Shown here piece by piece: positions 1 through 64,000 of a stretch of DNA of 64,000 nt. Numbering within the stretch: position 1 is the first letter of the stretch; the number at the start of each line of letters is the position of its first letter. The notes under the pieces are model-generated. The model saw nothing but the letters and a program-made list of their open reading frames with translations, was not told where the DNA came from and did no database searches. The stretch lies in the NCBI RefSeq assembly GCF_044324875.1, contig NZ_CP172185.1; one strand, 5' to 3'. Both the position numbers and the translations under genes were made by a program. The stretch is from Escherichia coli (GTDB taxonomy: Bacteria > Pseudomonadota > Gammaproteobacteria > Enterobacterales > Enterobacteriaceae).

Positions 1-358
1 CTAATGTATTAACAATAAAAGAGGTGAGATCCTGCATACGCGCGGCAACCTTTTCGGCACGTGATGCCCATTCAGGCTCATCCGCCAGATACGTTGGGTA
101 ACTTTTTACGGCATAGGTACAGGAGCCAGCCGGTGAAATAATGGGATCGTCGTTATCCTCCAGTGCGGCGATCAGATTTTTCATCCCTGGAATCGCTTCT
201 TTGATATAACCACTATTGATCGCAGGCTGACCGCAGCATCCCTGTTTCTCCGGGAAATTTACGCGACAGCCGAGTTTTTCCAGTAGCAGCACGGAGTCTC
301 GTGCCATTCTTGATTTCAGGGCGTCACCAATACAGGTGACAAAGAAATTGACATTCAC
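1..358 (-). CDS. ykgE: Cys-rich LutA-like oxidoreductase subunit YkgE, 5' portion only (GTG start at 358; gene runs off the window start)
   Basis: Minus-strand translation VNVNFFVTCIGDALKSRMARDSVLLLEKLGCRVNFPEKQGCCGQP... matches YkgE N-terminus; not in ORF track because it is truncated by the window edge. Confidence 0.8.
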   Translation of the reverse strand, partial: MNVNFFVTCIGDALKSRMARDSVLLLEKLGCRVNFPEKQGCCGQPAINSGYIKEAIPGMKNLIAALEDNDDPIISPAGSCTYAVKSYPTYLADEPEWASRAEKVAARMQDLTSFIVNTL

Positions 359-875
359 AACTAATACTCCATTACTTCATGCCCATTTATGCCCGATGGT
401 TCCCCCCTTCCGGGGGATCAATCATCAATAAATATGGCGTTCTTTTTTAATTGGCTAGCAACATACCACCCCTCATTTGTATGACAAATGATAATCTTTG
501 ATCCAAACTTCAAATGCAATAACTAATTTTATTTCTTTCGGCATCGCTCACATTTTATAGGGAAATCGACGATCATTTTTGGCATAAGAAATCCATTTAA
601 AAAGGCTACATCCCTTATACCTATTCAGTGCTACTTATTCAGGGGTTATTGAGATATACACTGATGGTGTACAAACAAAATCACCAACAATAATTACGTA
701 TCAAGTAATAATCGGCATTTTATTTAATTGAAGCAATTTAGTTTGTATCTTTTATTTAATTACTAAGCCAGACCACTTCAAAAAAATATATAAAAAACTT
801 GGAAATAGAAATAGTTGAAAGGCTCACAACTCCCGGAATGCGGATTATCTTTGCCCTGATTTCTGGCGGTTTTAT

Positions 876-1730
876 TCAGGGTGCAAGCTGTCTGACCCTT
901 TCCCGATATTCTCCCGGGGTACAACCAAACTCGCGAACAAACGCCTTGTGAAAAGATGATTCACTGGCATAGCCTACTGACTCAGCGATCACCACAACAG
1001 GGAGCGTTTCCCGGGAAAACATCTGGGCCGCTATTTGTAGACGCAACTTTGTTAATACAGCCAGCGGCGTGGTTCCGGAAACATCACGGAAAAGCTGGGC
1101 AAAACTTGCCCGGGACATGTGGGCGATGCTGGCCAGCGATTCGACGGTCCAGGCGTGTCCTGGCATTTCCAGCATTTGCTGTATTACCGCACCAAGACGT
1201 GGATGCAGAAGCAAACTGAGAATGTTTTTCTCTGTATTAACCTGTGCAATCCACTCACGCACCGCGAGGATAAAGAATGTAGCGCAGATCTGGCTACACA
1301 GTGCATCCACTCCCGGCATTGCCGATCTGGATTCCTGTTGTAAAAACGGGATCGCCTCCCTCAGCCAGTTATATTCCACGCTATGGTTCACTGGTGCTAC
1401 AAACAGCGTTTCCGGCAAAGACGTTAAAAAATAACGCGCCGAATGTTGCAGCCGAAGAGTGCCACAGACAATATAGGTCGATTCATTATCGACATGACTC
1501 AGGCGATGAGCTGAATTTTGTGGTAGCAGGACCACATTTCCCGGGCGTAATGTAAAAATCTCTCCCGTCGGCATTTCCAGCTTCGCCGCTCCTTGCGTTA
1601 ACGCATGCCAACGAATAACCGACAATTCCCCGGCACCATGTGGAAGTTGCCAGTCACTTCCTAACACGCAATTCTTATCGATCGTTCCTTGTGGAGCGTT
1701 AAGCATCAACAAACGGCTAAGAGCATCCAT
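876..1730 (-). CDS. rclR: AraC-family redox-sensing regulator RclR (284 aa from MDALSRLL; the track ORF extends 17 codons further upstream)
   Basis: ORF 876..1781; C-terminal AraC HTH; divergent from rclA. Confidence 0.85.
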   Translation of the reverse strand: MDALSRLLMLNAPQGTIDKNCVLGSDWQLPHGAGELSVIRWHALTQGAAKLEMPTGEIFTLRPGNVVLLPQNSAHRLSHVDNESTYIVCGTLRLQHSARYFLTSLPETLFVAPVNHSVEYNWLREAIPFLQQESRSAMPGVDALCSQICATFFILAVREWIAQVNTEKNILSLLLHPRLGAVIQQMLEMPGHAWTVESLASIAHMSRASFAQLFRDVSGTTPLAVLTKLRLQIAAQMFSRETLPVVVIAESVGYASESSFHKAFVREFGCTPGEYRERVRQLAP

Positions 1731-1956
1731 ATCAGACTCCTGAGTGGTTTTTTGATTACAAACACCAACAATCTTAGTCAATAATTAATCTAATACCATC
1801 AAATAGTTAATCATGATTTTTGTTTTGTGATTCTGATTAAGAAAAAGAAAATACCAGACGATAAGACAAAATATCAAGCGTTGTGAAGAAATGTTATTTG
1901 CTCTTTTGCGTCTATAGTCATGATGTCAAATGAACGCGTTTCGACAGGAAATCATC

Positions 1957-3282
1957 ATGAATAAATATCAGGCAGTTATTATTGGTTTTGGCAAGGCTGG
2001 AAAAACATTAGCCGTCACGCTGGCAAAAGCAGGTTGGCGTGTGGCTCTCATCGAACAATCAAATGCAATGTATGGCGGGACCTGTATTAATATCGGCTGC
2101 ATCCCAACCAAAACATTGGTTCATGACGCACAGCAGCACACAGATTTTGTCCGTGCCATACAGCGTAAAAATGAAGTGGTTAATTTTTTACGTAATAAGA
2201 ATTTTCATAATCTTGCGGATATGCCCAATATCGACGTGATCGACGGCCAGGCGGAGTTTATCAATAATCATAGCCTGCGTGTTCATCGGCCTGAGGGAAA
2301 TCTGGAAATTCATGGCGAGAAAATTTTTATTAATACCGGTGCACAAACCGTGGTTCCGCCAATTCCTGGAATTACCACCACGCCAGGAGTATATGACAGC
2401 ACCGGATTACTTAATCTAAAAGAATTGCCTGGGCATTTAGGTATTTTGGGCGGCGGATATATTGGCGTTGAGTTCGCCTCTATGTTCGCTAATTTTGGCA
2501 GCAAGGTAACCATTTTAGAAGCAGCTTCGCTGTTTTTGCCTCGGGAAGATCGGGATATTGCTGATAATATCGCGACGATTTTACGCGATCAGGGCGTCGA
2601 TATAATCCTCAATGCCCATGTGGAGCGAATCAGTCACCATGAAAATCAAGTGCAAGTGCATAGCGAGCACGCCCAACTGGCGGTGGATGCACTGTTAATA
2701 GCTTCCGGTCGTCAACCGGCTACCGCTTCGTTACATCCAGAAAATGCCGGTATCGCAGTAAACGAGCGCGGGGCAATTGTCGTTGACAAGCTATTACATA
2801 CCACCGCAGACAATATTTGGGCGATGGGAGATGTTACCGGCGGGCTGCAATTTACTTATATTTCACTGGATGATTACCGCATTGTGCGTGATGAGTTGCT
2901 GGGAGAAGGCAGACGTAGTACTGATGATCGGAAAAATGTGCCTTATTCCGTATTCATGACACCGCCACTGTCCCGGGTTGGTATGACAGAAGAACAGGCC
3001 AGAGAGAGTGGTGCTGATATTCAGGTGGTGACATTGCCTGTAGCTGCAATTCCGCGTGCCAGAGTGATGAACGATACCCGTGGGGTATTAAAAGCGATTG
3101 TTGATAATAAAACCCAACGTATATTAGGGGCATCACTGCTGTGTGTTGACTCCCACGAGATGATCAATATAGTGAAAATGGTGATGGATGCCGGGCTGCC
3201 TTATAGCATATTACGCGATCAGATATTTACTCATCCGTCGATGAGCGAATCACTCAATGATCTATTTTCATTAGTCAAATAA
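1957..3282 (+). CDS. rclA: Pyridine nucleotide-disulfide oxidoreductase RclA (441 aa from MNKYQAVIIGFGKAG)
   Basis: FAD-binding GxGxxG at N-terminus, CxxxxC redox motif (GTCINIGCIPTK), dimerisation domain. Confidence 0.9.
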   Translation: MNKYQAVIIGFGKAGKTLAVTLAKAGWRVALIEQSNAMYGGTCINIGCIPTKTLVHDAQQHTDFVRAIQRKNEVVNFLRNKNFHNLADMPNIDVIDGQAEFINNHSLRVHRPEGNLEIHGEKIFINTGAQTVVPPIPGITTTPGVYDSTGLLNLKELPGHLGILGGGYIGVEFASMFANFGSKVTILEAASLFLPREDRDIADNIATILRDQGVDIILNAHVERISHHENQVQVHSEHAQLAVDALLIASGRQPATASLHPENAGIAVNERGAIVVDKLLHTTADNIWAMGDVTGGLQFTYISLDDYRIVRDELLGEGRRSTDDRKNVPYSVFMTPPLSRVGMTEEQARESGADIQVVTLPVAAIPRARVMNDTRGVLKAIVDNKTQRILGASLLCVDSHEMINIVKMVMDAGLPYSILRDQIFTHPSMSESLNDLFSLVK

Positions 3283-3390
3283 ACTCAAAATCAGACGCCA
3301 GAACAAATATTCTGGCGTCTCAGAGAAAAGAATCTTATTAATTCCCTGTTACTTTATAACTTCTTAATCACTTCATTGATGGTATTTTAT

Positions 3391-3627
3391 ATGTTTAAAA
3401 AATCTGTTTTATTTGCAACACTATTATCTGGCGTTATGGCATTTTCCACCAATGCAGATGATAAAATAATTCTGAAACATATCAGCGTCTCGTCAGTATC
3501 AGCATCACCGACAGTTCTTGAGGATGCCATTGCTGATATAGCCAGAAAATATAATGCTTCATCCTGGAAAGTCACATCGATGCGAATTGATAATAATTCA
3601 ACCGCAACAGCAGTATTGTATAAATAA
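3391..3627 (+). CDS. rclB: Small periplasmic DUF1471-type protein RclB (78 aa, signal peptide)
   Basis: ORF 3376..3627, start trimmed to MFKKSVLFATLLSGVMAFS; follows rclA. Confidence 0.8.
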   Translation: MFKKSVLFATLLSGVMAFSTNADDKIILKHISVSSVSASPTVLEDAIADIARKYNASSWKVTSMRIDNNSTATAVLYK

Positions 3628-3638
3628 GGATGTTCACA

Positions 3639-4232
3639 ATGGAAAAATACCTGCACCTGTTAAGTCGGGGAGATAAAATTGGCCTGACATTGATTCGTCT
3701 GAGTATTGCGATTGTTTTTATGTGGATTGGGTTATTAAAGTTTGTCCCTTACGAGGCAGACAGCATTACACCATTCGTCGCAAACAGTCCACTAATGTCG
3801 TTCTTTTATGAACACCCGGAAGACTATAAACAGTATCTGACTCACGAAGGCGAATACAAACCAGAAGCAAGGGCATGGCAAACGGCCAATAATACCTATG
3901 GTTTTTCCAACGGTCTTGGCGTCGTGGAGGTGATTATTGCTCTGCTGGTTTTGGCTAATCCTGTCAATCGCTGGTTAGGTTTATTGGGAGGGCTGATGGC
4001 ATTTACCACACCGTTGGTAACACTCTCATTTTTAATCACCACCCCGGAGGCATGGGTACCCGCATTGGGTGACGCTCATCATGGTTTCCCTTATTTATCC
4101 GGTGCTGGTCGCCTGGTATTGAAAGATACTCTGATGCTGGCAGGTGCTGTCATGATAATGGCAGATTCGGCGCGGGAAATTCTTAAACAACGCAGTAATG
4201 AATCCAGTTCAACGTTAAAAACTGAATATTGA
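3639..4232 (+). CDS. rclC: Inner-membrane protein RclC (197 aa)
   Basis: ORF 3630..4232, start trimmed to MEKYLHLL; hydrophobic segments. Confidence 0.8.
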   Translation: MEKYLHLLSRGDKIGLTLIRLSIAIVFMWIGLLKFVPYEADSITPFVANSPLMSFFYEHPEDYKQYLTHEGEYKPEARAWQTANNTYGFSNGLGVVEVIIALLVLANPVNRWLGLLGGLMAFTTPLVTLSFLITTPEAWVPALGDAHHGFPYLSGAGRLVLKDTLMLAGAVMIMADSAREILKQRSNESSSTLKTEY

Positions 4233-4265
4233 TAATCCGAACACTGTCTGTTGTTCACTTTTGCA

Positions 4266-4303
4266 GGCGTCAGGCCCCCTTTCTGATGATGAAGCCTGAC
4301 GCC
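4266..4303. terminator. Bidirectional hairpin between convergent rclC and the aldo-keto reductase gene
   Basis: Inverted repeat ggcgtcaggc ... gcctgacgcc. Confidence 0.5.
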
Positions 4304-4391
4304 ATATTACCGGAGATATGACAGAGTGAAGATCAATATCACTCCCCTGTTAAAAGATTCTTGTCGTCTCAGGTAAAATACATGATTAATA

Positions 4392-5276
4392 TCAATCATG
4401 TATTTTTACAGCAAGACAACCACGAACAAATTCAGGATTAAAATGTTTTACCGACTCCCCAACATAACCCAAATCAAGCGAACTAATTTGTGCCATTTCT
4501 TTCTCTGTCAGTGAGAAATCCCAGATAGCAAAATTTTCTTCGATACGCTGTTGATGTGTCGATTTCGGAATAACGACCACTCCCCGTTGAATATTCCAAC
4601 GCAGAATGACCTGAGAAATCGATTTTTGATGGGCATCTGCAATACTCTGAAGCAGATTATTTTCAAAGGGTTTATGTCGTCCACCACCTAACGGAGCCCA
4701 TGCTTCAGGCTGCACGTTATAATACTTCATGGTTGCCAGCGCCTCTGGTTGGGCAAAATAGGGATGCAACTCGACCTGGTTGACCATCGGTTTAACTCTT
4801 ACCGTTTCACAAAAGTTCGCCAGAACATGAGGATAGAAATTGGAAACCCCAATCGCTTTTAATTTGCCCTCTTCATAGGCATCTTCGAGTGCACGCCACG
4901 CACTGAAATAATCGCGCATGGCCTGGTGCAATAAAAAGAGATCGAAGTATTCTAGCCCCGATTTTTTTAATGATGCTTCAATACCTGCTGCTGCAATATC
5001 CTGATTCAACATATCCTGCACCCACAATTTAGACGTTATAAATAACTCTTCTCGGGTACATAAACCTTCAGATATGGCTTCACGAACGGCTTCACCGACG
5101 GCATCTTCATTACCGTATACCGCTGCAGTGTCGATGAGTCGATAACCCGTGCGGATAGCATTCAACACTGACTGTTTGCACACGTCTTTATCGGTAACCT
5201 GAAAAACACCAAATCCCATCATCGGCATTTTCAGATTGTTACTTAATACGGAAAATTCCACTGTCAGTCCCTCCAT
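4392..5276 (-). CDS. Aldo-keto reductase (294 aa; start uncertain)
   Basis: AKR signatures GFGVFQ, LIDTAAVYGNE, IGVSNF, VLRWNIQRGVVVIPKS; paralogous to the 11306..12157 product. Confidence 0.75.
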   Translation of the reverse strand: MEGLTVEFSVLSNNLKMPMMGFGVFQVTDKDVCKQSVLNAIRTGYRLIDTAAVYGNEDAVGEAVREAISEGLCTREELFITSKLWVQDMLNQDIAAAGIEASLKKSGLEYFDLFLLHQAMRDYFSAWRALEDAYEEGKLKAIGVSNFYPHVLANFCETVRVKPMVNQVELHPYFAQPEALATMKYYNVQPEAWAPLGGGRHKPFENNLLQSIADAHQKSISQVILRWNIQRGVVVIPKSTHQQRIEENFAIWDFSLTEKEMAQISSLDLGYVGESVKHFNPEFVRGCLAVKIHD

Positions 5277-5508
5277 TAGGTATGAACAATGAGTCTACGT
5301 TAAAACGTAACCTCAAATTAGTATGTGGATTTTGATATCACTTATGCAAAAAATTCATTAATAATGTAGGACTGAAACCTCTCTATTTTTGGGGCAATGA
5401 AGCAGACGCTATCAGTGCTTTTGCCTTGGGACTTGCTATTTTTGATACACTTAGGGCCCAGGACATAACGAAAATGTGCGATATGACAAAGAATTAACGG
5501 AGAATGTG

Positions 5509-6366
5509 ATGATCAGGCAGAAGATTCTACAGCAGCTCCTGGAGTGGATTGAGTGCAATCTTGAGCACCCTATTTCAATCGAAGATATCGCACAGAAATC
5601 TGGCTACAGCAGGCGCAACATCCAGCTTCTGTTCCGAAATTTCATGCATGTGCCTTTAGGAGAATACATTCGCAAACGAAGGCTTTGTCGTGCCGCCATT
5701 CTTGTCCGACTCACCGCGAAATCTATGCTTGATATTGCACTCTCTTTGCATTTTGACTCACAGCAGTCATTCAGCCGCGAATTTAAAAAGTTATTCGGCT
5801 GCTCTCCCCGTGAATACCGCCACCGTGATTATTGGAATCTCGCAAATATCTTCCCTTCTTTTTTAATACGTCAACAGCAAAAGACGGAGTGTAGATTAGT
5901 CAACTTTCCTGAGACACCTATTTTTGGCAATTCATTTAAATATGATATTGAAGTGTCGAATAAATCACCGGATGAAGAAGTCAAACTGTGACGTCATCAT
6001 TTAGCCAGATGTATGAAGAATTTTAAGACGGATATCTATTTCGTCTCCACGTTCGAACCGTCAACAAAATCGGTCGATTTGCTCACAGTTGAAACTTTTG
6101 CCGGTACGGTATGCAAACAAACCGATTCAGAGATGTCGAAAGAGTGGACAATTAACCGAGGACTGTATGCCTCTTTCCGCTATGAAGGTGAGTGGGAGCA
6201 CTACCCTGAATGGGCGCGAAACCTCTATCTGATGGAATTACCCGCCAGGGGGTTAGCCAGAGTGAACGGCAGTGATATTGAGCGGTTTTATTACAATGAA
6301 GATTTCGTAGAAAAGGATAGCAATGATGTTGTTTGCGAAATTTTTATCCCCGTTCGTCCGGTTTAG
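5509..6366 (+). pseudogene. ykgA: Rob-like AraC/GyrI-domain regulator YkgA with a single in-frame TGA at 5989..5991 (would be 285 aa if read through)
   Basis: Track ORFs 5476..5991 and 6013..6366 are in the same frame and separated only by one TGA; GGAGA ribosome-binding site before ATG 5509; GyrI-like domain spans the stop. Confidence 0.6.
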
Positions 6367-6420
6367 TTGTCGCTATATCTAAATGAAAATATAACGAGAC
6401 TACTGTCAGGCAATTCAATA

Positions 6421-6453
6421 AATAATGGCGTTGAAGATGTCAACGCCATTATT
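6421..6453. terminator. Hairpin downstream of eaeH
   Basis: aataatggcgttgaagatgtcaacgccattatt perfect inverted repeat. Confidence 0.5.
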
Positions 6454-6486
6454 GTTTATTAGAATGTTACTTTCATATTCTCAATA

Positions 6487-9400
6487 TTATTTCATCGCCT
6501 CCTCGCCCTTTGCCGTATCGGCATCCACCGCGGTAATGGTCACCGTCACTGGCTTCATTTCGTACCCGCCATACGTCAGGGCGTTAAATGTAAACGTATA
6601 GACACCTGGCTTGTTGGTACTAAATGTACGCGTGATTTTTCCGCTCACGAAATGGTCATTTTTCGACGGCAGGAATTGATAATCCTTCTCCGTCACTCCT
6701 TCCGGCGTCTGAATGTCGACCCACACATTCCCCCCAACAGGGTTATTTGCCGAGAACAGGGTCACCTCCAGCTTCGCAGTCGATTTCCCATCCGCCACCA
6801 GCGATTGCACATCAGATGATGCGGCGAGCACCGCGTTTTTATCATCCGCGACGAATTTAGATTCAGCAGTTTTCGTCGATTCCTGACCGTTGGCCTGTTC
6901 CACTTTCGCCGTGAGTGTATATTTCGCTGCGACAGTGGTCGTGGCGGTGAAAATAGCCTGCCCTTGCTCATTAGTTTTCGCCGTCCCATCGGGATCCAGA
7001 GCTAAATTTGCCGGGCTGGCAGTCAGCGTCACCTCGCTATCTTTCAACAGGTTGTTATTGGCATCAGTCACCGTAACTTTATACGTCTGTTTGGCTTTGC
7101 CATCCGCCAGTGCATAGTTGCCAATCACCTCAATACCGGAGACGGTTGCGGTCGCCTTATCGGCCACAAACGTTATAGTCTGCGCATCCGAAGGCTGGTC
7201 ATTTCCTGCCGACGCCGTGATCTCATAGGTTCCGGCAGTCACGGAAACCACCTGCAACTCTGCTTTCCCCTCATCGTTGGCTTTCACCCAGACATTATCG
7301 CCAGTAAGCGGCTTGACACCTCGGGGCAGATTAAAGGTCACCAGAGTGCCTGGAACAGGGTTACCGTTTTTATCCTCAACGGTCGCCGTCAGCGTAAAGG
7401 CATCTTTGCCGTTTGCCACTTTTTGAGCAGCGGCGTCTACCTCCAGGCTCGCCTGACCGGTGCTGGCATCCGCGTTGAATTTCACCGTGACCGTCTTCTG
7501 AGAGTTTTTCACCGCGGCCTCGATCTCAAGTTCCCCGGCAACCGTTGACATCAGCTCAATGTCAGCTTTACCTGCCGTATTGGTTGTTACCGTATTCCCC
7601 GTCTTGCTGGTCACACCCTGCGGTAAAGTCAGCGTAACTTCTTGCCCCTGCAACGGGTTACCATAGCTGTCCACGACGGTCAGGGTTATCTGGTTAGCAG
7701 ACTGTCCATTTGCCAGTTGGTTATTCACCTTCACCGCCATATCACTGATCACTGCCCGGGAAGCGTCGCCTGCAACATTCAGCACCAGTGGCTGAGCAAC
7801 GGCATTTAGGCCGTTCACGCGTGGCATCACAGACAACTGACCCGCGGCAGATCCCAGCGTTAAGGTCGACACGTAGACCCCATTACCTTTCTCTGTCCAG
7901 TTTCCTGCTGAAGGACGCTCACTCCCCGTGCTGGCGGCACCGCTAAACACTGGTGCATCTGGCTTCAGCCCGGTGACCGGGTTCCCGTACGCATCCTTCA
8001 CGGTGAAGGTGAGTTCCGTCGTCGTTTTAACCGTTGGAGTCTTATTGTCCGCAACAAGCGTAGAGTTAGCTGATGACATCTCTCCAGCGATGACCGTCAA
8101 CTGCGCGGCTTCGGTGGCTGCTGGCTGGCCGTTGAAGAGAGGCATGACGCGAAGCTCGCCCGTCTTTCCGCCTGTAGTCAACGTAGCAACATAGGAACCG
8201 TCACCTTTTTCGGTCCAACTGGAAACGGTCGCCCCTTCAGAGGCGGTCCCCGTCAAACTTGCCGACAACGAAAGACCACTGATAGCGTTGCCATGTGCAT
8301 CTTTTGCAATAAGCGTCACGGTTGTGCTTTCGCCGGCTTTTACGTGATCTTCTGCGACGGAGACTTTCGACTGGTTTGAAGATAACGCATCAGCCACCAC
8401 GGTTACTTTTGCCGCATTTGCTGCCGCATCCTGTCCATTTAGCTTCGGCATAACTTCTAATTCACCCGCCGTAGAGCCGAGAGTAATCTGCGCAGTCCAC
8501 GTCCCATCACCATTATTTGTCCAGCCCGATGCCGTAGAACCTACAGCAGCGGCACCCGCTAATGACGGCGCTTCCGGCGTGAGGCTGGTCACTGGGTTGT
8601 CATAGGCATCTTTTGCCGTCCAGATTGCCGTAACTGTACCGCCAACCACCGGTTTATCAGGATTCAGTGTGATGGACGAATGTGCTGCATCAAGCGGCCC
8701 GGCAACAAACTTCAGCGTTTGTTGTAATGTGCCCAGCTGATACTGCTCGCTGAAAGCACGCACAACAACGTTTCCGGCACGGGTCGAAGAAACCGTGGCG
8801 CTGTAAACGCCTGGTTTTATTTCCGAAATGGCACCAACGGTTACACCATTAGTGTCTTGCGGAACAAATCGCAAGCGGCTGGCTTCTCCCGTCACCGGAT
8901 TACCCTCGGAGTCCACCGCAGTCAACGTCAACGTATAGGCTTGCTGACCATCAGCAACCACGTCACCTGACGGCTCGTTAGCGCTCAGGGTGGAGTTTGC
9001 CACATCCATCATCGTGGCCCGCAGTTCTGCAGTGACGGTTTTGCTCATGCCATCAACGCTAACAGTAATCGTTGCCTCACCTGACTGCGTTCCGGTAGTA
9101 AAGACAGACTGATACACCCCTGCTTCAGTTTCGGTGAACTCACCCAGTGTTGGCTTTGCCTGTGATTTAGTGGCCTTCAGGGAACGAGTCACAATATTTC
9201 CAGCCGGTTTGAAAGTTAGTTCAGTCTTGATCTGATCTTTCATGCCCGTGACTGGCTGGCCCTCGGCGTCGCGCAGAGACAGCACCAGCGGCTTTTGCTC
9301 ATTACCGTTAGCAAGCATTTGAATACGGCTCTGACCGTCAAGCGTTAACGCCGTACGATCGGCGCTCATACCAGCTCCGGTAATAACCACTTCTGTCTGC

Positions 9401-10740
9401 ACACGTTTCGAGGCATTGCCTTTGTTATCGTAGGCAACTGCTGAAATCGCATAATAATTGTCTTTGCCTGGACGGTAAGCCGGGAGCGTCACTTGCCACT
9501 GATTGCCCTGTCCCGTAATTTTTCCGCCAGCGGCCAGCAAAGACGGCGCTTCCCATTGCACATTTTTCAGACCGTGAGTTGCTTTGCTGACCACAAGCCC
9601 CAGGGAAACCGTCTGGCCGCCCTTGCCTTCAATACGCTCAGGCAGAGCAATACGAATCACTTCAGATTTGCGGTACTCAAGAACGATGTTGTTATTACGC
9701 TCAACCAGGTCATAGCGGCTGCCTGCCAGCATTCGACGCTCGCGAATACTGTCTGTATCGAGTTGTTTTTCCAGAGGTTCGCCAATCCGATAATTAACTT
9801 CCAGGCCAAAGCGAGTGTCATTCTCACCACTCTTGCCCTGCTTATGCCCAGCACTCAGGGTCAGAAGAGGCACTGGCGTGTAATTCACTTCAGCGGTAAT
9901 CGCATGTGGATCTTTCTGGCGTTTATCTTTACCAAACAGCCCGACTTCATCGCCATAATACTGTTCATACATCAGGCTTGCGCCAAGCTGCGGCCAGGCA
10001 GGTAAATAGCCCTCAGCACGAATATCCCAGCCATTCGCCGGGCGTTCCTGATAATCCTCAACATCCGGCGATTTTTTCCAGCCAGAAGCCCGGATATAAC
10101 CATTGGCGCTCAGTTTCAAATAATCACGCCAGTATTCCGCACCAACACCAATGCGGGTATGACTACGGGATAAATCATGGTCGATAAAGGTGTTCACCCC
10201 CGCCATCCAGTCATTTCCTGAAAAATGACGCCAGCCAAAACCAATATTTGACTGAGTACGATCGTCGGTACGATGTATTGCCCCCTGAGTGAACAACATA
10301 TTTGTCGGCGTATCATAAATCGGATAAAGCATTTCCAGCGAAGAGTCCTTCAGCGAGAATTCTTTATCGACATTCAGTTTGACGCGCGCAGTACCATATT
10401 TCCCGAGCCACTCCTGTATTTCCTGGTTAGCTTTAGCTGTGGCCATTCCGGTAATAAAGTTACGTGTCGCATCGCTATCTGGCTGACTGCTTAAAAATGT
10501 CCCGGCATTTGCGGCAAACGACGCGACATTTTTCTCCACATTATTATCAGCAGCTACTGTGGTATTTTCCATGCTCAAACGTGGCTGAACTGCATGCTGC
10601 GCGCGTGCTGCCATTACTGGGGTAAAGGTGACAGCGAGTGGGAAAAGAACCTGAACAGAGATATTTGCCCACGCCACGCAGCGGGCCAGAACTGAATAAC
10701 GAAATCGTGGTTGTTTATGACCTGTTTTATAACGTGACAT
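6487..10740 (-). CDS. eaeH: Intimin/invasin-family outer-membrane adhesin, full length (1417 aa)
   Basis: N-terminal signal peptide, beta-barrel region, long run of Ig-like repeats rich in TLT/VTA motifs; one uninterrupted ORF. Confidence 0.85.
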   Translation of the reverse strand: MSRYKTGHKQPRFRYSVLARCVAWANISVQVLFPLAVTFTPVMAARAQHAVQPRLSMENTTVAADNNVEKNVASFAANAGTFLSSQPDSDATRNFITGMATAKANQEIQEWLGKYGTARVKLNVDKEFSLKDSSLEMLYPIYDTPTNMLFTQGAIHRTDDRTQSNIGFGWRHFSGNDWMAGVNTFIDHDLSRSHTRIGVGAEYWRDYLKLSANGYIRASGWKKSPDVEDYQERPANGWDIRAEGYLPAWPQLGASLMYEQYYGDEVGLFGKDKRQKDPHAITAEVNYTPVPLLTLSAGHKQGKSGENDTRFGLEVNYRIGEPLEKQLDTDSIRERRMLAGSRYDLVERNNNIVLEYRKSEVIRIALPERIEGKGGQTVSLGLVVSKATHGLKNVQWEAPSLLAAGGKITGQGNQWQVTLPAYRPGKDNYYAISAVAYDNKGNASKRVQTEVVITGAGMSADRTALTLDGQSRIQMLANGNEQKPLVLSLRDAEGQPVTGMKDQIKTELTFKPAGNIVTRSLKATKSQAKPTLGEFTETEAGVYQSVFTTGTQSGEATITVSVDGMSKTVTAELRATMMDVANSTLSANEPSGDVVADGQQAYTLTLTAVDSEGNPVTGEASRLRFVPQDTNGVTVGAISEIKPGVYSATVSSTRAGNVVVRAFSEQYQLGTLQQTLKFVAGPLDAAHSSITLNPDKPVVGGTVTAIWTAKDAYDNPVTSLTPEAPSLAGAAAVGSTASGWTNNGDGTWTAQITLGSTAGELEVMPKLNGQDAAANAAKVTVVADALSSNQSKVSVAEDHVKAGESTTVTLIAKDAHGNAISGLSLSASLTGTASEGATVSSWTEKGDGSYVATLTTGGKTGELRVMPLFNGQPAATEAAQLTVIAGEMSSANSTLVADNKTPTVKTTTELTFTVKDAYGNPVTGLKPDAPVFSGAASTGSERPSAGNWTEKGNGVYVSTLTLGSAAGQLSVMPRVNGLNAVAQPLVLNVAGDASRAVISDMAVKVNNQLANGQSANQITLTVVDSYGNPLQGQEVTLTLPQGVTSKTGNTVTTNTAGKADIELMSTVAGELEIEAAVKNSQKTVTVKFNADASTGQASLEVDAAAQKVANGKDAFTLTATVEDKNGNPVPGTLVTFNLPRGVKPLTGDNVWVKANDEGKAELQVVSVTAGTYEITASAGNDQPSDAQTITFVADKATATVSGIEVIGNYALADGKAKQTYKVTVTDANNNLLKDSEVTLTASPANLALDPDGTAKTNEQGQAIFTATTTVAAKYTLTAKVEQANGQESTKTAESKFVADDKNAVLAASSDVQSLVADGKSTAKLEVTLFSANNPVGGNVWVDIQTPEGVTEKDYQFLPSKNDHFVSGKITRTFSTNKPGVYTFTFNALTYGGYEMKPVTVTITAVDADTAKGEEAMK

Positions 10741-11290
10741 TGAGATAATTTCCTGATGAACGAATTAACGAACATAGGCAGACACAAATAATGGCGTCTG
10801 CTTGTCAGAAAAACCGGGGATTTCCCGGTTTCCTTTTCCGCAGAAAAGGAAATACCTTTATGTAAGAAAGTACACCGCCACCTAATATATCCAGTGTCTG
10901 TAGCCACTCATCAGGTGGTTGGGCGCGGGATTATATTTTTATTTATGGGTAAAAATTTAGCTTTTTGTGCAAGTTATTAAATAGATACTTAAGTTATATT
11001 TCTTACTCTGCGGGCAGTGAATAATTCATTATTAAGAGTGAATAATAATGACCTGTCTTTAATTAATCGCTATTGGGAATACGTCGAAGTAGGTATATAC
11101 ACCAGGATAAACCAATATATTTTTTATGGATATTCATTTTTCTTCATCAGACTGTGAATTGCAGGGATATCGAACTTGCACGACTCATCGCAACACTCAA
11201 GCAGATTTATGAATTTCGTTCATAACCCCTGACAAATCCTGCCGTCTAATCGAGCTCTTCCCTTTACGTTATGCTTCTCATGAACGATAA

Positions 11291-13581
<2,291 letters not shown>

Positions 13582-13591
13582 CTACCGCTTT

Positions 13592-14347
13592 TTAACGCGT
13601 TTTTTCGCTGCTTTCCACTACCGGGGGATTTTTCCTCAGTGACTCTCCCTGAAGGACCACTCGGTGTGAGTTATGTACCAGTCTGTCCAGGATGGCATCT
13701 GCTGTTGTTGGGTTCTCCATCAGACCATGCCATTTATCTACCGGGAACTGGCTTACCACTATCGTGCTGCTTTGTCCGTAACGATCCTCTATGAGCTCCA
13801 GAAGGTCATTACACTGGGCGTTACTTAACTGTTCCAGCCCCAGATCGTCCAGGATTAGAACCTGTATTTTTTGCAACTGTTTCAGATATTTCAGCCAGCT
13901 GCCATCAACACGTCCCTGAGCCAGTTGTTCCAGTAATCGCCCGGTTCTACAGTACCGGACGCTGTGTTTCTGTCGACATGCCTGTTCGCCCAGCGCATTG
14001 GCTATCCAGCTCTTGCCACATCCTGTCGGACCGGTTATCAGCAGGTTTTTCCTGTGGGTTATGTAGTGGCCGTTCAGCAGTTCTCTCATCTGTTCAGCCC
14101 GCAGACCTCTTGAGGCCGGATAGCGCAGCCCTTCCGGTGTTGCCTGGTATTTCAGGCCGGCATTTTTTCTCAACCGTGCCACACGGCTGTTTTCCCTGCT
14201 CAGAAGCTCGTCATCAACCAGCAGCGTCAGCCTTTCCTCGAACGACAGTTCGTCGTAGGTCTGAGGCGTTTCCCGCTGCCGTATCAGGCTCCCGGCCATC
14301 GCCGGGAGTTTCAGTTGGGTCAGTTTGTTTAACAGGTTATCACTCAT
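13592..14347 (-). CDS. istB: IS21-family helper ATPase IstB (251 aa from MSDNLL)
   Basis: Walker A GPTGCGKS, DnaC-like; start overlaps istA stop. Confidence 0.8.
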   Translation of the reverse strand: MSDNLLNKLTQLKLPAMAGSLIRQRETPQTYDELSFEERLTLLVDDELLSRENSRVARLRKNAGLKYQATPEGLRYPASRGLRAEQMRELLNGHYITHRKNLLITGPTGCGKSWIANALGEQACRQKHSVRYCRTGRLLEQLAQGRVDGSWLKYLKQLQKIQVLILDDLGLEQLSNAQCNDLLELIEDRYGQSSTIVVSQFPVDKWHGLMENPTTADAILDRLVHNSHRVVLQGESLRKNPPVVESSEKTR

Positions 14348-14363
14348 ACTGTTGTTCCTTCTG

Positions 14364-15899
14364 TCAGTGGTAGTAGCCCGGACCACGCAGGTTTTCATGC
14401 TCTGAAGCATATGCCGGATGTTGTTCGCCCTGGCGGGATAATGGAAGCTCCAGGTTCTCCCGATGGTGACGCAGCAGATTGTCGATAAAGCGTCTGTCAG
14501 GGGCGTTATAGTGCAGGGCAACGTAACAGGCCTTTTCCAGCCGTTCCGGGCCGTATTTTTTCTGAAGTGCCAGCAGCCCCAGAACTGCACGATAAGCCAG
14601 TTCCGGATGGGGTTTTGCCTTCAGCATGGATTCAACCACCCGGCCTGTGGACGGGCCCGTACGTTTTCCCTGCTCGATCAGGCGTTCCGGTGTCCATGTC
14701 CCGTGCTGCCGGTGGCGCTCTGGCATGTGAAGCGGATTGGTTGTGTGTTTATATTCATGTGTGCTGCGCGGATGTTGCGCCACACACTGCCCCTTGTGCC
14801 AGAGCTGTACCACCGACTGCCCCGCCTTCAGTGACAGACGCTGACCGACCAGTTCGTGTGGAACGGAGTACCAGTGACGGGCATATTCAACGTGGTAGTC
14901 AGGGCCAACCTTCACAGCTTTGTATTCCGTGTATTCATAAGGTGCCAGAGGCAGCGGAGAGAGTGCTGGCGCATCCAGTATGCGGAAGCGTTCTGCACGG
15001 GTTTGATTGCCGTACCCCTTCATTGGCCGGTTATTCATGTCTGTCAGTAACTCCCTAAGGCGCGCATTCAGCGCCCTGAGCGTGTGGAAGGTTTCATTAC
15101 GGATGCGGGCAAGAAGCCATCGTTCAACGATGAGGACGCCGTTTTCTGCTTTTGGTTTATCTTTAGGTTTGCGTGGTCGGGCCGGGATGATAACCGTGCC
15201 ATAGTGCTCAGCCAGTGCCTGATAACTGTCGTTGATGACAGGCTCATATCGATCGGCCTTTTTCACTGCGCTTCTGAGGTTATCGGGGATGAGCAGCTTC
15301 GGTACGCCGCCCAGGAAGGTCAGGCAACGGCTGTGGGCATTTAACCATGACATCATGTCCTGACCTTCGCACGCTTCAACGTAGGTATAGTTGGACGCCC
15401 CCATTACGGCCACGAAGATTGCCACGCGGCGTATCTCACCGGTGTCCGGATTAATAACAGGAACCGTAGGACCACAGAAGTCGATAAAAAGCTTTTCGCC
15501 GGCACGATGCTCCTGGCGCATGGAGAGACGTCGCGTTTTTTTCCACTCCCGGTAGCAACGGCAGAAGTGCGAGTATCCCATCGCTTTGTTACCCGCCTGT
15601 GCCTTGTATTCCATCCACAACAGTTGCCGCGTCACACCTGGTTTTCTCATTTCCGTATCGAAGTACAACATGTCAGGCATTACAAGCTCTGATGCAAAGG
15701 TGTCTTTGGGCGGAAAAATGAGTTTCTCCAGCGTGTCATGGGATATATCAGCAGGTAATGGCCATGACAGAGAAGAGGCTTTGAAGCGGGCAAGAACCTC
15801 AAAAACGGTTGAGGCGCTGATGTGTAACGTCAGTCCGATACAACGGTTAGTCAGCTTCTTGTCGAACTTGAGCTGAAGGATCTTAAAACAGGTTTCCAT
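14364..15899 (-). CDS. istA: IS21-family transposase IstA (start uncertain; track ORF extends to 16010)
   Basis: N-terminal HTH and DDE transposase core; gene order typical of IS21 family. Confidence 0.75.
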   Translation of the reverse strand: METCFKILQLKFDKKLTNRCIGLTLHISASTVFEVLARFKASSLSWPLPADISHDTLEKLIFPPKDTFASELVMPDMLYFDTEMRKPGVTRQLLWMEYKAQAGNKAMGYSHFCRCYREWKKTRRLSMRQEHRAGEKLFIDFCGPTVPVINPDTGEIRRVAIFVAVMGASNYTYVEACEGQDMMSWLNAHSRCLTFLGGVPKLLIPDNLRSAVKKADRYEPVINDSYQALAEHYGTVIIPARPRKPKDKPKAENGVLIVERWLLARIRNETFHTLRALNARLRELLTDMNNRPMKGYGNQTRAERFRILDAPALSPLPLAPYEYTEYKAVKVGPDYHVEYARHWYSVPHELVGQRLSLKAGQSVVQLWHKGQCVAQHPRSTHEYKHTTNPLHMPERHRQHGTWTPERLIEQGKRTGPSTGRVVESMLKAKPHPELAYRAVLGLLALQKKYGPERLEKACYVALHYNAPDRRFIDNLLRHHRENLELPLSRQGEQHPAYASEHENLRGPGYYH

Positions 15900-16013
15900 A
15901 GTGCTCCTGGATTTTCTCTTTCTGGACATTGACGTCTCCACTGGTTTAAACACGGCAATGGAGACTGTGGTGAAAAGAGTTAATTCCCGGAGTGACTGGC
16001 AGGATGCCAATCA

Positions 16014-16859
<846 letters not shown>

Positions 16860-16941
16860 CTAAACTTTCAGGAGATTTATTATGAATAAACGTATCCTCA
16901 CGATTGCGCCATTCTTCTTACCGATATTCTGACACACATCA

Positions 16942-17868
16942 TTAACTTTCTATTTTTACTCTTTTCTCCACCATAAAATCAATAAAAGCACGAACTTTAG
17001 AGGGCATTCTCACCCGTGATGAAACATATATATAAAATCCAGGAAATGAAACGGCCCAATCCTCAAGAATCGGCTGTAACTTGCCCGCATTGATATGTTC
17101 AGCGATTGCAAAATCCAGATGTTGAATGATACCCGTTCCATTCAGCGCCATTCGTATCATGCTTTCGTCATCATTAGAAATATACTTACCTGAAACCTCT
17201 ATTTCGAACTCTTCATTACCCCCCACAACATTAGAAAACTCCCATGCAGAGAGTGCACCGCTACTTTTATGCCGCAACCGAAGGCAATTATGGTTACTCA
17301 GTTCCTGAGGCGTTTCAGGAATACCGTGTTCTTTTAAATAATCTGGCGATGCCACAGTAACCAGTTTAATAAGCGGAGAAACAGGAACGGCAGTCATATG
17401 CTCATCCAGTCCTTGCTCAAGACGTATGCCCACATCACAGCCGTCCGCAATAATGTTAGATAAACCGTCATCCATAATGAGTTCTATCTTTGTTTTGGGG
17501 TAACGAGTAAGAAACTCGCCAATATGAGGCTCAACAAGCATCCGTGCTGCAACACGGGAGGAATTTATTCTCAACAGGCCTGTAGGTTCAAGTTGGGTAT
17601 CACCAACATCTTTCAAAGCATCATCAATTTGCCCCAAAGCCGACACCAGCACTTCATACAGACGCTGTCCTTCCTCAGTAAGCGACATATTGCGGGTCGT
17701 ACGGTATATCAGCTTGGTGTTAAGACGTTCCTCAAGAGATTTTAAATTCTGGGACAATGCGGCCCGCGTAATACCCATTTCAGAAGCGGCTCTGGAAAAA
17801 CTGCCGGCACGAACAATAAGCGCAAACCAGGCAAGAGAAGGCAAAATTGAAGGCTCTATTTTCATCAT
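16942..17868 (-). CDS. LysR-family transcriptional regulator (start uncertain)
   Basis: N-terminal LysR HTH (FSRAASEMGITRAALSQNLKSLEERL), C-terminal substrate-binding domain; divergent from hydrolase gene. Confidence 0.75.
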   Translation of the reverse strand: MMKIEPSILPSLAWFALIVRAGSFSRAASEMGITRAALSQNLKSLEERLNTKLIYRTTRNMSLTEEGQRLYEVLVSALGQIDDALKDVGDTQLEPTGLLRINSSRVAARMLVEPHIGEFLTRYPKTKIELIMDDGLSNIIADGCDVGIRLEQGLDEHMTAVPVSPLIKLVTVASPDYLKEHGIPETPQELSNHNCLRLRHKSSGALSAWEFSNVVGGNEEFEIEVSGKYISNDDESMIRMALNGTGIIQHLDFAIAEHINAGKLQPILEDWAVSFPGFYIYVSSRVRMPSKVRAFIDFMVEKRVKIES

Positions 17869-18024
17869 TGTAAACCTTAACTTAACACTGTGATAGATAT
17901 TAGACCATTGATGATAACCAATACAAGTCATACTATTACGCCGTTCTCGATATGAACACGAATGCCAGTTGCGGATAATAGAAATGATATTTAAATCTGT
18001 TTAGGCAAATCCCCGGAGCTTGAA

Positions 18025-18945
18025 ATGAAAACTGTTTCGATAAAACATACTTACTGGGATATAGCTGCTGATATCTATTTCCCTGACGATTTTAATAGTG
18101 AAAAAAAGTATCCTGCCATTATCAGCGCCCATCCAATTGGAAGCTGCAAAGAACAGACATCGGGTAGTGTGTATGGTGCCGCCCTGGCAAAAGCTGGCTT
18201 TATCGTCATTGCTTTTGATGCCAGTTTTCAGGGAAGCAGCGGTGGAGAACCGCGTTATCTGGAAGATCCAACAATGCGAGTAAAAGACTTCAGCATTGTC
18301 GTTGATTACCTTACCACCTTACCTTACGTTGATGCCGGGCGTATTGGTGTACTGGGTATTTGTGGTGGAGGTGGATATGCCATTAATGCCGCAATGACAG
18401 AACGTCGAATTAAAGCTATTGGTACTGTCACGGGTGCAAACTACGGGCGTCTTATGCGTGAGGGATTTACAGCGTTTAATCCTATCGGAGCACTCGAAGC
18501 GATGGCGCAACAAAGAACAGACGAAGCTAACGGCGCAAAACTTCGCGTAGATGATTTACTCCCCTCTTCTCCGGATGCAGCTCTTGAAGCGGGATTAACA
18601 GAAATAGACCTTTTTGAAGCCACAGAATATTATCGTTCGCCACGAGGCTGTGCACCTAATGGGGTAAATCGTTCGCTATTCTCACATCAGACTGTTGCCG
18701 TGGGTTGGGATGCATTTCATCTTGCAGAAGTCCTGTTAACTCAACCAATAATGGTTGTGGTGGGCGATAGAGTGGGCGCATTTGGTGCCTACCGTGACGG
18801 CTGCGAAATTATTGGCCGCGCTGCCTCAAAACATAAAGAGCTGGTCGTGGTTGAAGGTTATTCACATTACGACCTGTATGATAAGCCAGAACCTGTGAAA
18901 CAGGCACTCGAAAAATTAATTCCTTTTTATAAAACACATTTGTAA
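18025..18945 (+). CDS. Alpha/beta-hydrolase fold protein, cytoplasmic (306 aa)
   Basis: Nucleophile elbow GICGGGG and C-terminal GYSHYDLYD; paralog of the 38418..39575 product. Confidence 0.65.
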   Translation: MKTVSIKHTYWDIAADIYFPDDFNSEKKYPAIISAHPIGSCKEQTSGSVYGAALAKAGFIVIAFDASFQGSSGGEPRYLEDPTMRVKDFSIVVDYLTTLPYVDAGRIGVLGICGGGGYAINAAMTERRIKAIGTVTGANYGRLMREGFTAFNPIGALEAMAQQRTDEANGAKLRVDDLLPSSPDAALEAGLTEIDLFEATEYYRSPRGCAPNGVNRSLFSHQTVAVGWDAFHLAEVLLTQPIMVVVGDRVGAFGAYRDGCEIIGRAASKHKELVVVEGYSHYDLYDKPEPVKQALEKLIPFYKTHL

Positions 18946-19117
18946 TAATCTTACAGGGAGATTCCTTATCTCCCTGACATTTATCCTTTATTGACTACAC
19001 AACAATAATAAAATTACTCAAAAAGAATTCTATTAAAGGAAAAAAGCATCAAAAAGTAGCAACTCAACTTATTAAGATTATACGCATTAAAATCAGATAA
19101 ACATTTGAGGTATTGTT

Positions 19118-20260
19118 ATGACAAATAAACACCCATCATTGTTTTCTCCTTTTATGCTGACAGAAAAAATAAAGCTACGTAATCGTATCGTTATGGCCCC
19201 TATGACGACCTGGTCAGCGAATCCTGATGGAACCATCTCTGAGCAAGAACTCGAATTTTATAAACGCCGCTCACAAAATGTTGGTTTAGTAATAACAGGA
19301 TGTACCTATGTCACGCCAAGCGGCATTGGGTTTACTCATGAATTTGCCGCGTATGACGACCGTTTCATTAACAGCCTTGAAAAGTTAGCAGCGGCAGCCA
19401 AAAGTGGCGGTGCTCCGGCTATTTTGCAGATTTTCCACGCCGGTAATAAAGCCATCCCGGAGCTTGTACCAAATAACGATGTTATTAGTGCCAGCGCATC
19501 AAGCGTAAAATCTGGTGACTTTATGAAGAGAGTGGTACAAAGCAGGGAAATGACTGAAAACGAAATTCAGGAAACCATTAGAGCATTCGGAGATGTCACA
19601 AAAAGGGCGATTAAAGCAGGTTTTGATGGCATTGAACTTCATGGTGCGCACGGATTCCTTCTACAGAATTTCTTCTCCCCTCTATTTAACCAGCGTAATG
19701 ACCGATGGGGAGGAGATCTCGAAAGACGTATGCGATTCCCGCTGGCCGTATTACAGGAAGTAAAAAATGTAGTCTATGAATATGCGACAAAGCCCTTTGC
19801 CATCGGTTACAGAATATCTCCTGAAGAATCTGCAACAGGGGGGCTGCGGATAGAGGATACTTATAAACTCCTTGATCGGCTCATTGCATCCGGTATTTCG
19901 TATATACATACCTCGCTGGTCAGTATTAACGATAGCTACCCTGTTGAGTCGCCAAATGGCCCCCGAACTATTGAATTGATTTTAAATCATATTGCAGGCA
20001 GAGTGCCGGTAATCGCTGCAGGTAAAATACGCACACCGTCTCAGGCTCAAGAAGCAATTTCCACTGGCCTGCCACTTGTTGCGATCGGTAAAGGGCTGGT
20101 GATAAATCCAGAATGGGTGACTTTAGCTGAATCAGGTAGAAGCCATGAAATTCAAACAACCCTTAATCCACAACTTGTTCCTGAATTAACCATTCCGGAT
20201 AAACTATGGGATCAAATTCAGGCATCGAAAGGAACTGGCTGGTTTCCGTTAATGGATTAA
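19118..20260 (+). CDS. Old Yellow Enzyme-family NAD(P)H:flavin oxidoreductase (380 aa)
   Basis: TIM-barrel OYE motifs (RIVMAPMTT, GFDGIELHGAHGFLL, IAAGKI). Confidence 0.75.
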   Translation: MTNKHPSLFSPFMLTEKIKLRNRIVMAPMTTWSANPDGTISEQELEFYKRRSQNVGLVITGCTYVTPSGIGFTHEFAAYDDRFINSLEKLAAAAKSGGAPAILQIFHAGNKAIPELVPNNDVISASASSVKSGDFMKRVVQSREMTENEIQETIRAFGDVTKRAIKAGFDGIELHGAHGFLLQNFFSPLFNQRNDRWGGDLERRMRFPLAVLQEVKNVVYEYATKPFAIGYRISPEESATGGLRIEDTYKLLDRLIASGISYIHTSLVSINDSYPVESPNGPRTIELILNHIAGRVPVIAAGKIRTPSQAQEAISTGLPLVAIGKGLVINPEWVTLAESGRSHEIQTTLNPQLVPELTIPDKLWDQIQASKGTGWFPLMD

Positions 20261-20731
20261 ATATCTATTACTCTCCCGAGTGTAAAACTATCAAACCAAT
20301 GAGTAACCGATACAGCCTCGCAAATTCTTTCAGATAATTAACCCGTCACTGCGGCACGTTCTCTCATAAGGCGTGCCTGCTGTGTAATCCAGTATGGATC
20401 CAGCATAGTTGACGGCTTAATAGACTCAATTCCTTTCCCAGGTTACCAACAACGATATCTTGTATAACACCCCAGAAGATACGACATTATGATGAGATGA
20501 GGTATGCTCCTCAGCGCCAATCAACGCCAGGGCTGGGCCAGTTTTGAGATCAGACTCATTCCCGGACTGACTTCAGGCGACATATATCAATGACGTTGGG
20601 GCAATAAAAGATAGCCGATGTAATACATCTATTCAAATTTGTGATACATGTCAAAAAATTGGTTGACCAAACTCGTTATTTATATAAGGGCACTTACGAA
20701 GTGCACTCTTTTTTAAAGCGAGGAAGTACCA

Positions 20732-20833
20732 ATGAAAGAGAATAAAGTACAACAAATCAGTCATAAACTGATTAATATCGTTGTTTTTGTCGCAATTGTA
20801 GAATACGCCTATTTATTTCTCCATTTCTATTAA
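20732..20833 (+). CDS. ykgR: Small hydrophobic protein YkgR (33 aa)
   Basis: MKENKVQQISHKLINIVVFVAIVEYAYLFLHFY; GAGG 7 nt upstream of ATG. Confidence 0.6.
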   Translation: MKENKVQQISHKLINIVVFVAIVEYAYLFLHFY

Positions 20834-21162
20834 TAACGGCAATAAACTGTTCACTTCAGTGATATTAAAAAATATGCATCCTCTCCCTTTTTTGTAAGTA
20901 ATTATTATATCCGTGGGAGAGGAATACACGCTGTCCGGCAATCAATCAAACTGCGATAAATCATCGGCCAGTAAAATGGAGATAGCCTCCATTCTCGAAA
21001 AATTCATACTCTCAGCGAAACCATCACTCATCAAGGCGTTTATGGGAGCGTCGCCAATGGCTGCTAACAATGCCAGACTTCCCCGTTGCCGAAATTCCAC
21101 ATACCACAAATGGTCACAGGGATTGGGTGTTGAAATGATCCGGATGAGCATGTATCTTTATG

Positions 21163-21180
21163 GTTATGTTATAACATAAC
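21163..21180. promoter_or_regulatory. Zur box upstream of ykgM-ykgO
   Basis: Perfect palindrome gttatgttataacataac 9 bp before the rpmE2 start. Confidence 0.7.
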
Positions 21181-21188
21181 AGGTAAAA

Positions 21189-21455
21189 ATGATGAAGCCC
21201 AATATCCATCCTGAGTATCGTACTGTGGTGTTCCACGACACCAGTGTTGATGAGTACTTTAAAATCGGCTCGACTATCAAAACAGACCGTGAGATTGAGC
21301 TGGATGGCGTAACGTATCCGTACGTGACAATTGATGTCTCTTCTAAATCGCACCCGTTCTATACAGGGAAGCTGAGAACAGTGGCATCAGAAGGAAATGT
21401 TGCACGATTCACCCAACGTTTTGGTCGTTTTGTTAGCACGAAAAAGGGGGCATGA
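21189..21455 (+). CDS. ykgM: Zinc-independent ribosomal protein L31 paralog (type B)
   Basis: [19 protein letters not shown]...; lacks CxxC zinc ribbon. Confidence 0.85.
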
Positions 21456-21595
21456 TGAAAGTCCTTAACTCTCTGCGTACCGCAAAAGAACGCCATCCAG
21501 ACTGTCAGATTGTGAAGCGAAAAGGACGGCTATATGTGATTTGTAAATCTAATCCACGTTTTAAGGCCGTTCAGGGTCGTAAGAAAAAACGTTGA
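21455..21595 (+). CDS. ykgO: Zinc-independent ribosomal protein L36 paralog (46 aa)
   Basis: [46 protein letters not shown]; ATG overlaps ykgM stop (ATGA); below track size cut-off. Confidence 0.85.
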
Positions 21596-22172
21596 TTCAA
21601 AATTCGACGAATTAACGATATTTGTCTGATTAATAATCAGACCGGATTAATGTTGGTGTATTTATTACACCAGCATTAATTTTCCTGAGGATGTATCTTC
21701 CTGTTCATTTAAGGTCAACTGCCTGACGTTTCTCTCCGAATATTCCATTATATTAATGTTGACTTGTTGACCAGGTGCGCCCTGTATGCTGGCATCAACT
21801 CTCTTTTAGACTGAACACGCCACTCAGTTTCCTCCCTTTGCGACGCAGCCTGCATTTACACTCAAACGGTTAAGATGATAAATGTGGTAAATCTGTTGGT
21901 ACTGACATAAAAACGTTTACGCCACAGGAACGGCCTGATCCACCGGTAACCCCATCGCCGACGTTCGAGTGCCAGTTAGAGTAACGCGCACAGATGACTG
22001 AATGCAGTGCCCTGGCAAAGAGGCCATCGTTCCTGTGACAACTGGCAGTCTTCGTTTAACTTCACTTAATTTGGCTCTTAGGGGGCTTACCGGACAGATG
22101 ACGTACTTACACCTGTTTAATTTTTCATCACTTATTGGGATGAACACCCATAACCATGGTAATGACTCCAAC

Positions 22173-22676
22173 TTATTGATAGTGTTTTATGTTCAGATAA
22201 TGCCCGATGACTTTGTCATGCAGCTCCACCGATTTTGAGAACGACAGCGACTTCCGTCCCAGCCGTGCCAGGTGCTGCCTCAGATTCAGGTTATGCCGCT
22301 CAATTCGCTGCGTATATCGCTTGCTGATTACGTGCAGCTTTCCCTTCAGGCGGGATTCATACAGTGGCCAGCCATCCGTCATCCATATCACCACGTCAAA
22401 GGGTGACAGCAGGCTCATAAGACGCCCCAGCGTCGCCATAGTGCGTTCACCGAATACGTGCGCAACAACCGTCTTCCGGAGCCTGTCATACGCGTAAAAC
22501 AGCCAGCGCTGGCGCGATTTAGCCCCGACATAGCCCCACTGTTCGTCCATTTCCGCGCAGACGATGACGTCACTGCCCGGCTGTATGCGCGAGGTTACCG
22601 ACTGCGGCCTGAGTTTTTTAAGTGACGTAAAATCGTGTTGAGGCCAACGCCCATAATGCGGGCAGTTGCCCGGCAT
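22173..22676 (-). CDS. insB: IS1 transposase InsB frame (made as InsAB by -1 frameshift)
   Basis: 167-aa ORF overlapping insA 3' end. Confidence 0.85.
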
Positions 22677-22870
22677 CCAACGCCATTCATGGCCATATCA
22701 ATGATTTTCTGGTGCGTACCGGGTTGAGAAGCGGTGTAAGTGAACTGCAGTTGCCATGTTTTACGGCAGTGAGAGCAGAGATAGCGCTGATGTCCGGCGG
22801 TGCTTTTGCCGTTACGCACCACCCCGTCAGTAGCTGAACAGGAGGGACAGCTGATAGAAACAGAAGCCAC
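22595..22870 (-). CDS. insA: IS1 protein InsA
   Basis: 91-aa ORF with zinc-finger CPSC...CSHC and HTH. Confidence 0.9.
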
Positions 22871-23396
22871 TGGAGCACCTCAAAAACACCATCATACACT
22901 AAATCAGTAAGTTGGCAGCATCACCCATGAACACCCATAACCATTTTGTGCGGCATGTTAATCCATTAAAACACCTTACTGATTGGCAAATCATCTTTAA
23001 TTATGACTCATGATAGTTTTATATTCTATTTATTATCATTTAAACTTGTTTTTTTACTAGTCCATTACACAACACATTAAGACTATTCCTAACACCTCAG
23101 GGCAAAGTTCCTGGCTAATATAAAATGCAAGTAAGAATTGAACGTTATATTGCCAATAACCTTATGAAACTGAATGTCTTTTTCTTCTTATCAAAAAAGC
23201 AATATTTTCATTTTTTGTAAATATTGACTTAACCATGGAATTCCTTTTCTGTTCACATATTGACACTCATCAGGAAAAAAACATAAATTTAAACCTAATC
23301 GAAATAATTAAAACTTAATCTCGTTTAACCTATATTGATATGTGCTACGTATCTTATTTACTTCCGATTTACTAAAGAAACTGAATGTACCTGTAA

Positions 23397-24008
<612 letters not shown>

Positions 24009-24082
24009 ACTCCAGGCAAGTTAGTTTTAAAAAATGACTCACAGGGACATCACGTCCTCAATTCAACTCGGGAAGAAAAGCA

Positions 24083-24670
24083 ATGAAAAAAAAGGTTCTG
24101 GCAATAGCTCTGGTAACGGTGTTTACCGGCATGGGTGTGGCGCAGGCTGCTGACGTAACAGCTCAGGCTGTAGCGACCTGGTCAGCAACAGCCAAAAAAG
24201 ACACCACCAGTAAGCTGGTTGTGACGCCACTCGGTAGCCTGGCGTTCCAGTATGCCGAAGGCATTAAAGGTTTTAACTCACAGAAAGGTCTATTTGACGT
24301 AGCTATCGAGGGTGACTCAACGGCTACCGCCTTTAAACTGACCTCACGTCTTATCACCAACACCTTAACCCAGTTGGATACCTCAGGTTCCACACTGAAT
24401 GTGGGCGTGGATTATAACGGCGCGGCAGTCGAAAAAACTGGCGATACCGTGATGATCGATACCGCCAACGGCGTACTGGGCGGCAACCTTAGCCCACTGG
24501 CTAACGGTTACAATGCCAGCAATCGTACCACCGCACAGGATGGTTTCACTTTCTCCATCATCAGCGGCACCACCAATGGTACCACCGCAGTAACCGATTA
24601 CAGCACTCTACCGGAAGGCATCTGGAGCGGCGACGTTAGCGTACAGTTCGACGCGACCTGGACCAGTTAA
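24083..24670 (+). CDS. ecpA: E. coli common pilus major subunit
   Basis: Signal peptide, pilin-like T/S-rich sequence, first gene after ecpR. Confidence 0.85.
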
Positions 24671-24685
24671 TCTCTCTGATGTACC

Positions 24686-24711
24686 AGCAGGGGTAGCCCC
24701 CCTGCTTTATT
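24686..24711 (+). terminator. Hairpin between ecpA and ecpB (partial terminator/attenuator)
   Basis: agcaggggtagcccccctgct followed by ttatt. Confidence 0.55.
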
Positions 24712-24727
24712 CCTGGACGGAATTGTT

Positions 24728-25396
24728 ATGAAAAAGCACCTTCTGCCTCTCGCTCTGCTGTTTTCCGGAATATCTCCGGCCCAGGCGCTGGATGTCGGCG
24801 ATATATCATCGTTTATGAACAGTGACAGCAGCACGCTGAGCAAAACGATCAAAAACAGTACCGACAGTGGTCGCCTTATCAATATCCGTCTCGAACGGCT
24901 CTCTTCACCGCTTGACGACGGGCAGGTTATCTCAATGGACAAGCCGGATGAGTTGCTACTCACTCCCGCCAGCTTGCTGCTACCCGCCCAAGCCAGCGAA
25001 GTGATCCGCTTCTTCTATAAGGGACCCGCAGATGAAAAAGAGCGCTACTACCGCATTGTCTGGTTTGATCAGGCCCTCAGTGATGCGCAGCGCGATAATG
25101 CCAACCGTAGCGCTGTGGCCACTGCTTCCGCCCGCATCGGCACCATTCTGGTCGTCGCCCCTCGCCAGGCGAACTACCACTTTCAGTACGCCAACGGCTC
25201 CCTGACAAATACAGGAAATGCGACGCTGCGGATCCTCGCCTACGGCCCCTGCCTGAAAGCCGCCAATGGTAAGGAGTGTAAAGAGAATTACTACCTGATG
25301 CCGGGCAAGTCGCGTCGTTTTACCCGCGTGGACACGGCGGATAACAAAGGACGGGTTGCACTTTGGCAGGGTGATAAGTTCATTCCCGTGAAATAG
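24728..25396 (+). CDS. ecpB: Pilus chaperone EcpB
   Basis: Signal peptide; operon position. Confidence 0.8.
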
Positions 25397-25421
25397 ATAG
25401 CTGTGCAGATGGATAACGACA

Positions 25422-27947
25422 ATGCCTTTACGACGGTTCTCCCCAGGACTGAAAGCCCAGTTTGCCTTCGGCATGGTCTTTTTGTTCGTTCAGCCCGATG
25501 CCAGCGCTGCTGACATAAGTGCGCAGCAAATAGGTGGGGTGATTATTCCGCAGGCCTTCAGTCAGGCGCTCCAGGACGGCATGAGCGTCCCGCTTTATAT
25601 TCATCTCGCCGGTAGCCAGGGTCGCCAGGACGATCAGCGAATCGGAAGCGCTTTTATCTGGCTGGATGATGGACAGCTACGCATCCGGAAAATACAGCTG
25701 GAAGAGAGTGAAGATAACGCCAGTGTCAGCGAACAAACTCGACAGCAGCTGATGGCTCTGGCGAACGCCCCGTTCAATGAGGCCCTTACCATCCCCCTGA
25801 CTGACAACGCGCAGCTGGATCTCAGCTTGCGCCAACTGCTGCTGCAGCTAGTGGTCAAGCGCGAAGCGCTGGGCACCGTACTACGCTCACGTAGCGAAGA
25901 CATCGGGCAGTCCAGTGTTAACACCCTCAGCAGTAATCTGAGCTATAACTTCGGCGTCTATAACAACCAGTTGCGTAACGGCGGGAGCAACACATCCAGC
26001 TATCTGTCGCTGAATAACGTTACTGCACTGCGCGAACATCACGTGGTGCTCGACGGCTCGCTGTACGGGATCGGTAGCGGTCAACAGGACAGTGAATTAT
26101 ATAAAGCGATGTATGAACGCGATTTTGCCGGTCACCGATTTGCCGGTGGAATGCTCGACACCTGGAACTTGCAGTCCTTAGGGCCGATGACCGCCATTTC
26201 AGCAGGGAAGATTTACGGCCTTTCCTGGGGAAACCAGGCCAGCTCCACCATCTTCGACAGCAGCCAGTCAGCCACGCCAGTGATCGCCTTTTTACCGGCG
26301 GCGGGCGAAGTACATCTCACCCGTGATGGGCGGCTATTAAGCGTTCAGAACTTCACCATGGGCAATCATGAAGTGGATACCCGGGGTCTACCGTACGGTA
26401 TTTACGATGTGGAAGTTGAGGTGATCGTTAACGGTCGCGTGATCAGCAAACGTACTCAACGGGTCAATAAGCTGTTTAGCCGGGGGCGCGGCGTCGGTGC
26501 ACCACTGGCGTGGCAGATATGGGGCGGTAGCTTTCATATGGATCGCTGGTCGGAAAACGGGAAAAAGACGCGACCAGCTAAAGAGAGTTGGCTGGCAGGT
26601 GCCTCGACCTCCGGCTCACTGAGTACGCTTAGCTGGGCGGCAACGGGATATGGATACGATAATCAGGCGGTGGGTGAAACCCGTCTGACGCTGCCGCTTG
26701 GGGGGGCGATCAACGTTAACCTGCAAAACATGCTGGCCAGTGACAGCTCATGGAGCAACATCGCCAGCATCAGCGCCACTCTACCGGGAGGCTTCAGTTC
26801 GCTGTGGGTTAACCAGGAAAAAACCCGCATTGGCAATCAATTGCGACGTAGCGATGCCGACAACCGTGCAATCGGCGGCACACTCAACCTGAACTCACTG
26901 TGGTCGAAGCTGGGTACGTTCAGCATCAGCTACAATGATGACCGCCGCTACAACAGCCATTATTACACGGCAGATTACTATCAAAGTGTCTACAGCGGTA
27001 CCTTTGGTTCGCTTGGCCTGCGGGCCGGTATTCAGCGCTATAACAACGGCGACAGCAGCGCCAATACAGGGAAATATATCGCTCTCGATCTCTCGCTACC
27101 ACTGGGCAACTGGTTTAGCGCAGGGATGACCCATCAAAACGGCTACACCATGGCAAACCTGTCAGCACGCAAACAGTTTGATGAAGGAACCATTCGCACT
27201 GTTGGTGCCAATCTGTCACGAGCCATCTCCGGCGATACCGGTGATGACAAAACCCTCAGCGGTGGGGCGTATGCACAGTTCGACGCTCGTTACGCCAGCG
27301 GAACGCTGAACGTTAATAGCGCGGCGGACGGCTACATCAATACCAATTTGACCGCCAACGGCAGCGTCGGCTGGCAGGGTAAAAACATCGCTGCCAGCGG
27401 GCGGACCGATGGCAACGCTGGGGTGATATTCGACACTGGCCTGGAGAACGATGGTCAGATCAGCGCCAAAATCAACGGGCGGATTTTCACGCTTAACGGC
27501 AAGCGTAACTATCTCCCGCTCTCTCCCTATGGAAGATATGAGGTGGAGTTGCAGAACAGCAAAAACTCACTCGACAGTTACGATATCGTCAGCGGTCGCA
27601 AAAGCCATCTGACTCTCTATCCAGGCAATGTCGCTGTCATTGAGCCAGAGGTGAAGCAGATGGTTACCGTCTCCGGTCGTATCCGTGCGGAAGACGGCAC
27701 ACTGCTGGCTAACGCACGGATTAACAACCATATCGGCCGAACCCGAACCGATGAAAACGGCGAGTTTGTCATGGACGTAGATAAGAAATACCCCACTATC
27801 GATTTTCGCTACAGTGGCAATAAAACCTGCGAAGTGGCACTGGAACTCAACCAGGCGCGCGGTGCCGTCTGGGTCGGTGATGTGGTCTGCAGCGGCCTCT
27901 CATCGTGGGCGGCGGTGACGCAGACAGGAGAAGAGAATGAGAGTTAA
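25422..27947 (+). CDS. ecpC: Outer-membrane usher EcpC (841 aa)
   Basis: Large beta-rich ORF with signal peptide. Confidence 0.85.
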
Positions 27948-29580
27948 CCTACTGATAGCGATGATAATATTTGCGCTAATCTGGCCTGCAACCGCGCTCA
28001 GAGCTGCAGTGAGCAAAACAACCTGGGCGGATGCACCGGCAAGCGAGTTTGTGTTTGTCGAAAACAACTCAGACGACAACTTTTTCGTCACGCCTGGCGG
28101 GGCGCTGGATCCGCGCCTGACCGGTGCCAACCGCTGGACCGGTTTAAAATACACTGGCTCAGGAACCATCTATCAACAAAGCCTCGGCTACATTGATAAC
28201 GGTTACAACACCGGCCTCTATACCAACTGGAAGTTTGATATGTGGCTGGAAAATTCGCCGGTTTCATCTCCTTTAACTGGCTTACGCTGCATCAACTGGT
28301 ACGCAGGGTGTAATATGACCACCAGTCTTATCCTGCCGCAAACCACCGACGCCAGTGGATTTTATGGCGCGACGGTGACCAGCGGCGGCGCGAAGTGGAT
28401 GCACGGCATGTTGTCAGACGCGTTTTACCAGTATATGCAACAAATGCCCGTCGGCAGCAGCTTTACAATGACCATCAATGCCTGCCAGACCTCAGTGAAC
28501 TATGACGCCAGCAGCGGCGCGCGTTGTAAGGATCAGGCCTCCGGAAACTGGTATGTTCGCAATGTCACCCATACAAAAGCAGCAAATCTGCGGTTGATAA
28601 ATACCCACTCGCTGGCGGAGGTGTTTATCAACAGCGACGGAGTACCGACTCTGGGCGAAGGGAACGCCGACTGCCGGACACAAACCATCGGCAGCCTTTC
28701 AGGATTAAGTTGTAAGATGGTTAACTATACCCTGCAAACAAACGGACTCAGCAACACCTCAATCCATATCTTCCCGGCGATCGCCAACTCGTCGTTAGCC
28801 TCGGCCGTCGGGGCGTACGATATGCAGTTCAGTCTGAATGGCAGTTCATGGAAACCGGTGAGCAATACTGCCTATTACTACACCTTCAACGAGATGAAGA
28901 GCGCAGACTCGATCTATGTTTTCTTCTCGAGCAACTTCTTTAAACAGATGGTGAACCTCGGGATCAGCGATATCAACACCAAAGATCTGTTCAACTTTCG
29001 CTTTCAGAACACCACATCACCGGAGTCTGGCTGGTATGAATTTTCTACCTCCAACACGCTGATTATCAAACCCCGTGATTTCAGCATCAGTATTATCTCC
29101 GATGAATATACTCAGACACCGTCGCGGGAGGGATATGTCGGCAGCGGCGAGTCGGCACTCGATTTCGGCTATATCGTAACCACCAGCGGTAAAACAGCTG
29201 CCGACGAAGTGCTGATCAAGGTGACCGGACCCGCGCAGGTGATTGGCGGGCGCTCCTATTGTGTCTTCAGCTCCGATGACGGTAAGGCGAAAGTACCGTT
29301 CCCGGCGACGCTTTCCTTTATTACCCGCAACGGAGCTACAAAAACCTACGATGCCGGGTGCGATGATAGCTGGCGGGATATGACCGATGCGCTGTGGCTG
29401 ACCACACCGTGGACTGATATCTCTGGCGAAGTGGGGCAGATGGATAAGACCACAGTCAAATTTTCGATTCCAATGGATAACGCCATTTCGCTGCGTACGG
29501 TAGATGATAACGGCTGGTTTGGCGAAGTCAGCGCTTCAGGAGAAATTCATGTTCAGGCGACGTGGCGTAACATTAACTAA
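27937..29580 (+). CDS. ecpD: Pilus tip adhesin EcpD (547 aa)
   Basis: Signal peptide; overlaps ecpC stop. Confidence 0.8.
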
Positions 29581-30259
29581 GGCCCTGCTGACAGCGGTCT
29601 GTATGCTGGCGGCACCTTTGACACAGGCGATTTCGGTCGGCAATCTGACATTTTCGCTGCCGTCCGAGACTGACTTTGTCAGCAAACGTGTAGTGAATAA
29701 CAACAAAAGCGCACGGATATACCGTATTGCCATCAGTGCTATTGATAGCCCGGGCAGCAGTGAATTGCGCACCCGACCGGTGGATGGTGAACTACTTTTC
29801 GCCCCCCGCCAGCTGGCGTTGCAGGCTGGTGAGAGCGAGTATTTTAAATTTTACTATCATGGTCCACAGGATAACCGCGAGCGCTACTACCGGGTCTCAT
29901 TTCGCGAGGTCCCCACTCGCAACCAGACAAGACGCAGCCCAACCGGCGGCGAGGTCAGCACGGAGCCGGTGGTGGTGATGGATACCATTCTGGTAGTACG
30001 ACCACGTCAGGTTCAGTTTAAATGGTCCTTCGACCAGGTGACAGGAACGGTAAGTAACACCGGCAACACGTGGTTTAAGCTACTGATTAAACCAGGATGT
30101 GATTCGACCGAAGAGGAAGGCGACGCCTGGTATCTACGTCCGGGAGACGTTGTTCATCAGCCTGAGTTACGTCAGCCGGGGAATCATTATCTGGTCTATA
30201 ACGACAAATTCATTAAGATTAGCGATTCCTGTCCGGCTAAGCCCCCTTCGGCGGACTAA
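29549..30259 (+). CDS. ecpE: Second pilus chaperone EcpE (start set at MFRRRGVTL; track ORF starts at 29504)
   Basis: Signal peptide; resembles EcpB (YYRVSF..., NTGNT motifs). Confidence 0.75.
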
Positions 30260-30571
30260 GACTTATCCATCGGTCGAGGGAAGAACTCCACCTCAGAGCC
30301 CCAAAAATCGTTTAAATGATGTGGAAGCGATCGTCAATATCACCTGTAACGATGGGCTTTCTCATATGCACACAATAGTGTTCAGGAGACACGGAAAGGT
30401 ACCAGGCAGCCTGCTAACGAGTGGTTTATTCACGAATTAGTACGTAAAATCGGTAACGGCTGGAAATCATTCAATACTCACACTATCGAAAGTTCCCCAG
30501 CCAACCGCGGTACGTTCTTACATACGATGTACCGCTGTTCTCTTTACGATTTATAGCTGTACTGGTGAATT

Positions 30572-30901
30572 ATGAGCAATCTGAATCCATGCATGACGTG
30601 TGGTGCCTGTTGTGCATTTTTCCGCGTCTCTTTTTACTGGGCCGAAGCCGACGATGCTGGCGGTACCATTCCCGCCAGGCTCACTGAACAAATATCCCCT
30701 TTTCACCGATGCATGAGCGGTACCAATCAGAAAAACCCCCGATGTATTGCCCTTGCAGGAACACCGGGCAAAAATGCCTGCTGCACGATATATAAAAATC
30801 GATCGTCCACGTGCAGAGAATTCGCCATGTCTGGTGAGAACGGAGTCGTCAATGAGGCTTGCAATCGTGCAAGAGCTAAATACGGGCTGACACCGTTATA
30901 A
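30572..30901 (+). CDS. ykgJ: Cys-rich YkgJ-family putative zinc/iron-chelating protein
   Basis: CMTCGACC ... CCTIY ... CREF motifs; hairpin-T run terminator downstream. Confidence 0.8.
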
Positions 30902-31149
30902 ATATGCAATAATTAATTGCACTGCCCCGCCAGCTATAATCGCGGGGCTTCGTTTTTCAGGGATAACAAAACCCGAAACTTCTTCCATCTGCCAGCAACA
31001 ATGCCTCTTCCTCTATAGTGTTCTCCGGATCTACAGCATCCTGAAGTAGCGCGATGTACTCATTGGCTATCTGCATCAGAAAGTTAAAAACAATGTTTTT
31101 AACCTATAAAAATGGCGCTGTATTTGCGCCATTTTTATCATTCAATGCA

Positions 31150-31764
31150 TTATCTGTTTGAGCCTAAAGGGATCTCAGGGTCTGGCTCATGAGTAATTCT
31201 GTTTCGTAAATCTCTGCGAATAATTTCAATGGACCAGAACCAGACTAAATGTCCAAAAATTTCAGAAACATTCTCATACCACGGGAGATCAAACAGAGGT
31301 GGCGTCAGTCCCATGAGAGGGAATGAAATCATATGAACAAAAAGTTGGGCTAAAGCACCTGCCAGTAAGCCCTGCCAGAGTTTAATTTTTGGAAATACTT
31401 CAGCGACCACACAATAACCGACAGCAAACACTATCGAAAAGATAATGTGCGTAACACCAACCCAGTTAAAGACATGCCCGGCAAAGGTATAAACAGCCGC
31501 ATTGGGATCTGTCAGCCCCAACCAGTCTCGAAGAAAAATATACGGAGGATTGAGAAAATTACGGGAGCAATCAATTTGCCCAGCAGCCCTGATTAATGAT
31601 TCCGGGCCACACGCTGCATTAAACATATCCACCGGGCTACGTGGCGGCAATGGAACTTCAGCCCCCCACTTCACAAATGCGGAAACAACGCCAGCAATCA
31701 GCCCAATGAATGCAGCAAGACCATAACGTCTGCGGTTCGGTGGAGTTTGTTCAAATATATTCAT
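31150..31764 (-). CDS. yagU: DUF1440 inner-membrane protein YagU
   Basis: 204-aa hydrophobic ORF. Confidence 0.8.
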
Positions 31765-32169
31765 ATCTACCCTGCTTGTACCATTATGTTATACACCTCT
31801 TCAGGAGTATTCATAAAACAAGGCAAATGTAAAGAACTGTATTGTTTTGTATAATGCAATGGTGACTAATCGCCAATTAATATAAGCACCATCATTTCTC
31901 CCTATTTTTATGTTAGAAGTGACAAAGATTTGTAGGGTGATGTAGAGCTGACAATCACAGGTTTCCTTATCGGTTTTTGCATCGCACAACTAAAGCAATA
32001 AACGAGCTCCCGTCATCGGCGAATATGAATTAATTAGCCGGGCTCATAGCTGCATTCGCGTTTTAAGAATAATCCTCCTGCTCTCACCGACTATGCTTAA
32101 CGTTTAAAAAAGCATCAGCACTCTCGCAACGCTCTCTTATTTTCCCCTTTAGAATACCGGAGGCCTGGT

Positions 32170-32859
32170 ATGAGCAACCAAGGCGAATACCCCGAAGATA
32201 ATCGGGTTGGGAAGCACGAGCCGCACGATTTTAGTTTGACCCGTCGCGATCTGATTAAAGTCAGCGCCGCAACGGCGGCGACCGCCGTGGTTTATCCTCA
32301 TTCTACGCTTGCAGCAAGCGTTCCGGCAGCTACACCCGCGCCAGAGATAATGCCCCTGACACTTAAGGTGAACGGCAAAACCGAGCAGTTGGACGTTGAT
32401 ACCCGAACCACGCTACTGGACGCTTTGCGTGAAAATCTGCTTCTGATCGGTACCAAGAAAGGTTGCGATCACGGGCAGTGCGGAGCCTGTACCGTGCTGG
32501 TCAATGGTCGCAGGCTTAATGCCTGCCTGACGCTTGCAGTCATGCATCAGGGGGCCGAGCTCACCACCATTGAAGGCCTGGGTTCACCAGAGAATCTTCA
32601 CCCCATGCAGGCGGCCTTTATCAAGCATGATGGCTTCCAGTGCGGCTACTGCACCTCCGGGCAAATTTGCTCATCAGTAGCGGTGCTAAAAGAGATTCAG
32701 GACGGCATTCCCAGTCACGTCACGGTCGATTTGGTTTCCCCTCCAGAAAGAACTGCCGATGAGATCCGTGAACGTATGAGCGGCAACATCTGTCGCTGTG
32801 GTGCATACGCTAACATCCTTGCCGCCATTGAAGATGCTGCGGGGGAGATAAAATCATGA
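32170..32859 (+). CDS. paoA: Periplasmic aldehyde oxidoreductase, 2Fe-2S subunit
   Basis: Tat motif TRRDLIK; 2Fe-2S cysteine motifs CDHGQCGAC and CGYC...CRC. Confidence 0.9.
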
Positions 32860-33812
32860 AGGCGTTTACCTATGAACGAGTGAACACCCCGGCCGAGGCG
32901 GCACTTAGCGCTCAGCGCGTACCCGGCGCAAAATTTATCGCTGGCGGGACCAATCTGCTGGACCTGATGAAGCTGGAAATTGAAACGCCAACCCACCTTA
33001 TCGATGTGAACGGGCTCGGGCTCGATAAGATTGAAGTGACCGACGCGGGTGGGCTGCGCATCGGCGCACTGGTACGGAACACCGACCTGGCAGCTCACGA
33101 GCGCGTGCGTCGTGATTACGCGGTACTCTCCCGCGCCCTGCTCGCTGGCGCGTCTGGTCAGTTACGTAATCAGGCAACCACCGCAGGTAATCTGCTCCAG
33201 CGCACGCGCTGCCCCTATTTTTACGACACCAATCAGCCCTGCAATAAGCGCCTGCCCGGGAGCGGCTGCGCGGCACTTGAAGGCTTTAGCCGTCAGCACG
33301 CGGTGGTAGGCGTAAGCGAAGCCTGCATTGCCACCCATCCGAGCGATATGGCGGTCGCAATGCGGTTGCTGGATGCGGTGGTGGAAACCATCACGCCGGA
33401 GGGAAAGACTCGCAGTATCACACTGGCTGATTTTTATCACCCTCCGGGAAAAACGCCGCACATTGAAACCGCCCTGCTTCCCGGTGAGCTTATCGTTGCG
33501 GTGACGTTACCTCCGCCGCTCGGCGGAAAACATATTTACCGTAAGGTGCGCGATCGCGCCTCCTACGCCTTTGCCCTGGTATCGGTCGCAGCGATTATTC
33601 AGCCTAACGGCAGCGGGCGCGTCGCGCTGGGCGGAGTAGCACATAAGCCCTGGCGCATTGAGGCTGCGGATGCTCAGCTATCCCAGGGGGCGCAGGCCGT
33701 GTATGACGCGCTGTTCGCCAGCGCCCATCCCACCACTGAAAACACCTTTAAACTCCTGTTGGCGAAGCGAACGCTTGCCTCCGTACTGGCTGAAGCGAGG
33801 GCACAGGCATGA
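32856..33812 (+). CDS. paoB: Aldehyde oxidoreductase FAD-binding subunit
   Basis: CO-dehydrogenase-flavoprotein-like ([11 protein letters not shown]). Confidence 0.9.
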
Positions 33813-36007
33813 AATTTGATAAACCCGCAGGGGAAAACCCGATTGATCAGCTGAAGGTTGTCGGTCGTCCCCATGACCGCATCGACGGACCGCTGAAAAC
33901 TACCGGCACGGCACGCTACGCCTACGAATGGCATGAAGAAGCCCCCAACGCCGCCTATGGTTATATCGTCGGTTCCGCCATTGCCAAAGGATGCCTCACC
34001 GCCCTCGATACGGACGCCGCGCAAAAAGCGCCGGGCGTACTGGCTGTCATTACCGCCAGTAACGCCGGGGCACTCGGCAAAGGCGACAAAAACACCGCCA
34101 GGCTGTTAGGCGGCCCCACTATTGAGCACTATCATCAGGCCATTGCGCTGGTAGTGGCCGAGACCTTCGAACAGGCACGAGCGGCGGCCTCGCTGGTGCA
34201 GGCGCACTATCGCCGTAATAAAGGAGCTTACTCCCTGGCGGACGAGAAACAGGCCGTCAGTCAGCCGCCGGAAGACACGCCCGATAAAAATGTTGGTGAC
34301 TTTGACGGGGCTTTCACCTCCGCTGCGGTGAAGATTGATGCTACCTACACGACCCCGGACCAGAGCCATATGGCGATGGAACCGCATGCCTCGATGGCCG
34401 TCTGGGATGGAAATAAGCTTACCCTCTGGACCTCAAATCAGATGATTGACTGGTGCCGCACCGATCTGGCAAAAACGCTGAAAGTGCCCGTGGAGAATGT
34501 GCGTATTATCTCCCCGTATATCGGTGGAGGGTTTGGCGGCAAGCTGTTCCTGAGAAGCGATGCGCTGCTGGCGGCCCTCGCCGCCCGTGCGGTGAAACGT
34601 CCGGTTAAAGTGATGCTCCCCCGCCCCACTATTCCCAATAACACAACGCACCGCCCCGCCACCCTTCAGCACCTGCGTATCGGTGCCGACCAGAGCGGGA
34701 AAATCACTGCTATCTCACATGAAAGCTGGTCCGGAAACCTGCCCGGCGGCACGCCGGAAACGGCGGTACAGCAAAGCGAATTTCTTTACGCAGGGGCGAA
34801 TCGTCATACAGGCCTGCGGCTCGCCACGCTTGATTTGCCGGAAGGGAACGCCATGCGTGCGCCCGGCGAAGCCCCCGGTCTGATGGCGCTCGAAATCGCG
34901 ATCGACGAACTGGCGGAAAAAGCGGGCATCGATCCCGTCGAGTTTCGCATCCTGAATGACACTCAGGTTGACCCCGCCGACCCGACGCGCCGCTTCTCTC
35001 GCCGTCAGCTTATCGAGTGCTTGCGCACCGGAGCGGATAAATTTGGCTGGAAGCAGCGCAACGCCACACCCGGACAGGTACGCGACGGGGAGTGGCTAGT
35101 CGGCCACGGTGTTGCGGCGGGCTTTCGCAATAATCTGCTGGAAAAATCGGGTGCGCGGGTTCACCTAGAACAAAACGGCACCGTTACCGTGGAAACGGAC
35201 ATGACCGATATTGGCACTGGCAGCTACACCATTCTGGCCCAGACGGCAGCGGAAATGCTTGGCGTACCGCTGGAGCAGGTTGCGGTTCACCTCGGCGATT
35301 CCAGTTTCCCGGTTTCTGCGGGTTCTGGTGGACAATGGGGCGCGAATACCTCCACCTCCGGCGTTTACGCCGCCTGTGTGAAGCTTCGCGAAATGATTGC
35401 CTCGGCAGTCGGGTTTGATCCTGAGCAGTCGCAGTTTGCCGACGGCAAGATTACCAACGGTACCCGAAGCGCCATGCTACATGAGGCCACCGCAGGCGGC
35501 AGACTGACAGTGGAAGAGAGCATTGAATTCGGAACACTGAGCAAGGAGTACCAGCAATCGACCTTTGCCGGGCATTTTGTGGAGGTCGGAGTGCATAGCG
35601 CGACGGGAGAAGTTTGGGTCCGGCGTATGCTCGCCGTGTGCGCAGCGGGGCGCATTCTGAATCCGAAAACTGCACGCAGCCAGGTCATTGGCGCGATGAC
35701 TATGGGCATGGGCGCGGCACTGATGGAGGAGCTGGTGGTAGATGACCGTTTGGGCTACTTCGTTAATCACGATATGGCGGGGTATGAGGTGCCGGTTCAT
35801 GCGGATATCCCAAAACAGGAGGTGATTTTCCTGGATGATACCGACCCCATATCCTCCCCGATGAAGGCCAAAGGTGTCGGTGAGCTGGGCCTGTGCGGCG
35901 TGAGCGCGGCTATCGCCAACGCGGTGTATAACGCCACCGGTATTCGGGTACGGGATTATCCCATCACTCTGGATAAGCTGCTCGATAAGCTGCCGGATGT
36001 GGTTTAA
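33809..36007 (+). CDS. paoC: Aldehyde oxidoreductase molybdopterin-binding subunit (732 aa)
   Basis: Xanthine-dehydrogenase-family molybdopterin domain; overlaps paoB stop. Confidence 0.9.
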
Positions 36008-36016
36008 GGAGGAACA

Positions 36017-36970
36017 ATGTCATACCCACTTTTTGACAAAGACGAGCACTGGCATAAGCCAGAGCAGGCGTTTCTCACCGATGACCACCGGACCATTCTG
36101 CGCTTCGCCGTAGAGGCGCTAATGTCCGGTAAAGGAGCGGTGCTGGTGACGCTGGTGGAAATACGCGGCGGCGCGGCGCGCCCGCTCGGGGCTCAGATGG
36201 TGGTGCGCGAAGATGGTCGTTACTGCGGTTTTGTCTCTGGCGGCTGCGTGGAGGCCGCTGCCGCTTTTGAAGCGCTGGAGATGATGGGCTCAGGCCGCGA
36301 TCGCGAAATTCGCTATGGCGAAGGTTCGCCGTGGTTTGACATCGTTCTGCCCTGCGGCGGTGGGATCACGCTGACGCTCCATAAACTACGCTCGGCACAG
36401 CCTCTGCTCGCCGTGCTGAACCGCCTGGAACAGAGAAAACCGGCGGGTCTGCGCTACGATCCGCAAGCACAATCGCTGGTGTGCCTGCCCACGCAAACCC
36501 GGACAGGCTGGAATCTCAATGGCTTTGAGGTGGGGTTCAGGCCATGCGTCAGGCTGATGATTTACGGACGTTCTCTTGAGGCGCAGGCAACCGCGAGTCT
36601 TGCAGCAGCCACAGGCTATGACAGCCATATCTTCGATCTTTTTCCGGCCTCAGCCAGCGCTCAGATCGATACCGATACGGCGGTCATTTTGCTGTGCCAT
36701 GATCTCAACCGGGAGCTGCCAGTGTTGCAGGCCGCGCGAGAAGCAAAACCCTTTTATCTCGGCGCATTGGGCAGCTATCGAACCCACACTTTACGTCTGC
36801 AAAAGCTCCACGAGCTGGGATGGTCCAGGGAGGAGACAGCGCAAATCCGGGCACCCGTCGGGATATTCCCCAAAACCCGGGATGCGCATACTCTGGCACT
36901 CTCCGTGCTGGCAGAAGTCGCCGCTGTACGTCTCCGTCAGGAGGATTCATGCCTGCCCCCATCGTCCTGA
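36017..36970 (+). CDS. paoD: XdhC-family molybdenum cofactor insertion chaperone
   Basis: XdhC/CoxI family; last gene of pao operon. Confidence 0.85.
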   Translation: MSYPLFDKDEHWHKPEQAFLTDDHRTILRFAVEALMSGKGAVLVTLVEIRGGAARPLGAQMVVREDGRYCGFVSGGCVEAAAAFEALEMMGSGRDREIRYGEGSPWFDIVLPCGGGITLTLHKLRSAQPLLAVLNRLEQRKPAGLRYDPQAQSLVCLPTQTRTGWNLNGFEVGFRPCVRLMIYGRSLEAQATASLAAATGYDSHIFDLFPASASAQIDTDTAVILLCHDLNRELPVLQAAREAKPFYLGALGSYRTHTLRLQKLHELGWSREETAQIRAPVGIFPKTRDAHTLALSVLAEVAAVRLRQEDSCLPPSS

Positions 36971-37056
36971 TCCTCGCGGCGGGGCGTGGGGAGCGCTTCC
37001 TCACCTCCGGGGGAAATACCCATAAATTAAGAGAAAAATCTGCAGTAGCCGTTTAA
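36949..37056 (+). pseudogene. 35-codon remnant of a MobA/MocA-like molybdopterin nucleotidyltransferase gene
   Basis: MPAPIVLILAAGRGERF (NTP-transferase LAAGxGxR motif) then unrelated tail and stop; ATG overlaps paoD 3' end; hairpin terminator at about 37085..37110. Confidence 0.45.
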
Positions 37057-37148
37057 GAAAATCACCTAAATCGTTTAAAAGAGCGCCCAACCCATAGTGG
37101 GCGCTTATCGCCTTGTGTAACTTATTCAGCAACGCGCGCCTCGCCGGA

Positions 37149-38342
37149 CTAAAGCGCACCGGCCTTCTGGCGTGCGGTAACAAAGGTCAGTACGCCAGCG
37201 CAAAGGAGCAGCACGCTACTCATAGCAAACGTGCTCTGCCAGCCAAGGCGGTCAAACACAATGCCTCCTGCCGTTGATCCAAGGGCGATGGCGAGCCGAA
37301 TCACCGCGACCATGAGCCCGCCTCCGGCTTCGGCGTTGTCAGGCAACGTACGCGCAATCCATGTCCACCATCCGGTTGGCGCGGCGGTGGCCAGCATGCC
37401 CCAGAGTCCTAACAGCAGCGAGACCGTCCAGACGTGATGCCCGGTAAGCATCAGACCGATGGCAATGACGGCCATCAGTCCGGGTATGGCCATCAGCGTG
37501 GGGTAGAATTTTCTGTTGAGAAATGCCGAAACAACCAGCGTGCCAATAAAACCGGCCACGCCGATAATCAGCAAAATCGACGACAAGCCTAAGGAATTAA
37601 CCCGTGTCACCGACTCCAGAAACGGGCGCACATAGGTGAATAGCGCAAACTGCCCCATGAAAAACAGGCCACAAGCTATCATGCCGACCACAACCATGCG
37701 GCGGCTAAATAAGCGGAATACCGCGCCACATGAAGTGTGGCTTTTATTCGCATCCATGCTTGGCAGGCTGATGCACTGCCAGATAAAGGCGACAACCGCG
37801 ATGGGCACCAGGCACAAGAAAGCGCCTCGCCATCCGACCGTAGCCCCCAGATAGCTTCCCAGCGGTGCGGCCACGACCGTCGCCAGCGCATTACCGGCGT
37901 TGAAAATTGCCAGCGCACGCGTGACCTGATGCTGCGGCACCAGACGAATCGCCGTTGCCGCTGACATCGACCAGAATCCGCCAATAGCCACACCAATCAT
38001 CGCACGACCGACCATATACATCAGATAACTGGAAGCCAGCGCAATAATAAGCCCCGATACGGCCATCAGAACCGTCATCCCCAGCAGCAGGAACTTACGA
38101 TTCATCTTTCCAGCTAGCGTTGAAAGCGTCAGGCTGGTCAGAACCGCCAGCGCGCCGGAGATAGCAATCCCCTGCCCTGCCAGCCCCTCCGTCACGCCTA
38201 AATCGCGGGTAATCGGCGTGAGCAGGCTGACGGGCATGAATTCAGAAGCAATCAGCACAAACACGCACAGGGTCATGGCAAAAATACCGCCCCAGTATGC
38301 GCGCTGATGATGAGGTGATAGTGTTTGGCTTAGTGTCGACAT
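37149..38342 (-). CDS. MFS-family transporter (397 aa)
   Basis: About 12 hydrophobic segments. Confidence 0.75.
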   Translation of the reverse strand: MSTLSQTLSPHHQRAYWGGIFAMTLCVFVLIASEFMPVSLLTPITRDLGVTEGLAGQGIAISGALAVLTSLTLSTLAGKMNRKFLLLGMTVLMAVSGLIIALASSYLMYMVGRAMIGVAIGGFWSMSAATAIRLVPQHQVTRALAIFNAGNALATVVAAPLGSYLGATVGWRGAFLCLVPIAVVAFIWQCISLPSMDANKSHTSCGAVFRLFSRRMVVVGMIACGLFFMGQFALFTYVRPFLESVTRVNSLGLSSILLIIGVAGFIGTLVVSAFLNRKFYPTLMAIPGLMAVIAIGLMLTGHHVWTVSLLLGLWGMLATAAPTGWWTWIARTLPDNAEAGGGLMVAVIRLAIALGSTAGGIVFDRLGWQSTFAMSSVLLLCAGVLTFVTARQKAGAL

Positions 38343-38417
38343 AGTGAAATTTCACAAAGATCAGGATAAAAGCCACCAGCCTATGGCCGGTGGCTTTGCA
38401 TCAATTCAGGAGAGGTT

Positions 38418-39575
38418 TTATTTCAGTTTGGTCTGGAAAAATTGTTCGAACTTCGCGAAAGGTATTTTTCCGGCCACGTTATCGTACAGGTCCACGTGAT
38501 TTGCCCCTGGTACCACCACCAGCTCTTTGTCTTTACTGCCAACCGCCTTGTAAGCATCTTCAGCAAAATAGCGTGAATGCGCTTTCTCACCGGTCACAAT
38601 CAGCGTCGGGATGGTGATTTCACTGGCGTAGCTCAACAGCGGCATATTCATAAATGACAGCGGCATCGTTGCCGTCCACGCCCCGGTAGAGTTAACGGAA
38701 CGTTCGTGGAAGCCGCGCGGCATGCGATAGTAGTCAAAGAACTCTTTCAGTACCGGATGAGGATTTGCCGGCAGCGTTTCTGGCAGAATGCGCTCGCCCG
38801 CACTGACCTTGCCGTTGCTGTCGACATTAATATCATGACCACCGTGAGCGAACGTTCCGCTCTGCGCATCCTTCCAGCGCTGTTCATTCAGATATTGCAG
38901 AACAGCACGACGGTCGGCGGTAGAATAACGGTCTTTGCCATCCCCCACACCATGCCCCATCGCCCGGCTCATGTCATACATCACGCTGGTAGCTACCGCT
39001 TTAACGCGGGTATCCATCGCCACGTCGTTCAGCGCCATGCCGCCCCAGCCACAAATACCGAGCAGCCCGATACGGTTGCGATCTACCTCTTTTTGCAGCC
39101 CTAAGAAATCCACCGCCGCGCTGAAATCTTCAGTGTTGATATCCGGTGAGGCGACGTTTCGCGGATAGCCGCCGCTTTCCCCGGTGTAAGAAGGATCGAA
39201 CGCCAGGGTAACAAACCCTCGTTCCGCCAGCGTCTGCGCATACAGGCCGCTGGATTGCTCTTTCACCGCGCCAAATGGCCCACTGACCGCAATCGCCGCC
39301 AGCTTGCGATCGCCACGGTCTTTAGGCAGGTAAAGATCGCCCACTAAGGTGATGCCATATCGGTTCGGGAACGAGACTTTACGGTGATCGACTTTCTGGC
39401 TCTCGGCGAACGTTTTATCCCATTTATCTGTCATGGACACAGGGGCATTAGGATTGGTTGAATCAGCATAACTCATTGTCGTGACTCCACTTAATGATGC
39501 GAAAAGCAGCATGGTCGGCATCGCGGTTTTTAGCGTGCGGGTGAAGGCTTTCATAAAAATCCCCATAAAAAACAA
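38418..39575 (-). CDS. Secreted alpha/beta-hydrolase fold protein (385 aa; start uncertain)
   Basis: Signal peptide; GICGWGG nucleophile elbow; paralog of 18025..18945. Confidence 0.65.
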   Translation of the reverse strand: MFFMGIFMKAFTRTLKTAMPTMLLFASLSGVTTMSYADSTNPNAPVSMTDKWDKTFAESQKVDHRKVSFPNRYGITLVGDLYLPKDRGDRKLAAIAVSGPFGAVKEQSSGLYAQTLAERGFVTLAFDPSYTGESGGYPRNVASPDINTEDFSAAVDFLGLQKEVDRNRIGLLGICGWGGMALNDVAMDTRVKAVATSVMYDMSRAMGHGVGDGKDRYSTADRRAVLQYLNEQRWKDAQSGTFAHGGHDINVDSNGKVSAGERILPETLPANPHPVLKEFFDYYRMPRGFHERSVNSTGAWTATMPLSFMNMPLLSYASEITIPTLIVTGEKAHSRYFAEDAYKAVGSKDKELVVVPGANHVDLYDNVAGKIPFAKFEQFFQTKLK

Positions 39576-39740
39576 CAGAGAGATACAGGTTTCCGACGGA
39601 CAACGCTGCGGTGCTTTACTTTGATGGGGTCATTATAGTGAGCAGAATTAGTGCTGATTAGTGGGCGATTAATGCTAAGATTAATACCATATTGTTATAA
39701 ATTAATGCGGAGATTGCCGGCATGAAGGGGGGATGTTTCA

Positions 39741-40625
39741 ATGGCGAAAAGGGAGAACTACAACGAGCTGTACCTGTTTATGCAGGTGGTGCGGGAAGGC
39801 AGCTTTACCGCAGCGGCTCAGCGGCTGGGTCTTGCTCAGTCAGGAGTCAGCCGTTCTGTTCGCGAGCTTGAAGAAAGGCTGGGCGTCCAGCTGCTAGTGC
39901 GCACCACGCGTAAACTGTCGCTGACACAAGCAGGCGAGCAGCTCTACCAGAAGACGGCATCTGGATTTGAAATGTTAGATCTTGGGCTTGCCACGCTGGC
40001 GCACTATCGAGAGACGCCCTCCGGCACGGTGCGTATCAATGCCAGCCAGCACGCGATTGATAAATGCCTGCTGCCAAAGCTGGCGGTATTTAAACAGAGA
40101 TATCCTGATATCCGGCTTGAACTGATAAATGAGAGCCGGTTCGTCGATATCATCGAGGAAAGATTCGATGCAGGTGTCCGCCTGGGGCCTGAAGTCGGCC
40201 AGGGTATGGTCGCGGTACGCATCACGCCCGATATGGAGATGGCAATTGTGGGGACTCCGGAACATTTTCGTCGCTATGGTTTTCCGCAAACCCCGGCGGA
40301 TTTAAAGGCGCATCCCTGTATCGCCTATCAGTTTGCCGACGGCAGCGTATACCAGTGGGAACTCAATCAGGATGATAAAAAAATCACTCATCGCCCTGAA
40401 GGGCAATGGGCCCTATCCGACAGCTATATGGAAGCAGAAGCCGCCCGGCTGGGCCTCGGATTGGCCTATGTTCCTGTTGAACTGGTCGCGGATGATTTAG
40501 AACACGGTAAGCTTATCAGGGTGTTGCAGCGTTACAGCCTGCGAATGGAGGGATTGTTTCTCTATTACCCTCATCGCAACGTCTCCCCCGCCCTGCGGAT
40601 GGTCATTGATACATTGAAAATCTGA
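39741..40625 (+). CDS. LysR-family transcriptional regulator
   Basis: LysR HTH (FTAAAQRLGLAQSGVSRSVRELEERL); close paralog of the IS-split LysR gene. Confidence 0.8.
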   Translation: MAKRENYNELYLFMQVVREGSFTAAAQRLGLAQSGVSRSVRELEERLGVQLLVRTTRKLSLTQAGEQLYQKTASGFEMLDLGLATLAHYRETPSGTVRINASQHAIDKCLLPKLAVFKQRYPDIRLELINESRFVDIIEERFDAGVRLGPEVGQGMVAVRITPDMEMAIVGTPEHFRRYGFPQTPADLKAHPCIAYQFADGSVYQWELNQDDKKITHRPEGQWALSDSYMEAEAARLGLGLAYVPVELVADDLEHGKLIRVLQRYSLRMEGLFLYYPHRNVSPALRMVIDTLKI

Positions 40626-40839
40626 ACGTTAACAACGACCGACTCTTCACTGTGCAAAATTGTGTCAGGTAGTCCCTCTGCGTTCAATTCCAGGGTCTGC
40701 TTTGAGCGAGAAAGAGGGGACTATCCAGCAATGGAGATCACCCAAAAGAAAAAACCACCTGACTCCCTCGACAACCTTCATCCGGGCATTTAGCCTCAAT
40801 CAACATGTTTATATCTGTCAGGTTACTTCATGATGAAAA

Positions 40840-40989
40840 CTGATCATCATCGTTGTTTTTGTTGCAATAGTAGAATACGCGTATTTATTCCTCCATCTCT
40901 ATTAATAACGGCAATAAACTGTTCACTTCACTGATATTTAAAATATGTATCCTTTTCAAGCTGTTCAGCGGCGTAAGAAAAAGTATTAA
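40840..40989 (+). pseudogene. Decayed remnant of a ykgR-like gene fused to the 3' end of an rpmJ2-like gene
   Basis: 40840..40905 encodes LIIIVVFVAIVEYAYLFLHLY* with no start codon; 40945..40989 encodes MYPFQAVQRRKKKY* (compare RpmJ2 ...[11 protein letters not shown]); flanks align with 20768..20880 and 21558..21710. Confidence 0.5.
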
Positions 40990-41306
40990 TTATGAATTCG
41001 ACGATTTAACCATTTCAGTCTGATTGGTAATCATCTATGATTAATGCTGGTCTATTGATTACGCCAGCATTAACCGCTTAGGGATGTATTCTTCCTGTCC
41101 ATATAGCCCTCGAAAAAGAGAGAAAATAAAACTGTGTCCAATATTAATTTACCACTTCAGACCGAAACATCGGTGGAATTAGCAGGACGACTGGTACAGA
41201 AGGATGGTATAGCGTCATTTGTCGGGCATTCCATTGCCATAATAATGACAATTTTGAAGCAATAGCCGTGCTTCTTGATCATGTCTTAAAAATTATACCA
41301 TGAGCC

Positions 41307-41537
41307 TTATGAGGCATCATTTTTACTGACTGGTGTTAACTTTGCTATCATATAAACTCTGTTCTTAAAAAACGCGCCCAGAATTTTATATGATTTTCCT
41401 TGTTTTGCTGCCTGTAAAGAAATTTCTTTTTCAGTGCTGTCGATGGTTGAACCGACGGCAGTAATCGTTTTGGCGACGCTACTGAAGGATATTAAAGACA
41501 GTGTAACCACAACAATTAAAGAATAGATAATATTCAT
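41307..41537 (-). CDS. DUF1471 (YhcN/BhsA-like) small periplasmic protein
   Basis: Signal peptide then ...ITAVGSTIDSTEKEISLQAAKQGKSYKIL...; AGGAG ribosome-binding site. Confidence 0.55.
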   Translation of the reverse strand: MNIIYSLIVVVTLSLISFSSVAKTITAVGSTIDSTEKEISLQAAKQGKSYKILGAFFKNRVYMIAKLTPVSKNDAS

Positions 41538-41752
41538 GCTAATTCTCCTGACAATTGAGAGGATGAGTTTAATATACAAAGGCATTAAATATGAGTCATG
41601 TTTACTCCCTGTGAAAATAACCTTACTGTAATTAAACCTTCATCTCCTTCGGGGTGAGCAATGCAAAATATAATGCATCTTGCTATGCAAAACAGTGGAT
41701 ATAAATTTTCCTCGCGACCTATTTAATAAAACGTGAATATAAAAGTTAGTCT

Positions 41753-42304
41753 TCAGTTTGCAGATGCAGTAGGTCTGATGGTAATTTCGGTTGTATCAAC
41801 GCTTTCGGGAGATTCAATAATATGCCTTACAGCACGGGCAATATCCGCAGGTTGAAGTGCAACAGAACGGTAGGCGTCCATTGACTTCATGGTTTCCACA
41901 TGGGTAATGGTTGAAGCCAGTTCACTTTCTACAACCCCAGGATTTACGCAGGTCACACGGATTTTCGAGCTTTCCTGCCGTAAGCCATCCGAAATAGCCC
42001 GTACTGCAAATTTTGATGCGCAATAGACTGCGCCTGTGGGCACAACAGAAAGGGCACCAATAGAACCAAGATTGATTATCTGACCGGAACCCTGTGCTTC
42101 CATCACCGGAAGTACAGCGCCAATTCCCCAAAGTACACCTTTGATATTCACGTCAATAGTGAGCTCCCATTCATCTTGTTTTCCTGCTGCAAGCGGTGAA
42201 AGCGGCATAACGCCCGCATTATTGATAAGAACATCAACTCGCCCCCAGCTATCCAGCGCTACTTGCACGAAATCTGCCATGGACTGTCGGTCTGTGACAT
42301 CCAA
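41753..42304 (-). pseudogene. 5'-truncated short-chain dehydrogenase/reductase gene
   Basis: Has NNAG and YxxxK (YCASKFA) motifs but no N-terminal TGxxxGxG Rossmann segment; 5' end abuts the integrase remnant. Confidence 0.55.
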
Positions 42305-42475
42305 CTTGCATTTTCAGAAATGGGAGGCTGGGAGTCTATCGAAATGGTTCGTCGATATGCTCACCTTGCACCTAATCACCTTACCGAACACGCACGGCAA
42401 ATAGACTCAGTCCTGAACCCATCGGTCCCAAATTTGTCCCAGTCAAAAAAAAAGGAAGGTACTAATTATGTGTAA
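42263..42475 (+). pseudogene. C-terminal remnant of a tyrosine integrase gene beside thrW
   Basis: ...[21 protein letters not shown]... (catalytic Tyr region); ends 15 bp from the tRNA 3' end. Confidence 0.65.
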
Positions 42476-42489
42476 CTTATTGATTTAAA

Positions 42490-42565
42490 TGGTGCCGATA
42501 ATAGGAGTCGAACCTACGACCTTCGCATTACGAATGCGCTGCTCTACCAACTGAGCTATATCGGC
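42490..42565 (-). tRNA. thrW: tRNA-Thr (anticodon CGU)
   Basis: 76-nt cloverleaf GCCGATATAGCTCAGTTGGTAGAGCAGCGCATTCGTAATGCGAAGGTCGTAGGTTCGACTCCTATTATCGGCACCA. Confidence 0.9.
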
Positions 42566-42679
42566 CCTGAAAGGACATGTTCACGAACGTGAATCACGGT
42601 GGACAAGGTTAAAACTAACCGGGCGATGCGTCAATGGCCTTGTGAATCAAATGGCTACTTTTGCATCACCCGGTTTTAT

Positions 42680-43933
42680 TTACGCACGAATGGTGTAATC
42701 ACCAATGCCGATCCACTTGTAAGTGGTCAGCGCTTCCAGCCCCATTGGGCCACGCGCGTGGAGTTTTTGTGTGCTTACCGCCACTTCCGCGCCCAGTCCA
42801 AACTGGCCGCCGTCGGTAAAACGCGTAGAGGCGTTAACGTAAACAGCGGACGAATCCACTTCGTTAACAAAACGCTGGGCGTTGCGCATATCGCGGGTCA
42901 GGATCGCATCGGAGTGTTGTGTGCCGTGTTCACGAATATGGGCGATGGCATCGTCAAGATCGCTGACGATTTTGACGTTCAAATCTAATGACAGAAACTC
43001 ATCGTCATACTCTTCGGCTTTAACAGCCACCACCTTCGCGGGGCCTGCCTGCAACTGCGCCAGCGCAGCTACATCTGCGTGTAATGTCACGCCGCTTTCC
43101 GCCATTTGCTTGCTTAATGCGGGCAGGAAGCTATCGGCGATGTTTTTATTTACCAGCAACGTTTCTACCGTATTACATGTGCTCGGACGCTGAGTTTTCG
43201 CGTTGACAATTACTTTCAGGGCTTCAGCGATCTCTGCACTTTCATCAACGTAAATATGGCATACGCCTATACCGCCTGTGATCACCGGAATTGTCGACTG
43301 TTCGCGGCACAGCTTATGCAAACCAGCGCCACCGCGCGGGATCAGCATGTCGATGTATTTATCCATACGCAGCATTTCACTGACCAACGCGCGGTCAGGA
43401 TTATCAATCGCCTGTACTGCACCTGCCGGTAAACCGCAGGATTTCAGGGCGTCCTGAATCACCGCCACCGTTGCAGCGTTAGTGCGGCAGGTTTCTTTGC
43501 CGCCACGCAGGATCACTGCGTTACCGGTTTTCAGGCACAGCGAAGCGACATCAACCGTCACGTTCGGCCGCGCTTCATAAATCACGCCAATCACGCCCAA
43601 CGGTACGCGACGACGCTCCAGACGCAGGCCACTGTCCAGCACGCCACCATCGATTACCTGCCCCACCGGATCGGCGAGGTTACACACCTGGCGCACATCA
43701 TCGGCAATGCCTTTCAGCCGTGCGGGCGTCAGAGCCAGACGGTCAAGCATCGCTTCGCTAAGGCCATTGGCACGCGCGTCAGCAACATCCAGGGCGTTAG
43801 CGTTGAGGATGATTTCGCTTTGTGCTTCCAGTTCATCGGCGATTTTTTCCAGCACGCGATTTTTTTCGCGGCTGGAGAGTTGCGCTAATTTATACGAGGC
43901 TTGCTTCGCGGCAATGCCCATTTGTTCCAGCAT
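42680..43933 (-). CDS. proA: Gamma-glutamyl phosphate reductase
   Basis: 417-aa aldehyde-dehydrogenase-family ORF. Confidence 0.95.
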
Positions 43934-43944
43934 CAGCCTGCTCC

Positions 43945-45048
43945 TTAACGGGTAATCATGTCATCACGGTGAACGGCAACCGGGCCATATTCATATCCCA
44001 GTATTGCATCAATTTCTTGCGAGTGGTGTCCGGCAATGCGGCGTAATGCATCGCTGTTGTAACGACTGACGCCGTGGGCGATATCGCGACCTTCGAGGTT
44101 GCAAATGCGGATGACTTCACCACGCGAGAAATTGCCAGTCACGCTTTTAATACCTTTCGGCAACAGGGAGCTGCCGCGTTCAAGAATGGCGGCGGTTGCC
44201 CCTTCATCTACCGTGATTTCACCCGCAGGTGGTGCACCGAAAATCCAGCGTTTGCGGTTTTCAAGCGGAGTCGCCTGGGCATGGAACAACGTACCGACGG
44301 AGATGCCTTCCATCACATCACCAATAACGCCCGGCTTGCTGCCCGCGGCAATAATGGTGTCGATACCCGCACGGCAAGCCACGTCTGCGGCCTGCAATTT
44401 GGTACTCATGCCGCCAGTTCCGAGGCCTGAAACGCTGTCGCCAGCAATCGCGCGCAGTGCGTCATCAATGCCGTAAACATCTTTAATCAGTTCTGCCTGC
44501 GGATTGCTGCGCGGGTCAGCGGTATACAAACCTTTTTGATCGGTCAGCAGCAACAGTTTATCGGCACCCGCCAGAATCGCCGCCAGCGCAGAAAGATTGT
44601 CGTTATCGCCGACCTTAATCTCTGCAGTAGCGACAGCATCGTTCTCATTGATTACCGGAACGATATTGTTATCGAGCAACGCACGCAGGGTGTCGCGGGC
44701 GTTCAGGAAGCGTTCACGGTCTTCCATATCAGCACGGGTCAGCAGCATTTGCCCGACGTGAATGCCATAAATAGAAAACAGCTGTTCCCACAGTTGAATC
44801 AGTCGACTCTGCCCTACCGCCGCCAGCAGTTGTTTCGAGGCGATAGTCGCTGGCAGTTCCGGGTAACCCAGGTGCTCACGTCCGGCGGCGATCGCGCCCG
44901 ACGTCACAATAACAATCCGATGCCCGGCGGCATGTAACTGCGCGCACTGGCGAACAAGTTCAACGATATGGGCACGGTTCAGACGGCGCGATCCGCCTGT
45001 TAGCACACTGGTGCCGAGTTTTACCACCAGCGTCTGGCTGTCACTCAT
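43945..45048 (-). CDS. proB: Glutamate 5-kinase (367 aa from [10 protein letters not shown]; track ORF extends upstream)
   Basis: Kinase domain plus C-terminal PUA domain. Confidence 0.95.
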
Positions 45049-45236
45049 GATTCTCTGCCATTCAATTTTAGGAAAAATGATATCAAACGAACGTTTTAGC
45101 AGGACTGTCGTCGGTTGCCAACCATCTGCGAGCAAAGCATGGCGTTTTGTTGCGCGGGATCAGCAAGCGTAGCGGCAGTTGTTTACGCTTTTATTACAGA
45201 TTTAATAAATTACCACATTTTAAGAATATTATTAAT

Positions 45237-45262
45237 CTGTAATATATCTTTAACAATCTCAG
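45237..45262 (+). promoter_or_regulatory. Pho box (PhoB site) in phoE promoter
   Basis: ctgtaatatatctttaacaatctcag, direct CTGT(A/C)A repeats about 70 bp before the start. Confidence 0.6.
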
Positions 45263-45335
45263 GTTAAAAACTTTCCTGTTTTCAACGGGACTCTCCCGCT
45301 GAATATTCGCGCGTTAATTAAAATCAGGAATGAAA

Positions 45336-46391
45336 ATGAAAAAGAGCACTCTGGCATTAGTGGTGATGGGCATTGTGGCATCTGCATCCGTACAGGCCGC
45401 AGAAATATATAACAAAGACGGTAATAAACTGGATGTCTATGGCAAAGTTAAAGCCATGCATTATATGAGTGATAACGACAGTAAAGATGGCGACCAGAGT
45501 TATATCCGTTTTGGTTTTAAAGGCGAAACACAAATTAACGATCAATTGACCGGTTATGGTCGCTGGGAAGCAGAGTTTGCCGGTAATAAAGCAGAGAGTG
45601 ATACTGCACAGCAAAAAACACGTCTCGCTTTTGCCGGGTTGAAATATAAAGATTTGGGTTCTTTCGATTATGGTCGTAACCTGGGCGCGTTGTATGACGT
45701 GGAAGCCTGGACCGATATGTTTCCGGAATTTGGTGGCGACTCCTCGGCGCAGACCGACAACTTTATGACCAAACGCGCCAGCGGTCTGGCTACTTACCGT
45801 AACACTGACTTTTTCGGCGTTATCGATGGTCTGAACTTAACCCTGCAATATCAAGGGAAAAACGAAAACCGCGACGTTAAAAAGCAAAACGGCGATGGCT
45901 TCGGCACGTCATTGACATATGACTTCGGCGGCAGCGATTTCGCCATCAGTGGAGCCTATACCAACTCCGATCGCACCAACGAGCAGAACCTGCAAAGCCG
46001 TGGCACAGGCAAGCGTGCAGAAGCATGGGCAACAGGTCTGAAATACGATGCCAATAATATTTATCTGGCAACTTTTTATTCTGAAACGCGTAAAATGACG
46101 CCAATCTCTGGCGGCTTTGCCAATAAGACACAGAACTTTGAAGCGGTCGCCCAATACCAGTTTGACTTTGGTCTGCGTCCGTCGCTGGGTTATGTCTTAT
46201 CGAAAGGGAAAGATATTGAAGGCATCGGTGATGAAGATCTGGTCAATTATATCGATGTTGGTGCTACGTATTATTTCAACAAAAATATGTCGGCATTTGT
46301 TGATTATAAAATAAACCAACTGGATAGCGATAATAAGCTGAACATCAATAATGATGATATTGTCGCGGTTGGCATGACCTATCAGTTTTAA
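45336..46391 (+). CDS. phoE: Phosphate-starvation outer-membrane porin
   Basis: Signal peptide [21 protein letters not shown], porin beta-barrel, C-terminal ...GMTYQF. Confidence 0.95.
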
Positions 46392-46429
46392 TGGATATTG
46401 CCGGATGTGATGCATCCGGCACATTTCAC

Positions 46430-46888
<459 letters not shown>

Positions 46889-48133
46889 TTAACACAATCG
46901 TTTTTCGATCCAGTCGGTGATTTCCTGAAGACCTTTGTCAAAATTCCGATACACCGGGTTAAATGGGATCTCTAACAATTTACCGTCAGCAGATGATGAG
47001 GTGATTAAGCGTGAGTCCTCTTCCGGGCTGAACGGATCGTTCTTCCAGTAGCCTGATAACATTGGCGTTGGGCAGCGACGTCCCAGCAATCCTTGCACTT
47101 TTAATGAATAGCGATTCAGCTCCACGCGCAACGCTTCGTCGGAAGCATCATGCATCCCCAAACGGCTCGCCAGAACGTCAAGATACATTTCCGGCACCTG
47201 TTGCTGGCACTTAAAATCACTCAACAGGGTATGAACTACCGGACCAAGACAGGCAACCGCTTTCAGACGCGGCGATTCAAGGTATGCCAGACGCACGGCA
47301 ACGTTAGCGCCGAAACGGAAACCAAAGGCCGCGACGCGAGTGTGATCTACCCACGGTACGTTAGGCAGCGCCTTTAAGACGTGCTGATGCAACAGGCTGG
47401 AGTCCTGGGTGAGCTTCCATTTTGAAGAAAAGCCCACCGACGGCATATCAATAGTCAGCATCGCAATGCCGCGCGGCGCAAAATAACGTTCATACAGGCT
47501 GTAATAGTCCGTCTGCATCGCATCCAGACCACCACACATTAATACTGTCGGGAACGGGCCATCGCCTTTCGGCATATGCAAAAAGCCGGTGATGGGCGCA
47601 CCGCCGGGTACGGTAAACTCCATCTGCCGCATGGTGCCCGGCAGACGCTGAGCGGCCTCTTCATAGGCGCGGTTTGACAAAGCCTGCGCTTGCTCGGCCA
47701 GGTCATCTCCTTTCAGATGAGGATAGGCGGCAATGTTGTACAACGTAGCCGCATGCAGCCAGTGACGACCACTGAGTTGCGGATCTTCTTCCGCACAGGC
47801 TTTTTGTTGCCACACCATCGCCTGGGTGGCCCACTCATAAATCCAGTTGCCACCACGGTAGCCAATCACCGTATCGTATAAATCATCGTCGGTACGTTCG
47901 GCATCGCTCATCACAATACGTGCCTGGACGTCGAGGATTTCACGTGGGTCAATGCCGCGCCAGATCCACATCAGACGGTTAATCATGCGATACCAGTGAG
48001 GGATGGTTTTACCATCAAGGGCCGACTGCACAGGCGGTTGTGCGCCGTGATTAAAGCGGCGAACTAGCGTCGAGGTTTCAGGATGTTTAAAGCGGGGTTT
48101 GAACAGGGTTTCGCTCAGGTTTGCCTGTGTCAT
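46889..48133 (-). CDS. frsA: Esterase FrsA
   Basis: 414-aa alpha/beta hydrolase. Confidence 0.9.
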
Positions 48134-48224
48134 GGATGCAGCCTCCAGAATACTTACTGGAAACTATTGTAACCTGCCTGAAGTTAAAAAGAACAACGCC
48201 CGGCAGTGCCAGGCGTTGAAAAGA

Positions 48225-48683
48225 TTAGCGACCGGAGATTGGCGGGACGAATACGACGCCCATATCCCACGGTTGTTCGATCCAGGTATCTTGCGGGATA
48301 TCAACAACATAATCATCAACCAGCGGACGACCAGCCGGTTTTGCGAAGATGGTGACAAAGTGCGCTTTTGGATACATTTCACGAATCGCAACCGCAGTGC
48401 CACCGGTATCCACCAGGTCATCAATAACGATGAAGCCTTCGCCATCGCCTTCTGCGCGTTTTAGCACTTTAAGCTCGCGCTGGTTGTCGTGATCATAGCT
48501 GGAAATACAAACGGTATCGACATGACGAATACCCAGTTCACGCGCCAGTAACGCACCCGGTACCAGACCGCCACGGCTTACGGCAATAATGCCTTTCCAT
48601 TGTTCAGAAGGCATCAGTCGGCTTGCGAGTTTACGTGCATGGATCTGCAACATGTCCCAGGTGACGATGTATTTTTCGCTCAT
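48225..48683 (-). CDS. gpt: Xanthine-guanine phosphoribosyltransferase
   Basis: 152-aa PRTase, [13 protein letters not shown] motif. Confidence 0.95.
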
Positions 48684-48943
48684 GTGAAGTGTCCCAGCCT
48701 GTTTATCTACGGCTTAAAAAGTGTTCGAGGGGAAAATAGGTTGCGCGAGATTATAGAGATCTGGCGCACTAAAAACCAGTATTTCACATGAGTCCGCGTC
48801 TTTTTACGCACTGCCTCTCCCTGACGCGGGATAAAGTGGTATTCTCAAACATATCTCGCAAGCCTGTCTTGTGTTGACAACATTTTCTGCTAACCCTGTG
48901 ACCTGCAATACTGTTTTGCGGGTGATCGACAAGGAGACTTAAC

Positions 48944-50401
48944 GTGTCTGAACTGTCTCAATTATCTCCACAGCCGCTGTGGGATATTTTTGCCAAAATT
49001 TGTTCTATTCCTCACCCGTCCTATCATGAAGAGCAACTCGCTGAATACATTGTTGGTTGGGCAAAAGAGAAAGGTTTCCATGTCGAACGCGATCAGGTAG
49101 GTAATATCCTGATTCGTAAACCTGCTACCGCAGGTATGGAAAATCGTAAACCGGTCGTCTTGCAGGCCCACCTCGATATGGTGCCGCAGAAAAATAACGA
49201 CACCGTGCATGACTTCACTAAAGATCCTATCCAGCCTTATATTGATGGCGAATGGGTTAAAGCGCGCGGCACCACGCTGGGTGCGGATAACGGCATTGGT
49301 ATGGCGTCTGCGCTGGCGGTTCTGGCTGACGAAAACGTGGTTCACGGCCCGCTGGAAGTGCTGCTGACCATGACCGAAGAAGCCGGTATGGATGGTGCTT
49401 TTGGCTTACAGAGCAACTGGTTGCAGGCTGATATTCTGATTAACACCGACTCCGAAGAGGAAGGTGAAATCTACATGGGTTGCGCGGGGGGTATCGACTT
49501 CACCTCCAACCTGCATTTAGATCGTGAAGCAGTTCCAGCTGGTTTTGAAACCTTCAAGTTAACCTTAAAAGGTCTGAAAGGCGGTCACTCCGGCGGTGAA
49601 ATCCACGTTGGCCTGGGTAATGCCAACAAACTGCTGGTGCGCTTCCTGGCGGGTCATGCGGAAGAGCTGGACCTGCGCCTTATCGATTTCAACGGTGGCA
49701 CACTGCGTAACGCCATCCCGCGTGAAGCCTTTGCGACGATTGCTGTCGCAGCTGATAAAGTCGACGCACTGAAATCTCTGGTGAATACCTATCAGGAGAT
49801 CCTGAAAAACGAGCTGGCAGAGAAAGAGAAAAATCTGGCATTGCTGCTGGACTCTGTTGCGAACGATAAAGCTGCCCTGATTGCGAAATCTCGCGATACC
49901 TTTATTCGTCTGCTGAACGCTACCCCGAACGGTGTGATCCGCAACTCCGACGTGGCAAAAGGTGTGGTCGAAACCTCCCTGAACGTCGGTGTGGTGACCA
50001 TGACTGACAATAACGTAGAAATTCACTGCCTGATCCGTTCTCTGATCGACAGCGGTAAAGACTACGTGGTGAGCATGCTGGATTCGCTGGGTAAACTGGC
50101 AGGCGCGAAAACCGAAGCGAAAGGCGCATATCCTGGCTGGCAGCCAGACGCTAATTCTCCGGTGATGCATCTGGTACGTGAAACCTATCAGCGTCTGTTC
50201 AACAAGACGCCGAACATCCAGATTATCCACGCGGGCCTGGAATGTGGTCTGTTTAAAAAACCGTATCCGGAAATGGACATGGTTTCTATCGGGCCAACCA
50301 TCACCGGTCCACACTCTCCGGATGAGCAAGTTCACATCGAAAGCGTAGGTCATTACTGGACACTACTGACTGAACTGCTGAAAGAAATTCCGGCGAAGTA
50401 A
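48944..50401 (+). CDS. pepD: Cytosol non-specific dipeptidase
   Basis: 485-aa M20-family peptidase; hairpin gtccacgcctgcgggcgtggac at 50412..50433. Confidence 0.95.
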   Translation: MSELSQLSPQPLWDIFAKICSIPHPSYHEEQLAEYIVGWAKEKGFHVERDQVGNILIRKPATAGMENRKPVVLQAHLDMVPQKNNDTVHDFTKDPIQPYIDGEWVKARGTTLGADNGIGMASALAVLADENVVHGPLEVLLTMTEEAGMDGAFGLQSNWLQADILINTDSEEEGEIYMGCAGGIDFTSNLHLDREAVPAGFETFKLTLKGLKGGHSGGEIHVGLGNANKLLVRFLAGHAEELDLRLIDFNGGTLRNAIPREAFATIAVAADKVDALKSLVNTYQEILKNELAEKEKNLALLLDSVANDKAALIAKSRDTFIRLLNATPNGVIRNSDVAKGVVETSLNVGVVTMTDNNVEIHCLIRSLIDSGKDYVVSMLDSLGKLAGAKTEAKGAYPGWQPDANSPVMHLVRETYQRLFNKTPNIQIIHAGLECGLFKKPYPEMDMVSIGPTITGPHSPDEQVHIESVGHYWTLLTELLKEIPAK

Positions 50402-50448
50402 TTACAATAATGTCCACGCCTGCGGGCGTGGACTACTGTTTGAAGCCA

Positions 50449-50691
50449 ATGGCTATCTATATCGAAATAACAAAACATTATGAAACTCATGAAAAGGTCG
50501 CATATTTATATAGCTGCGACCATATTTCATGGGGAGAATTTCTGATCACCAAAGAAGGTTTTGCGCTGGAATCCGTGAAAGAACTTAAGGGTGAAAAGCA
50601 GAAATTTTATATGTTCAGAGCCTGGGGCAAAGTCAGGAGAGCATACTTAACCACGGGAGAATTTCCCCAGGAAACATGTTACGCCGCTTAA
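50449..50691 (+). CDS. Hypothetical 80-aa protein (start uncertain; track ORF starts at 50410 inside the pepD terminator hairpin)
   Basis: ORF only; no motif recognised; convergent with the DUF457 gene. Confidence 0.3.
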   Translation: MAIYIEITKHYETHEKVAYLYSCDHISWGEFLITKEGFALESVKELKGEKQKFYMFRAWGKVRRAYLTTGEFPQETCYAA

Positions 50692-50707
50692 AGTCAGAAT
50701 AATTTTT

Positions 50708-51217
50708 TCATGCATTTACCATTTTGGCATTACGCCTGCACCACATGGCAATGGCGGCAACCACTAATGCCAGTTCCAGTAAAAACGACCAGTGTAATAA
50801 AAAATTGAGCCACCACGGATGATGTACCGCCGTAATATGAAAGAATGCAAACGGTTGGTTAACGAAAGGCATCAGCCACCAGATATCACCGACCAGCGTA
50901 TCGAGTAATAAATGCGCGATACTATTCAGGCAAAACACCACGCCCAGCCACGCCGGAAGTTTATTCTTCGCAATTCCTGCCCAGACTAATGTCGCCGCCA
51001 GCAGAGCAAACCATAATAATGGCCAATGAGACGGGTAAAGATGATGATGTCGTTGCCCGTTATCAACCAGATAGCACCAAAAAAGATCAAAATCGGGCGC
51101 AACGGCCCCAAGTAAGCCAATAACCATCGCCCAGCGCGCATGACGAGCAATCAGTGGCAAGCGTTTCATTAAAGTACAAGTTATTAAATAACCAGCCGGA
51201 AGATGACCGATAAACAT
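50708..51217 (-). CDS. DUF457 (YdjM/YbcI-like) membrane-bound metal-dependent hydrolase family protein
   Basis: Starts MFIGHLPAGYLI; His-rich hydrophobic ORF; 61 bp downstream of prfH on the same strand. Confidence 0.55.
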   Translation of the reverse strand: MFIGHLPAGYLITCTLMKRLPLIARHARWAMVIGLLGAVAPDFDLFWCYLVDNGQRHHHLYPSHWPLLWFALLAATLVWAGIAKNKLPAWLGVVFCLNSIAHLLLDTLVGDIWWLMPFVNQPFAFFHITAVHHPWWLNFLLHWSFLLELALVVAAIAMWCRRNAKMVNA

Positions 51218-51278
51218 GACTATTCCTTTCGTTTTTCCCGCCGCTTTCATATAGAAAACGGCGGGAGACATTCCTCAA

Positions 51279-51893
51279 TTACACAGCGACAAAAGCCATC
51301 CCTGTAAACGTTCGTCGCGGGTTGCCACGTTCAATCTGGTGATGGAACATTCGCCGCTGCGATTTCAGCGCCGCGCTATTTTCCTGTTGCTGTTGCTCCA
51401 GCTTCCAGGCAATCAGCAATCGCGCCAGCCGTTTGTTGGCATGTTGGCTGCGCTCTGACTGAACCTTCACGCTAATCCCGGATGCCAGATGCGTGGCGCG
51501 TACCGCCGAGTCGGTTTTATTGACATGTTGACCGCCCGGCCCCGACGAACGCAGCGTCTCATAACGGATTGCATCCGATTGTTCCTGCTCATCAGCAGTA
51601 AAACGCCCAATGCCCAGAAACCAGTTTTTGCGCCCATGATGAGGCCGATACGGACTCGGACAAATCCACTGGATAGTGCCGCACCAACTTTCGCTTAATG
51701 CCCATGCGTTATCGCCATCCAGAGAAATCAGCGCTGAACGCAACGTGTCAGAGTAGCGACCCGTTTCTGTTTCCAGCACCGTTATCGCGACGTCTTGTCG
51801 GGTAGCTTCTTTAATCAACCTGTCCAGCGCCTTTTTCACTGCGAGGCAACATTCTTCCGGCCCCTGCGCTGAGGAGAGTTGTAGCAAGATCAT
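51279..51893 (-). CDS. prfH: Peptide chain release factor homolog PrfH, full length (204 aa)
   Basis: GGQ motif ([16 protein letters not shown]); ATG overlaps rtcB2 stop (ATGA). Confidence 0.85.
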
Positions 51894-53041
51894 CCTTTTT
51901 TCCCTCCACTGTTTTTGAGCGTTAGCACCGGACGCAGCCGCGCGACAGGAATAATTAAACCGGCTTGCACCAGACATTGCACCACGCTTTCAGCCGATTT
52001 ATAGGCTTGTGGCGCTTCTTCAAAGATGAGTTGTTTATCGCGACAAATTACCCGACTGCCAAGTTCAGTACGCGAGAGTTGCGTCGCCGTGCATTTCGCT
52101 GCCAGACGCCCTTTACACTCGGTGCGCCCCCATTTACGCCCTGCCCCATGCGCCAGCGAGTGGAGCGTTTTTTCGTTCGCAACAGGCTGTACAAGCCAGG
52201 AGTAATCACCGCGTGAACCGGGAATAATCACCAGACCGTTGTCATCCGGCGTGGCACCTTTACGATGCAACCAACCCTGTTGATCGCCGATTTGGCACGC
52301 GCTAACAAAGTTATGCGCCACATCCAGAACCGGACTTCCGGTGGCCTTAACTTGTTGCATTATGCGCAAAGCAATCATCTGGCGATTAATACGCGCAAAC
52401 GCTAGCACATCGTCATGTTCCGCAATATACCGTAGCGCGTCGTCACTGCCTTCAGGCAAACCATGATGCGAAAACGAGGCAATATGCCGCTGTAAAATAG
52501 ACTGCCCCAACCCCCTCGAGCCGCTATGAACCAGCAGTTGCAGATGCTGCGCATCCAGACCTGCCAGTGCAAACAGTTCAGCGTCGATGATTTCATCAAC
52601 TTGTTGCAGTTCTGCGAAGTGGTTTCCGCCACCGATAGAGCCAAGCGAGCTGCGCCACGGATGCTGTGCAAATGCTGACGGCAGGTTTTCCTCCAGCCAG
52701 CTTTCTTCAGCAACGTCATCCAAAGCTGATAATCGCTTTTCAAACTTATCGGCGTTGTATTTGCGAGCGAGAATATCTGTTTGCCATAGCGCCATGCCGC
52801 AGCCGATATCATTGCCGACCAGTGCCGGGTAAAAACGGCCTGCGGAGAAGAACGCTGCGCCAATCGGGTAGCCGCGTCCGGGATGTAAATCTGGCATCCC
52901 TACTACGCGCTGCATGTTGGGTAAATTTGCCGTGGTGTGTAATTGTTGGATCGCTAAACTCTCGATCCACAGGTCATCAGATGCGATGGTAAATACCGCA
53001 TCGGATAAGGGACGAATATATTTGCCCATAAACCATTCCAT
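51890..53041 (-). CDS. rtcB2: RtcB-family RNA ligase paralog RtcB2, full length (start may be 53029)
   Basis: RtcB motifs ([38 protein letters not shown]). Confidence 0.8.
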
Positions 53042-53219
53042 TTATGAATAAAAATCAGGAAATGGCAGACGAATCCAGGGCAAGAAAAAAAGAATTAATC
53101 CTGGAAAGGTCTGCAAAGAGTCATTGATAAAGGATTTGTCATGATTTACCTCCTTGCAGTTTGTGGAATAAGAAAACGCGCACATACTAGGCGGGCGTTA
53201 TTTTCATTGCAAGCTGGAT

Positions 53220-53672
53220 TTAATGTTGCGGTTTATATCGCATATAAAAATTAGTAAACCACGCTCCCCGGCATTCAACGCACTGCTGCTTAACTGTCTG
53301 AAAACCATAACGTTCAAAAAAGGGCTTTGCGGTTATGCTGGCGTCCACCGTAAGTTCGGATTCAGACTTAATCAAAGGTTTTAACAAAGCGCTGGCAACC
53401 CCACGGCGGGTGTATTCAGGGTCAACAAATAACATATCGATATAATGTTCAATGCGGGAAATAAAACCAACCGGTTGTGCATTAATGACTGCAACCCGCA
53501 CTTGTGATTTCGCGAGTTTATCTTTCCAGCGAGATTCGTCAATCTGCGCCCAGGCGGCAATTTGCTGTGGAGAATAGTGCTGACTGGCAGTCATCGTAAC
53601 CGCTCGAAGGAAAATAGCGCATAGTTGCTGAAAATCGCCAGGCTGATAGTTTCTTATATGTATGTTATTCAT
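53220..53672 (-). CDS. yafP: GNAT-family N-acetyltransferase
   Basis: 150-aa ORF; last gene of dinB operon. Confidence 0.85.
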   Translation of the reverse strand: MNNIHIRNYQPGDFQQLCAIFLRAVTMTASQHYSPQQIAAWAQIDESRWKDKLAKSQVRVAVINAQPVGFISRIEHYIDMLFVDPEYTRRGVASALLKPLIKSESELTVDASITAKPFFERYGFQTVKQQCVECRGAWFTNFYMRYKPQH

Positions 53673-53684
53673 AATATAAATTCA

Positions 53685-54080
53685 AAAACGCATGCGAAAC
53701 GCTTCTGCCATTTTCCCAATTTTATGCATTTGGTTGTTATCTCGAGCCAGTTTATGAGGTTCAGGTTTCAGAATGGCAATGAGCAACCATGCTTGCTCAT
53801 CAAACGCACCCTGACAATATACCAAATGCGCTTCGTCATTCGTTCTGCTGAATTGGCGCAACTGTGGCGGAAATGGATTATTCTAATTTGCCAGATGAAT
53901 ATGAGCAACTCGCTCAAATTTGATTAATGGCCAGGTAAACGAGTCGTCGTAGAGTGCATCGCGACCAAATATATCTGGCAAAACACCGTCACGCTTATAG
54001 GAAATAAAATCCGCCGTTAACGCTTCAAGTTCCTCTGCTGTAAGTTGCAGGCGAATGAGTTTTGTTTTGAATACCCGCAT
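53685..54080 (-). pseudogene. yafO: YafO toxin gene with in-frame amber codon at codon 66 (65 + 66 sense codons either side of TAG)
   Basis: MRVFKTKLIRLQ...IHLAN then TAG at 53883..53885, then same-frame NNPFPPQL...AEAFRMRF*; total 132 codons. Confidence 0.7.
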
Positions 54081-54082
54081 CC

Positions 54083-54376
54083 TTATTCCTTAAAGTCATT
54101 GAAATCATCATCCGTCATATCATTAAGATATTTTTCAGCTCGGCGTGTAATTTCCTCTAATCTTGCAGCACTTGGACGGAAGCGCGCCTTTATAGGCTTT
54201 TTCTCCTCTTGTTCAGTAAGCATGTCCATTAACGCTTCGAATGCGCTGGCACTTAAGAGATATCCTGCGGGGCGATTATTAGAAAGAACCGCAACTGGTT
54301 GATCAATAAAGTATTTAGCTGGGTTTTTACGTAACTCAGTGATATTGACCGATTTTTCCGCAAGAATTCGATGCAT
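54083..54376 (-). CDS. yafN: Antitoxin YafN
   Basis: 97-aa Phd/YefM-type ORF directly upstream of yafO. Confidence 0.85.
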   Translation of the reverse strand: MHRILAEKSVNITELRKNPAKYFIDQPVAVLSNNRPAGYLLSASAFEALMDMLTEQEEKKPIKARFRPSAARLEEITRRAEKYLNDMTDDDFNDFKE

Positions 54377-54427
54377 ACAGTGATCCCCTCATAATAATGC
54401 ACACCAGAATAGACATAATAGTATACA

Positions 54428-55483
54428 TCATAATCCCAGCACCAGTTGTCTTTCCATTTGAGGGTCAAGCAACGTCACATGCAGCCCCACCAGTCGCACA
54501 CCGCGCCCGCCGCGGCGTTCATCCCAGGTTTTACGCGCGGTGGCGATTAGATCAGCTTTATTCAGCCGTGGCCAGACGTGCTCCTGAGTGGTTTGCTGGA
54601 AATCGTCGAACTTTAATTTCACTCCCTGACGGGCAATCAGTAAATCAGGTTTTACCTTTGCCAGACGGCGTTCAAGTTCCGGGTACAGCCGCTCGATAAT
54701 CGCTTCACATTCAGACCAGTGATGAATATCTTCCGCCATCGTGCGTTCCACGCCGACGGATTTTCGCAACCGTTCGCTGTTAACGTCGCGCTCGTCAATC
54801 CCCTGACTACGCTCCCACAAAATGCGGCCAAATTTGCCAAAACGTTTGAGCAGAGTCACCAGATCACACTTTTGCACATCACCGCAGGTCCGCAGCCCCA
54901 TCGCTTCCAGTTTTGCCGCCGAGACTTTGCCGACGCCAGGAATTTTTGCCAGCGGTAAGGTTTGCAGAAATGCCGGAACTTCTGCCGGAGTAATCACAAA
55001 CTGACCGTTGGGTTTATTCATGTCGGAAGCGATTTTAGCGAGAAACTTTACCGGCGCAACGCCCGCAGACGCCGTCAGTTGCAGCTCGTTGAAGATTGTC
55101 TGGCGGATTTCCTGGGCGATGAGGGTCGCAGAACCGTGGCAATGCACACTATCGGTGACGTCGAGATAGGCTTCATCCAGTGATAACGGTTCAATGCGCG
55201 AGGTATAGCGCGAGAAAATTTCGCGGATATGATTTGAGGCTTCTTTGTAGGCGTCAAAGCGCCCTGGAAGCAGCGTGAGATGTGGGCAAAATTTGAGCGC
55301 CATCCCTGTCGGCATAGCGCTACGTACGCCAAATTTACGCGCGGGATAATTGGCGGTGCTGATCACCCCCCGACGTTCGCGGCTGCCGCCAATAGCAATA
55401 GGGATATCGCGCAGGGCAGGATTGTCGCGCATCTCCACCGCTGCGAAAAAGCAGTCCATATCCACATGAATGATTTTACGCAT
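54428..55483 (-). CDS. dinB: DNA polymerase IV
   Basis: 351-aa Y-family polymerase ([17 protein letters not shown]). Confidence 0.95.
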
Positions 55484-55497
55484 TGCTCACCTCTCAA

Positions 55498-55517
55498 CAC
55501 TGGTAAAGTATACAGTG
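55498..55517. promoter_or_regulatory. LexA box upstream of dinB
   Basis: cactggtaaagtatacagtg = CTGT-N8-ACAG palindrome 15 bp before the dinB start. Confidence 0.75.
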
Positions 55518-55553
55518 ATTTCAGAGTTTGAGAAATGCATAAAGATTCAGCAT

Positions 55554-56300
55554 TTAACGCGTTCGCTGCGAAAGCACCTGCTGCTTATCCAGCTTTTGCA
55601 CCAGCGGTTGCACCACTTTATCCCCATGCTGACCAAAGTATTGATACAGCGTATCGGACGCACTTTTGGTCAGCACCATAATCTCAATGCGCCGGTTGCC
55701 CGCGCTTTGCGGATTTTTGGCATCCAGCAGCATCTGGTCCGCCATTGCACTTACCTGCATCACTTTATCTTCCGGCATTCCGGCCTCTTCCAGCACCCGA
55801 CGAGCTGAAAGCGCGCGATCGCCCGAAAGGTTCCAGTTGTTGTAGATATTGTTTTTGTAGGCCATCGCATCGGTATGCCCGGTGATGATGATCTTATTGT
55901 CGAGCGAATCAAAAACCGGTGCTAACTCCACCAGCAAAGTTTTAAAGAACGGCATAATCTGCGCGCTGCCGCGTTCAAACATATTGCGGTTCTGGTCATC
56001 TTTAATCAGCACGCGCAGTCCCTGGGGAACAATCTCCATCTCCAGATTCGCTTCCATATGCGCATCACGGGCAATGGTGTTGATACTGGTTGCCAGCTCG
56101 CCAAGCTCAGTAGCGGATTTCTTCTTCAGCAGCGCCGTTTTCTCGTTGACGTCATGCGCTTTTTTCTCCGTCTCTTCCGGCACCGCCACGGTGGCAGGTT
56201 TTGGCGGATGAGACGGTCTGATTTTATTTAACGGCGACAGCCCGCCACCGTTAAAAATCGACTGCCCGTGCAGCGCGGCGATAATGCTTTCACGCTCGGA
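55554..56300 (-). pseudogene. lafU: 3' remnant of a lateral-flagellar MotB-like gene (OmpA-like domain only; junction approximate)
   Basis: ...NWNLSGDRALSARRVLEEAGMP... peptidoglycan-binding domain; no N-terminal transmembrane segment; upstream part of ORF is antisense to the fhiA remnant. Confidence 0.65.
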
Positions 56301-56309
56301 TTTACTGAC

Positions 56310-58023
56310 GCTGTTGACAATCAACTTTATCGTCGTCACCAAAGGGGCCGAGCGTATTTCCGAGGTTTCTGCCCGCTTTACCTTAGACGCGATGCCTGGC
56401 AAACAGATGGCGATTGACGCCGATCTTAACGCCGGGTTGATCAACCAGGCGCAGGCGCAAACCCGGCGCAAAGATGTTGCCAGCGAGGCCGATTTCTACG
56501 GCGCGATGGACGGGGCATCGAAGTTTGTGCGCGGGGATGCCATCGCCGGGATGATGATTCTGGCGATCAACCTGATCGGCGGCGTCTGTATCGGGATCTT
56601 CAAATACAACCTGAGCGCCGACGCCGCCTTCCAGCAGTATGTACTGATGACCATCGGCGACGGGCTGGTGGCGCAGATCCCTTCTCTGCTGCTCTCCACC
56701 GCAGCGGCGATTATCGTCACCCGCGTCAGCGACAACGGCGATATCGCCCATGATGTGCGCCACCAGCTGCTGGCAAGCCCGTCGGTGCTCTACACCGCCA
56801 CCGGGATCATGTTTGTGCTGGCGGTTGTGCCGGGGATGCCGCATCTGCCGTTTTTGCTGTTCAGCGCCCTGCTTGGTTTTACCGGCTGGCGGATGAGCAA
56901 ACGCCCGCAGGCGGCGGAGGCGGAAGAGAAAAGCCTCGAAACACTGACCCGAACCATCACCGAAACCAGCGAGCAACAGGTCAGTTGGGAAACTATTCCG
57001 CTGATCGAGCCCATCAGCTTAAGCCTCGGCTACAAGCTGGTGGCGCTGGTGGACAAAGCACAGGGTAACCCGCTCACCCAGCGGATTCGCGGCGTGCGGC
57101 AGGTGATTTCTGACGGCAACGGCGTGCTGCTGCCGGAGATCCGCATTCGGGAAAACTTCCGCCTCAAGCCCAGCCAGTACGCCATTTTCATCAATGGCAT
57201 TAAGGCTGATGAAGCGGATATTCCGGCGGATAAACTGATGGCCCTGCCCTCCAGCGAAACCTACGGCGAGATTGACGGCGTGCTGGGGAACGACCCGGCG
57301 TACGGGATGCCGGTGACCTGGATCCAGCCCGCGCAGAAAGCGAAGGCGCTGAATATGGGGTATCAGGTGATCGACAGCGCCAGCGTGATTGCCACCCATG
57401 TGAACAAGATTGTCCGCAGCTATATTCCTGATTTGTTTAACTATGATGACATCACGCAGTTGCATAACCGTTTGTCGTCGATGGCACCGCGCCTGGCGGA
57501 AGATTTGAGCGCGGCGCTCAATTACAGCCAATTGCTGAAAGTGTACCGGGCGCTGCTGACCGAAGGCGTTTCCCTGCGCGATATTGTCACCATCGCCACC
57601 GTGCTGGTCGCCAGTAGCACAGTGACCAAAGATCATATCCTGCTGGCGGCCGATGTGCGCCTGGCATTGCGGCGCAGCATTACCCATCCGTTCGTTCGCA
57701 AGCAGGAGCTGACGGTGTATACGCTGAATAATGAGCTGGAAAATCTGCTCACCAACGTGGTGAATCAGGCGCAACAGGGCGGGAAAGTGATGCTCGACAG
57801 CGTGCCGGTTGACCCGAATATGCTCAACCAGTTCCAGAGTACGATGCCGCAGGTGAAGGAGCAGATGAAAGCAGCGGGGAAAGCCCCTGTGCTGCTGGTG
57901 CCGCCGCAGCTGCGTCCTTTGCTGGCGCGTTATGCAAGGTTGTTTGCGCCGGGTCTGCATGTGCTGTCGTATAACGAAGTGCCGGATGAGCTGGAGTTGA
58001 AGATTATGGGGGCGTTGAGTTGA
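56310..58023 (+). pseudogene. fhiA: 5'-truncated FlhA-family flagellar export gate gene (about 130 N-terminal codons missing; junction approximate)
   Basis: FlhA motifs from ...VTKGAERISEVSARFTLDAMPGKQMAIDADL to C-terminus; ORF begins without transmembrane segments 1-3. Confidence 0.65.
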
Positions 58024-58029
58024 TGGCCT

Positions 58030-58360
58030 TTGGGGCGAATCCGGCATCGGTGCACAATTGCCGGATGCGGCGTGAACGCCTTATCCGGCCTACCGATCCG
58101 GCACAAGTTTGTAGGCATGATAAGACGCGTCAGCGTCGCATCAGGCATCTGCGCACAATTGCCGGATGCGGTGTGAACGCCTTATCCAGCCCACCGATCC
58201 GGCACAGGTTTGTAGGCATGATAAGACGCGCCAGCGTCGCATCAGGCACCGGTGCACAATTGCCGGATGCGGTGTGAACGCCTTATCCGGCCCACCGATC
58301 CGGCACAAGTTTGTAGGCATGATAAGACGCGCCTGCGTCGCATCAGGCATCCGCGCACAA
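58030..58360. repeat. Tandem REP/BIME array, about 3.3 copies of a 92-101 bp unit
   Basis: Repeated gcacaattgccggatgcgg(c/t)gtgaacgccttatccggcc...tgtaggcatgataagacgcg...cgtcgcatcaggca. Confidence 0.85.
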
Positions 58361-58858
58361 TTATAAAATAATACGCTCCCCGGCACTAAAATCCGTTATG
58401 TCTCCCGCCCAATCAATGGGATATAACCCTCGCGCTACATCGCGATGGAACGTTGAGAATGGCCAATCACTCACCTGCTTTACCCAGCCATGTTTCACTG
58501 GATTTATATAAATATAATCAACATGATGGCGATAATCTTTTGTATTGCGAATGGCATGCTCCCAAAAACGCGGTTGCCAGATATTTTTCAATCCGCAAGC
58601 ATGGGTGAACTGCTTTTTAATCTCCCGCCAGCGAGAGGAAAAATCATCATCGCTTTCGGGTAATGTCCAGATACAGTGCATATGCTCTGGCAAAACTACC
58701 CAGGCGTTAATTTCAAAAGGTCTGGCCTGCTTAACTTTAATAATGGCGTTACGGAGTGTCTGGTACTGGGTGGTCAAAAGTTGGCTTCGACGATTCCGTA
58801 AATTTACCGTGAAAAACCATGTTCCCCCCTTGATGTAATAACGACGATATTCAGACAT
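58361..58858 (-). CDS. rayT: REP-associated tyrosine transposase (RAYT)
   Basis: HuH motif (HMHCI) and catalytic Tyr region; flanked on both sides by REP sequences. Confidence 0.75.
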   Translation of the reverse strand: MSEYRRYYIKGGTWFFTVNLRNRRSQLLTTQYQTLRNAIIKVKQARPFEINAWVVLPEHMHCIWTLPESDDDFSSRWREIKKQFTHACGLKNIWQPRFWEHAIRNTKDYRHHVDYIYINPVKHGWVKQVSDWPFSTFHRDVARGLYPIDWAGDITDFSAGERIIL

Positions 58859-58952
58859 GGCGACTCCTTTTTCTCAACGATAAGAAGAAAAGGAAAAGTC
58901 GACAATGAAGTTGTGTTATATCGGGAAAGCAGCTCGCAAAAAATTCGCAGAC

Positions 58953-59034
58953 TCGTAGGCATGATAAGACGCGGCAGCGTCGCATCAGGCATCGGTGCAC
59001 TATTGCCGGATGCGGCGTGAACGCCTTATCCGTC
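58953..59034. repeat. REP/BIME element
   Basis: tgtaggcatgataagacgcggcagcgtcgcatcaggcat...gccggatgcggcgtgaacgccttatccg. Confidence 0.8.
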
Positions 59035-59784
59035 CTACAAAATCGTCTCTTCCGTCAAAATCCTGCGCGCGCCTAAAAAATGATCCTGCCAGAAAGGTTC
59101 AGCTAACCGACTTACCCGAATGGTTTCCCCGGTGCGCGGCGACTCGATAAACTGACCGTCTCCCAGATACACGCCCATATGATCGGCAATCTCACGGCTG
59201 TGAATATGGAAAAACAGCAAATCTCCCCGGCGCAGGTCGTTATTCGCCACAATCGTTGCCCGATGGTAGTGATACATCTCATTGGCCGTGCGCGGGAGCT
59301 TCGCCTCGAGGATCTTGTTGTAGGCATAAAAAACCAACCCGCTACAGTCGAAGCCTTGATCGGGCCGCGTGCCGCCCCAGACGTAAGGCTTACCAAGCTG
59401 CTGCTCCAGGCGGTGAATCGCCACTTCGGTGATGTTGTGCAGATGGTCGCTGCTTAAGAAATGGTTGTTCTCCGCCAGCGCCTGCCAGCGTCTGTCACTC
59501 GCCTTGAGCGGCGCAGGAAACCATTCTGGATGCTGTTTTATCTGTTCGCGGTTGTGCTGGCGCAGCGCCTTTCTGCTTTCGGCATTGCCTTCCACAATAT
59601 AGCTGGCCTGTTTTTTCAGATGGGTTTGGTACTGTTTTAATAAACGCGCACGGTTTTGCATCCGCTGGCGGGCGGCGTAGCTGAAAGAGATATGTGATGT
59701 GGTGGCGCTGGCGAGTAAAGGGAGCAAAACGCATAACGAAAACACGCCTGGATGCAGAAATCTGCCGTGAAAGAACGAAGACAT
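59035..59784 (-). CDS. yafL: NlpC/P60-family putative lipoprotein peptidase (249 aa)
   Basis: NlpC/P60 motifs (WGGT...GFDCSGLV, HMGVYLGDGQFIES). Confidence 0.8.
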   Translation of the reverse strand: MSSFFHGRFLHPGVFSLCVLLPLLASATTSHISFSYAARQRMQNRARLLKQYQTHLKKQASYIVEGNAESRKALRQHNREQIKQHPEWFPAPLKASDRRWQALAENNHFLSSDHLHNITEVAIHRLEQQLGKPYVWGGTRPDQGFDCSGLVFYAYNKILEAKLPRTANEMYHYHRATIVANNDLRRGDLLFFHIHSREIADHMGVYLGDGQFIESPRTGETIRVSRLAEPFWQDHFLGARRILTEETIL

Positions 59785-60084
59785 GAAGGACATAAACCGG
59801 CTGAATGAAGGGGAGAATTTTAAAAGACCGGAGGAGTAAGCGGGATTATTAATTGCTTATTTGCATATTACTATTGAGGTTTCATAATCTTAGGAAATAA
59901 ATGATACATGCGCTTTTCGGACTAATGAAAACTGCCCCTGTGCTAAATTTGTAAACCCTGCGCCGACAGGCTTGCGTAAAACTCTTTTGGTGATAATGTG
60001 AGCCTTCCAAATCCAGACTATTCCGATTTGGGATCCATTTTGCCGTCCTGGCGTGTGTAACCGTTTTATCAAGGAATAAGCAGT

Positions 60085-60825
60085 ATGCGTAAAATCGCAT
60101 TAATTCTTGCGATGTTGTTGATCCCGTGCGTTTCGTTTGCCGGTTTGCTGGGCAGCAGTAGCTCGACCACGCCAGTGAGCAAAGAGTATAAGCAGCAGTT
60201 GATGGGATCCCCTGTCTACATCCAGATCTTCAAGGAAGAACGTACGCTCGATCTCTACGTCAAAATGGGCGAGCAATATCAACTGCTCGACAGCTATAAA
60301 ATCTGTAAATATTCCGGCGGCTTAGGACCAAAACAGCGTCAGGGCGATTTCAAAAGCCCGGAAGGGTTTTATAGCGTCCAGCGTAATCAGTTAAAACCAG
60401 ACAGCCGTTACTACAAAGCGATTAATATTGGATTCCCCAATGCCTATGACCGTGCGCATGGTTATGAAGGGAAATACCTGATGATCCACGGCGATTGTGT
60501 TTCCATCGGCTGCTACGCGATGACCAATCAGGGTATTGATGAGATCTTCCAGTTCGTTACTGGTGCGCTGGTGTTTGGTCAGCCGAGCGTGCAAGTGAGT
60601 ATTTACCCGTTCCGTATGACCGACGCTAATATGAAGCGCCATAAGTATTCCAACTTTAAGGACTTCTGGGAGCAACTGAAACCGGGCTACGACTACTTTG
60701 AGCAAACCCGTAAGCCACCGACCGTTTCTGTGGTCAATGGCCGTTACGTGGTCAGCAAGCCGTTAAGCCACGAAGTTGTGCAACCACAGCTGGCATCAAA
60801 CTACACGCTCCCCGAGGCAAAATAA
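60085..60825 (+). CDS. yafK: YkuD-fold L,D-transpeptidase-like protein
   Basis: Signal peptide; [13 protein letters not shown] catalytic Cys motif. Confidence 0.85.
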
Positions 60826-61563
60826 GCGCCATTCGCCTGGCATAATCTTTTGCCAGGTTTCATTGCCCGTCAGCGGCTGTGTCGCAATCACCGTGACCAC
60901 ATCATTAGGTGTGGTCTGCGAGCTGAAGTCGATTTCCACATCCTGATCCAGCAACGTTGCCACGCCAAACGGCGCGCGGCGGGTGATCCAGTGTAAATTA
61001 GTCGAGCAATACGCCATTACATAGCGCCCGTCTGAAAGCAGCATGTTGAAAACGCCCTTCTGCCGCAGTTCATCCGCCAGTGAGGCGATATATTTAAACA
61101 CTGCCGCCATGTTGCCCGGTGTGCGCGGGTAACGCTGCGTTAATTTATGCAGGAGCCAGCAAAAGGCTTTTTCGCTATCGGTTTCACCGACCGGGCGGAA
61201 GTTGCCGGTTTCCAGTGATTTGTAGCCCGTCAGTTGCCCGTTATGGGCATAAGTCCAGTTGCGTCCCCATAACTCGCGGGTAAACGGGTGAGTATTTTCC
61301 AGCGCCACCTCGCCCCGATTGGCCTGCCGAATATGAGCCACAACCGAACAGGATTTTATCGGGTAGTCCTGGACAAGTTTGGCGATGGGGGAATTAAAGC
61401 TGGGTTGTGGATCTTTAAATGTGCGACAGCCTTTACCTTCGTAAAAGGTGATGCCCCAGCCATCTTTATGTGGCCCGGTTCCACCACCACGCTGTACAAG
61501 CCCGGTGAAACTAAAGCAGATATCGGTAGGGACGTTGGCGCTCATCCCGAGCAATTCGCACAT
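60796..61563 (-). CDS. yafJ: Class-II glutamine amidotransferase-like protein (255 aa from MCELLG)
   Basis: Met-Cys start typical of Ntn amidotransferases. Confidence 0.85.
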
Positions 61564-61599
61564 GGGTAACCTCCACAACAGCGGGAGCGCATGGCCCCC

Positions 61600-61745
61600 G
61601 GCGAAGATTGATTTAAGTATTTTCAGGTCGGATGCGGCGTAAACGCATTATTCGGCCTACGGTTCGGGTACAGATTTGTAGGCATGATAAGACGCGTCAG
61701 CGTCGCATCAGGCATCAGCGCACAAATGCCGGATGCGGCGTAAAC
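61600..61745. repeat. REP/BIME cluster; its last palindromic unit carries the IS insertion
   Basis: ggtcggatgcggcgtaaacgc..., tgtaggcatgataagacgcg..., gccggatgcggcgtaaac. Confidence 0.8.
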
Positions 61746-62500
<755 letters not shown>

Positions 62501-62604
62501 ATCAGCATACTTGTCCTTAGCCTTCTGCAGTGACAGCTGGTAGTACAGCGTGCTTCTGGCCAGCCCTGCAGCCTTTAACAGGTCAGACTGGCAGTGTCCG
62601 CACC

Positions 62605-63135
62605 TCAGGCTCCGGATGACTTTCGTTTTTTCTCCAGCTCCTGGCGCTTTTTTTCCAGGAGATGCTCCTGCATGGCTTTCAGATATGCATTTTCTGCGCG
62701 AAGATAACGCAGCTCATTCTTCATCTCTTCCGGCGTCATGTTTGCCTCGTTTTCATGGGTATCATCAGAACGGGTCATGCTTTTCTCCTTCCAGCGCCTG
62801 ATAAAGGCCTCATTACCAGATTTGCGGTAGCCTTTTATCCAGTTTTTAACCGTGTTGTGGCTGGGAATGTTAAACCGGGCAGCTACCCGGGGTAGAGACT
62901 CAGAATGCCCGAGAGCATAAAGAACCACGCAAAGTTTATCTTCAGGAGAATAGCTACGCTTGTGTCTGCAATCCAGTGCCCGAGGACCGTGAAGAAGAAA
63001 AAGATTAATCCAGTGTGAGAGGCTGGTGTGAGAAAGTTGAAAGAGTTTTGCCGTAGAAATGATGCCTGCATGACCGGCCAGGTAGTGATTTACAGCGGCA
63101 AGTTTTACTTCAAATGAATGTTTCATAAACTGCAC
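62605..63135 (-). CDS. IS3-family transposase OrfA (HTH)
   Basis: 176-aa ORF ending at the GGAAAAAAAG frameshift window. Confidence 0.7.
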   Translation of the reverse strand: MQFMKHSFEVKLAAVNHYLAGHAGIISTAKLFQLSHTSLSHWINLFLLHGPRALDCRHKRSYSPEDKLCVVLYALGHSESLPRVAARFNIPSHNTVKNWIKGYRKSGNEAFIRRWKEKSMTRSDDTHENEANMTPEEMKNELRYLRAENAYLKAMQEHLLEKKRQELEKKRKSSGA

Positions 63136-63203
63136 CTTCAGATGTCAGATTATGTCCAACATTTGGGGTGCAGTTCAAACGCCTTATCCGGCCTACGCCA
63201 GAC

Positions 63204-63782
63204 TTACTTAACCATCTCTTTTTCAATTAACTGGATCAGGATATGGATCACTTTAATGTGGATCTCCTGAATGCGGTCGGCATAACCAAAGTGCGGTACG
63301 CGAATTTCGATATCCGCTGTGCCAGCCATTTTACCGCCGTCTTTACCGGTCAGGGTGATCACTTTCATCCCCTTCTCACGCGCCGCCGCGATCGCTTTGA
63401 TCACGTTTGCAGAGTTACCTGAGGTGGAGATCCCCAGCAGTACATCGCCTTCGCGACCTACCGCTTCAACGTAACGGGAGAAAATATCATTGAAACCAAA
63501 ATCGTTACCGACGCAGGAAATATGACTAACGTCGGAAATGGCAATCGCCGGGTAGCCCGGACGGTTTTCACGGTAGCGACCGGTCAACTCTTCGGCAAAG
63601 TGCATAGCGTCGCAATGGGAGCCGCCGTTGCCGCAGGAAAGCACTTTGCCACCAGCTTTAAAGCTGTCTGCTAACAGGACCGCCGCGCGCTGAATGGCGT
63701 GAATATTGGCGTCATCTTTTAAAAAGTTAGCCAGCGTTTCCGCCGCTTCGTTCAGTTCGTTACGAATAAGATCCTGGTACAT
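63204..63782 (-). CDS. gmhA: Phosphoheptose isomerase (192 aa from [10 protein letters not shown])
   Basis: SIS-domain protein; track ORF 63204..63944 extends upstream of the true start. Confidence 0.9.
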
Positions 63783-64000
63783 GAGGATATCCTTCAGCAT
63801 AAATGTAATAGACAAAATGCAGTGTACCGGATACCGCCAAAAGCGAGAAGTACGGGCAGGTGCTATGACCAGGACTTTTTGACCTGAAGTGCGGATAAAA
63901 ACAGCAACAATGTGAGCTTTGTTGTAATTATATTGTAAACACATTGCTAAATGTTTTTACATCCACTACAACCATATCATCACAAGTGGTCAGACCTCCT

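Follow-up and report, generated by a model that had tools for sequence, protein, structure and literature searches.

In Escherichia coli, ykgM and ykgO encode L31B and L36B, the Zur-repressed, zinc-independent paralogues of two ribosomal proteins, and YkgR is a small membrane protein. In the stretch of E. coli DNA analysed here (64,000 nucleotides of NZ_CP172185.1; hereafter the window) the three genes form an intact locus, and some 20 kb downstream, close to thrW, a short sequence resembles parts of the same locus. What is this second sequence, and how did it come to lie there? The original prediction read it as an old duplicate of the cassette, lying within the thrW-adjacent island, whose middle had been deleted, which would imply duplication first and decay in place afterwards. 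We identified it as the pseudogene remnant of a second ykgR-ykgM-ykgO locus, and our comparisons suggest that it is probably part of one of two old alleles that were stacked one behind the other, in-place decay of an E. coli duplicate being the less likely history.

Results

The stretch near thrW is a relic of a second ykgR-ykgM-ykgO locus

The resident locus occupies 20732–21708 on the plus strand, with ykgR at 20732–20833, a Zur box at 21163–21180, ykgM at 21189–21455, ykgO at 21452–21595 and a hairpin at 21647–21679. The Zur box (GTTATGTTATAACATAAC) has a single match in the window when up to three mismatches are allowed, and the resident sequence 20883–21558 is 100% identical to that of E. 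coli CFSAN061763, where it is annotated as ykgM/ykgO. From left to right, the gene order of the window is LysR, ykgR, ykgM, ykgO, ykgL', IS1, ecpRABCDE, ykgJ, yagU, paoABCD, an MFS transporter gene and a hydrolase gene (both on the minus strand), LysR1 (39741–40625), the relic, hyp92 and a truncated SDR oxidoreductase gene (both on the minus strand), an integrase fragment, thrW, proA, proB and phoE. The neighbours on the right, namely hyp92 (41307–41585), the truncated SDR gene (41753–42304), the C-terminal integrase fragment (~42317–42475, plus strand) and thrW (42490–42565, minus strand), travel with the relic. The closest complete genome for the relic region is that of strain 2012C-4221, which is 98.5% identical and collinear.

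A blastn comparison of window positions 40601–41400 with 20001–22500 returned two blocks, both collinear with the resident locus and on the same strand, so that the repeats lie in direct orientation ~20 kb apart. The first (40837–40953 against 20765–20882; 106 of 118 positions identical, 90%, one gap, E 8e-40) holds ykgR codons 12–33, the stop codon and ~48 bases of 3' flank, and the second (40953–41102 against 21559–21708; 114 of 151 identical, 75%, E 2e-16) holds the end of ykgO (rpmJ2; ~11 codons and the stop) and the hairpin region downstream. Between them, 676 bp equivalent to resident 20883–21558 are absent, and with them the Zur box, all of ykgM and the first ~35 codons of ykgO. This pairwise alignment places the relic within 3 bases of where it had been predicted and upholds the reading of a decayed second ykgR and ykgM-ykgO copy from which the body of the cassette was removed; the predicted identity of ~85% turns out to be an average of the measured 90% and 75%. 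Although the region is AT-rich, the idea that the resemblance is due to chance, low complexity or a shared mobile-element end can be set aside with near certainty. Two collinear, same-strand matches with such E values refute it, the matched DNA consists of ykgR and ykgO coding sequence with flanks and not of IS or phage ends, and the relic is orthologous to annotated YkgR genes of other species (see below).

Within the relic, all parts lie on the plus strand and keep the order and orientation of their resident counterparts. The ykgR piece (40837–40905) has no start codon; an in-frame TGA (40834–40836) stands just upstream and is followed by KLIIIVVFVAIVEYAYLFLHLY and a stop, with 20 of 22 residues identical to resident YkgR (90% at the DNA level). 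Its 3' flank (40906–40952) is homologous to 20834–20882. The ykgO tail (40953–40989) retains the final ~11 codons and the stop, and an ATG at 40937 opens a frame encoding MYPFQAVQRRKKKY that ends with this stop at 40989; both residual peptides had been predicted correctly. The lost cassette's 3' untranslated region (40990–41105) contains the second hairpin, with stems at 41041–41050 and 41064–41073, and homology to the resident locus stops at ~41102–41108. In contrast to the resident locus, the relic lacks the start codon, ykgR codons 1–11, the Zur box, ykgM and ykgO codons 1–35, and its tail and hairpin are just 75% identical to their resident counterparts, with the T tail of the hairpin gone.

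These features decide which families the stretch can be assigned to. It shares homology with the C-terminal transmembrane half of YkgR (Pfam PF28062) and has neither the complete ~33-codon ORF with a start nor the N-terminal polar segment. It does not hold the complete ~46-codon ORF of a type B L36 (ykgO/rpmJ2, PF00444), nor any coding sequence of a type B L31 (ykgM/rpmE2, PF01197), all of which fell in the deleted interval, and with no upstream Zur box it is not a member of the Zur regulon. In 2012C-4221, O157:H7 and NCTC10444, NCBI PGAP labels the ykgR piece "small membrane protein YkgR; incomplete; missing N-terminus", which agrees with our reading in both stretch and verdict and is silent on origin; in these RefSeq relatives the ykgO tail, the hairpin and the LysR3 fragment described below are left unannotated. 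A full-text literature search found no paper describing the relic.

The relic begins at a joint with a mobile-element cargo gene

Immediately left of the ykgR piece lies a fragment of a third LysR-family gene, LysR3 (40692–40836, plus strand), comprising the upstream region, the ribosome-binding region and the first codons from an ATG at 40833–40835. Plasmids of Pantoea and Klebsiella michiganensis carry a LysR gene whose first 16 coding bases, together with the DNA preceding them, are 77–78% identical to positions ~40692–40836, and the parent gene belongs to a two-gene LysR-SRPBCC module. At the joint, which we call J1, the LysR ATG and three more codons run directly into ykgR codon 12, with a crossover microhomology, AAA(A/C)TGAT, that is present in both parents. 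Eighteen bases upstream of the LysR gene that are still present in O157:H7 have been lost in the window lineage. In E. coli, intact LysR-SRPBCC modules occur in lambdoid prophages beside hokD, and a fragment occurs in the ssrA/EspC island of strain E2348/69. J1 thus joins a chromosomal gene to the cargo of a mobile element. The LysR3 fragment is unannotated in the RefSeq relatives that we looked at, and J1 had been overlooked in the original prediction. LysR2, the relative of K-12 yagP encoded near thrW in other genomes, was considered as the fragment's parent and rejected, as the two share 28% identity over the DNA-binding domain alone.

J1 also creates a chimeric 34-codon ORF (40830–40934, plus strand), which starts in LysR3 and continues out of frame through ykgR. 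This ORF of 33–34 codons is open in four E. coli alleles, and replacements are frequent both in it and in the ykgR frame. Nothing seen here marks it as a gene, and we treat it as an accident.

The gene on the far side of the LysR3 fragment, LysR1, matches a cluster of E. coli proteins at 100% identity, and it belongs to a portable three-gene module of MFS transporter, alpha/beta hydrolase and LysR1 (37149–40625). This module recurs at 74–78% DNA identity in Kluyvera, Klebsiella and Citrobacter amid wholly different neighbours. Homology of these relatives stops exactly at the LysR1 stop codon. Synteny through LysR1 was also followed and abandoned; its homologues in these three genera (83–90% identical) have unrelated neighbours and no adjacent ribosomal genes.

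The internal deletion is shared with single-copy loci of other Escherichia

We found hyp92 to be confined to Escherichia, and tracing it led to the key single-copy loci. Its product is weakly BhsA/DUF1471-like, and the possibility that it is a YkgL paralogue, which would make the duplicated unit longer, was rejected on this resemblance and its restriction to Escherichia. In E. fergusonii (GCA_048109445.1) and in a cryptic Escherichia clade that we call clade X, the locus carries a sole copy whose ykgR is complete (33 aa, recorded as Pfam YkgR), arranged as upstream region, ykgR, internal joint, tail, hairpin, hyp92, SDR, LysR2, thrW and proAB. Clade X comprises three loci (L020–L022) and strain E69 (L015), is KTE114-like, and appears in records labelled E. 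coli or Escherichia sp.; the E69 record begins inside the relic, and species labels for clade X and for clade Y (below) are those of the records. The relic side of the window is 93.6% identical to E. fergusonii and 85.9% identical to clade X, and E. coli has the same internal joint, tail, hairpin, hyp92, SDR, LysR2 and thrW. The difference lies on the left: in these single-copy loci ykgR is full length, has its own upstream region and is the only copy, whereas the E. coli piece is cut at codon 12 by J1.

The internal joint, J2 (40950–40960), connects the ykgR 3' flank to ykgO codon ~36 in place of the 676 bp, at a microhomology, TTTT.AAG, that occurs both after ykgR and inside ykgO. It is common to the window, 2012C-4221, O157:H7, NCTC10444, E. 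fergusonii and clade X (L020–L022 and E69), and this identity across E. coli alleles, E. fergusonii and clade X points to one old event. Judged from these alignments, the deletion of ykgM-ykgO at J2 appears to be older than E. coli. A 9-base indel (CTTTTCCTG-like) lies at J2 (window 40950–40957); NCTC10444 and clade X keep the bases, which are missing in the window, O157:H7 and E. fergusonii. We had considered this 9-bp deletion as a derived marker uniting E. fergusonii with E. coli and dropped it, since NCTC10444 retains the bases and short direct repeats flank them; it is probably a recurrent slippage between CTTTTC repeats.

A second arrangement is found in clade Y (L012, L032, L033), where ykgR, ykgM, ykgO and ecpRABCDE (the operon of the E. 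coli common pilus) are followed by ~430 bp and then thrW, and where pao, hyp92 and the relic are all absent. The Escherichia ykgR-thrW interval may therefore be described by two old alternative versions: version I, with ykgR, the Zur box, ykgM, ykgO, the hairpin, ecpRABCDE and thrW, and version II, with ykgR, its 3' flank joined at J2 to the end of ykgO, the second hairpin, hyp92, SDR, LysR2 and thrW. In E. coli, the content of both is present in tandem, separated by the LysR3 fragment and by ~10 kb of additional modules from ykgJ to LysR1.

Several other variants of this interval were seen. In Escherichia sp. E1V33 (L013, 9820–10370), an integrase fragment and a partial thrW repeat directly adjoin ykgR and its 3' flank; the whole interval up to thrW, ykgM and ykgO included, is gone at this locus, and a further integrase-bearing element follows. 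The IS1 of the window (22173–22870), which lies between the ykgL remnant and ecpR and has InsB-like (167-aa) and InsA-like (91-aa) ORFs on the minus strand, is missing, judging by the annotation there, from the clade Y loci and from 2012C-4221. In the latter genome, genes resembling those of filamentous phages are found a few kb upstream of the resident ykgR (L034, 289–3099); they encode a GspD-like secretin and a protein with a zonular occludens toxin domain.

Outside Escherichia, ykgR and the hairpin were not recovered. The similarity of Salmonella, Klebsiella and Enterobacter records in the plasmid collection is limited to ykgM-ykgO coding DNA, at 72–73%, and a pattern back-translated from the YkgR C-terminus was found in Escherichia only, plus two tiny contigs that are 97–98% identical to the resident locus of the window and are probably E. 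coli contamination. A DNA pattern of the ykgR 3' flank had no match in the genome collection; K-12 differs from it at one base (GGA versus GGC). In Klebsiella, Salmonella and one more enterobacterium (L018, L019 and L030, respectively), ykgM-ykgO lies without ykgR between ylaB(pdeB)/lacI-like and ylaC-maa-hha-tomB-acrAB, so that the Escherichia cassette occupies a different chromosomal site and has gained ykgR upstream.

The relic lies outside the thrW island

Unlike the original prediction, which placed the relic within the thrW-adjacent island, our comparisons place it outside. In O157:H7, a P4-like element is bounded by an att-like repeat of the 3' end of thrW, and this repeat is found on the thrW side of LysR2, beyond SDR and LysR2 and ~2.5 kb nearer thrW than the relic, and the relic is thus outside the element. 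In E. fergusonii and clade X, the hyp92-SDR-LysR2 flank abuts thrW with no island at all, and in K-12, attR (ptwF) is on the thrW side of yagP. The relic therefore does not occupy the position, between thrW and the distal att repeat, of a member of a CP4-6-like thrW island or prophage.

The right-hand side of the window has itself been eroded. Its SDR gene (41753–42475 region) has no N-terminus and abuts the C-terminal integrase fragment beside thrW, and O157:H7, E. fergusonii and clade X carry a full SDR gene with a divergent LysR2; this comparison indicates that a deletion took the SDR 5' end, LysR2 and most of an integrated element. K-12 yagP, which has no blastn match to LysR1, may be a remnant of the LysR2 gene.

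The two halves of the relic differ in divergence

We then compared the two halves of the relic separately among the loci. In the 118-bp ykgR segment, E. fergusonii is 94.9% identical to the E. coli resident copy and 90.6–92.3% identical to the E. coli relics, and the relics are 89–91% identical to the resident copy. In the 150-bp tail and hairpin, E. fergusonii is 79.9% identical to the resident copy and 91–94% identical to the relics, and relics and resident are 72–77% identical; here the sequences of the relics, E. fergusonii and clade X cluster together at 85–97% mutual identity. The difference between halves is significant both for E. fergusonii (Fisher p 0.0005) and for the E. coli relics (p 0.001–0.004). 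For scale, proAB-phoE is 95.5% identical to the window in E. fergusonii, 92.7–94.2% in clade X and 94.4% in clade Y. The ykgR part would thus be at about the distance between species, and the tails would represent two much older lineages. Such discordance is what would be expected if versions I and II were alternative alleles, as their common left flank (the upstream region and ykgR) would recombine freely and their non-homologous interiors would not.

Individual sites in the ykgR segment were also inspected. At two of them, derived bases (CTGAT-C and AT-A) are common to E. fergusonii and the relics of E. coli, and the resident copy has the bases of all other Escherichia; at one (CTA to CTG), the resident copy groups with the relic against E. 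fergusonii. Such markers are few, and they lend the two-allele history weak but consistent support.

These observations bear directly on the explanation closest to the original prediction, a tandem duplication in place in an E. coli ancestor. Under it, DNA from ykgR codon 12 to ~20 kb downstream was duplicated with J1 as the joint, the second copy lost ykgM-ykgO and everything after the hairpin, and a later recombination of one ykgR segment with the other removed 20 kb and so produced the single copies of E. fergusonii and clade X. Several features agree with this: the copies are direct repeats ~20 kb apart, a gene truncated at its 5' end at a novel joint resembles a tandem-duplication joint, RecA-dependent recombination of the 118-bp direct repeats would yield the exact E. 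fergusonii structure, and the CTG site common to resident and relic and not to E. fergusonii is in its favour. However, halves that diverge by ~10% and 24% (p ~0.003) argue against one simple in-place duplication, and would need added gene conversion confined to the ykgR segment; conversion of this kind could mimic the difference in depth. The left side of J1 is a fragment of a mobile cargo gene that is not native to the 20-kb block. As E. fergusonii has relic-type bases from the 9th base of the repeat onwards, the crossover would have to fall within its first 8 bases, and the deletion would be needed twice independently, in E. fergusonii and in clade X. Finally, version I of clade Y ends at thrW with no trace of a second copy. 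Duplication in an E. coli ancestor followed by decay in place is hence rather unlikely in our estimate. With J2 present as a single copy in E. fergusonii and clade X, the arrangement of clade Y and the unequal halves, the predicted order of duplication first and decay afterwards is probably wrong.

Two old versions were probably stacked in the E. coli lineage

In the stacking history that we consider probable, version II would have originated by a long-ago illegitimate deletion at the TTTT.AAG microhomology of a cassette-bearing locus, which removed ykgM-ykgO. Later, in the E. coli lineage, version I and version II DNA would have been joined at J1 with the involvement of a mobile element, and either block may have been the incoming one. 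The E. coli interval would accordingly consist of version I, extended by ykgJ, yagU, paoABCD and MFS-hydrolase-LysR1, and then of version II from ykgR codon 12. J1 itself would be an illegitimate recombination, at 8–10 bases of microhomology, between ykgR and the first codons of the LysR gene. As the J1 partner is cargo of prophages, islands and plasmids, it is likely that two Escherichia lineages were joined, or that a mobile element with captured thrW-flanking DNA took part. After stacking, the relic would have drifted, and most E. coli, including K-12, may have lost it by deletions linked to the thrW island.

Homology-facilitated illegitimate recombination and specialised-transduction-type capture of the flanks of tRNA attachment sites are established general mechanisms, and either the former or a capture resembling the latter is a candidate here. 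The added block has one end in shared homologous DNA. At its other end, 1.6 kb from a tRNA integration site, a chromosomal gene is joined through microhomology to a cargo gene of prophages and islands. In difference from the established cases, no element ends, att repeat or donor were recovered, and we infer the order of events and the mechanism of stacking from the scar only. We found no donor in which LysR1 is followed by an intact LysR3, no thrW att repeat after ecpE, and no undeleted progenitor of version II with an intact ykgO and a relic-type tail.

The direction of the exchange is a more tentative matter. The E. coli lineage may first have had the version deleted for ykgM-ykgO, which E. 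fergusonii and clade X have to this day, and later have regained the L31/L36 genes, together with ecp, from another Escherichia lineage by the illegitimate joint within ykgR beside a prophage cargo gene; we regard this as possible and nothing firmer.

The relic persists in a minority of E. coli and looks non-functional

The relic occurs with the same internal junction in 2012C-4221, O157:H7 and NCTC10444, and in ~860 of 5,426 complete E. coli genomes (~16%, the number of carriers being deduced from match places minus records), leaving ~84% without it; at least 80% of window 40700–41310 is covered in 432 genomes. In K-12 the relic is absent; a deletion there begins shortly after paoD and ends at yagP, with the CP4-6 prophage beyond. 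In some other E. coli, the relic breaks off near 41070, ~370 bases into the query, and the place of hyp92 is taken by a gene of the AbiEii/AbiGii toxin family, another replacement at this hotspot.

None of the 5,426 complete genomes has an intact second cassette, and no second ykgM-like place was found beside the relic in the E. coli genomes searched. An intact second cassette near thrW, for which the original prediction had suggested a search, was likewise not found in E. coli or in the other Escherichia loci that we fetched. Candidates on plasmids or elsewhere in E. coli proved to be just misassigned chromosomes, a lone ykgM xenologue, and a copy at ylaB-ylaC with 80% identity. The lone ykgM-like gene, seen in E. 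coli drafts (L027–L029; L027 8001–8279), encodes 92 aa that are 92% identical to YkgM, is without ykgO, and sits in a conjugative element with TraC, TraU, TraG_N and integrase genes. An E. coli plasmid (NZ_OQ420472.1) carries ykgM at 81% DNA identity. Zinc-independent L31 genes apparently travel on mobile elements.

Could the relic have been co-opted for a new role? The LysR3 promoter might drive a chimeric protein of 33–34 aa (MKTD..RCFCCN..) or an sRNA ending at the hairpin, or the hairpin might insulate or terminate transcription between LysR1 and hyp92, which converge. In favour of such a role, promoter-proximal LysR3 DNA is kept, four alleles with differences of up to ~8% all have the ORF open, and the hairpin stems are far better conserved than their surroundings, with 3 of 20 stem columns varying against 81 of 138 in the rest of the segment (p 0.0002) and one stem pair switching between C-G, U-G and U-A among the copies. 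This conservation is readily explained in large part by the role of the hairpin at other loci, where it lies behind ykgO (resident) and behind ykgR (E. fergusonii, clade X). The relic hairpin folds at −22.5 kcal/mol (z −3.05), against −29.9 (z −6.5) for the resident one, and its T run is absent, so that it is no intrinsic terminator (a GC-containing hairpin with a T run); a scan of 40500–41700 returned no terminator-like site. A Pfam scan of the chimeric ORF and an Rfam scan of the relic gave no match, no sigma-70-like site was found on the plus strand upstream of the ORF, replacements in both frames are frequent among alleles, and most E. coli genomes do without the stretch. We hence regard co-option in any of these forms as highly improbable. 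By these sequence measures the relic looks non-functional, the conserved hairpin stem being the sole sign otherwise.

Discussion

In itself, the relic matters little, being a dead gene fragment that automatic annotation has already flagged in part. For annotation, the ykgO tail and the LysR fragment deserve to be marked as pseudogene pieces alongside the ykgR one. It is of greater interest as a dated scar in a much-studied region, which takes in thrW, CP4-6, pao, ecp and ykgMO, and as a sign that the arrangement of E. coli here is a composite one.

For the genus, the comparisons indicate that some Escherichia lineages have lost the zinc-independent L31/L36 cassette at this locus, and that the Escherichia site of the cassette differs from the one in Salmonella and Klebsiella (ylaB/lacI-like to ylaC). 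If the re-acquisition reading were true, this locus in E. fergusonii and clade X would amount to a natural knock-out of the Zur-controlled ribosome switch. E. fergusonii and the E69-like clade may thus offer natural strains in which to study the fitness cost of ykgM-ykgO loss under zinc limitation.

Follow-up and report, generated by a model that had tools for sequence, protein, structure and literature searches.

The imperfect inverted repeat that follows a LysR-family regulator gene in the 64,000-nucleotide stretch of Escherichia coli DNA analysed here (the window) is, with a probability that we put at roughly 70%, a by-product of the joining of two horizontally acquired modules and not a selected structure. 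The site is an unremarkable, decayed relic of a junction and a degenerate representative of a known, little-studied family of palindromes that stand at the boundaries of mobile cargo, and it is not a structured RNA. The evidence comes from homology on the two sides of the junction, from E. coli alleles with and without an 18-bp deletion, from folding and pairing statistics, and from other copies of the palindrome in prophages and chromosomal islands. Compared loci are cited by L numbers.

Homology on the two sides of the junction

The local gene order is paoD, an MFS transporter gene and an alpha/beta hydrolase gene (both on the minus strand), the LysR gene (plus strand), a ykgR fragment (ykgR′), variable DNA, thrW (42493-42565, minus strand), proA and proB. 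The LysR coding sequence, taken from the list of open reading frames and the annotation, occupies 39741-40625 on the plus strand, and its product is WP_001119037.1 in relatives; the gene names of the module are those of the RefSeq annotation of identical E. coli loci. The MFS transporter, hydrolase and LysR genes make up a horizontally shared module with 93% identity to Citrobacter amalonaticus. Its limits, which correspond in two compared loci to L007 386-3972 and L004 625-4213, translate to window positions 37124-40712.

When species-representative genomes were scanned with the LysR protein, 78 loci were returned. The 3.6-kb block of the three genes recurs at 92-93% identity in Citrobacter amalonaticus, Klebsiella spallanzanii and Kluyvera, and BLAST and alignment showed that conservation across genera includes the 3′ flank of the LysR gene (40626-40712, plus strand), which holds the left arm of the repeat and the 5′ half of the boundary palindrome. 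The cross-genus homology ends at 40710-40713, between the two arms of the repeat. BLAST matches to L007, L008, L009, L072, L081 and L086 all stop at query position 84-88, and the same break is found in E. coli FDAARGOS_1373, whose downstream genes differ. All of these relatives keep an inner hairpin, GTCYGCT-N9/10-AGCRGAC, and the right arm of the repeat is absent from every one of them, from the other genera as well as from the E. coli with different downstream DNA.

Immediately to the right, a second cargo cassette, of the LysR2 type, begins: 40715-40849 (plus strand) holds its leader and first codons, with 89% identity to L102 5147-5280. The latter segment extends from just past a hairpin to the start of the LysR gene in a cassette of LysR and polyketide cyclase genes, located in the hokD-adjacent slot of a lambdoid prophage of strain Z1323HEC0477. 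The L102 hairpin is of the same type and in the long form described below, GTCCGCTTT-GTGCGA-AGAACGGAC, followed by TTATCTGTACAAGGGAACTATCC. The long-range repeat is absent from this prophage, where the left-hand DNA is different. Taken from both sides, these alignments show the arms of the repeat as parts of two different modules, joined at the hairpin. The same prophage also carries four tRNA genes (Gly, Thr, Lys and Ile) clustered beside its Q antiterminator gene (L102 1400-1709).

The cassette leader in the window is itself truncated and fused to a ykgR-derived fragment (40837-40953, plus strand), which is 91.5% identical to the genuine ykgR locus in ~3,280 genomes and is annotated in relatives as a pseudo-CDS at 40837-40905, "incomplete; missing N-terminus". 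The "ykgR" pseudogene (40830-40905) is a chimera in which the LysR2-type leader and its ATGAAAA start (as at L102 5265) are joined to the 3′ two-thirds of ykgR. The fusion point is a microhomology, AAA(A/C)TGAT, and as a result of the fusion the ykgR reading frame has no start and is shifted by one base. According to the earlier note, the repeat lay at the edge of the ykgR-like segment, a placement that has to be corrected: the edge is that of the LysR module, and ykgR homology begins ~115 nt further on. An origin of the repeat as part of a ykgR duplication was rejected because homology to genuine ykgR begins only at 40837.

The intergenic region between LysR and ykgR′ is present in ~908 of 5,426 complete E. 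coli genomes and bears no annotated feature in any of these carriers. There are no paralogous copies of 40626-40836 elsewhere in E. coli; all matches are to the same locus, the best among complete E. coli genomes reaching at most 98.6%. Three substitutions are private to the window (A at 40762, G at 40807 and G at 40832, where all compared alleles have G, T and T, respectively), and they fall within 70 nt. Two of the three make ATG triplets, and ATGATG at 40830 starts a 34-codon ORF in a frame other than that of ykgR.

Between ykgR′ and thrW, 41307-42475 contains a 92-aa minus-strand ORF (in EDL933 a small hypothetical protein), a truncated ORF of an SDR oxidoreductase (41753-42304, minus strand) and a C-terminal integrase fragment (42263-42475, plus strand) that adjoins the tRNA-Thr gene. 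These ORFs resemble what an island integrated at thrW would leave behind. In other strains (L001, L003 and L005) an AbiE toxin-antitoxin and a reverse transcriptase take the place of this content.

The boundary palindrome and its alleles

E. coli alleles of the junction occur in two forms. In the short form, found in this window and in 400 E. coli genomes, GAGAAAG is joined directly to AGGGGACTAT. The long form (472 E. coli genomes) reads GAGAAAG-AGCRGRCTTATCTGTACA-AGGGGACTAT, and its extra DNA provides the 3′ arm of a strong, local 11-bp hairpin consisting of GGGTCTGCTTT, the loop GAGCGAGAA and AGAGCAGGCTT. The long-form 3′ arm is either AGAGCAGGCTT or AGAGCGGTCTT, and both variants pair with the 5′ arm in an 11-bp stem. 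Because the long form also occurs at an independent prophage locus (L102 5107-5165), the short form is derived from it by deletion; the opposite polarity, with the short form ancestral, was rejected on the same ground. The ancestral long allele has the 11-bp hairpin followed by TTATCTGTACA-AGGGGACTATCC. In the allele alignments, the deletion junction falls at 40713-40715 of the window, with a placement made ambiguous by an AG repeat, and the 18 bp lost are AGCAGGCTTATCTGTACA in AST262-type alleles.

One further allele, from E. coli ETEC1738 (L085 1570-1580, about window position 40695), combines the 18-bp deletion with a 9-bp insertion, GTCTGTACA, just 5′ of the 5′ arm of the hairpin. This insert resembles the deleted ATCTGTACA, which suggests a more complex rearrangement at the palindrome, perhaps a template switch.

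What survives of the boundary palindrome in the window lies at 40693-40712 (plus strand), with the 5′ arm GGGTCTGCTTT at 40693-40703 and the loop GAGCGAGAA, of the TGAGCGA type, at 40704-40712. The GTCTGCT core of the 5′ arm (40695-40701) is intact and the original 3′ arm is deleted. A substitute 3′ arm, AGGGGAC (40715-40721), offers 6 of 7 pairs with one G.G mismatch. The covariance model of the palindrome family matches 40691-40725 with 17.6 bits (E = 0.019 in the window), compared with 22-38 bits for intact copies. The full GTCYGCT/AGCRGAC stem is found in the long-form alleles of the locus, at 11 bp within the family range of 7-12 bp. Two features tie the window copy itself to the family: (i) the conserved loop, TTGAGCGAG at 40702-40710, is identical to that of the P2-EC46 right repeat and of lambdoid copies, and (ii) homology ends at the palindrome, that of other genera at 40712, with the prophage leader starting at 40715, or at the hairpin in long-form alleles. 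An exhaustive model scan of the window found no partner palindrome of the other loop type (the next best score was 10.9 bits), and the downstream cassette is truncated. Nor is there a family palindrome at the left end of the E. coli-type module. An ordinary, terminator-like hairpin is found there instead, AGCGCCCA-N8-TGGGCGCT followed by CTTTTAAACG (37082-37105, minus strand), which lies 44 nt beyond the MFS transporter stop codon and coincides with the left limit (~37124) of the block common to Citrobacter.

Geometry, pairing and origin of the inverted repeat

The left arm of the repeat, TAGTCCCTCT (40670-40679, plus strand), and the right arm, AGAGGGGACTA or AGAG(G)GGACTA (40713-40723, plus strand), form a stem of 10 Watson-Crick pairs that is interrupted by a single bulged G and encloses a loop of 33 nt; the right arm was delimited from the sequence, the covariance-model alignment and the folds. 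GG at 40668-40669 could extend the stem by G-C and G-U pairing with TC at 40724-40725. The repeat lies on the sense strand, 43-100 nt past the LysR stop codon, and was missed by an ungapped repeat finder because of the bulge. Complementarity is thus present as the earlier note had it, with different details: the string gtagtccctctgcg is at 40669-40682 and not at 40670-40683, the trailing gcg and leading gagaa of the quoted arms do not pair, and the loop exceeds the 25 nt or so that had been given. The lack of a U-run, also claimed there, was confirmed.

Measured against the rest of the window, the repeat is no more than chance would supply and is not distinctive. With a comparable repeat defined as 10 Watson-Crick base pairs, at most one bulge and a loop of 3-60 nt, the 64-kb window contains 83, and 42.6 +/- 6.2 are expected from first-order Markov simulations. 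The 76-nt plus-strand RNA has a folding energy of -25.8 kcal/mol versus -20.5 +/- 2.7 for shuffled sequences (z = -1.96), with 7 of 200 shuffles equally good; in a 145-nt context z is -0.14, and the minus strand folds no better than the plus strand. Rfam 15 covariance models gave no match at 40626-40836 even at E = 10, and none at the sites of intact palindrome copies in seven other loci. A scan for promoter and terminator consensus sequences returned nothing at the repeat and no promoter-like site in 40626-40836. The combination of short loop, GC-rich stem and U-run that defines an intrinsic terminator was not found at this site in a scan of 40400-41700; the repeat itself has its 33-nt loop and the tail CCAGCAATGG.

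Pairing was counted over nine distinct E. coli alleles. Eight pairs of the outer stem are invariant, one shows a one-sided change (C>U, giving U.G), a mid-stem C-G pair becomes A.G in five of the nine alleles, and there are no compensatory changes. The base at C40675 is A in EDL933, NCTC122, L7_E1373 and PapRG-06-5, and the left-arm CC is AT in strain 100248; the partner is unchanged in each case. That 8 of the 10 pairs never vary neither supports nor excludes constraint. The inner hairpin, over the same alleles, has two pairs changed on both sides (C-G/U-A; U.G/U-A/G.U). RNAfold nests the 11-bp hairpin of the AST262 long form within the outer stem, and the outer stem is missing from the minimum-energy fold of EDL933. 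Compensatory pairing in homologues, the generic mark of a conserved RNA, was not found for the outer stem. The folding and covariation check that the earlier note had proposed therefore goes against a structured RNA, one of its two suggestions: folding is marginal, Rfam has no counterpart, pairing changes are uncompensated, and other genera lack the right arm. Its other suggestion, a relic recombination site, is borne out in part, since a decayed boundary palindrome does mark the module junction, but the relic is the inner palindrome and not the long-range repeat.

All E. coli alleles with the junction contain the outer-stem core (GGTAGTC/GACTATC plus CCC/GGG), which is therefore older than the deletion. 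Creation of the repeat by the 18-bp deletion was rejected because the core stem is already there in long-form alleles; the effect of the deletion was to shorten the loop from ~52 to 33 nt and to add two to three pairs, AG(A)/(T)CT.

In sum, the MFS-hydrolase-LysR module ends at ~40712 in a small palindromic boundary element (stem GTCYGCT/AGCRGAC, loop TGAGCGA), and the leader of the second cargo cassette (40715-40849), known also from a lambdoid prophage, starts immediately to its right. The 3′ arm of the hairpin was lost in the window lineage to the 18-bp deletion, which has the short repeat AAG/AG at its flanks and probably arose there by replication slippage. The leftover AGAGGGGACTA has two possible partners, the orphaned 5′ arm, with which pairing is imperfect, and TAGTCCCTCT, 34 nt upstream, with which it is more stable. 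The left arm itself resembles the family 5′ arm AGTCCGCTC minus one G (AGTCC-CTC in the window), probably by common descent, and the family 3′ arm GAGCGGACT appears to correspond to GAGGGGACT in the window. The one-G difference between the family 5′ arm and the left arm would account for the bulge of one G. This resemblance extends over ~9 nt and could be of chance origin, and the somewhat greater stability of the 76-nt RNA than of its shuffles (z = -1.96) counts somewhat against a by-product. The repeat would have no function of its own; at most, if transcribed, it might take over from the lost hairpin as a 3′-terminal stem-loop for the LysR mRNA.

There are three other possibilities. The stem-loop might be a functional 3′ end of the LysR transcript, either a terminator without a U-tract or a stabiliser against exonucleases that replaces the deleted hairpin. 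Its position on the sense strand 43-100 nt past the LysR stop codon and its -25.8 kcal/mol would suit such a role, as would the long form, in which the 11-bp inner hairpin and the following UUAUCUGU are weakly terminator-like, and a family copy (L086 3585-3608) that lies 11 nt past an ORF and is followed by TTTGTTTG. We nevertheless consider this unlikely: the window allele has neither a U-run nor a terminator call, T-rich tails are missing from most family copies, the outer stem is broken without compensation in five of nine alleles, and conserved loops (TGAGCGA, TGGCAC) would not be expected of plain terminators.

Complementarity by pure chance, unrelated to the boundary palindrome, would agree with the repeat census, in which chance is expected to account for about half of the 83 repeats, and with the z of -0.14 in the 145-nt context. 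It seems quite improbable given that the right arm serves in place of the lost 3′ arm in a recognisable family member and that the left arm is the family 5′ arm bar a 1-nt deletion; with both arms resembling family arms, their complementarity becomes understandable by common descent. A repeat like the left arm ~25 nt 5′ of other family copies was found only as a weak AGTCC match in lambdoid copies. An independent small RNA or a cis-regulatory RNA, such as a 5′ element for the downstream ykgR-like ORF, is scarcely credible. Although the site is intergenic and ~900 genomes have no annotation there, nothing in Rfam matches it, 40626-40836 has no promoter-like site, the downstream ORF is a frameshifted pseudogene fragment, and the structure is traversed by indel polymorphism and shows no covariation. 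The by-product of a module junction thus remains our preferred reading of the repeat.

Palindromes at cargo boundaries and their comparison with known systems

The covariance model was seeded with eight non-E. coli copies. In the seed alignment 94.6% of cells pair, versus 36-46% with the partners slid, and one pair shows C-G, U.G and U-A; covariation in the seed is modest. The model matched sites of three kinds, those after LysR orthologues in many genera, those at the other module end in Lelliottia, Morganella and Enterobacter, and unrelated intergenic sites. Homology of the block between genera stops at the hairpins: for Lelliottia and Morganella, identity is 95.7% over 264-3941, and the hairpins lie at 271-304 and 3922-3947 (L048). 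One post-LysR copy, in Enterobacter sp. JUb54 (L040 3963-4026), has a 32-nt loop insertion that forms a 10-bp hairpin of its own (GCTGTGAGTT ... AACTCACAGC); loops of family palindromes can therefore take insertions.

TGAGCGA-type copies occur in 636 of 5,426 E. coli genomes, one to four per genome, and are never annotated. The E. coli copies that we inspected lie in lambdoid prophages beside cargo (HAD and NUDIX; MFS, GGCT and LysR; SIR2, ITPase and adenosine deaminase). BLAST against phage records gave matches in P2-like phages, in lambdoid phages and in GenBank AJ512680, AJ512683 and AJ512685, and in these three records, which concern the P2 Z region, the site bears the annotation "left/right inverted repeat". 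At 21 of 21 nt, the LysR-flank hairpin of E. coli FDAARGOS_1373 matches the "right inverted repeat" of P2-EC46, a feature annotated in AJ512680 and AJ512683.

Model matches bracket cargo in L087 (2501-2524 and 3966-3991), L093 (1384-1407 and ~2850-2873), L094 (1709-1732 and 3509-3532), L095 (1895-1918 and 3313-3336) and L092, and in P2-EC46 three hairpins delimit two ORFs. Bracketing pairs are also found in L048 (see above), L052 (4363 and 4994) and L020 (6240 and 6770). In all eight of these L loci, among which are lambdoid prophages, P2-like phages and chromosomal modules, the polarity is fixed, with a TGAGCGA-loop hairpin at one end of the cargo and a TGGCAC-loop hairpin in the same orientation at the other. 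Where cassettes abut, the two loop types are 18 nt apart. The NUDIX-HAD cargo of a lambdoid prophage and that of a P2-like phage are 99.3% identical exactly from hairpin to hairpin. Among empty prophage slots, no clean example with a single hybrid hairpin was found, the best candidates being the 3′ end of another cargo (L103) and a deletion derivative (L104).

These comparisons raise the possibility, which we hold tentatively and with some doubt, that cassettes are exchanged by a mechanism that uses the family palindromes (stem GTCYGCT/AGCRGAC, two loop types, fixed polarity) as crossover sites and moves cargo, anti-phage and metabolic modules included, between P2-like phages, hokD-adjacent lambdoid slots and Enterobacterales chromosomal islands. 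The NUDIX-HAD cargo common to two phage types is indirect evidence for recombination at the palindromes. The window site would then be a dead, deletion-damaged junction of two cassettes. The inverted repeats of the P2 Z/fun region were reportedly noted by Nilsson, Karlsson and Haggard-Ljungquist in 2004 (Mol Biol Evol 21:1, pmid 12949155). Full-text literature searches found no later description of the palindromes. Three points may be undescribed so far: their presence in lambdoid prophages, their occurrence around the MFS-hydrolase-LysR module in several genera, and the polarity of the two loop types. In a 2022 study of hotspots for defence genes in P2/P4 (PMC9122126), the repeats do not appear, and the recombination pathway behind such exchange of cargo is described as unknown.

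The repeat itself is of little import, a lineage-specific feature of a decaying junction with no sign of selection. The palindrome family is compact, easily recognised and coincides exactly with the edges of cargo modules, both in prophages of two unrelated types and in chromosomal islands. If the palindromes are crossover points, they would allow the cargo and defence cassettes of Enterobacterales to be delimited from sequence, and they would offer a concrete substrate with which to find the enzyme responsible. The family merits a systematic survey.

Several known systems resemble the family in part. Like the Rho-independent terminators that flank phage morons, its members are GC-rich hairpins just 3′ of cargo genes, but the U-tract is missing at the window site and in most copies, and stem and loop sequences are conserved across unrelated cargos. 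With REP/BIME elements they share the form of short, dispersed intergenic palindromes, two types of which are sometimes adjacent (L008 4787 and 4829). The family sequence, however, is unrelated to REPs of the GCCGGATGCGGCG type, its copy number in E. coli is very low (the one to four per genome given above), and its members are tied to the boundaries of accessory cargo. The window does contain REP/BIME-type palindromes elsewhere, three in tandem at ~58041-58300 (TGCCGGATGCG ... CGATCCGGCA), ~101 nt apart, which appeared in the inverted-repeat census. Integron attC sites and their gene cassettes are similar in placing small imperfect palindromes between promoter-poor cargo units, in forming cassette arrays and in the fixed polarity of the ends; the family elements differ in being much shorter (24-34 nt) and in having conserved loops. 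Reading of 40660-40730 found no attC core sites (RYYYAAC/GTTRRRY) flanking either palindrome, and no integrase is annotated in any locus examined for family palindromes. Identity with attC and with REP was rejected on sequence grounds.

The closest counterpart is the set of repeats in the Z/fun region of P2-like phages. The window copy differs from them in its location, which is chromosomal, near thrW and paoD and not in a P2 prophage, and in its state, having lost its 3′ arm to the 18-bp deletion, scoring only 17.6 bits and having no partner of the other loop type in the window. The likeness lies in sequence and in position: the phage repeats have this palindrome at their cargo-proximal ends (left, GTCCGCT-ATGTGCCAAG-AGCGGAC; right, GTCTGCT-TTGAGCGAGG-AGCG..), and in both settings it stands exactly where the homology of the cargo ends.

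Follow-up and report, generated by a model that had tools for sequence, protein, structure and literature searches.

A small orphan gene beside pepD in Escherichia is probably an immunity gene of a polymorphic toxin system

The small gene downstream of pepD

The window, the 64-kb stretch of Escherichia coli DNA analysed here, carries the gene order frsA, gpt, pepD, a small open reading frame (ORF), a YdjM-like gene, prfH, rtcB, yafP, yafO, yafN and dinB. The initial annotation had placed the small ORF directly after pepD and convergent with a DUF457 gene, and the coordinates bear this out. The long form of the ORF starts 8 nt past the pepD stop and ends 16 nt short of the stop of the convergent gene, whose product matches PF04307 (YdjM, formerly DUF457) with an E-value of 1.2e-8. 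The locus comprises the following features.

48944 to 50401, + strand: pepD, the gene 5' of the small ORF
50405 to 51271, no strand: variable segment of ~870 bp with the small gene and the YdjM-like gene, delimited by alignment with E. coli W
50410 to 50691, + strand: long form of the window ORF, 93 aa, with an internal ATG at 50449
50410 to 50448, + strand: N-terminal extension of 13 codons in the 93-aa form given by PGAP; its ATG at 50410 is unconserved and it overlaps the hairpin
50412 to 50433, no strand: GC-rich hairpin of 9 bp with a 4-nt loop just 3' of the pepD stop, with a weak T-tract
50449 to 50691, + strand: conserved small gene of 80 codons (80 aa), member of an unnamed family of putative immunity proteins, orphan here
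50708 to 51217 (or to 51271), − strand: convergent gene for a YdjM-like membrane protein

Strain 118UI is 100% identical over the stretch, and its PGAP annotation lists the 93-aa form as 'hypothetical protein' WP_000106438.1. Comparison between lineages favors the shorter form, as the initial annotation had done. ATG 50449 is conserved, and the Salmonella counterpart is a TTG behind an AGGAG Shine-Dalgarno sequence. By contrast, L015 lacks ATG 50410, L017 has it displaced by one codon, and in E. albertii (L009) and in L012 a different gene occupies its position. The small proteins of E. albertii and Salmonella are both 80 aa long. The hairpin overlaps the codons after ATG 50410, has a folding energy of −19.7 kcal/mol (z −3.7 compared with shuffled sequences) and is kept in sequence in all compared Escherichia lineages, including those with an extra gene 3' of it. 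It is likely the terminator of pepD. Judged from these comparisons, the 13-codon extension is probably not translated as part of the protein.

Signals for expression are sparse around the gene. No sigma-70-like promoter was found within 50200-51400, the Shine-Dalgarno sequence of the window gene is weak (GAAG), and the stable hairpin lies between pepD and the gene, where only 47 nt separate the pepD stop from ATG 50449. The region has no credible Rfam match, and we dropped a reading as an RNA gene on this ground. Literature searches found nothing for WP_000106438, nor for the combination of pepD, prfH and rtcB.

Whether the ORF encodes a real protein or arose by chance had been left open in the initial annotation. 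Comparison across relatives decides for the former and against the latter. The reading frame is kept in every Escherichia lineage sampled as well as in Salmonella, and non-synonymous change is suppressed, with dN/dS values of 0.11-0.24 between Escherichia lineages (Nei-Gojobori) and Fisher tests for pN < pS reaching p-values down to 1e-8. Synonymous divergence rises to ~0.67 with the frame intact throughout. The small ORF is a real gene under purifying selection and not a chance ORF.

Frameshifted variants of the small protein occur in some assemblies (P0005, P0007, P0010 and P0018). Together with P0021 and P0022, they come from public sequencing-run assemblies and carry a frameshift near the C-terminus, running into the YdjM region of the opposite strand; the P0010 cluster stands for 39 sequences. 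These clusters represent either decayed copies in some lineages or assembly errors. Between the window and L012 (50449-50688 vs 4001-4240), dS is 0.55 at the small gene, counted over ~47 synonymous sites, compared with 0.09 at pepD. The raised value hints at old alleles or at recombination at this spot.

A variable segment shared across Escherichia

The segment is kept in only 327-329 of 5,426 complete E. coli genomes (~6%). As the alignment with E. coli W shows, other E. coli have, in place of the ~870 bp, an unrelated intergenic stretch of ~50 nt that separates pepD from prfH. The right boundary of the segment falls inside the last prfH codons (window 51272-51290, − strand); the C-terminus of PrfH reads ...GMAFVAV in carriers and ...GMAFIEG in non-carriers such as E. 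coli W. Beyond E. coli, the slot of pepD, small ORF and YdjM-like gene is common to E. albertii, E. whittamii and cryptic Escherichia clades, and the order pepD, small gene, YdjM-like gene (− strand), prfH and rtcB is also found in Escherichia sp. TW09231-like and other cryptic lineages. Homologues detected by a close-homologue search were confined to Escherichia and, at 56% identity, Salmonella enterica. We infer from this distribution that the segment is ancestral to the genus and was lost in most E. coli. Given its low GC content (~40% vs ~52% in the flanks), the small gene was probably acquired horizontally before Escherichia diversified. Its absence from ~94% of E. coli, together with the frameshifted variants, indicates that it is dispensable.

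An extra ORF of 171 aa lies between pepD and the small gene in E. albertii (L009 7450-7965) and some other Escherichia lineages (L012 3458-3973) and is absent from the window. It combines a soluble N-terminal half with a hydrophobic, membrane-like C-terminal half, occurs in Escherichia only and has no family match; the label 'HemY' given by one source looks like a mis-annotation. The window sequence just 5' of ATG 50449 resembles the sequence just 5' of the start of the 171-aa ORF, which would fit a deletion from one start codon to the other. We considered this ORF as the missing toxin of the small gene and rejected it, as it is unrelated to the HEYFES toxin domain described below, membrane-like and found only in Escherichia.

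The YdjM-like gene, named 'metal-dependent hydrolase' by PGAP, has dN/dS values of 0.13-0.26, and in Escherichia the small gene always adjoins it. In another assembly, queE and queD flank a second orphan of this enterobacterial subfamily, with no YdjM nearby. The small-protein family is therefore independent of the YdjM-like neighbor, and a link to YdjM was dropped on the evidence of co-occurrence. The YdjM-like gene is a co-resident of the variable segment. In E. coli c1-17 (L002 6359-8206) it is interrupted by the IS4-like element ISVsa5, and the small ORF is intact.

The initial annotation had also set the small ORF alongside the rtcB2-prfH block. We find no tie between them, as each occurs without the other: rtcB-prfH is present without the small gene in E. 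coli W and ~94% of E. coli, and in L015 and L016 the small gene is present with prfH truncated and rtcB absent. A role as accessory gene of the rtcB2-prfH module was accordingly rejected.

Further along the window, an internal stop divides the toxin gene yafO (53682-54080, − strand) into ORFs of 65 aa (N-terminal part) and 59 aa (C-terminal part), beside an intact yafN antitoxin gene. PGAP treats yafO as a pseudogene in 118UI, whose sequence exactly matches the window where compared. After dinB, 118UI carries the lateral-flagellar (Flag-2) genes lafU and motA (L001 11205-12411), corresponding by identity to the window from 55500 onward. In K-12 the Flag-2 locus is degraded.

The small-protein family and its putative toxin partner

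The ORF had been called an orphan, a term that does not hold in the sense of lacking relatives. An exhaustive profile search recovered 61 representatives of 50%-identity clusters, nearly all of 77-84 aa, which places the protein in a widespread family of ~80 aa that is paired with a toxin domain. The 55 aligned members are 77-84 aa long and match over their whole length; extensions or insertions occur in a few of the remaining ones. They follow the pattern MA(I/V)Y(I/V).I.K..E....V.Y.(F/Y)......G........R(A)........G.(F/Y)P(D/E).TC(W/Y)A(S/A), and the window protein keeps all invariant or near-invariant residues (M1, A2, K9, E12, Y19, G29 and P73). It matches the family profile with an E-value of 1e-26 and the Salmonella protein P0020 at 56% identity (E 4e-20). 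Homologues are recognizable at the protein level down to about 25-30% identity and come from several phyla.

The earlier description of the ORF as having no recognisable motif holds for Pfam, NCBIfam, PADLOC, PHROGs and PDB sequences. Scans of the ORF, the 55 family members, the toxin domain and the 171-aa neighbor gave no meaningful match in Pfam, NCBIfam, PHROGs or PADLOC, no family member matches a Pfam family consistently, and PDB sequence searches with the family profile and the toxin yielded nothing credible. The model of the putative immunity protein is of moderate confidence (pLDDT 73) and its fold matches are generic. The small protein is best read as a cytoplasmic, signal-less member of an unnamed family of predicted immunity proteins.

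This prediction comes from the genes that precede the family members outside Escherichia. The Salmonella homologue (56% identity) begins 10 nt behind the gene of a 1,683-aa T6SS-type Rhs protein, with a DUF4123 gene just upstream. The Rhs core ends in PTQWVDPLGL, an instance of the PxxxxDPxGL boundary described for Rhs proteins (PMC3150448), directly before a C-terminal domain of 141 aa. Other Salmonella isolates carry the homologue after 167-aa orphan Rhs C-terminal fragments in typical orphan arrays. One locus of the toxin-immunity pair is an orphan array downstream of an Rhs gene that also contains Tox-ART-HYD1, Imm26-like, SUKH and Tox-MPTase4 cassettes. On a metagenomic contig, a 578-aa non-Rhs protein ends in the 141-aa domain, and a family member of 40% identity begins 3 nt later.

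The partner domain follows the pattern H...FDP...W.R...HEYFES.FE...Y...H...R, with H, FDP, W, R, D, HEYFES, FE, Y, H and R as invariants, and is referred to here as the HEYFES domain. The (T/S)G(G/A)R junction that typically marks the end of pre-toxin regions is retained in the short copies. Structure prediction gave a confident, all-helical model (pLDDT 88). The domain has no match in Pfam or NCBIfam and no solved structural relative in PDB sequence and fold searches, so its activity could be new; from the model, it could possibly represent a new enzymatic toxin class.

A search with the putative toxin domain alone recovered short and long proteins of unrelated origin, among them P0082, P0083 and P0085, as well as a plasmid-borne PT-TG protein of Priestia and a haemagglutinin-repeat protein of Rhizobium. 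With the exception of Rhizobium, the next downstream ORF at each of these loci is a family member (hmmsearch E 1e-15 to 1e-27), and control ORFs neighboring toxin-immunity loci gave no score against the family profile. Starting from the immunity alignment, we obtained two distant loci, one in a Cyclobacteriaceae MAG and one in a Thiotrichaceae MAG, where the ORF preceding the family member carries the toxin domain at its end (E ~1e-40). One of the two toxins stands behind a PT-TG domain, and the other locus has an overlapping stop and start. A locus search with the close immunity alignment returned only 5 loci. Searches begun from either partner thus recover the other.

Overall, a toxin followed by a co-oriented family member with a gap of 0-73 nt is found at eight independent loci (Salmonella L004-L008, L020/21, L023-25, L026, L027/28, Priestia L029, Cyclobacteriaceae L034 and Thiotrichaceae L035). 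The carriers are Rhs proteins, PT-TG proteins and proteins without a recognized delivery domain, from Bacillota, Bacteroidota and Gammaproteobacteria. A toxin domain with a small protein downstream of it, recurring on unrelated scaffolds, is the signature of a polymorphic toxin-immunity pair. Since it follows a conserved boundary on unrelated scaffolds, the HEYFES domain appears to be a genuine polymorphic-toxin tip, and the window gene scores as a significant homologue of putative immunity proteins with toxin partners.

Two further cases stand apart. On plasmid pPR19E02 of Rhizobium hidalgonense, a distant copy of the toxin (36% identity; L030 2501-2872) forms the end of a haemagglutinin-repeat (CdiA-like) protein. 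This copy is not followed by an immunity-family member, the gene annotated next is on the opposite strand, and a different or unrecognized protein may serve as its immunity partner. In a second Salmonella Rhs allele (L006 1-4669), the C-terminal residues ~1409-1511 match the HEYFES profile weakly (E 5e-6); judging from this match, the tip may be a divergent form of the toxin that has another gene behind it.

Probable orphan immunity and its alternatives

Within the 64-kb window, tblastn with nine toxin domains returned nothing below E 0.1, and the window contains no PxxxxDPxGL motif; the window gene does not stand next to a toxin of its own. When Salmonella DNA encoding toxin and immunity protein was compared with the 5,426 complete E. 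coli genomes by blastn, only the immunity part matched, in 310 genomes. This DNA-level search is sensitive to ~65-70% identity, and the protein-level toxin search of the source DNA covered the window. Among the toxin homologues found in a search of 5.8 billion proteins, none is from Escherichia. As far as these searches reach, the cognate toxin is absent from E. coli.

Taken together, the gene at 50449 to 50691 is probably an orphan immunity gene of a polymorphic toxin system. Products of the family are expected, on the model of RhsI and CdiI, to bind and block a toxin, and the partner of the immunity protein would be the HEYFES domain. According to this explanation, the gene would have been acquired horizontally before the genus diversified, then inherited at the pepD locus and lost from most E. 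coli together with the YdjM-like gene. Its most likely role would be to neutralize a related toxin injected by a competitor, for example a Salmonella strain. Expression in the window strain would probably rely on read-through from pepD or on an unrecognized promoter. Binding and neutralization, expression in this strain and any protective benefit are inferred. Immunity is usually allele-specific. With 56% identity between the window protein and the Salmonella immunity protein that has its partner beside it, cross-protection is therefore uncertain.

A location at one chromosomal site across the genus, dN/dS values as low as those of the small gene, the lack of a detectable Escherichia toxin and the constant adjacency to the YdjM-like gene would also fit a former immunity gene that now serves Escherichia in some other way, for instance by inhibiting or partnering one of the cell's own proteins. 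We consider this rather unlikely. The gene was lost in ~94% of E. coli with no obvious replacement, the queE-queD orphan of the same subfamily does without YdjM, and the small gene and the YdjM-like gene converge, which speaks against their co-transcription. The purifying selection itself does not discriminate, as a working orphan immunity gene would equally show it.

Improbable, too, is a decaying relic, the neutral remainder of an old toxin-immunity cassette after deletion of the toxin. Neutrality predicts a dN/dS near 1 and stop codons over a synonymous divergence of 0.35-0.67, in contrast to the ~0.12 seen here (p to 1e-8) and to an 80-codon frame that is intact, with all family-invariant residues, in every species sampled. 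This substitution pattern largely refutes the relic, even if the absence of the gene from most E. coli, the frameshifted alleles in some assemblies, the IS element in the neighboring gene of strain c1-17 and the weak translation and transcription signals in the window are what a relic would leave.

The gene might instead encode the antitoxin of an intracellular type II toxin-antitoxin pair, since stand-alone toxin ORFs (P0082 and P0083) lie near BrnT/BrnA or UPF0175/DUF3368 modules and integrases, and since Salmonella Rhs elements are reported to behave like toxin-antitoxin modules (PMC7043789). We hold this to be very improbable: delivery proteins of the Rhs, PT-TG and haemagglutinin-repeat kinds carry the toxin domain as their C-terminal tip, the short copies look like orphan C-terminal fragments because of the junction they retain, and no toxin adjoins the window gene. 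Finally, an origin by chance or a non-coding nature, for instance as an RNA or as an extended pepD 3' UTR, for which the lack of a database domain, the AT-rich region and the hairpin at the 5' end could be cited, is already refuted by the ~80-aa end-to-end homologues at about 25-30% identity in several phyla, the synonymous excess and the lack of a credible Rfam match.

For the preferred reading, an orphan immunity gene, the main interest lies in the fact that both partners are uncharacterized and that the orphan is maintained across a whole genus. For a 'hypothetical protein' present in ~6% of E. coli and in several further Escherichia species, this reading makes a prediction that can be tested: carriers are expected to withstand one particular toxin, delivered by Rhs, PT-TG or possibly CDI, that some Salmonella strains use. 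The gene offers a clean natural experiment, being an orphan in single copy whose site is fixed and whose presence varies within E. coli, and the locus lends itself to the question of why, and for how long, immunity genes are retained in the absence of their toxin. We give a rather low probability to the bolder statement that the orphan is kept under purifying selection genus-wide with no cognate toxin anywhere in Escherichia. This could mean a new enzymatic toxin class, or an orphan that is either a long-lived 'vaccination' against a toxin of gut communities or a protein recruited to a new cellular task.

Comparison with known systems

The window gene resembles the RhsI and CdiI immunity genes (Poole et al. 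2011, PMC3150448) in encoding a small protein without a signal, with relatives that lie on the same strand 0-73 nt after a toxin tip. As in Rhs-CT/RhsI and CdiA-CT/CdiI systems, the same cassette recurs on different scaffolds and also forms orphan CT/immunity modules that lie behind a full Rhs gene, and its GC content is low relative to the host. Unlike RhsI and CdiI, the protein has no sequence similarity or confident fold similarity to described immunity families (no match to Pfam Imm, SUKH or CdiI), and the window copy stands without an adjacent toxin or Rhs remnant, outside any rhs or cdi locus.

The cognate toxin is comparable to the PT-TG (PF14449) proteins with unannotated tips, as it ends PT-TG proteins in Priestia and in the Cyclobacteriaceae MAG. 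A table in a 2025 survey of PT-TG proteins (Pandoomain preprint, 10.1101/2025.10.01.679605) gives PT-TG as the sole domain recognized in the Priestia protein WP_193399813.1, and the survey makes no mention of the Rhs copies in Enterobacteriaceae or of the Escherichia orphan. The toxin-immunity pair is in no domain database, and the toxin may be among the 24 new toxin groups of the survey.

Documented precedents exist for orphan immunity genes, which can be both expressed and protective (PMC3150448; PMC12483513). Examples cited in PMC12483513 are orphan immunity alleles of T6SS effectors in Vibrio and Salmonella and the acquired interbacterial defence genes of Bacteroidales. Like these, the window gene is a homologue kept without its cognate effector; it varies between strains and, by analogy, would plausibly protect against the toxins of competitors. 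Described orphans mostly reside in effector/immunity arrays or on mobile elements, whereas the window gene is a single gene at the fixed housekeeping locus pepD-prfH, inherited vertically across the whole genus.

Follow-up and report, generated by a model that had tools for sequence, protein, structure and literature searches.

The closest described relative of the element considered here is PA5471.1 of Pseudomonas aeruginosa, a 13-codon leader through which ribosome stalling induces armZ, encoding an RtcB-like protein, and PA5470 (prfH) (Morita et al. 2009, as recounted in PMC12057347, PMC13041342, and PMC3516279). According to these papers, ArmZ rises strongly when codon 3 is made amber or the leader region is deleted, stalling at Q3/F4 induces, the mRNA is ribosome-associated, and the published model is one of transcription termination, not of start-site masking. 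PA5471.1 has long been studied in the Pseudomonas antibiotic-resistance field as a regulator of MexXY efflux. The E. coli genes discussed below encode RtcB2 and PrfH; to our knowledge, no other system both rescues ribosomes cleaved in the decoding centre and re-ligates them. The published E. coli studies of RtcB2-PrfH (PMC9304027, PMC9223846, PMC13166195) employed plasmid expression or knockouts; they make no mention of a leader, a promoter, or native regulation, and do not address the in-cell trigger of rtcB2-prfH.

Further parallels come from three other systems. The toiL uORF located before topAI-yjhQ in E. coli is likewise a short uORF; its translation state reports ribosome-targeting stress, and it controls a downstream gene, as described in PMC12121999; its downstream genes differ from rtcB2-prfH, and the likeness is drawn from that description, not from sequence. 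In the translational attenuation of erm and cat genes a leader ORF is likewise combined with alternative hairpins, one of which masks the Shine-Dalgarno (SD) sequence and start. In the trp and his attenuators, the position of the ribosome translating the leader selects between alternative RNA structures.

The DNA analysed here, referred to as the window, is a 64-kb stretch of E. coli contig NZ_CP172185.1. Its two structural genes of interest form an intact RtcB2-PrfH rescue/repair module (Table 1). RtcB2 scores 637.8 bits with NCBIfam NF007153 (cut-off 407) and 616.1 bits with TIGR03073, and PrfH, of the release-factor type lacking RF domain 1, scores 328.8 bits with TIGR03072 (cut-off 166.65) and carries its GGQ motif at residues 120-122. 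The initial annotation of this DNA had described rtcB2-prfH as an intact, full-length, ATGA-coupled pair, a description that stands, and had placed the rtcB2 start at 53041, which had to be revised in favour of the second ATG. The most likely start is 53029 (MGKY): it is chosen by PGAP, NF007153 aligns from there over positions 1-378 of 379, in tblastn comparisons with about 70 other genomes the alignments start at this residue, and the published catalytic residue, H294, falls on a histidine under this numbering alone. The start at 53041 was rejected, since Pseudomonas and Serratia either lack the upstream ATG or have it in another frame. A 93-aa ORF gave no match in PADLOC, NCBIfam, or Pfam. 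The intact coupled pair is already known biology; what is new is the unannotated E. coli counterpart of a known Pseudomonas leader.

Table 1. Features of the rtcB2-prfH locus, listed from the upstream to the downstream side of the operon (positions are those of the window)
Feature	Position	Strand	Remarks
Candidate -35, TTGCAA	53207..53212	-	Follows closely on the yafP stop; 17-nt spacing to the -10
Candidate -10, TAGTAT	53184..53189	-	Followed by the GC-rich discriminator GTGCGCG
Leader SD and helix H0 5' arm, GCAAGGAGGT	53148..53157	-	Nearly invariant across all loci
Leader SD, AAGGAGGT	53148..53155	-	ATG 5 nt further on
Leader ORF, 15 codons	53095..53142	-	ATGACAAATCCTTTATCAATGACTCTTTGCAGACCTTTCCAGGATTAA = MTNPLSMTLCRPFQD*; homologue of P. 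aeruginosa PA5471.1
Segment 1	53100..53114	-	Within leader codons 10-15; H1 5' arm GCAGAC (53109..53114) and H2 5' arm TCCAGG (53100..53105)
Segment 2, switch segment	53058..53083	-	Predicted partner: leader (H1/H2) or rtcB2 start region (H3/H4)
H4 5' arm, TTGCCC	53078..53083	-	Part of segment 2
H2 3' arm, CCTGGA	53074..53079	-	Part of segment 2
H1 3' arm, GTCTGC	53065..53070	-	Part of segment 2
H3 anti-SD arm, CCATTTCC	53058..53065	-	Part of segment 2
U-rich tract, GATTTTTATTC	53046..53056	-	H3 loop; T-rich run here conserved across taxa
Segment 3, rtcB2 translation initiation region	53022..53039	-	SD region, ATG, H3/H4 3' arms
GGAATGG	53033..53039		Part of segment 3; weak SD region, H3 3' arm
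rtcB2 ATG	53027..53029		Part of segment 3
H4 3' arm, GGGCAA	53022..53027		Part of segment 3
rtcB2	51890..53029	-	RNA ligase of the release-factor-H-coupled RtcB family, 379 aa; PGAP agrees
prfH	51279..51893	-	Peptide chain release factor H, 204 aa; ATGA overlap with rtcB2 (..GGATGATC..)
GC-rich hairpin, CCCGCCG-N15-CGGCGGG	51237..51265	-	prfH-YdjM spacer; without U tract, unscored as terminator
YdjM/DUF457-family membrane protein gene	50708..51217	-	Pfam PF04307, E 1.2e-8, residues 3-156

The 15-codon ORF with a near-perfect SD sequence that had been noticed before rtcB2 is present as described, and with the start of rtcB2 at 53029 its stop codon lies 65 nt upstream of that gene. Conservation of the short ORF beside rtcB2-prfH, suggested as a check, was borne out: a covariance model of the region, R1, matched once, immediately before rtcB2, at each of 73 loci (Enterobacterales, Pseudomonas, and further proteobacterial lineages), with no match elsewhere in the window, and the leader region was found in 5391 of 5426 complete E. 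coli genomes. The leader ORFs of all 73 loci share the same SD and a CTTTGCRG core and comprise 13-16 codons, reaching 17 where an insertion comes after the leader. The pattern AAGGAG-N4-10-ATG-N15-33-TTTGCRG matches once in the window versus not at all in 100 shuffles, and in 59 related loci it has a single match each, before rtcB2. The leader ORF is real, and across gamma- and some beta-proteobacteria it is conserved together with its strong SD and its length. The RefSeq annotation of E. coli, MG1655 included, lacks it, as does the one E. coli small-ORF ribosome-profiling supplement searched, and no description of the E. coli leader was found in the literature on ykfJ, on PrfH leaders or uORFs, or on either peptide string.

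Comparison with P. aeruginosa gives this ORF an identity. The P. aeruginosa locus reads GCAAAGGAGGT-N6-ATGATTCAGTTCTCTACCCTTTGCAGG.., encoding MIQFSTLCRLRLA, a peptide of 13 aa with Q3 and F4 as published, and the E. coli leader has the same SD and the CTTTGCAG core. R1, although built without P. aeruginosa, matches the leader-to-armZ region of that species (L084 1593-1873) over its full length with 41.3 bits and an E value of 4.5e-9. Both leaders combine the GCAAAGGAGGT SD with a CUUUGCAGG core and 13-15 codons, are followed by GYCUGCC and GGAUUGG elements, and stand directly upstream, on the same strand, of an operon of an RtcB-like gene and prfH. They differ in the gap between leader stop and gene, which is 65 nt in E. 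coli and about 210 nt in P. aeruginosa, in that the E. coli version has no predicted terminator, and in what they precede: a bona fide ribosome-repair pair in E. coli, but a MexZ anti-repressor in P. aeruginosa. Judged from these sequences, the E. coli ORF is homologous to PA5471.1, and by homology the E. coli leader would be expected to sense ribosome stalling.

Alignment of the loci also brought out a series of helices connecting the leader, the spacer, and the start of rtcB2. H0, in which 53148..53157 pairs with CTCTTTGC at 53113..53120, is 92.7% paired, and its pair 2-46 changes from C-G to A-U in Xenorhabdus. H1 is 98.3% paired, shows compensatory changes at four of its six pairs, and is recovered unaided by RNAalifold; H2 is 74.7% paired, with double changes at five pairs. 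A second alignment confirmed the covariation in H1 and H2. Their observed pairing was reached by none of 500 shuffles, a control that overstates significance because the sequences are related, and slid-partner controls, which do not share this fault, remained at or below 47%. On the other side of the switch, H3 is 79.5% paired, its pair 128-170 being A-U in 15 sequences and U-A in nine, and H4 is 77.2% paired, with weaker covariation; in Hafnia and Serratia its arms change together, GGGCAAT to GAGCAAT and ATTGCCC to ATTGCT(C). Base 46 covaries with two different partners. Segments 1 and 2 are spaced about 30 nt apart, and the two E. coli hairpins, which share bases, are of similar predicted stability when folded alone (-18.4 and -17.8 kcal/mol); both alternatives are predicted in most of 30 taxa. 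The covariation supports two mutually exclusive hairpins, one between the leader and segment 2 and the other between segment 2 and the rtcB2 start. According to the predictions, H3 would remain formed in the 'on' state. In constrained partition-function folding with modelled ribosome positions, the predicted accessibility of the E. coli rtcB2 start region changes between the states from 0.18 to 0.38, and among the 14 taxa computed it goes up in nine, is unchanged in three, and goes down in two; this modelled effect is modest and inconsistent between taxa, and is not relied on here as an argument for unmasking.

The helices bear on what is conserved in the leader. A (T/S)LCR peptide motif recurs in most taxa, and this recurrence could be taken to mean that the 15-residue peptide acts in trans, e.g., on the ribosome, RtcB2, or PrfH. 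Such a role is scarcely credible: the motif gives way to LFR, LLR, or LCG at precisely those places where its RNA partner has changed too, the replacements of Cys by Phe in Xenorhabdus and of Arg by Gly in Proteus being matched by changes in the pairing partner, while the remainder of the peptide is unconserved and its length ranges from 13 to 16 residues. These coincidences suggest that the conservation of TLCR reflects RNA pairing (of CUUUGCAGR, constrained in both H0 and H1) and not selection on the peptide, which is itself probably irrelevant. The motif as an RNA constraint would change the reading of the PA5471.1 mutants; the M1T and C8Op leader mutants are reportedly also constitutive.

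Since base pairing explains the conserved part of the 'peptide', and the N-terminal half is not conserved as protein, the region might alternatively be regarded as a structured RNA (a riboswitch, a protein-binding site, or an sRNA target) with the ORF as an untranslated by-product. This is very unlikely in view of the signs of translation. All 73 loci retain an ATG behind a near-consensus, optimally spaced SD, and an in-frame stop, despite variable intervening sequence, and insertions and deletions within the ORF come in multiples of three, all gaps there being of 3 or 6 nt in the alignment of the loci. In the papers on the P. aeruginosa leader cited above, the codon-3 stop alters regulation and the mRNA is associated with ribosomes. 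Moreover, an Rfam scan of this part of the window and of five related loci assigned the leader to no family.

The reading preferred here, held with moderate confidence, is that the E. coli ORF is orthologous to the PA5471.1 leader and that, with the 113 nt between its ATG and that of rtcB2, it forms a ribosome-dependent attenuator of rtcB2-prfH of the start-masking type. The strong leader SD would load ribosomes efficiently, and a ribosome reaching the leader stop would cover or melt segment 1; segment 2, thus freed, would fold onto the rtcB2 initiation region, rtcB2-prfH would stay off, and the untranslated transcript may also become exposed to Rho. If ribosomes stall within about the first five codons, terminate prematurely, or never reach the leader, being drug-bound or damaged in their rRNA, segment 1 would stay free and capture segment 2 during transcription of the latter, leaving the rtcB2 start open, so that the remaining healthy ribosomes could make RtcB2 and PrfH. 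This direction of the switch accords with P. aeruginosa, where the amber codon 3 or loss of the leader region raises ArmZ and stalling at Q3/F4 induces. The early stall as the inducing event is an assumption of the model, since a uniform slowing of elongation would not obviously lower the occupancy of segment 1. The idea of a translation-sensing leader, put forward in the initial annotation, appears well supported by comparison, namely by the homology to PA5471.1 and by the helices with compensatory changes. The attenuator predicts that ribosome stalling induces E. coli rtcB2-prfH, and the helix map supplies the exact bases for mutation. One conserved leader and RNA switch common to both loci would also join two literatures, that on ribosome repair and that on MexXY efflux.

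A more specific version of the attenuator can be offered tentatively, as a possibility that is still rather doubtful. The leader may act as a 'ribosome competence test' across gamma- and beta-proteobacteria, its strong SD trapping non-elongating ribosomes, either drug-bound or cleaved as by colicin E3, on the first codons. Parked ribosomes would then be the direct inducer, as they would let the 3' half of the leader hold the anti-start segment, so that the repair enzymes would be made only in the presence of damaged ribosomes; control would be exerted at translation initiation and not by intrinsic termination, and the peptide sequence would have no role.

Start masking has to be weighed against transcription attenuation by the same leader, in which full translation of the leader would lead to a terminator before rtcB2 and stalling to an antiterminator. 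This is the published PA5471.1/armZ model, derived from mRNA levels, and a conserved U-rich tract does occur 8-10 nt after the H1 3' arm. For E. coli it is nevertheless unlikely. A consensus scan of 53029..53142 revealed no terminator-like hairpin with a U tract between the leader and rtcB2; the U-rich run, located inside the H3 loop, adjoins no stable hairpin and, not being preceded by an adjacent one, was not scored as a terminator; and segment 2 has the SD and AUG of rtcB2 as its conserved alternative partner. Changes in mRNA level, for their part, could stem from Rho polarity or from decay of untranslated message. The missing terminator lowers the claim of an identical mechanism in the two species, not the claim of homology. 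A terminator formed by CAGGA of the leader and UCCUG before the U run was considered and rejected, as it would have 5 bp and a loop of about 45 nt and would not be nested with H1.

Unlike the erm and cat leaders, that of rtcB2 has three segments instead of four and no evident drug-specific arrest peptide, and it appears to work the other way round: with a ribosome on the leader's pairing segment the masking hairpin would be favoured, so that induction would need a stall upstream of this segment. As in the trp and his attenuators, the position of the ribosome on the leader would select the structure, but the rtcB2 leader has no run of regulatory codons and, in E. coli, no intrinsic terminator, and its signal would be general translation failure and not the shortage of one amino acid.

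A dedicated promoter of the leader is proposed as a candidate on the basis of phylogenetic conservation. In Enterobacterales, Pseudomonas, and Parachitinimonas the leader is preceded, at a constant distance, by TTGCAA, TTGCTA, or TTGCGC, and about 28 genera-level loci retain TAnnAT with a G+C-rich stretch after it. A consensus promoter and terminator scan from yafP to rtcB2 returned nothing, the candidate -35 being below its threshold. With one mismatch allowed, no LexA box (CTGT-N8-ACAG) is present near the leader (53140-53220) or near the upstream end of the YdjM gene (51217-51300); the only such boxes in the vicinity lie within rtcB2 (one) and, as that of dinB, at 55500. E. coli ydjM is under SOS (LexA) control. 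As neither the leader nor the YdjM gene of the window has a LexA box nearby, SOS control, whether by read-across from dinB-yafNOP or of the ydjM kind, is not indicated.

The gene downstream of prfH had been put forward as a co-transcribed DUF457 membrane partner of RtcB2-PrfH. The DUF457-type gene does lie 61 nt past the prfH stop on the same strand, with no predicted terminator in the spacer, and the order prfH-YdjM-pepD is common to Escherichia and Superficieibacter. A functional partnership is nonetheless highly improbable, and the suggested check on co-conservation spoke against it: the gene is found with rtcB2-prfH in only 329 of 5426 E. coli genomes and five of 80 species loci, and is thus missing from about 94% of the former and from 75 of the latter. 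In Klebsiella aerogenes it occupies the same dinB/pepD locus without rtcB2-prfH, and more distant YdjM homologues are found in unrelated contexts. Among E. coli genomes 6% have the YdjM gene, and about half carry intact rtcB2-prfH. The product matches no NCBIfam or PADLOC family, and in S. electus the prfH-YdjM spacer contains a different hairpin. The distribution of the gene marks it as a separate, dispensable, lineage-restricted neighbour outside the conserved module. In this particular strain prfH and the YdjM gene may be co-transcribed, as no terminator is predicted between them.

With regard to other strains, the leader, unannotated as it is, is yet present in nearly every E. coli genome, that of K-12 too, where the operon is a pseudogene; in K-12, ykfJ is inducible by 4-azaleucine according to one review, a hint in favour of the attenuator.

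On the E. coli chromosome of the window strain the minus strand carries, in this order, dinB, yafN, yafO, yafP, rtcB2, prfH and a YdjM-family gene, beyond which lie a 93-codon hypothetical ORF and then pepD on the plus strand. This form of the locus occurs in ~6% of 5426 complete E. coli genomes; intact rtcB2-prfH without the 0.83-kb YdjM/ORF93 segment is found in roughly 40–45% of them, an estimate from an even-step listing of genomes, and the remainder carry a K-12-type deletion joining what is left of rtcB2 (ykfJ) and prfH, or are otherwise rearranged. The region is 100% identical in strain MS 198-1 (NZ_CP146687.1), where the match is in two pieces with an IS1 family transposase insertion between them, and strain 118UI shows 100% identity, uninterrupted, across two queried sub-regions. 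Besides the LexA-box match at dinB, the only other one near the locus, at 52561, lies inside rtcB2 by chance.

As structural genes rtcB2 and prfH are already known. They overlap by ATGA, as first described, and the GGQ motif of prfH occupies residues 120–122. The start of rtcB2, placed initially at 53041, is in all likelihood the second ATG, at 53029: the PGAP annotation begins there, the NCBIfam equivalog alignment starts at residue 1 of the corresponding product (MGKY..), tblastn alignments in about 70 genomes begin at the same residue, and the published catalytic residue H294 falls on a histidine only in this numbering. Pseudomonas and Serratia either lack the upstream ATG or have it in another frame.

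Judged by comparative sequence analysis, the short ORF upstream of rtcB2 is a conserved leader and a homologue of PA5471.1, and thus an unannotated addition to that family. A PGAP note on mexXY induction, attached to the K-12 rtcB pseudogene, pointed to PA5471/ArmZ of P. aeruginosa, an RtcB-like protein whose gene lies upstream of PA5470 (prfH); armZ expression is governed by the 13-codon leader PA5471.1, which responds to ribosome stalling (PMC12057347, PMC13041342, PMC3516279). Both the E. coli ORF and the Shine-Dalgarno (SD) sequence AAGGAGGT, 5 nt upstream of its ATG, are present as the initial annotation had them. Comparison of 80 species-level prfH loci and of P. aeruginosa and P. putida-group loci revealed an ORF of 13–16 codons upstream of rtcB2 in essentially every proteobacterial locus, preceded by GCAAAGGAGGT at optimal spacing and containing CTTTGCRG. 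The P. aeruginosa copy is MIQFSTLCRLRLA, whose Gln3 and Phe4 agree exactly with the published description. A strict DNA pattern matched once in the window (0 expected), and each of 59 loci contained a single match. Model R1, a covariance model of the leader-attenuator region built from 30 taxa with P. aeruginosa left out, gave one full-length match per locus in 73 loci, among them P. aeruginosa (E 4.5e-9), the beta-proteobacterium Parachitinimonas and a Chromatiales MAG; it found no second match anywhere in the 64-kb window and none in Bacteroidota, Hydrogenophaga or YdjM-only loci. The leader region is present at at least 95% identity in 5391 of the 5426 E. coli genomes. The ORF is not annotated in RefSeq E. 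coli, the curated MG1655 record included, and an Rfam scan of the region matched no family. In the searchable literature we found no mention of the leader or of native regulation of E. coli RtcB2-PrfH, and no occurrence of the peptide strings.

Features of the rtcB2-prfH locus (window coordinates; arms of RNA helices are given 5' to 3')
Feature	Position	Strand	Remarks
LexA-box match	55500..55515		CTGGTAAAGTATACAG; directly upstream of dinB start; pattern with one mismatch
Candidate leader promoter	53212..53184	-	TTGCAA, 17 nt, TAGTAT, G+C-rich discriminator; inferred from conservation
Leader ORF	53142..53095	-	ATG..TAA; product MTNPLSMTLCRPFQD
Helix H1	53114..53109 with 53070..53065	-	leader GCAGAC with GTCTGC; 6 bp
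Helix H3	53065..53058 with 53039..53033	-	CCATTTCC, directly 3' of H1, with GGAATGG, the weak rtcB2 SD region
Helix H4	53083..53078 with 53027..53022	-	TTGCCC, overlapping the H2 3' arm, with GGGCAA (start-codon G and codons 2-3 of rtcB2)
Insertion point of 127-nt repeat	~53048		L003/L086 (about 2150-2290), L004, L007, L021, L070 (comparison loci)
93-codon hypothetical ORF	50410..50691	+	accompanies YdjM gene in E. coli, not in S. electus

The N-terminal half of the leader peptide is not conserved, and the ORF length differs by whole codons. The conserved TLCR corresponds to CUUUGCAGR, in which synonymous positions are invariant; where the amino acids do change, to LFR, LLR or LCG, the RNA partner shows compensating changes as well. 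The constraint therefore acts mainly on the RNA and on the length and position of the ORF, not on the peptide, whose motif is probably a by-product of the RNA. The Arg codon in the H1 arm (53110..53112) is AGA or AGG in all arginine-keeping taxa and never CGN, a restriction due to H1 pairing. AGA and AGG are rare, slowly decoded codons in E. coli, and this codon may additionally influence ribosome dwell time.

The partner of the distal leader codons is a downstream switch segment. H1, predicted by RNAalifold unaided, is 98% paired, with compensatory changes at four of its six pairs, and the adjoining H2 (CCAGG with CCTGG) is 75% paired. None of 500 shuffles reached the observed H1/H2 pairing, and sliding the partners by 1–3 columns left at most 47%; the picture was repeated in a second, mostly different genome set, in which the alignment was fitted to the structure. 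In H3 and H4 the switch segment can pair instead with the rtcB2 initiation region. H3 is 80% paired; at one position 15 sequences have A-U and 9 have U-A. H4 (77% paired) has weaker statistics; lineage-specific matches occur in Hafnia and Serratia (GAGCAAT with ATTGCT(C)) and in Proteus (GGACA with TGTCC). A further helix, H0, can join leader CTCTTTGC to GCAAGGAG at the leader's own SD and is 93% paired. In Xenorhabdus, where a leader G has become U (Cys into Phe), the H0 and H1 partners have both changed to match, which, in the aligned sequences, is the pattern predicted by alternative pairing.

Folded alone, the sequences of all 30 taxa have the leader:switch-segment hairpin as the minimum-energy structure for their 5' part (mean -20.9 kcal/mol), and most are predicted to enclose the rtcB2 SD and AUG in a hairpin within the 3' part (mean -16.3 kcal/mol). 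The E. coli hairpins, at -18.4 and -17.8 kcal/mol respectively, have the bases GCCCTGGATTCGTCTGCC in common. As quantified by constrained folding, unmasking of the rtcB2 start was only modest and inconsistent. The comparative evidence suggests, as the core of the leader family, an RNA switch able to mask the rtcB2 start.

According to the P. aeruginosa studies, an amber codon at leader position 3 strongly raises ArmZ, as does deletion of the leader region, and stalling linked to Gln3/Phe4 induces it (PMC12057347, PMC13041342, PMC3516279); expression is therefore on when ribosomes fail to cross the distal leader. With the direction taken from P. aeruginosa, H1/H2 would form in the on state and keep the switch segment off the rtcB2 start, and a ribosome reaching the leader stop would melt H1/H2, so that the switch segment would mask the start via H3/H4. 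A ribosome with its P site in about the first five codons would not reach the distal segment; in Pseudomonas, where that segment begins at codon 8, the limit would be codons 3–4, which fits the Q3/F4 result. Transcription attenuation, the published model for P. aeruginosa, is a possible level of control in E. coli too, but a terminator scan of the leader-rtcB2 region predicted no intrinsic terminator, and control at translation initiation, possibly with Rho reinforcing it, is therefore the favoured model. The G+C-rich discriminator of the putative promoter would be a trait of stringently controlled promoters. In the interval 53177..53189 the -10 hexamer is directly followed by a G+C-rich stretch, which is conserved at the corresponding site of about 28 loci, e.g., TAGTATGTGCGCG, TAATATACGCGCAC and TATCATTCGCCACC.

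As far as the literature can be searched, the comparative evidence for a leader family across gamma- and some beta-proteobacteria is new, as are the proposed RNA-switch core and the view of the peptide motif as its by-product. Together, leader family and switch make RtcB2-PrfH induction directly testable.

Of the earlier proposal of a leader and a membrane partner, the first half is well supported by comparison, through the PA5471.1 homology, and the second is not supported, co-occurrence being sparse. The PF04307 (YdjM/DUF457) gene does begin 61 nt after prfH, and the order prfH-YdjM-pepD is shared by Escherichia species and Superficieibacter electus, but the 75 remaining species loci and 94% of the E. 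coli genomes lack the gene. In Klebsiella aerogenes it lies between yafP and pepD without rtcB2-prfH or the leader, and more distant homologues have unrelated neighbourhoods. The YdjM gene is thus a resident of this site on the chromosome and does not belong to the rtcB2-prfH module. The GC hairpin in the prfH-YdjM spacer lacks a U tract, and no terminator is predicted there, so read-through from prfH is possible in the window strain. A pattern search of the window found no LexA box near the YdjM gene. The 93-codon ORF matched nothing in Pfam, NCBIfam or PADLOC, and because its ATG overlaps a terminator-like pepD hairpin at 50412-50433, the start, or even the existence of the gene, is open to doubt. 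In the K. aerogenes locus (L088, 1772-5547) the order is dinB-yafP-YdjM-pepD, with only a TCTTGCAAT remnant after yafP.

Between the U-rich tract of the attenuator and the rtcB2 ribosome-binding site, K-12 and many further E. coli genomes carry an inserted repeat of roughly 127 nt (..GTGACTGGGGTGAACGAACGCAGTCGCAGTACATGCAACTTGAAGTATGACGAGTATA) that resembles an ERIC/IRU element. The insertion point corresponds to the loop of H3, and in most E. coli genomes the leader query matched only as far as this point. In the Chromatiales MAG (L056, 3749-4001) rtcB2 is deleted except for its first codons, the leader and attenuator before it are kept, and an intact prfH follows ~100 nt further on. Bacteroidota loci (L073-L083; Mucilaginibacter, Pedobacter and others) have no PA5471.1-type leader by the covariance model. 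In the Mucilaginibacter-type loci (L074, L077, L078, L082, L083) an apparent upstream frame stops 5 nt before the rtcB ATG, and its final codons contain a conserved hairpin, CCAGGTAT..ATACCTGG; regulation or coupling may be arranged differently here. It is also worth mentioning that two Hydrogenophaga loci (L068, L069) carry a divergent upstream ORF of 19 codons, MQNNMTSLWAGSAVAGLSV, with an AGGAG SD, ~180 nt before rtcB; undetected by the covariance model, this ORF could be either a distant relative or a separate leader.

Follow-up and report, generated by a model that had tools for sequence, protein, structure and literature searches.

[quoted passage not shown]

The yafO locus and its neighbors

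In the window, by which we mean the whole 64,000-nucleotide stretch of Escherichia coli DNA analyzed here, the operon dinB-yafN-yafO-yafP lies on the minus strand (Table 1). Translation of that strand places the yafO start codon ATG at 54080-54078, codons 1 to 65 at 54080-53886, codons 67 to 132 at 53882-53685, and the terminal TGA at 53684-53682, with a TAG at the position of codon 66. The conceptual product is therefore 65 amino acids, a stop, and a further 66 amino acids, or 132 codons counting the TAG, and the frame is equal in length to the 132-amino-acid YafO of K-12. An earlier note on this DNA had described the same frame, with 65 sense codons, the TAG, 66 sense codons, and a TGA, and translation reproduces it exactly. 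It had also called the surrounding genes yafN, dinB, and yafP intact, and all three proved to be full length, with YafN and YafP well above the respective NCBIfam cutoffs.

Table 1. Coordinates of the operon genes and of the parts of the interrupted yafO frame (window positions)
Feature	Coordinates	Strand	Description
dinB	54428-55483	-	351-aa ORF, intact; annotation of homologous loci agrees
yafN, Phd/YefM-type antitoxin	54083-54376	-	97 aa, intact; NF007300, 195.6 bits (cutoff 99)
yafO pseudogene, type II toxin YafO homologue	53682..54080	-	Conceptual 132 codons plus TGA
yafO translatable ORF, residues 1-65 plus TAG	53883..54080	-	From the list of open reading frames
TAG amber, yafO codon 66	53883..53885	-	Mutated base is window position 53885
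yafO untranslated remnant, residues 67-132	53685..53882	-	Contains an in-frame TTG ORF
TTG ORF, 59 aa, inside the yafO remnant, same frame	53682-53861	-	Separate protein according to gene callers
yafP, GNAT acetyltransferase, last gene of the operon	53220-53672	-	150 aa, intact; NF007338, 323.5 bits (cutoff 146)

The identity of the interrupted gene is clear from its profile matches and its context. With Glu restored at position 66, the product matches the YafO model NF007377 from end to end with 245.9 bits, above the curated cutoff of 153, and Pfam PF13957 covers residues 27 to 130 with an E value of 1.2e-39, which places it in the YafO family. The gene yafN is found directly upstream and ends 2 nt before the yafO ATG. 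The uninterrupted ORF of about 131 to 134 amino acids that family members share is lacking in the window, where the TAG stands at codon 66. The locus accordingly combines an intact antitoxin gene, yafN, with an interrupted toxin gene, yafO, and is very probably not a functional type II toxin-antitoxin module.

The operon of K-12 has the same gene order, spacing, and locus as that of the window, and its yafP likewise starts 9 nt past the yafO stop. The window yafO is identical to K-12 yafO at 394 of 399 nt, and the five differences comprise three synonymous changes, D19E, and E66*. The decisive difference is codon 66, which is GAG in K-12 and TAG in the window, where only residues 1 to 65 can be made. 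Elsewhere in the operon, dinB differs from the K-12 gene by 40 synonymous and 2 nonsynonymous codon differences, and YafN differs from its K-12 counterpart at 2 residues. In the window, the yafP ATG lies 9 nt past the yafO TGA with no obvious Shine-Dalgarno sequence before it, and a yafO stop 200 nt earlier could mean weaker translational coupling or Rho-dependent polarity on yafP.

The name given to the antitoxin deserves a remark. The NCBI annotation pipeline and NF007300 call YafN a "type I toxin-antitoxin system antitoxin," whereas YafN, being a protein, belongs with the type II antitoxins (Phd/YefM-like). The label looks like a misnaming, copied by now into thousands of genomes.

Consequence of the stop for the toxin

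We aligned 24 full-length YafO homologues of 131 to 134 amino acids with 53 to 98% identity. All 24 have a sense residue at position 66, and the position itself is variable, with Glu or Val in E. coli and Ala, Asp, Gly, Ser, Thr, or His elsewhere. The earlier note had considered that reference YafO proteins might end naturally at residue 65, and the alignment speaks against this, since the homologues are 131 to 134 amino acids long and conserved through the C terminus. Sixteen of the 30 invariant columns lie past residue 66 (Q76, T80, H85, L86, Y88, C89, L99, L100, P106, H109, A112, N115, M118, A125, F128, and R129). The N-terminal fragment retains the other 14 invariant residues, the AHIHL motif among them.

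The 65-amino-acid product holds less than half of the YafO domain as delimited by PF13957 (residues 27 to 130). Each half of the gene taken alone falls below the NF007377 cutoff of 153, with 113 bits for the 65-amino-acid product and 119 bits for the other half. An AlphaFold2 model of full-length YafO built from the 24-sequence alignment had a mean pLDDT of 46.5, too poor to place residue 66, and a PDB sequence search returned no relative of solved structure. With half of the YafO domain cut off by the stop, and with it 16 of the 30 invariant residues, the YafO toxin of the window is almost certainly null, a judgment that we base on conservation and domain coverage.

Ancestral state of codon 66

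The ancestral codon, which the earlier note had left to be named by alignment with other E. coli, comes out as GAG (Glu) from two sources. One is K-12. The other is a 45.8-kb metagenome scaffold (L015) whose yafO is identical to that of the window at 398 of 399 nt, the sole difference being G for T at yafO nt 196, which corresponds to window position 53885. Because this scaffold differs from the window yafO only at nt 196, the lesion can be read with confidence from the sequences as a single transversion of GAG (Glu66) to TAG, G to T on the coding strand and C to A on the plus strand.

In the protein collection, the exact window background occurs with Glu66 on 69 contigs and with Val66 on at least 1,000; no Leu66 protein on this background was found there. 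Among complete genomes, the window yafO haplotype was found with neither GAG nor TTG at codon 66. The sense alleles nearest to it there have GTG (Val), as in NRG857C (with one other difference), LR-28, and ST648. All seven sense yafO alleles that we read have GAG or GTG, and codon 66 of yafO is thus tri-allelic in E. coli, with TAG, GAG, and GTG.

A 61-mer spanning the codon gives a rough view of how these alleles are distributed. In an evenly spaced sample of 60 of 2,841 records, about 63% differ from the window at two sites and about 30% at one site, with TAG accounting for about 5% (140 records); these percentages are estimates from the 60-record sample, and the placement of the differences at codon 66 was checked in few records. 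Strain 536, fetched from the two-site class, has GTG, and K-12, which belongs to the one-site class, has GAG. A two-step or tandem GT-to-TA origin of the TAG, suggested by the GTG neighbors, was also considered and was dropped in view of the exact GAG haplotype in the metagenome scaffold and the contigs carrying the Glu66 protein.

Distribution of the TAG allele

The part of yafO covered by the 61-mer is present in 2,841 records from 5,426 complete E. coli genomes. The exact TAG-bearing 61-mer is found in 140 of these 2,841, and the remaining 2,701 differ within the 61-mer. At a threshold of 99% identity, a 1.25-kb operon segment and an 8-kb segment each also match 140 records. The three sets agree in number, their overlap not having been compared record by record, and this agreement suggests that the TAG allele belongs to one haplotype clade. 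E. coli 042 and an ST69-labeled strain belong to this clade. At least 60 complete genomes match the window yafO at every one of its 399 nt, and public contigs that encode the exact 65-amino-acid product number at least 1,000 across NCBI, ENA, and Logan. The exact 59-amino-acid TTG ORF occurs on 992 public contigs, where it is named hypothetical or partial YafO. The interrupted gene is already known in the sense that public annotation flags it; RefSeq lists the identical allele as a yafO pseudogene with an "internal stop" in 042, the ST69 strain, and M7424.

These counts bear on whether the TAG is a sequencing or assembly error hiding a sense codon. A one-base difference from K-12 in a frame that is otherwise intact is just what a base-call error resembles. 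However, the identical allele is present in 140 independently assembled complete genomes, the 65-residue product recurs on contigs from all three public sources, and RefSeq recorded the internal stop independently in each of the three genomes examined. We regard an error as having a negligible chance of being the explanation, because the exact 61-mer recurs in the 140 records and the fragment ORFs are found on many contigs.

The distribution also dates the mutation in relative terms. The TAG clade today occurs widely in humans, poultry, wildlife, and wastewater, and the mutation is older than the diversification of this clade. No further decay is seen downstream of the stop, which fits a young mutation and is, taken alone, also compatible with continued constraint. 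The mutation is young when measured against the rate of substitution, since no second lesion has followed the stop and at least 60 complete genomes share the gene without a single difference. The earlier note had spoken of recent toxin inactivation. The single nonsense codon, the GAG of K-12, the GAG haplotype in the metagenome, and the lack of downstream decay agree with this, but the allele is not private to one strain and is fixed in a 140-genome clade, and "recent" holds only relatively.

Amber suppression and read-through

As an alternative to inactivation, the earlier note had proposed a dependence on amber suppression, for which we found no support: there is no suppressor tRNA in the window, glnX and glnV of 042 are wild type, and TAG is an ordinary stop in this DNA. 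The broader form of this idea is that yafO is still functional, with a suppressor tRNA or leaky read-through of UAG-A giving active full-length YafO at a reduced dose. Since many residues are tolerated at position 66, an inserted residue would probably be acceptable; in addition, the downstream yafO frame is fully open and undecayed, and the base after the TAG is A. UAG followed by A is a comparatively leaky, weaker termination context in E. coli, and trace read-through of yafO may occur.

The tRNA genes, however, offer little to sustain suppression. The sole tRNA in the 64-kb window is Thr(CGU), and no tRNA with a CUA anticodon was found within the window. In 042, which has the same yafO allele, both tRNA-Gln(CUG) genes of the supE locus (glnX and glnV) have the wild-type anticodon CUG; the survey took in the window and this locus, with tyrT, serU, and leuX outside it. 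The exact supE allele is present in 155 records, and the 60 of them that were listed are all K-12 laboratory derivatives and do not overlap with the TAG-yafO genomes listed. Within the window, TAG ends 3 of 50 long ORFs, which is normal usage. As for read-through, the basal toxin dose would be far below that of the intact, cotranscribed YafN and would be swamped by it. The in-frame stop is not conserved among yafO homologues but confined to one clade, and programmed read-through is disfavored because the stop sits in that clade while every other yafO allele examined has a sense codon. Continued toxin activity by either route is on this evidence highly improbable.

Possible functions of the truncated products

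A different possibility is that YafO(1-65) or the split products have a function and that the allele is under selection, with the N-terminal fragment acting as a YafN-binding, nontoxic corepressor or decoy, or with the two fragments reassembling. The allele is indeed fixed in a successful clade (140 complete genomes and at least 1,000 contigs), the N-terminal fragment keeps its 14 invariant residues with the AHIHL motif, and the downstream in-frame TTG ORF of 59 amino acids is a candidate for a reinitiated C-terminal fragment. However, the stretch before the TTG, AATAATCCATTTCCGCCACAGTTG, contains nothing resembling a Shine-Dalgarno sequence, and either piece is without half of the conserved YafO domain. 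Hitchhiking alone predicts fixation in a clonal lineage, and the loss of yafO elsewhere in E. coli by IS insertion, frameshift, or absence argues for dispensability, not for a new function. We therefore consider it most unlikely that the fragments were retained for a function of their own. A more elaborate version, in which E66* was selected in ST69/042 either through UAG-A read-through giving sub-toxic YafO under SOS or through YafO(1-65)-YafN tuning of the yafN promoter or yafP, also seems very unlikely to us.

Interpretation

The reading that we prefer is that yafO in the window is very probably a lineage-specific nonsense pseudogene, inherited within the 042/ST69 clade and representing ordinary toxin-antitoxin decay. 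Release factor 1 would end yafO translation after Asn65, and the product would be a 65-residue fragment without the C-terminal half of the YafO domain, so that the ribosome-dependent mRNA-cleaving toxin would no longer be made. The gene yafN would be left as an orphan antitoxin gene, presumably with its autorepression preserved, and apart from yafO the SOS-regulated dinB-yafN-(yafO)-yafP operon would be kept intact. E66* would then mark the usual way in which a dispensable chromosomal toxin-antitoxin module begins to decay.

When intact, YafO cleaves mRNA in a translation- or ribosome-dependent manner and is neutralized by YafN (PMC2814082; PMC7781912), and K-12 YafO in particular is a proven growth-arresting, translation-dependent mRNA interferase (PMC2814082). 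YafN represses a promoter just upstream of yafN, and the dinB promoter gives SOS control (PMC2814082; PMC7781912).

Dispensability of yafNO and comparable systems

Of the 5,426 complete E. coli genomes, 2,583 are without yafO, and in these dinB sits next to yafP. A review describes the dinB-yafP pair as an undisturbed operon in strains without yafNO and reports that deletion of yafNO leaves SOS induction, adaptive mutation, and survival unaffected (PMC7167474). In yafNO-less lineages with the dinB-yafP bicistron, such as UTI89, the outcome is the same as in the window, with no YafO and with dinB and yafP retained, but both yafN and yafO are absent there, whereas the window keeps yafN and the whole yafO sequence.

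Where yafO is present, it is seldom grossly truncated in complete genomes, with coverage below 80% in only 11 of 2,849 records. The protein collection holds several kinds of disrupted E. coli YafO (P0007, P0009, P0045, and P0031-P0038). One, with 269 member sequences, runs into an IS1 end after residue 104, and others have insertion junctions after residues 97 and 51. Several frameshift products share a common out-of-frame tail, and some of these may be assembly errors. E66* is the commonest yafO null allele seen here in complete genomes, in a tally that leaves frameshifts inside full-length matches uncounted.

The parE-1 pseudogene of CFT073 and orphan higA genes offer parallels (PMC7232551), in that a dead toxin stands beside a retained antitoxin and, as with yafNO, the loci occur patchily among E. 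coli lineages. The window yafO differs from these in having one clean nonsense codon with no erosion and in lying inside an SOS operon, not in an islet.

Relation to the literature and use of the allele

A full-text literature search found no explicit description of the yafO E66* allele. A survey from 2023, covering the toxin-antitoxin systems of 19 sequence types, reported the YafO-domain "partner" clusters 76P and 77P as novel antitoxin markers found only in ST69, and its supplement file 5 gives both as partners of the YafO hit 16H and as carrying the YafO_toxin domain (PMC10790755). We infer that 76P and 77P are probably the two ORFs of the split yafO pseudogene and not antitoxins. The 65-amino-acid and 59-amino-acid "YafO" ORFs produced by gene callers may be mistaken for new toxin or antitoxin genes.

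The allele itself carries little biological weight, being one more case of a dispensable chromosomal toxin-antitoxin module decaying toxin first. It is of use as a clean single-base marker of the clade that includes ST69 and 042, and in studies of SOS- or stress-induced YafO the presence of the toxin should not be assumed in TAG lineages.

Haplotype and other features of the window

In 042, ST69, and related strains, yafO is 100% identical to that of the window, and yafN, yafP, rtcB, and prfH flank it in the same way. From 50682 to about 55030, the window shows two differences from 042, YafN A54T and a synonymous change in yafP. The A54T change (window position 54217, codon 54) is private to the window, neither K-12 nor 042 having it, and is a nonsynonymous change in an antitoxin that apparently has no toxin left to neutralize. 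The mismatches with 042 are otherwise concentrated upstream, lafU (4.55%) accounting for 35 of the 45 and the 5' part of dinB for a further six. Divergence from 042 jumps at about 55030-56325 (lafU plus 5' dinB), compared with 2 mismatches over the 4.3 kb downstream, and this looks like a recombination breakpoint inside dinB. Because the mismatches concentrate in lafU and 5' dinB, the window would represent the 042/ST69 haplotype across yafN-yafO-yafP-rtcB-prfH with a recombinant segment upstream, as far as can be judged by comparison of the sequences. Queries of 24 kb and 8 kb from the window met no identical record among the complete genomes, the best match reaching 99.4%.

Upstream of the operon, 55554-58023 holds a remnant of the lateral flagellar (Flag-2) cluster, in which lafU (NF005273, 473 bits) and an FlhA-like ORF run in opposite directions and overlap. 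The FlhA-like ORF is N-terminally truncated, covering model positions 114 to 677 of 678. The arrangement of this remnant is as in M7424, whereas 042 keeps motA-lafU.

The tRNA-Thr(CGU) gene lies at 42490-42565, and beside it about 1.85 kb is unaligned in the closest genomes (region 40626-42565, with matches beginning at 42472). This unaligned segment carries a short-chain dehydrogenase ORF without its N terminus at 41753-42304 (model positions 61 to 223 of 278). On the minus strand at 6487-10740, there is an intact ORF of 1,417 amino acids with an N-terminal domain of the intimin/invasin-type inverse autotransporters (NF040978, E = 3e-193). It falls below every curated cutoff and is thus an unnamed member of the family.

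Directly downstream of yafP, at 51279-53041 on the minus strand, rtcB (a 383-amino-acid ORF; NF007153, 637.7 bits) and prfH (TIGR03072, 328.2 bits) are intact and overlap each other. In K-12, rtcB and prfH are both annotated as truncated pseudogenes, whereas the window copies are intact.

Follow-up and report, generated by a model that had tools for sequence, protein, structure and literature searches.

The region 55554..58023 of the window, by which the whole 64,000-nucleotide stretch of Escherichia coli DNA analysed here is meant, is almost certainly the Flag-2 deletion scar known as fhiA-mbhA or lfhA-lafU in E. coli K-12, the product of one 35.6-kb deletion. It is composed of a MotB-like lafU fragment on the minus strand and an FlhA-like lfhA fragment on the plus strand, which are fused at a common ATC (Table 1). 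With the K-12 scar published, the feature of the window is already known; the present analysis established the anatomy of the scar, where the deletion starts and ends, how large the missing block is and which genes it contained, and how often the junction occurs in E. coli. Two further results of this analysis are the identity of the junction across genera and the dN/dS of the fragments, which resembles that of functional genes.

Table 1. Coordinates of the features at the Flag-2 site of the window.
Feature	Position	Strand	Remarks
dinB	54428..55483	-	borders the Flag-2 site on the left; conserved in this position in Escherichia
lafU (mbhA) remnant	55554..56322	-	last base of codon 52, codons 53-307 and stop
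Chance ATG and 12 codons (MLSRSDLLTLLT)	56284..56319	+	lafU antisense; extends the lfhA frame to 579 aa
Deletion junction	56320..56322	.	ATC found at both breakpoints of the intact cluster; sole exact microhomology (nucleotide mapping)
lafU-frame extension into the lfhA antisense strand	56323..56471	-	mechanical ORF start at TTG 56471
lfhA (fhiA) remnant	56320..58023	+	codons 131-697 and stop, 1,704 nt
Antisense ORF, 342 aa	57019..58047	-	artefact of lfhA codon usage
REP/BIME array, 101-nt period	58036..58396	.	right neighbour of the site; region 58024..58858
rayT	58361..58858	-	follows the REP/BIME array, right of the Flag-2 site

Two gene fragments fused at a trinucleotide

The open reading frame in the lafU frame (55554..56471, minus strand, 305 aa) matches the Pfam family OmpA (PF00691, E 1.4e-14), with no domain N-terminal of it. 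Alignment with the intact LafU of strain NCTC10973, a protein of 307 aa, reveals that homology in the window starts at residue 53. The remnant retains the OmpA-like peptidoglycan-binding domain; the N-terminal membrane helix with its FADF aspartate is gone, and the deleted residues 1-52 comprise the segment AFADFTLAMMALFMTLW. The domain MotB_plug (PF13677) is present in intact LafU proteins and absent from the remnants. Neither the helix with its aspartate, nor the plug, nor an adjacent motA-type gene, as expected for a functional MotB-type stator, could be found, and lafT is absent from the window. In other strains, NCBI annotation starts a 261-aa 'LafU' from the GTG at 56339.

The lfhA-frame ORF (56284..58023, plus strand, 579 aa) covers positions 99-656 of the 657 positions of the FHIPEP model (PF00771, E 3.4e-189). 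Compared to the intact LfhA of NCTC10973 (697 aa), homology begins at residue 131 and continues with 8 differences in 567 residues. The missing 130 codons correspond to the N-terminal membrane helices, and the remnant is annotated by NCBI in other strains as 'incomplete; missing N-terminus'. A functional export gate of the FlhA/FHIPEP type is not present in the window: 130 residues are gone, and flhB and fliPQR neither adjoin the fragment nor occur elsewhere in the window. As a start, the ATG at 56284 lacks conservation: it is replaced by a non-ATG (Ile) codon in the lineages of two other loci (L104 and L106), where ORF callers choose other starts.

Pfam searches, alignment and nucleotide mapping agree with the initial annotation, according to which a 5'-truncated fhiA-like gene and a 3' remnant of lafU adjoin on opposite strands. 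Full-length genes, which might have emerged from other start positions, were rejected, since homology ends at the junction and the upstream extensions are antisense of the respective other gene; FHIPEP remains without model positions 1-98, and LafU without its membrane helix and MotB_plug.

The long antisense ORF across lfhA (57019..58047) had been regarded as an artefact from the outset, and this view is borne out by the lack of a Pfam match and of conservation in other alleles. The ORF is exactly in register with the lfhA codons and stays open only because the lfhA sense frame contains 2 TTA/CTA/TCA codons in 568. Of 16 other E. coli alleles, 13 interrupt it with 1-3 stops, and in Citrobacter 11-12 stops fall within it; third codon positions of lfhA take 232 of the 267 polymorphic sites in this comparison. 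A second antisense ORF (56383..56976) was likewise rejected as a gene, as no Pfam match was obtained. The ORFs of 579 aa, 305/261 aa and 342 aa should not be called genes, and the locus should be annotated as a pseudogene pair.

Extent of the deletion and its frequency in E. coli

The deletion was mapped against the intact Flag-2 cluster of E. coli NCTC10973, the kind of alignment that had initially been proposed as a check. Both end points could be located, with the ATC at each of them. The ATC is embedded in an imperfect direct repeat matching at 11 of 15 positions, CTGnTGAnnATCnAC. Ren et al. are said to have described the junction in 2005 as a '3-bp repeat'. A junction around 56290..56320 had been estimated, which gives the general place correctly, but the exact site is 56320..56322, at the upper edge of the estimate. 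The deletion measures 35,582 bp and removed 40 whole CDS, which lie between lafU and flhA in NCTC10973, together with codons 1-130 of lfhA and codons 1-52 of lafU, of which only the third base of codon 52 is left. Accordingly, the loss of the lateral-flagellar (Flag-2) cluster was rightly recognized in the initial annotation, but its count of about 20 missing genes was too low. The cluster is present between the two fragments in other strains, and 58 translations of long interior ORFs, searched with tblastn against the 64-kb window, yielded 0 matches to interior genes and REP elements only.

The ancestral locus comprised some 42 genes of a second flagellar system, of the lateral type, and was bounded by lafU (MotB-like stator, pointing outward to the left) and lfhA (FlhA export gate, pointing outward to the right). 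A single 35.6-kb deletion then fused lafU codon 52/53 with lfhA codon 130/131 at the 3-bp ATC, the original event probably being an illegitimate recombination at minimal microhomology.

The surroundings correspond to those of known scars. The order dinB-scar-rayT/yafL is that of the annotated strains M7424, JM83 and NCTC10973, and the fragments adjoin in divergent orientation at the conserved 3-bp repeat. Structurally, no difference from K-12 was found: the same fragments, divergently oriented, are flanked by dinB to the left and by rayT and yafL to the right. Fragment sizes (769 nt of lafU, about 1,700 nt of lfhA) and the short direct repeat at the junction equal those of the published K-12 scar. 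In sequence, the copy of the window shares 95% identity with K-12 and 98.7% with the closest complete genomes. No gap interrupts the alignment with the K-12 strain JM83 across the junction, and nine scar genomes share the same NCBI annotation. Beyond the scar, the genome of the window is devoid of dinJ-yafQ and possesses an intact rtcB.

An 80-nt probe spanning the junction gave full-length matches in 4,085 of 5,426 complete E. coli genomes. With 4,070-4,085 matches in one piece, the junction occurs in about 75% of these genomes; the two ends lie apart in roughly 1,300.

In the literature, fhiA and mbhA are described as two terminal remnants in K-12 and B (PMC3032704, which likewise cites Ren et al. 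2005), and an ST131 strain carries fragments of about 1,700 bp (lfhA) and 769 bp (lafU), sizes as in the window (PMC5369007). The consulted sections of De Maayer et al. (2020, PMC6993521) report, citing Ren et al. (2005, J Bacteriol 187:1430), that an lfhA-lafU deletion bordered by direct repeats occurs in Escherichia and Shigella. According to the same sections, the deletion was seen in 531 of 4,028 Enterobacterales strains, mostly from taxa which also contain complete flag-2 loci, and truncated lfhA and lafU were present in 76 of 100 E. coli and 50 of 66 Citrobacter Clade A strains without the locus (PMC6993521). There, fragments were scored by BLAST; neither a junction at the same nucleotide across genera nor a functional-gene-like dN/dS of the fragments appears in the sections consulted (PMC6993521).

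The junction in other genera and the preservation of the fragments

The junction is identical, with no gap in the alignment, in two Escherichia species (E. coli and E. albertii), in Atlantibacter subterranea and a second Atlantibacter-like species, in Kluyvera ascorbata, and in two further lineages, one close to isolate H16N7 and one of 74% identity. In Citrobacter gillenii and C. amalonaticus, the protein N-termini indicate the same junction. A scan of genome contigs with LfhA, in which general FlhA motifs predominated, gave at least 4 close loci among the matches listed. Scar and intact cluster both occur in E. coli, A. subterranea, an H16N7-like lineage, a Citrobacter lineage, K. ascorbata, C. 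amalonaticus and C. farmeri. Compared to the intact cluster of the same species, the scar flanks are 99.1%, 98.9% and 99.2% identical right up to the junction, and in several lineages with both states the remnant and intact proteins share 98.6-99.1% identity. Import of a foreign scar allele into the other genera was considered and rejected, since no foreign tract is discernible; in Atlantibacter, 44 and 42 nt at the junction equal the intact cluster of the same species. Given that the same junction is found in other genera within flanks of the local species, a single accident in the ancestor of E. coli is not an explanation.

Between genera, dS amounts to 1 or more and dN/dS to 0.03-0.2, every scar retaining exactly 1,704 nt of lfhA, and seven scars of different species are free of indels. 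Within one species, dS between scar and intact allele is only 0.03. In the second Atlantibacter-like species, whose closest intact relative listed is 94.8% identical, the remnant is undamaged and displays a dN/dS of 0.028. Not all features of the site are shared: the start of the lafU stump varies by genus (GTG, ATG or elsewhere), and rayT adjoins the site in E. coli but not in other genera.

In E. coli, 10 of 10 sampled scar alleles are free of stops and indels. The dN/dS among scar alleles, 0.029 for lfhA and 0.048 for lafU, is close to that among intact alleles (0.025 and 0.056), with dS of 0.15-0.2 in this comparison, and dN is 0.0062 among scar alleles versus 0.0054 among intact ones. K-12, which has the scar, and NCTC10973, which has the cluster, do not differ at all over 1,893 nt of one flank and 1,704 nt of the opposite one, and a further scar-intact pair, FDA1284 and SCU-204, has identical or nearly identical flanks. 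Damaged forms exist as well. The E. albertii remnant shows a 22-nt deletion and an early stop in lafU, and E. coli remnant ORFs include premature stops giving 501 aa (794 distinct sequences), 416 aa (581) and 475 aa (53), internal insertions and deletions, and in-frame deletions of 15-125 aa.

The flanks represent mosaics of short recombination tracts, as illustrated by 15 SNPs clustered in 110 bp, and the interior of the Flag-2 cluster is as diverse as the flanks in E. coli. Linkage between scar or intact state and SNPs is weak, the mean r2 being 0.13-0.15 within 200 bp of the junction versus 0.05 further away. Half of the E. coli scar alleles (5 of 10) carry variants at lafU positions 69, 72 and 75 that none of the 6 intact alleles has, and E. 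albertii shares them; the sample is too small for significance.

The stumps are best read as pseudogenes, probably non-functional as flagellar parts and without partner genes. However, they are too well kept for pseudogenes common by descent to all E. coli phylogroups, which counts against this best explanation. Within E. coli, the favoured course of events is that one scar allele may have moved between backgrounds through homologous recombination in the flanks, the Flag-2 cluster being lost and regained on short time scales. Such a turnover would keep the stumps similar to functional genes.

Possible origins of the shared junction

The microhomology is not sufficient as a cause of the shared junction. 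Between lafU and lfhA, 484 pairs of 15-mers match at 11 or more of 15 positions, equal to or better than the pair at the junction, and an exact 11-bp direct repeat between both genes was left unused. Taken together, the identical junction across genera, flanks of the same species, dN/dS of 0.03-0.05 and an unremarkable 3-bp microhomology leave either a recurrent excision or an ancient polymorphism.

It is possible, and here tentatively proposed, that the same 35.6-kb deletion arises independently in lineages with an intact Flag-2 cluster, so that the scars are young. This would imply an excision that is exact to the nucleotide, has been repeated in at least six enterobacterial genera and is not directed by microhomology; candidates for directing it are DNA structure or an enzyme recognising the conserved sequences for two membrane helices. 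Consistent with independent events are the gap-free alignment of the junction across genera, Citrobacter included, scar flanks taken from the same species with 98.9-99.2% identity to the intact cluster, the coexistence of both states in several lineages, and near-identical scar-intact pairs in E. coli, such as K-12/NCTC10973 and FDA1284/SCU-204. Old neutral DNA could not combine an intergenus dS of at least 1 with a dN/dS of 0.03-0.2, and the fact that the microhomology is not special also points to another determinant. The lafU breakpoint does fall within the loop of a DNA hairpin, and this hairpin is significant (z = -4.4; none of 200 shuffled sequences folds as well), but the lfhA breakpoint is devoid of significant structure (z = -0.5).

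No mechanism is known for such an excision. A recombinase within the cluster, one conceivable agent, was not detected: Pfam searches of six non-flagellar or unnamed CDS of the cluster revealed no recombinase domain of the kind that an integrative element would be expected to encode, and two of the six (309 aa and 325 aa) gave no Pfam match. RayT was rejected as the agent, since it adjoins the site only in Escherichia and is not a general neighbour. Resemblances to the cleavage sites of IS608 and to Xer sites were dropped as numerology. In the skin element of Bacillus (sigK) and the nifD element of Anabaena, programmed excision by an element-encoded recombinase restores a gene. The Flag-2 scar would be comparable to these elements in the loss of a large block with exactness to the nucleotide and hardly any sequence identity at the crossover. 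The comparison goes no further than analogy: at the scar two genes are truncated, and no recombinase domain was found in the scanned cluster genes. Furthermore, the lafU variants at 69, 72 and 75 hint at descent from one scar allele, though not significantly, and ST131 has been inferred to have regained the cluster by recombination (PMC5369007), so that changes of state need no new deletions.

Alternatively, one ancient deletion may have predated the split of the genera, with presence and absence of the cluster passed as a polymorphism through every speciation, which seems only slightly less probable. Homologous recombination would homogenise the flanks within each species as far as the two alleles are alike and would switch states, and selection would purge defects from the flanks during phases with an intact cluster. 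For a junction with only 3 bp of microhomology, identity by descent is the simplest fit. The side-by-side occurrence of both states in the seven lineages named above, the mosaic flanks, the weak linkage of state and SNPs with slightly higher values near the junction, and a cluster interior as diverse as the flanks in E. coli are likewise in line with an old polymorphism. However, it must have survived in at least seven lineages across saturated synonymous divergence (dS of at least 1), and a single deletion maintained in this way would itself be unusual. Moreover, a rough estimate with the usual recombination parameters of E. coli suggests that clearly more non-synonymous change should be expected in scar alleles than the small excess of dN observed, and the remnant of the second Atlantibacter-like species is undamaged despite the distance of that species from its closest listed intact relative.

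A co-option of LafU' and LfhA' after an old deletion, with selection acting on the stump proteins, would account for the low dN/dS (0.03-0.05 in E. coli, 0.03-0.2 between genera), for the absence of indels in seven scars and for the treatment of the lafU stump as an ordinary coding sequence by NCBI, but is very improbable in view of the lack of a conserved start, a promoter signal not above chance (3 promoter-like sites at the stumps versus 2.2 expected), the absence of membrane anchor and channel aspartate from LafU' and of the first 130 residues from LfhA', common broken variants (premature stops, in-frame deletions, the E. albertii frameshift), the recent common ancestry of scar and intact alleles within species (dS 0.03) and the recurrence of the mbhA locus in metabolic-engineering papers on E. 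coli, presumably as a neutral integration site.

For the window itself the scar is of little import, as it represents a textbook pseudogene pair. Its wider interest may lie in a 40-gene machine that about one in four E. coli genomes possesses and whose absence from all others, as well as from other genera, goes along with one exact junction, while the stumps do not decay. If the excision is indeed recurrent, it would constitute an undescribed way of making precise large deletions, and a whole flagellar system would be a precisely removable module. If one old event underlies all scars, the locus would represent a very long-lived presence/absence polymorphism, in which recombination keeps 'dead' DNA looking alive.

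End points of the Flag-2 deletion

In E. coli NCTC10973 the complete Flag-2 cluster (locus L002) lies between dinB and rayT, and 40 annotated CDS separate lafU from flhA (= lfhA). These encode stator, sigma factor, filament, hook, rod, rings, export apparatus and a sigma-54 activator, together with a few glycosylation and unknown genes. The break was placed by nucleotide alignment of the window with both ends of this cluster. The intact cluster reads ...GCTGTTGACAATC / CACAGCG... on the lafU side and ...CCTGATGATCATC / AACTTTAT... on the lfhA side, and the window reads ...GCTGTTGACAATCAACTTTAT... across the break, with the crossover located within an ATC common to both ends. LafU residues 53–307 and LfhA residues 131–697 are retained, while the LafU helix AFADFTLAMMALFMTLW is gone.

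The initial annotation had described a truncated flhA-like gene (fhiA) and a lafU remnant abutting on opposite strands. This observation is confirmed, and its interpretation as a deletion scar is supported; the end points and the shared ATC emerged from the alignment to a complete cluster that it had called for. The absence of the cluster between the fragments holds as well, but the estimate of about 20 genes was too low, given 40 genes and 35.6 kb in NCTC10973; the junction, put at around 56290..56320, is now fixed at 56320..56322.

The Flag-2 scar in E. coli is already known from the literature. PMC6993521 gives an account of this very deletion in Escherichia and Shigella, noting direct repeats at both ends and crediting Ren et al. 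2005; among 4,028 Enterobacterales strains it counts 531 with the truncated pair. The remnants in K-12 and B go by the names fhiA and mbhA in PMC3032704, and an ST131 strain has fragments of about 1,700 bp and 769 bp according to PMC5369007. The junction is spanned in one piece in 4,070–4,085 of 5,426 complete E. coli genomes (75%), with agreement between long probes and an 80-nt probe; in about 1,300 complete genomes the two ends are found apart, indicating that the cluster is present. In nine scar genomes the NCBI annotation has a 261-aa 'LafU' CDS together with an FlhA pseudogene labelled 'missing N-terminus', and the relative coordinates are the same in each.

Remnant frames and their surroundings

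Features of the scar region in the window and of the intact cluster in NCTC10973 (L002)
Feature	Location	Strand	Length	Remark
lafU-frame ORF	window 55554..56471	minus	305 aa	Pfam: OmpA only (PF00691, E 1.4e-14)
lfhA-frame ORF	window 56284..58023	plus	579 aa	Pfam: FHIPEP (PF00771, E 3.4e-189), aligned only from model position 99/657
Antisense ORF	window 57019..58047			no Pfam match
Retained half of inverted repeat	window 56298..56322			
rtcB	window 51890..53041		383 aa	intact
yafO ORF	window 53883..54080		65 aa	cut down
REP/BIME array	window 58024..58400			101-nt period, 3–4 copies
rayT	window 58361..58858	minus		
Further REP copy	window 58948..59038			past rayT
Site of absent dinJ-yafQ	window 59794..60084		~290 nt	
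REP-like matches	window 61617..61745			adjoin IS3-family element
IS3-family element	window 61778..63135			
IS3-family orfB	window 61778..62500	minus		
IS3-family orfA	window 62605..63135	minus		
gmhA/lpcA	window 63204..63944			
Intact lafU	L002 6931..7854	minus	307 aa	
Inverted repeat	L002 7675..7725			spans lafU breakpoint
Lost block	L002 7700..43281		35,582 bp	
Intact flhA (= lfhA)	L002 42889..44982	plus	697 aa	

Gene order around the scar is that of E. coli, with rtcB, yafP, a yafO stump, yafN and dinB to the left and a REP array, rayT, yafL, dpaA and yafJ to the right. No interior Flag-2 genes are found elsewhere within the 64-kb window. Over the scar stretch, identity is 98.7% to the nearest complete E. 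coli genomes (in a collection that excludes the window's own genome) and about 95% to K-12.

The 579-aa ORF exists only because a chance ATG on the lafU antisense strand sits in frame, 12 codons upstream; equally by accident, the lafU frame continues into antisense lfhA. The antisense ORF across the remnant is an artefact, as had been proposed: it shares the codon register of lfhA exactly, stays open solely through the scarcity of TTA/CTA/TCA codons in the lfhA sense frame (2 among 568), and is broken in 13 of the 16 other E. coli alleles, with 232 of 267 polymorphic sites at lfhA third codon positions. Promoter-like sites in the scar region show no excess over chance.

The tandem REP/BIME array directly follows the lfhA stop codon, and with the further copy rayT is bracketed by REPs; in the intact cluster of NCTC10973, REP copies occupy at least 6–7 intergenic spots. 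The toxin-antitoxin pair dinJ-yafQ, situated between yafL and dpaA in K-12 and NCTC10973, is missing in the window and in the nearest genome, M7424, where yafO carries an internal stop and has been annotated as a pseudogene. K-12 has merely rtcB and prfH fragments. The IS3-family element lies between yafJ and gmhA/lpcA, and in one related genome the scar region itself contains an IS1397-family element.

Stumps without decay and a junction shared across genera

The retained parts were aligned (A5, lfhA; A7, lafU) for 16 E. coli alleles, 10 with the scar and 6 intact, and for the scar allele of E. albertii. Stops or indels are absent from all 10 E. coli scar alleles, and dN/dS for lfhA and lafU is 0.029 and 0.048 between scars, compared with 0.025 and 0.056 between intact alleles. 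Decay of the stumps does occur: the E. albertii scar has lost 22 nt and has an early stop in lafU, and among E. coli remnant ORFs in the protein database there are some cut to 501, 475 or 416 aa and others with internal insertions or deletions. The E. coli dS of 0.15–0.2 (lfhA about 0.2, lafU about 0.15) seems high for comparisons within the species. Cluster interior and flanks are equally diverse. PMC6993521 gives Escherichia flag-2 loci as 2.6–5.8% richer in G+C than the genome.

Scar and intact alleles are interleaved without fixed differences among the aligned alleles; linkage of SNPs to either state is weak, and the flanks consist of short recombination tracts in a mosaic. K-12 (scar) is identical to NCTC10973 (intact) over 1,893 nt (dinB and lafU 3') and 1,704 nt (lfhA 3'), and FDA1284 (scar) equals SCU-204 (intact) across the lafU part and differs from it only once within the first 482 nt of lfhA. 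A synonymous TTT>TTC at lafU position 69 from the junction (A7; loci L102, L109) occurs in 5 of 10 E. coli scar alleles and in the E. albertii and A. subterranea scars, and in none of 6 intact E. coli alleles nor the intact A. subterranea allele, a bias which may be due to chance in this small sample.

Remnant-type proteins with the same fusion point (LfhA side ...LLT/INFIVVTKG, LafU side ...KL/IVNSVSK) are found well outside Escherichia. Junction DNA aligns gap-free in E. albertii, Atlantibacter subterranea, a second Atlantibacter-like species, Kluyvera ascorbata, a lineage close to isolate H16N7 and one further lineage (74% identity); in Citrobacter gillenii and C. amalonaticus the fusion is seen from protein N-termini. 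In Atlantibacter, ...GAT is followed by the T of lfhA codon ATT, leaving just AT as shared stretch. Since lafU-side neighbour genes vary from genus to genus, the scars are resident loci of each genome, and up to the junction itself their flanks match the intact cluster of their own species at 99% identity. Neutral drift after an old deletion is ruled out, since dS between genera is at least 1 with dN/dS of 0.03–0.2 and every scar compared retains exactly 1,704 nt of lfhA.

Origin of the scar

A hairpin formed by the inverted repeat GACGCTGT-(9 nt)-ACAGCGTC has the lafU breakpoint in its loop and is significant as a single-stranded DNA fold (z = -4.4); the lfhA breakpoint is not structured in this test. 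The repeat also occurs in Atlantibacter and Citrobacter farmeri, and in weaker form in Kluyvera. Microhomology is rejected as a sufficient cause: lafU and lfhA share 484 15-mer pairs that match at 11 or more of 15 positions and 67 that match at 12 or more, and they also have an exact direct repeat of 11 bp that is never used.

Three explanations remain. The scar could have arisen by recurrent site-directed excision; the Flag-2 cluster genes scanned contain no recombinase domain. One ancient deletion could instead be kept as a polymorphism across genera, with homologous recombination evening out the flanks and moving lineages from one state to the other; regain of the cluster is reported for ST131 (PMC5369007). 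That the stumps are functional is unlikely, because essential parts are missing, the start is not conserved and broken variants are frequent. Both the undecayed state of the stumps and the sharing of one identical junction by several genera are worth a simple experimental test.
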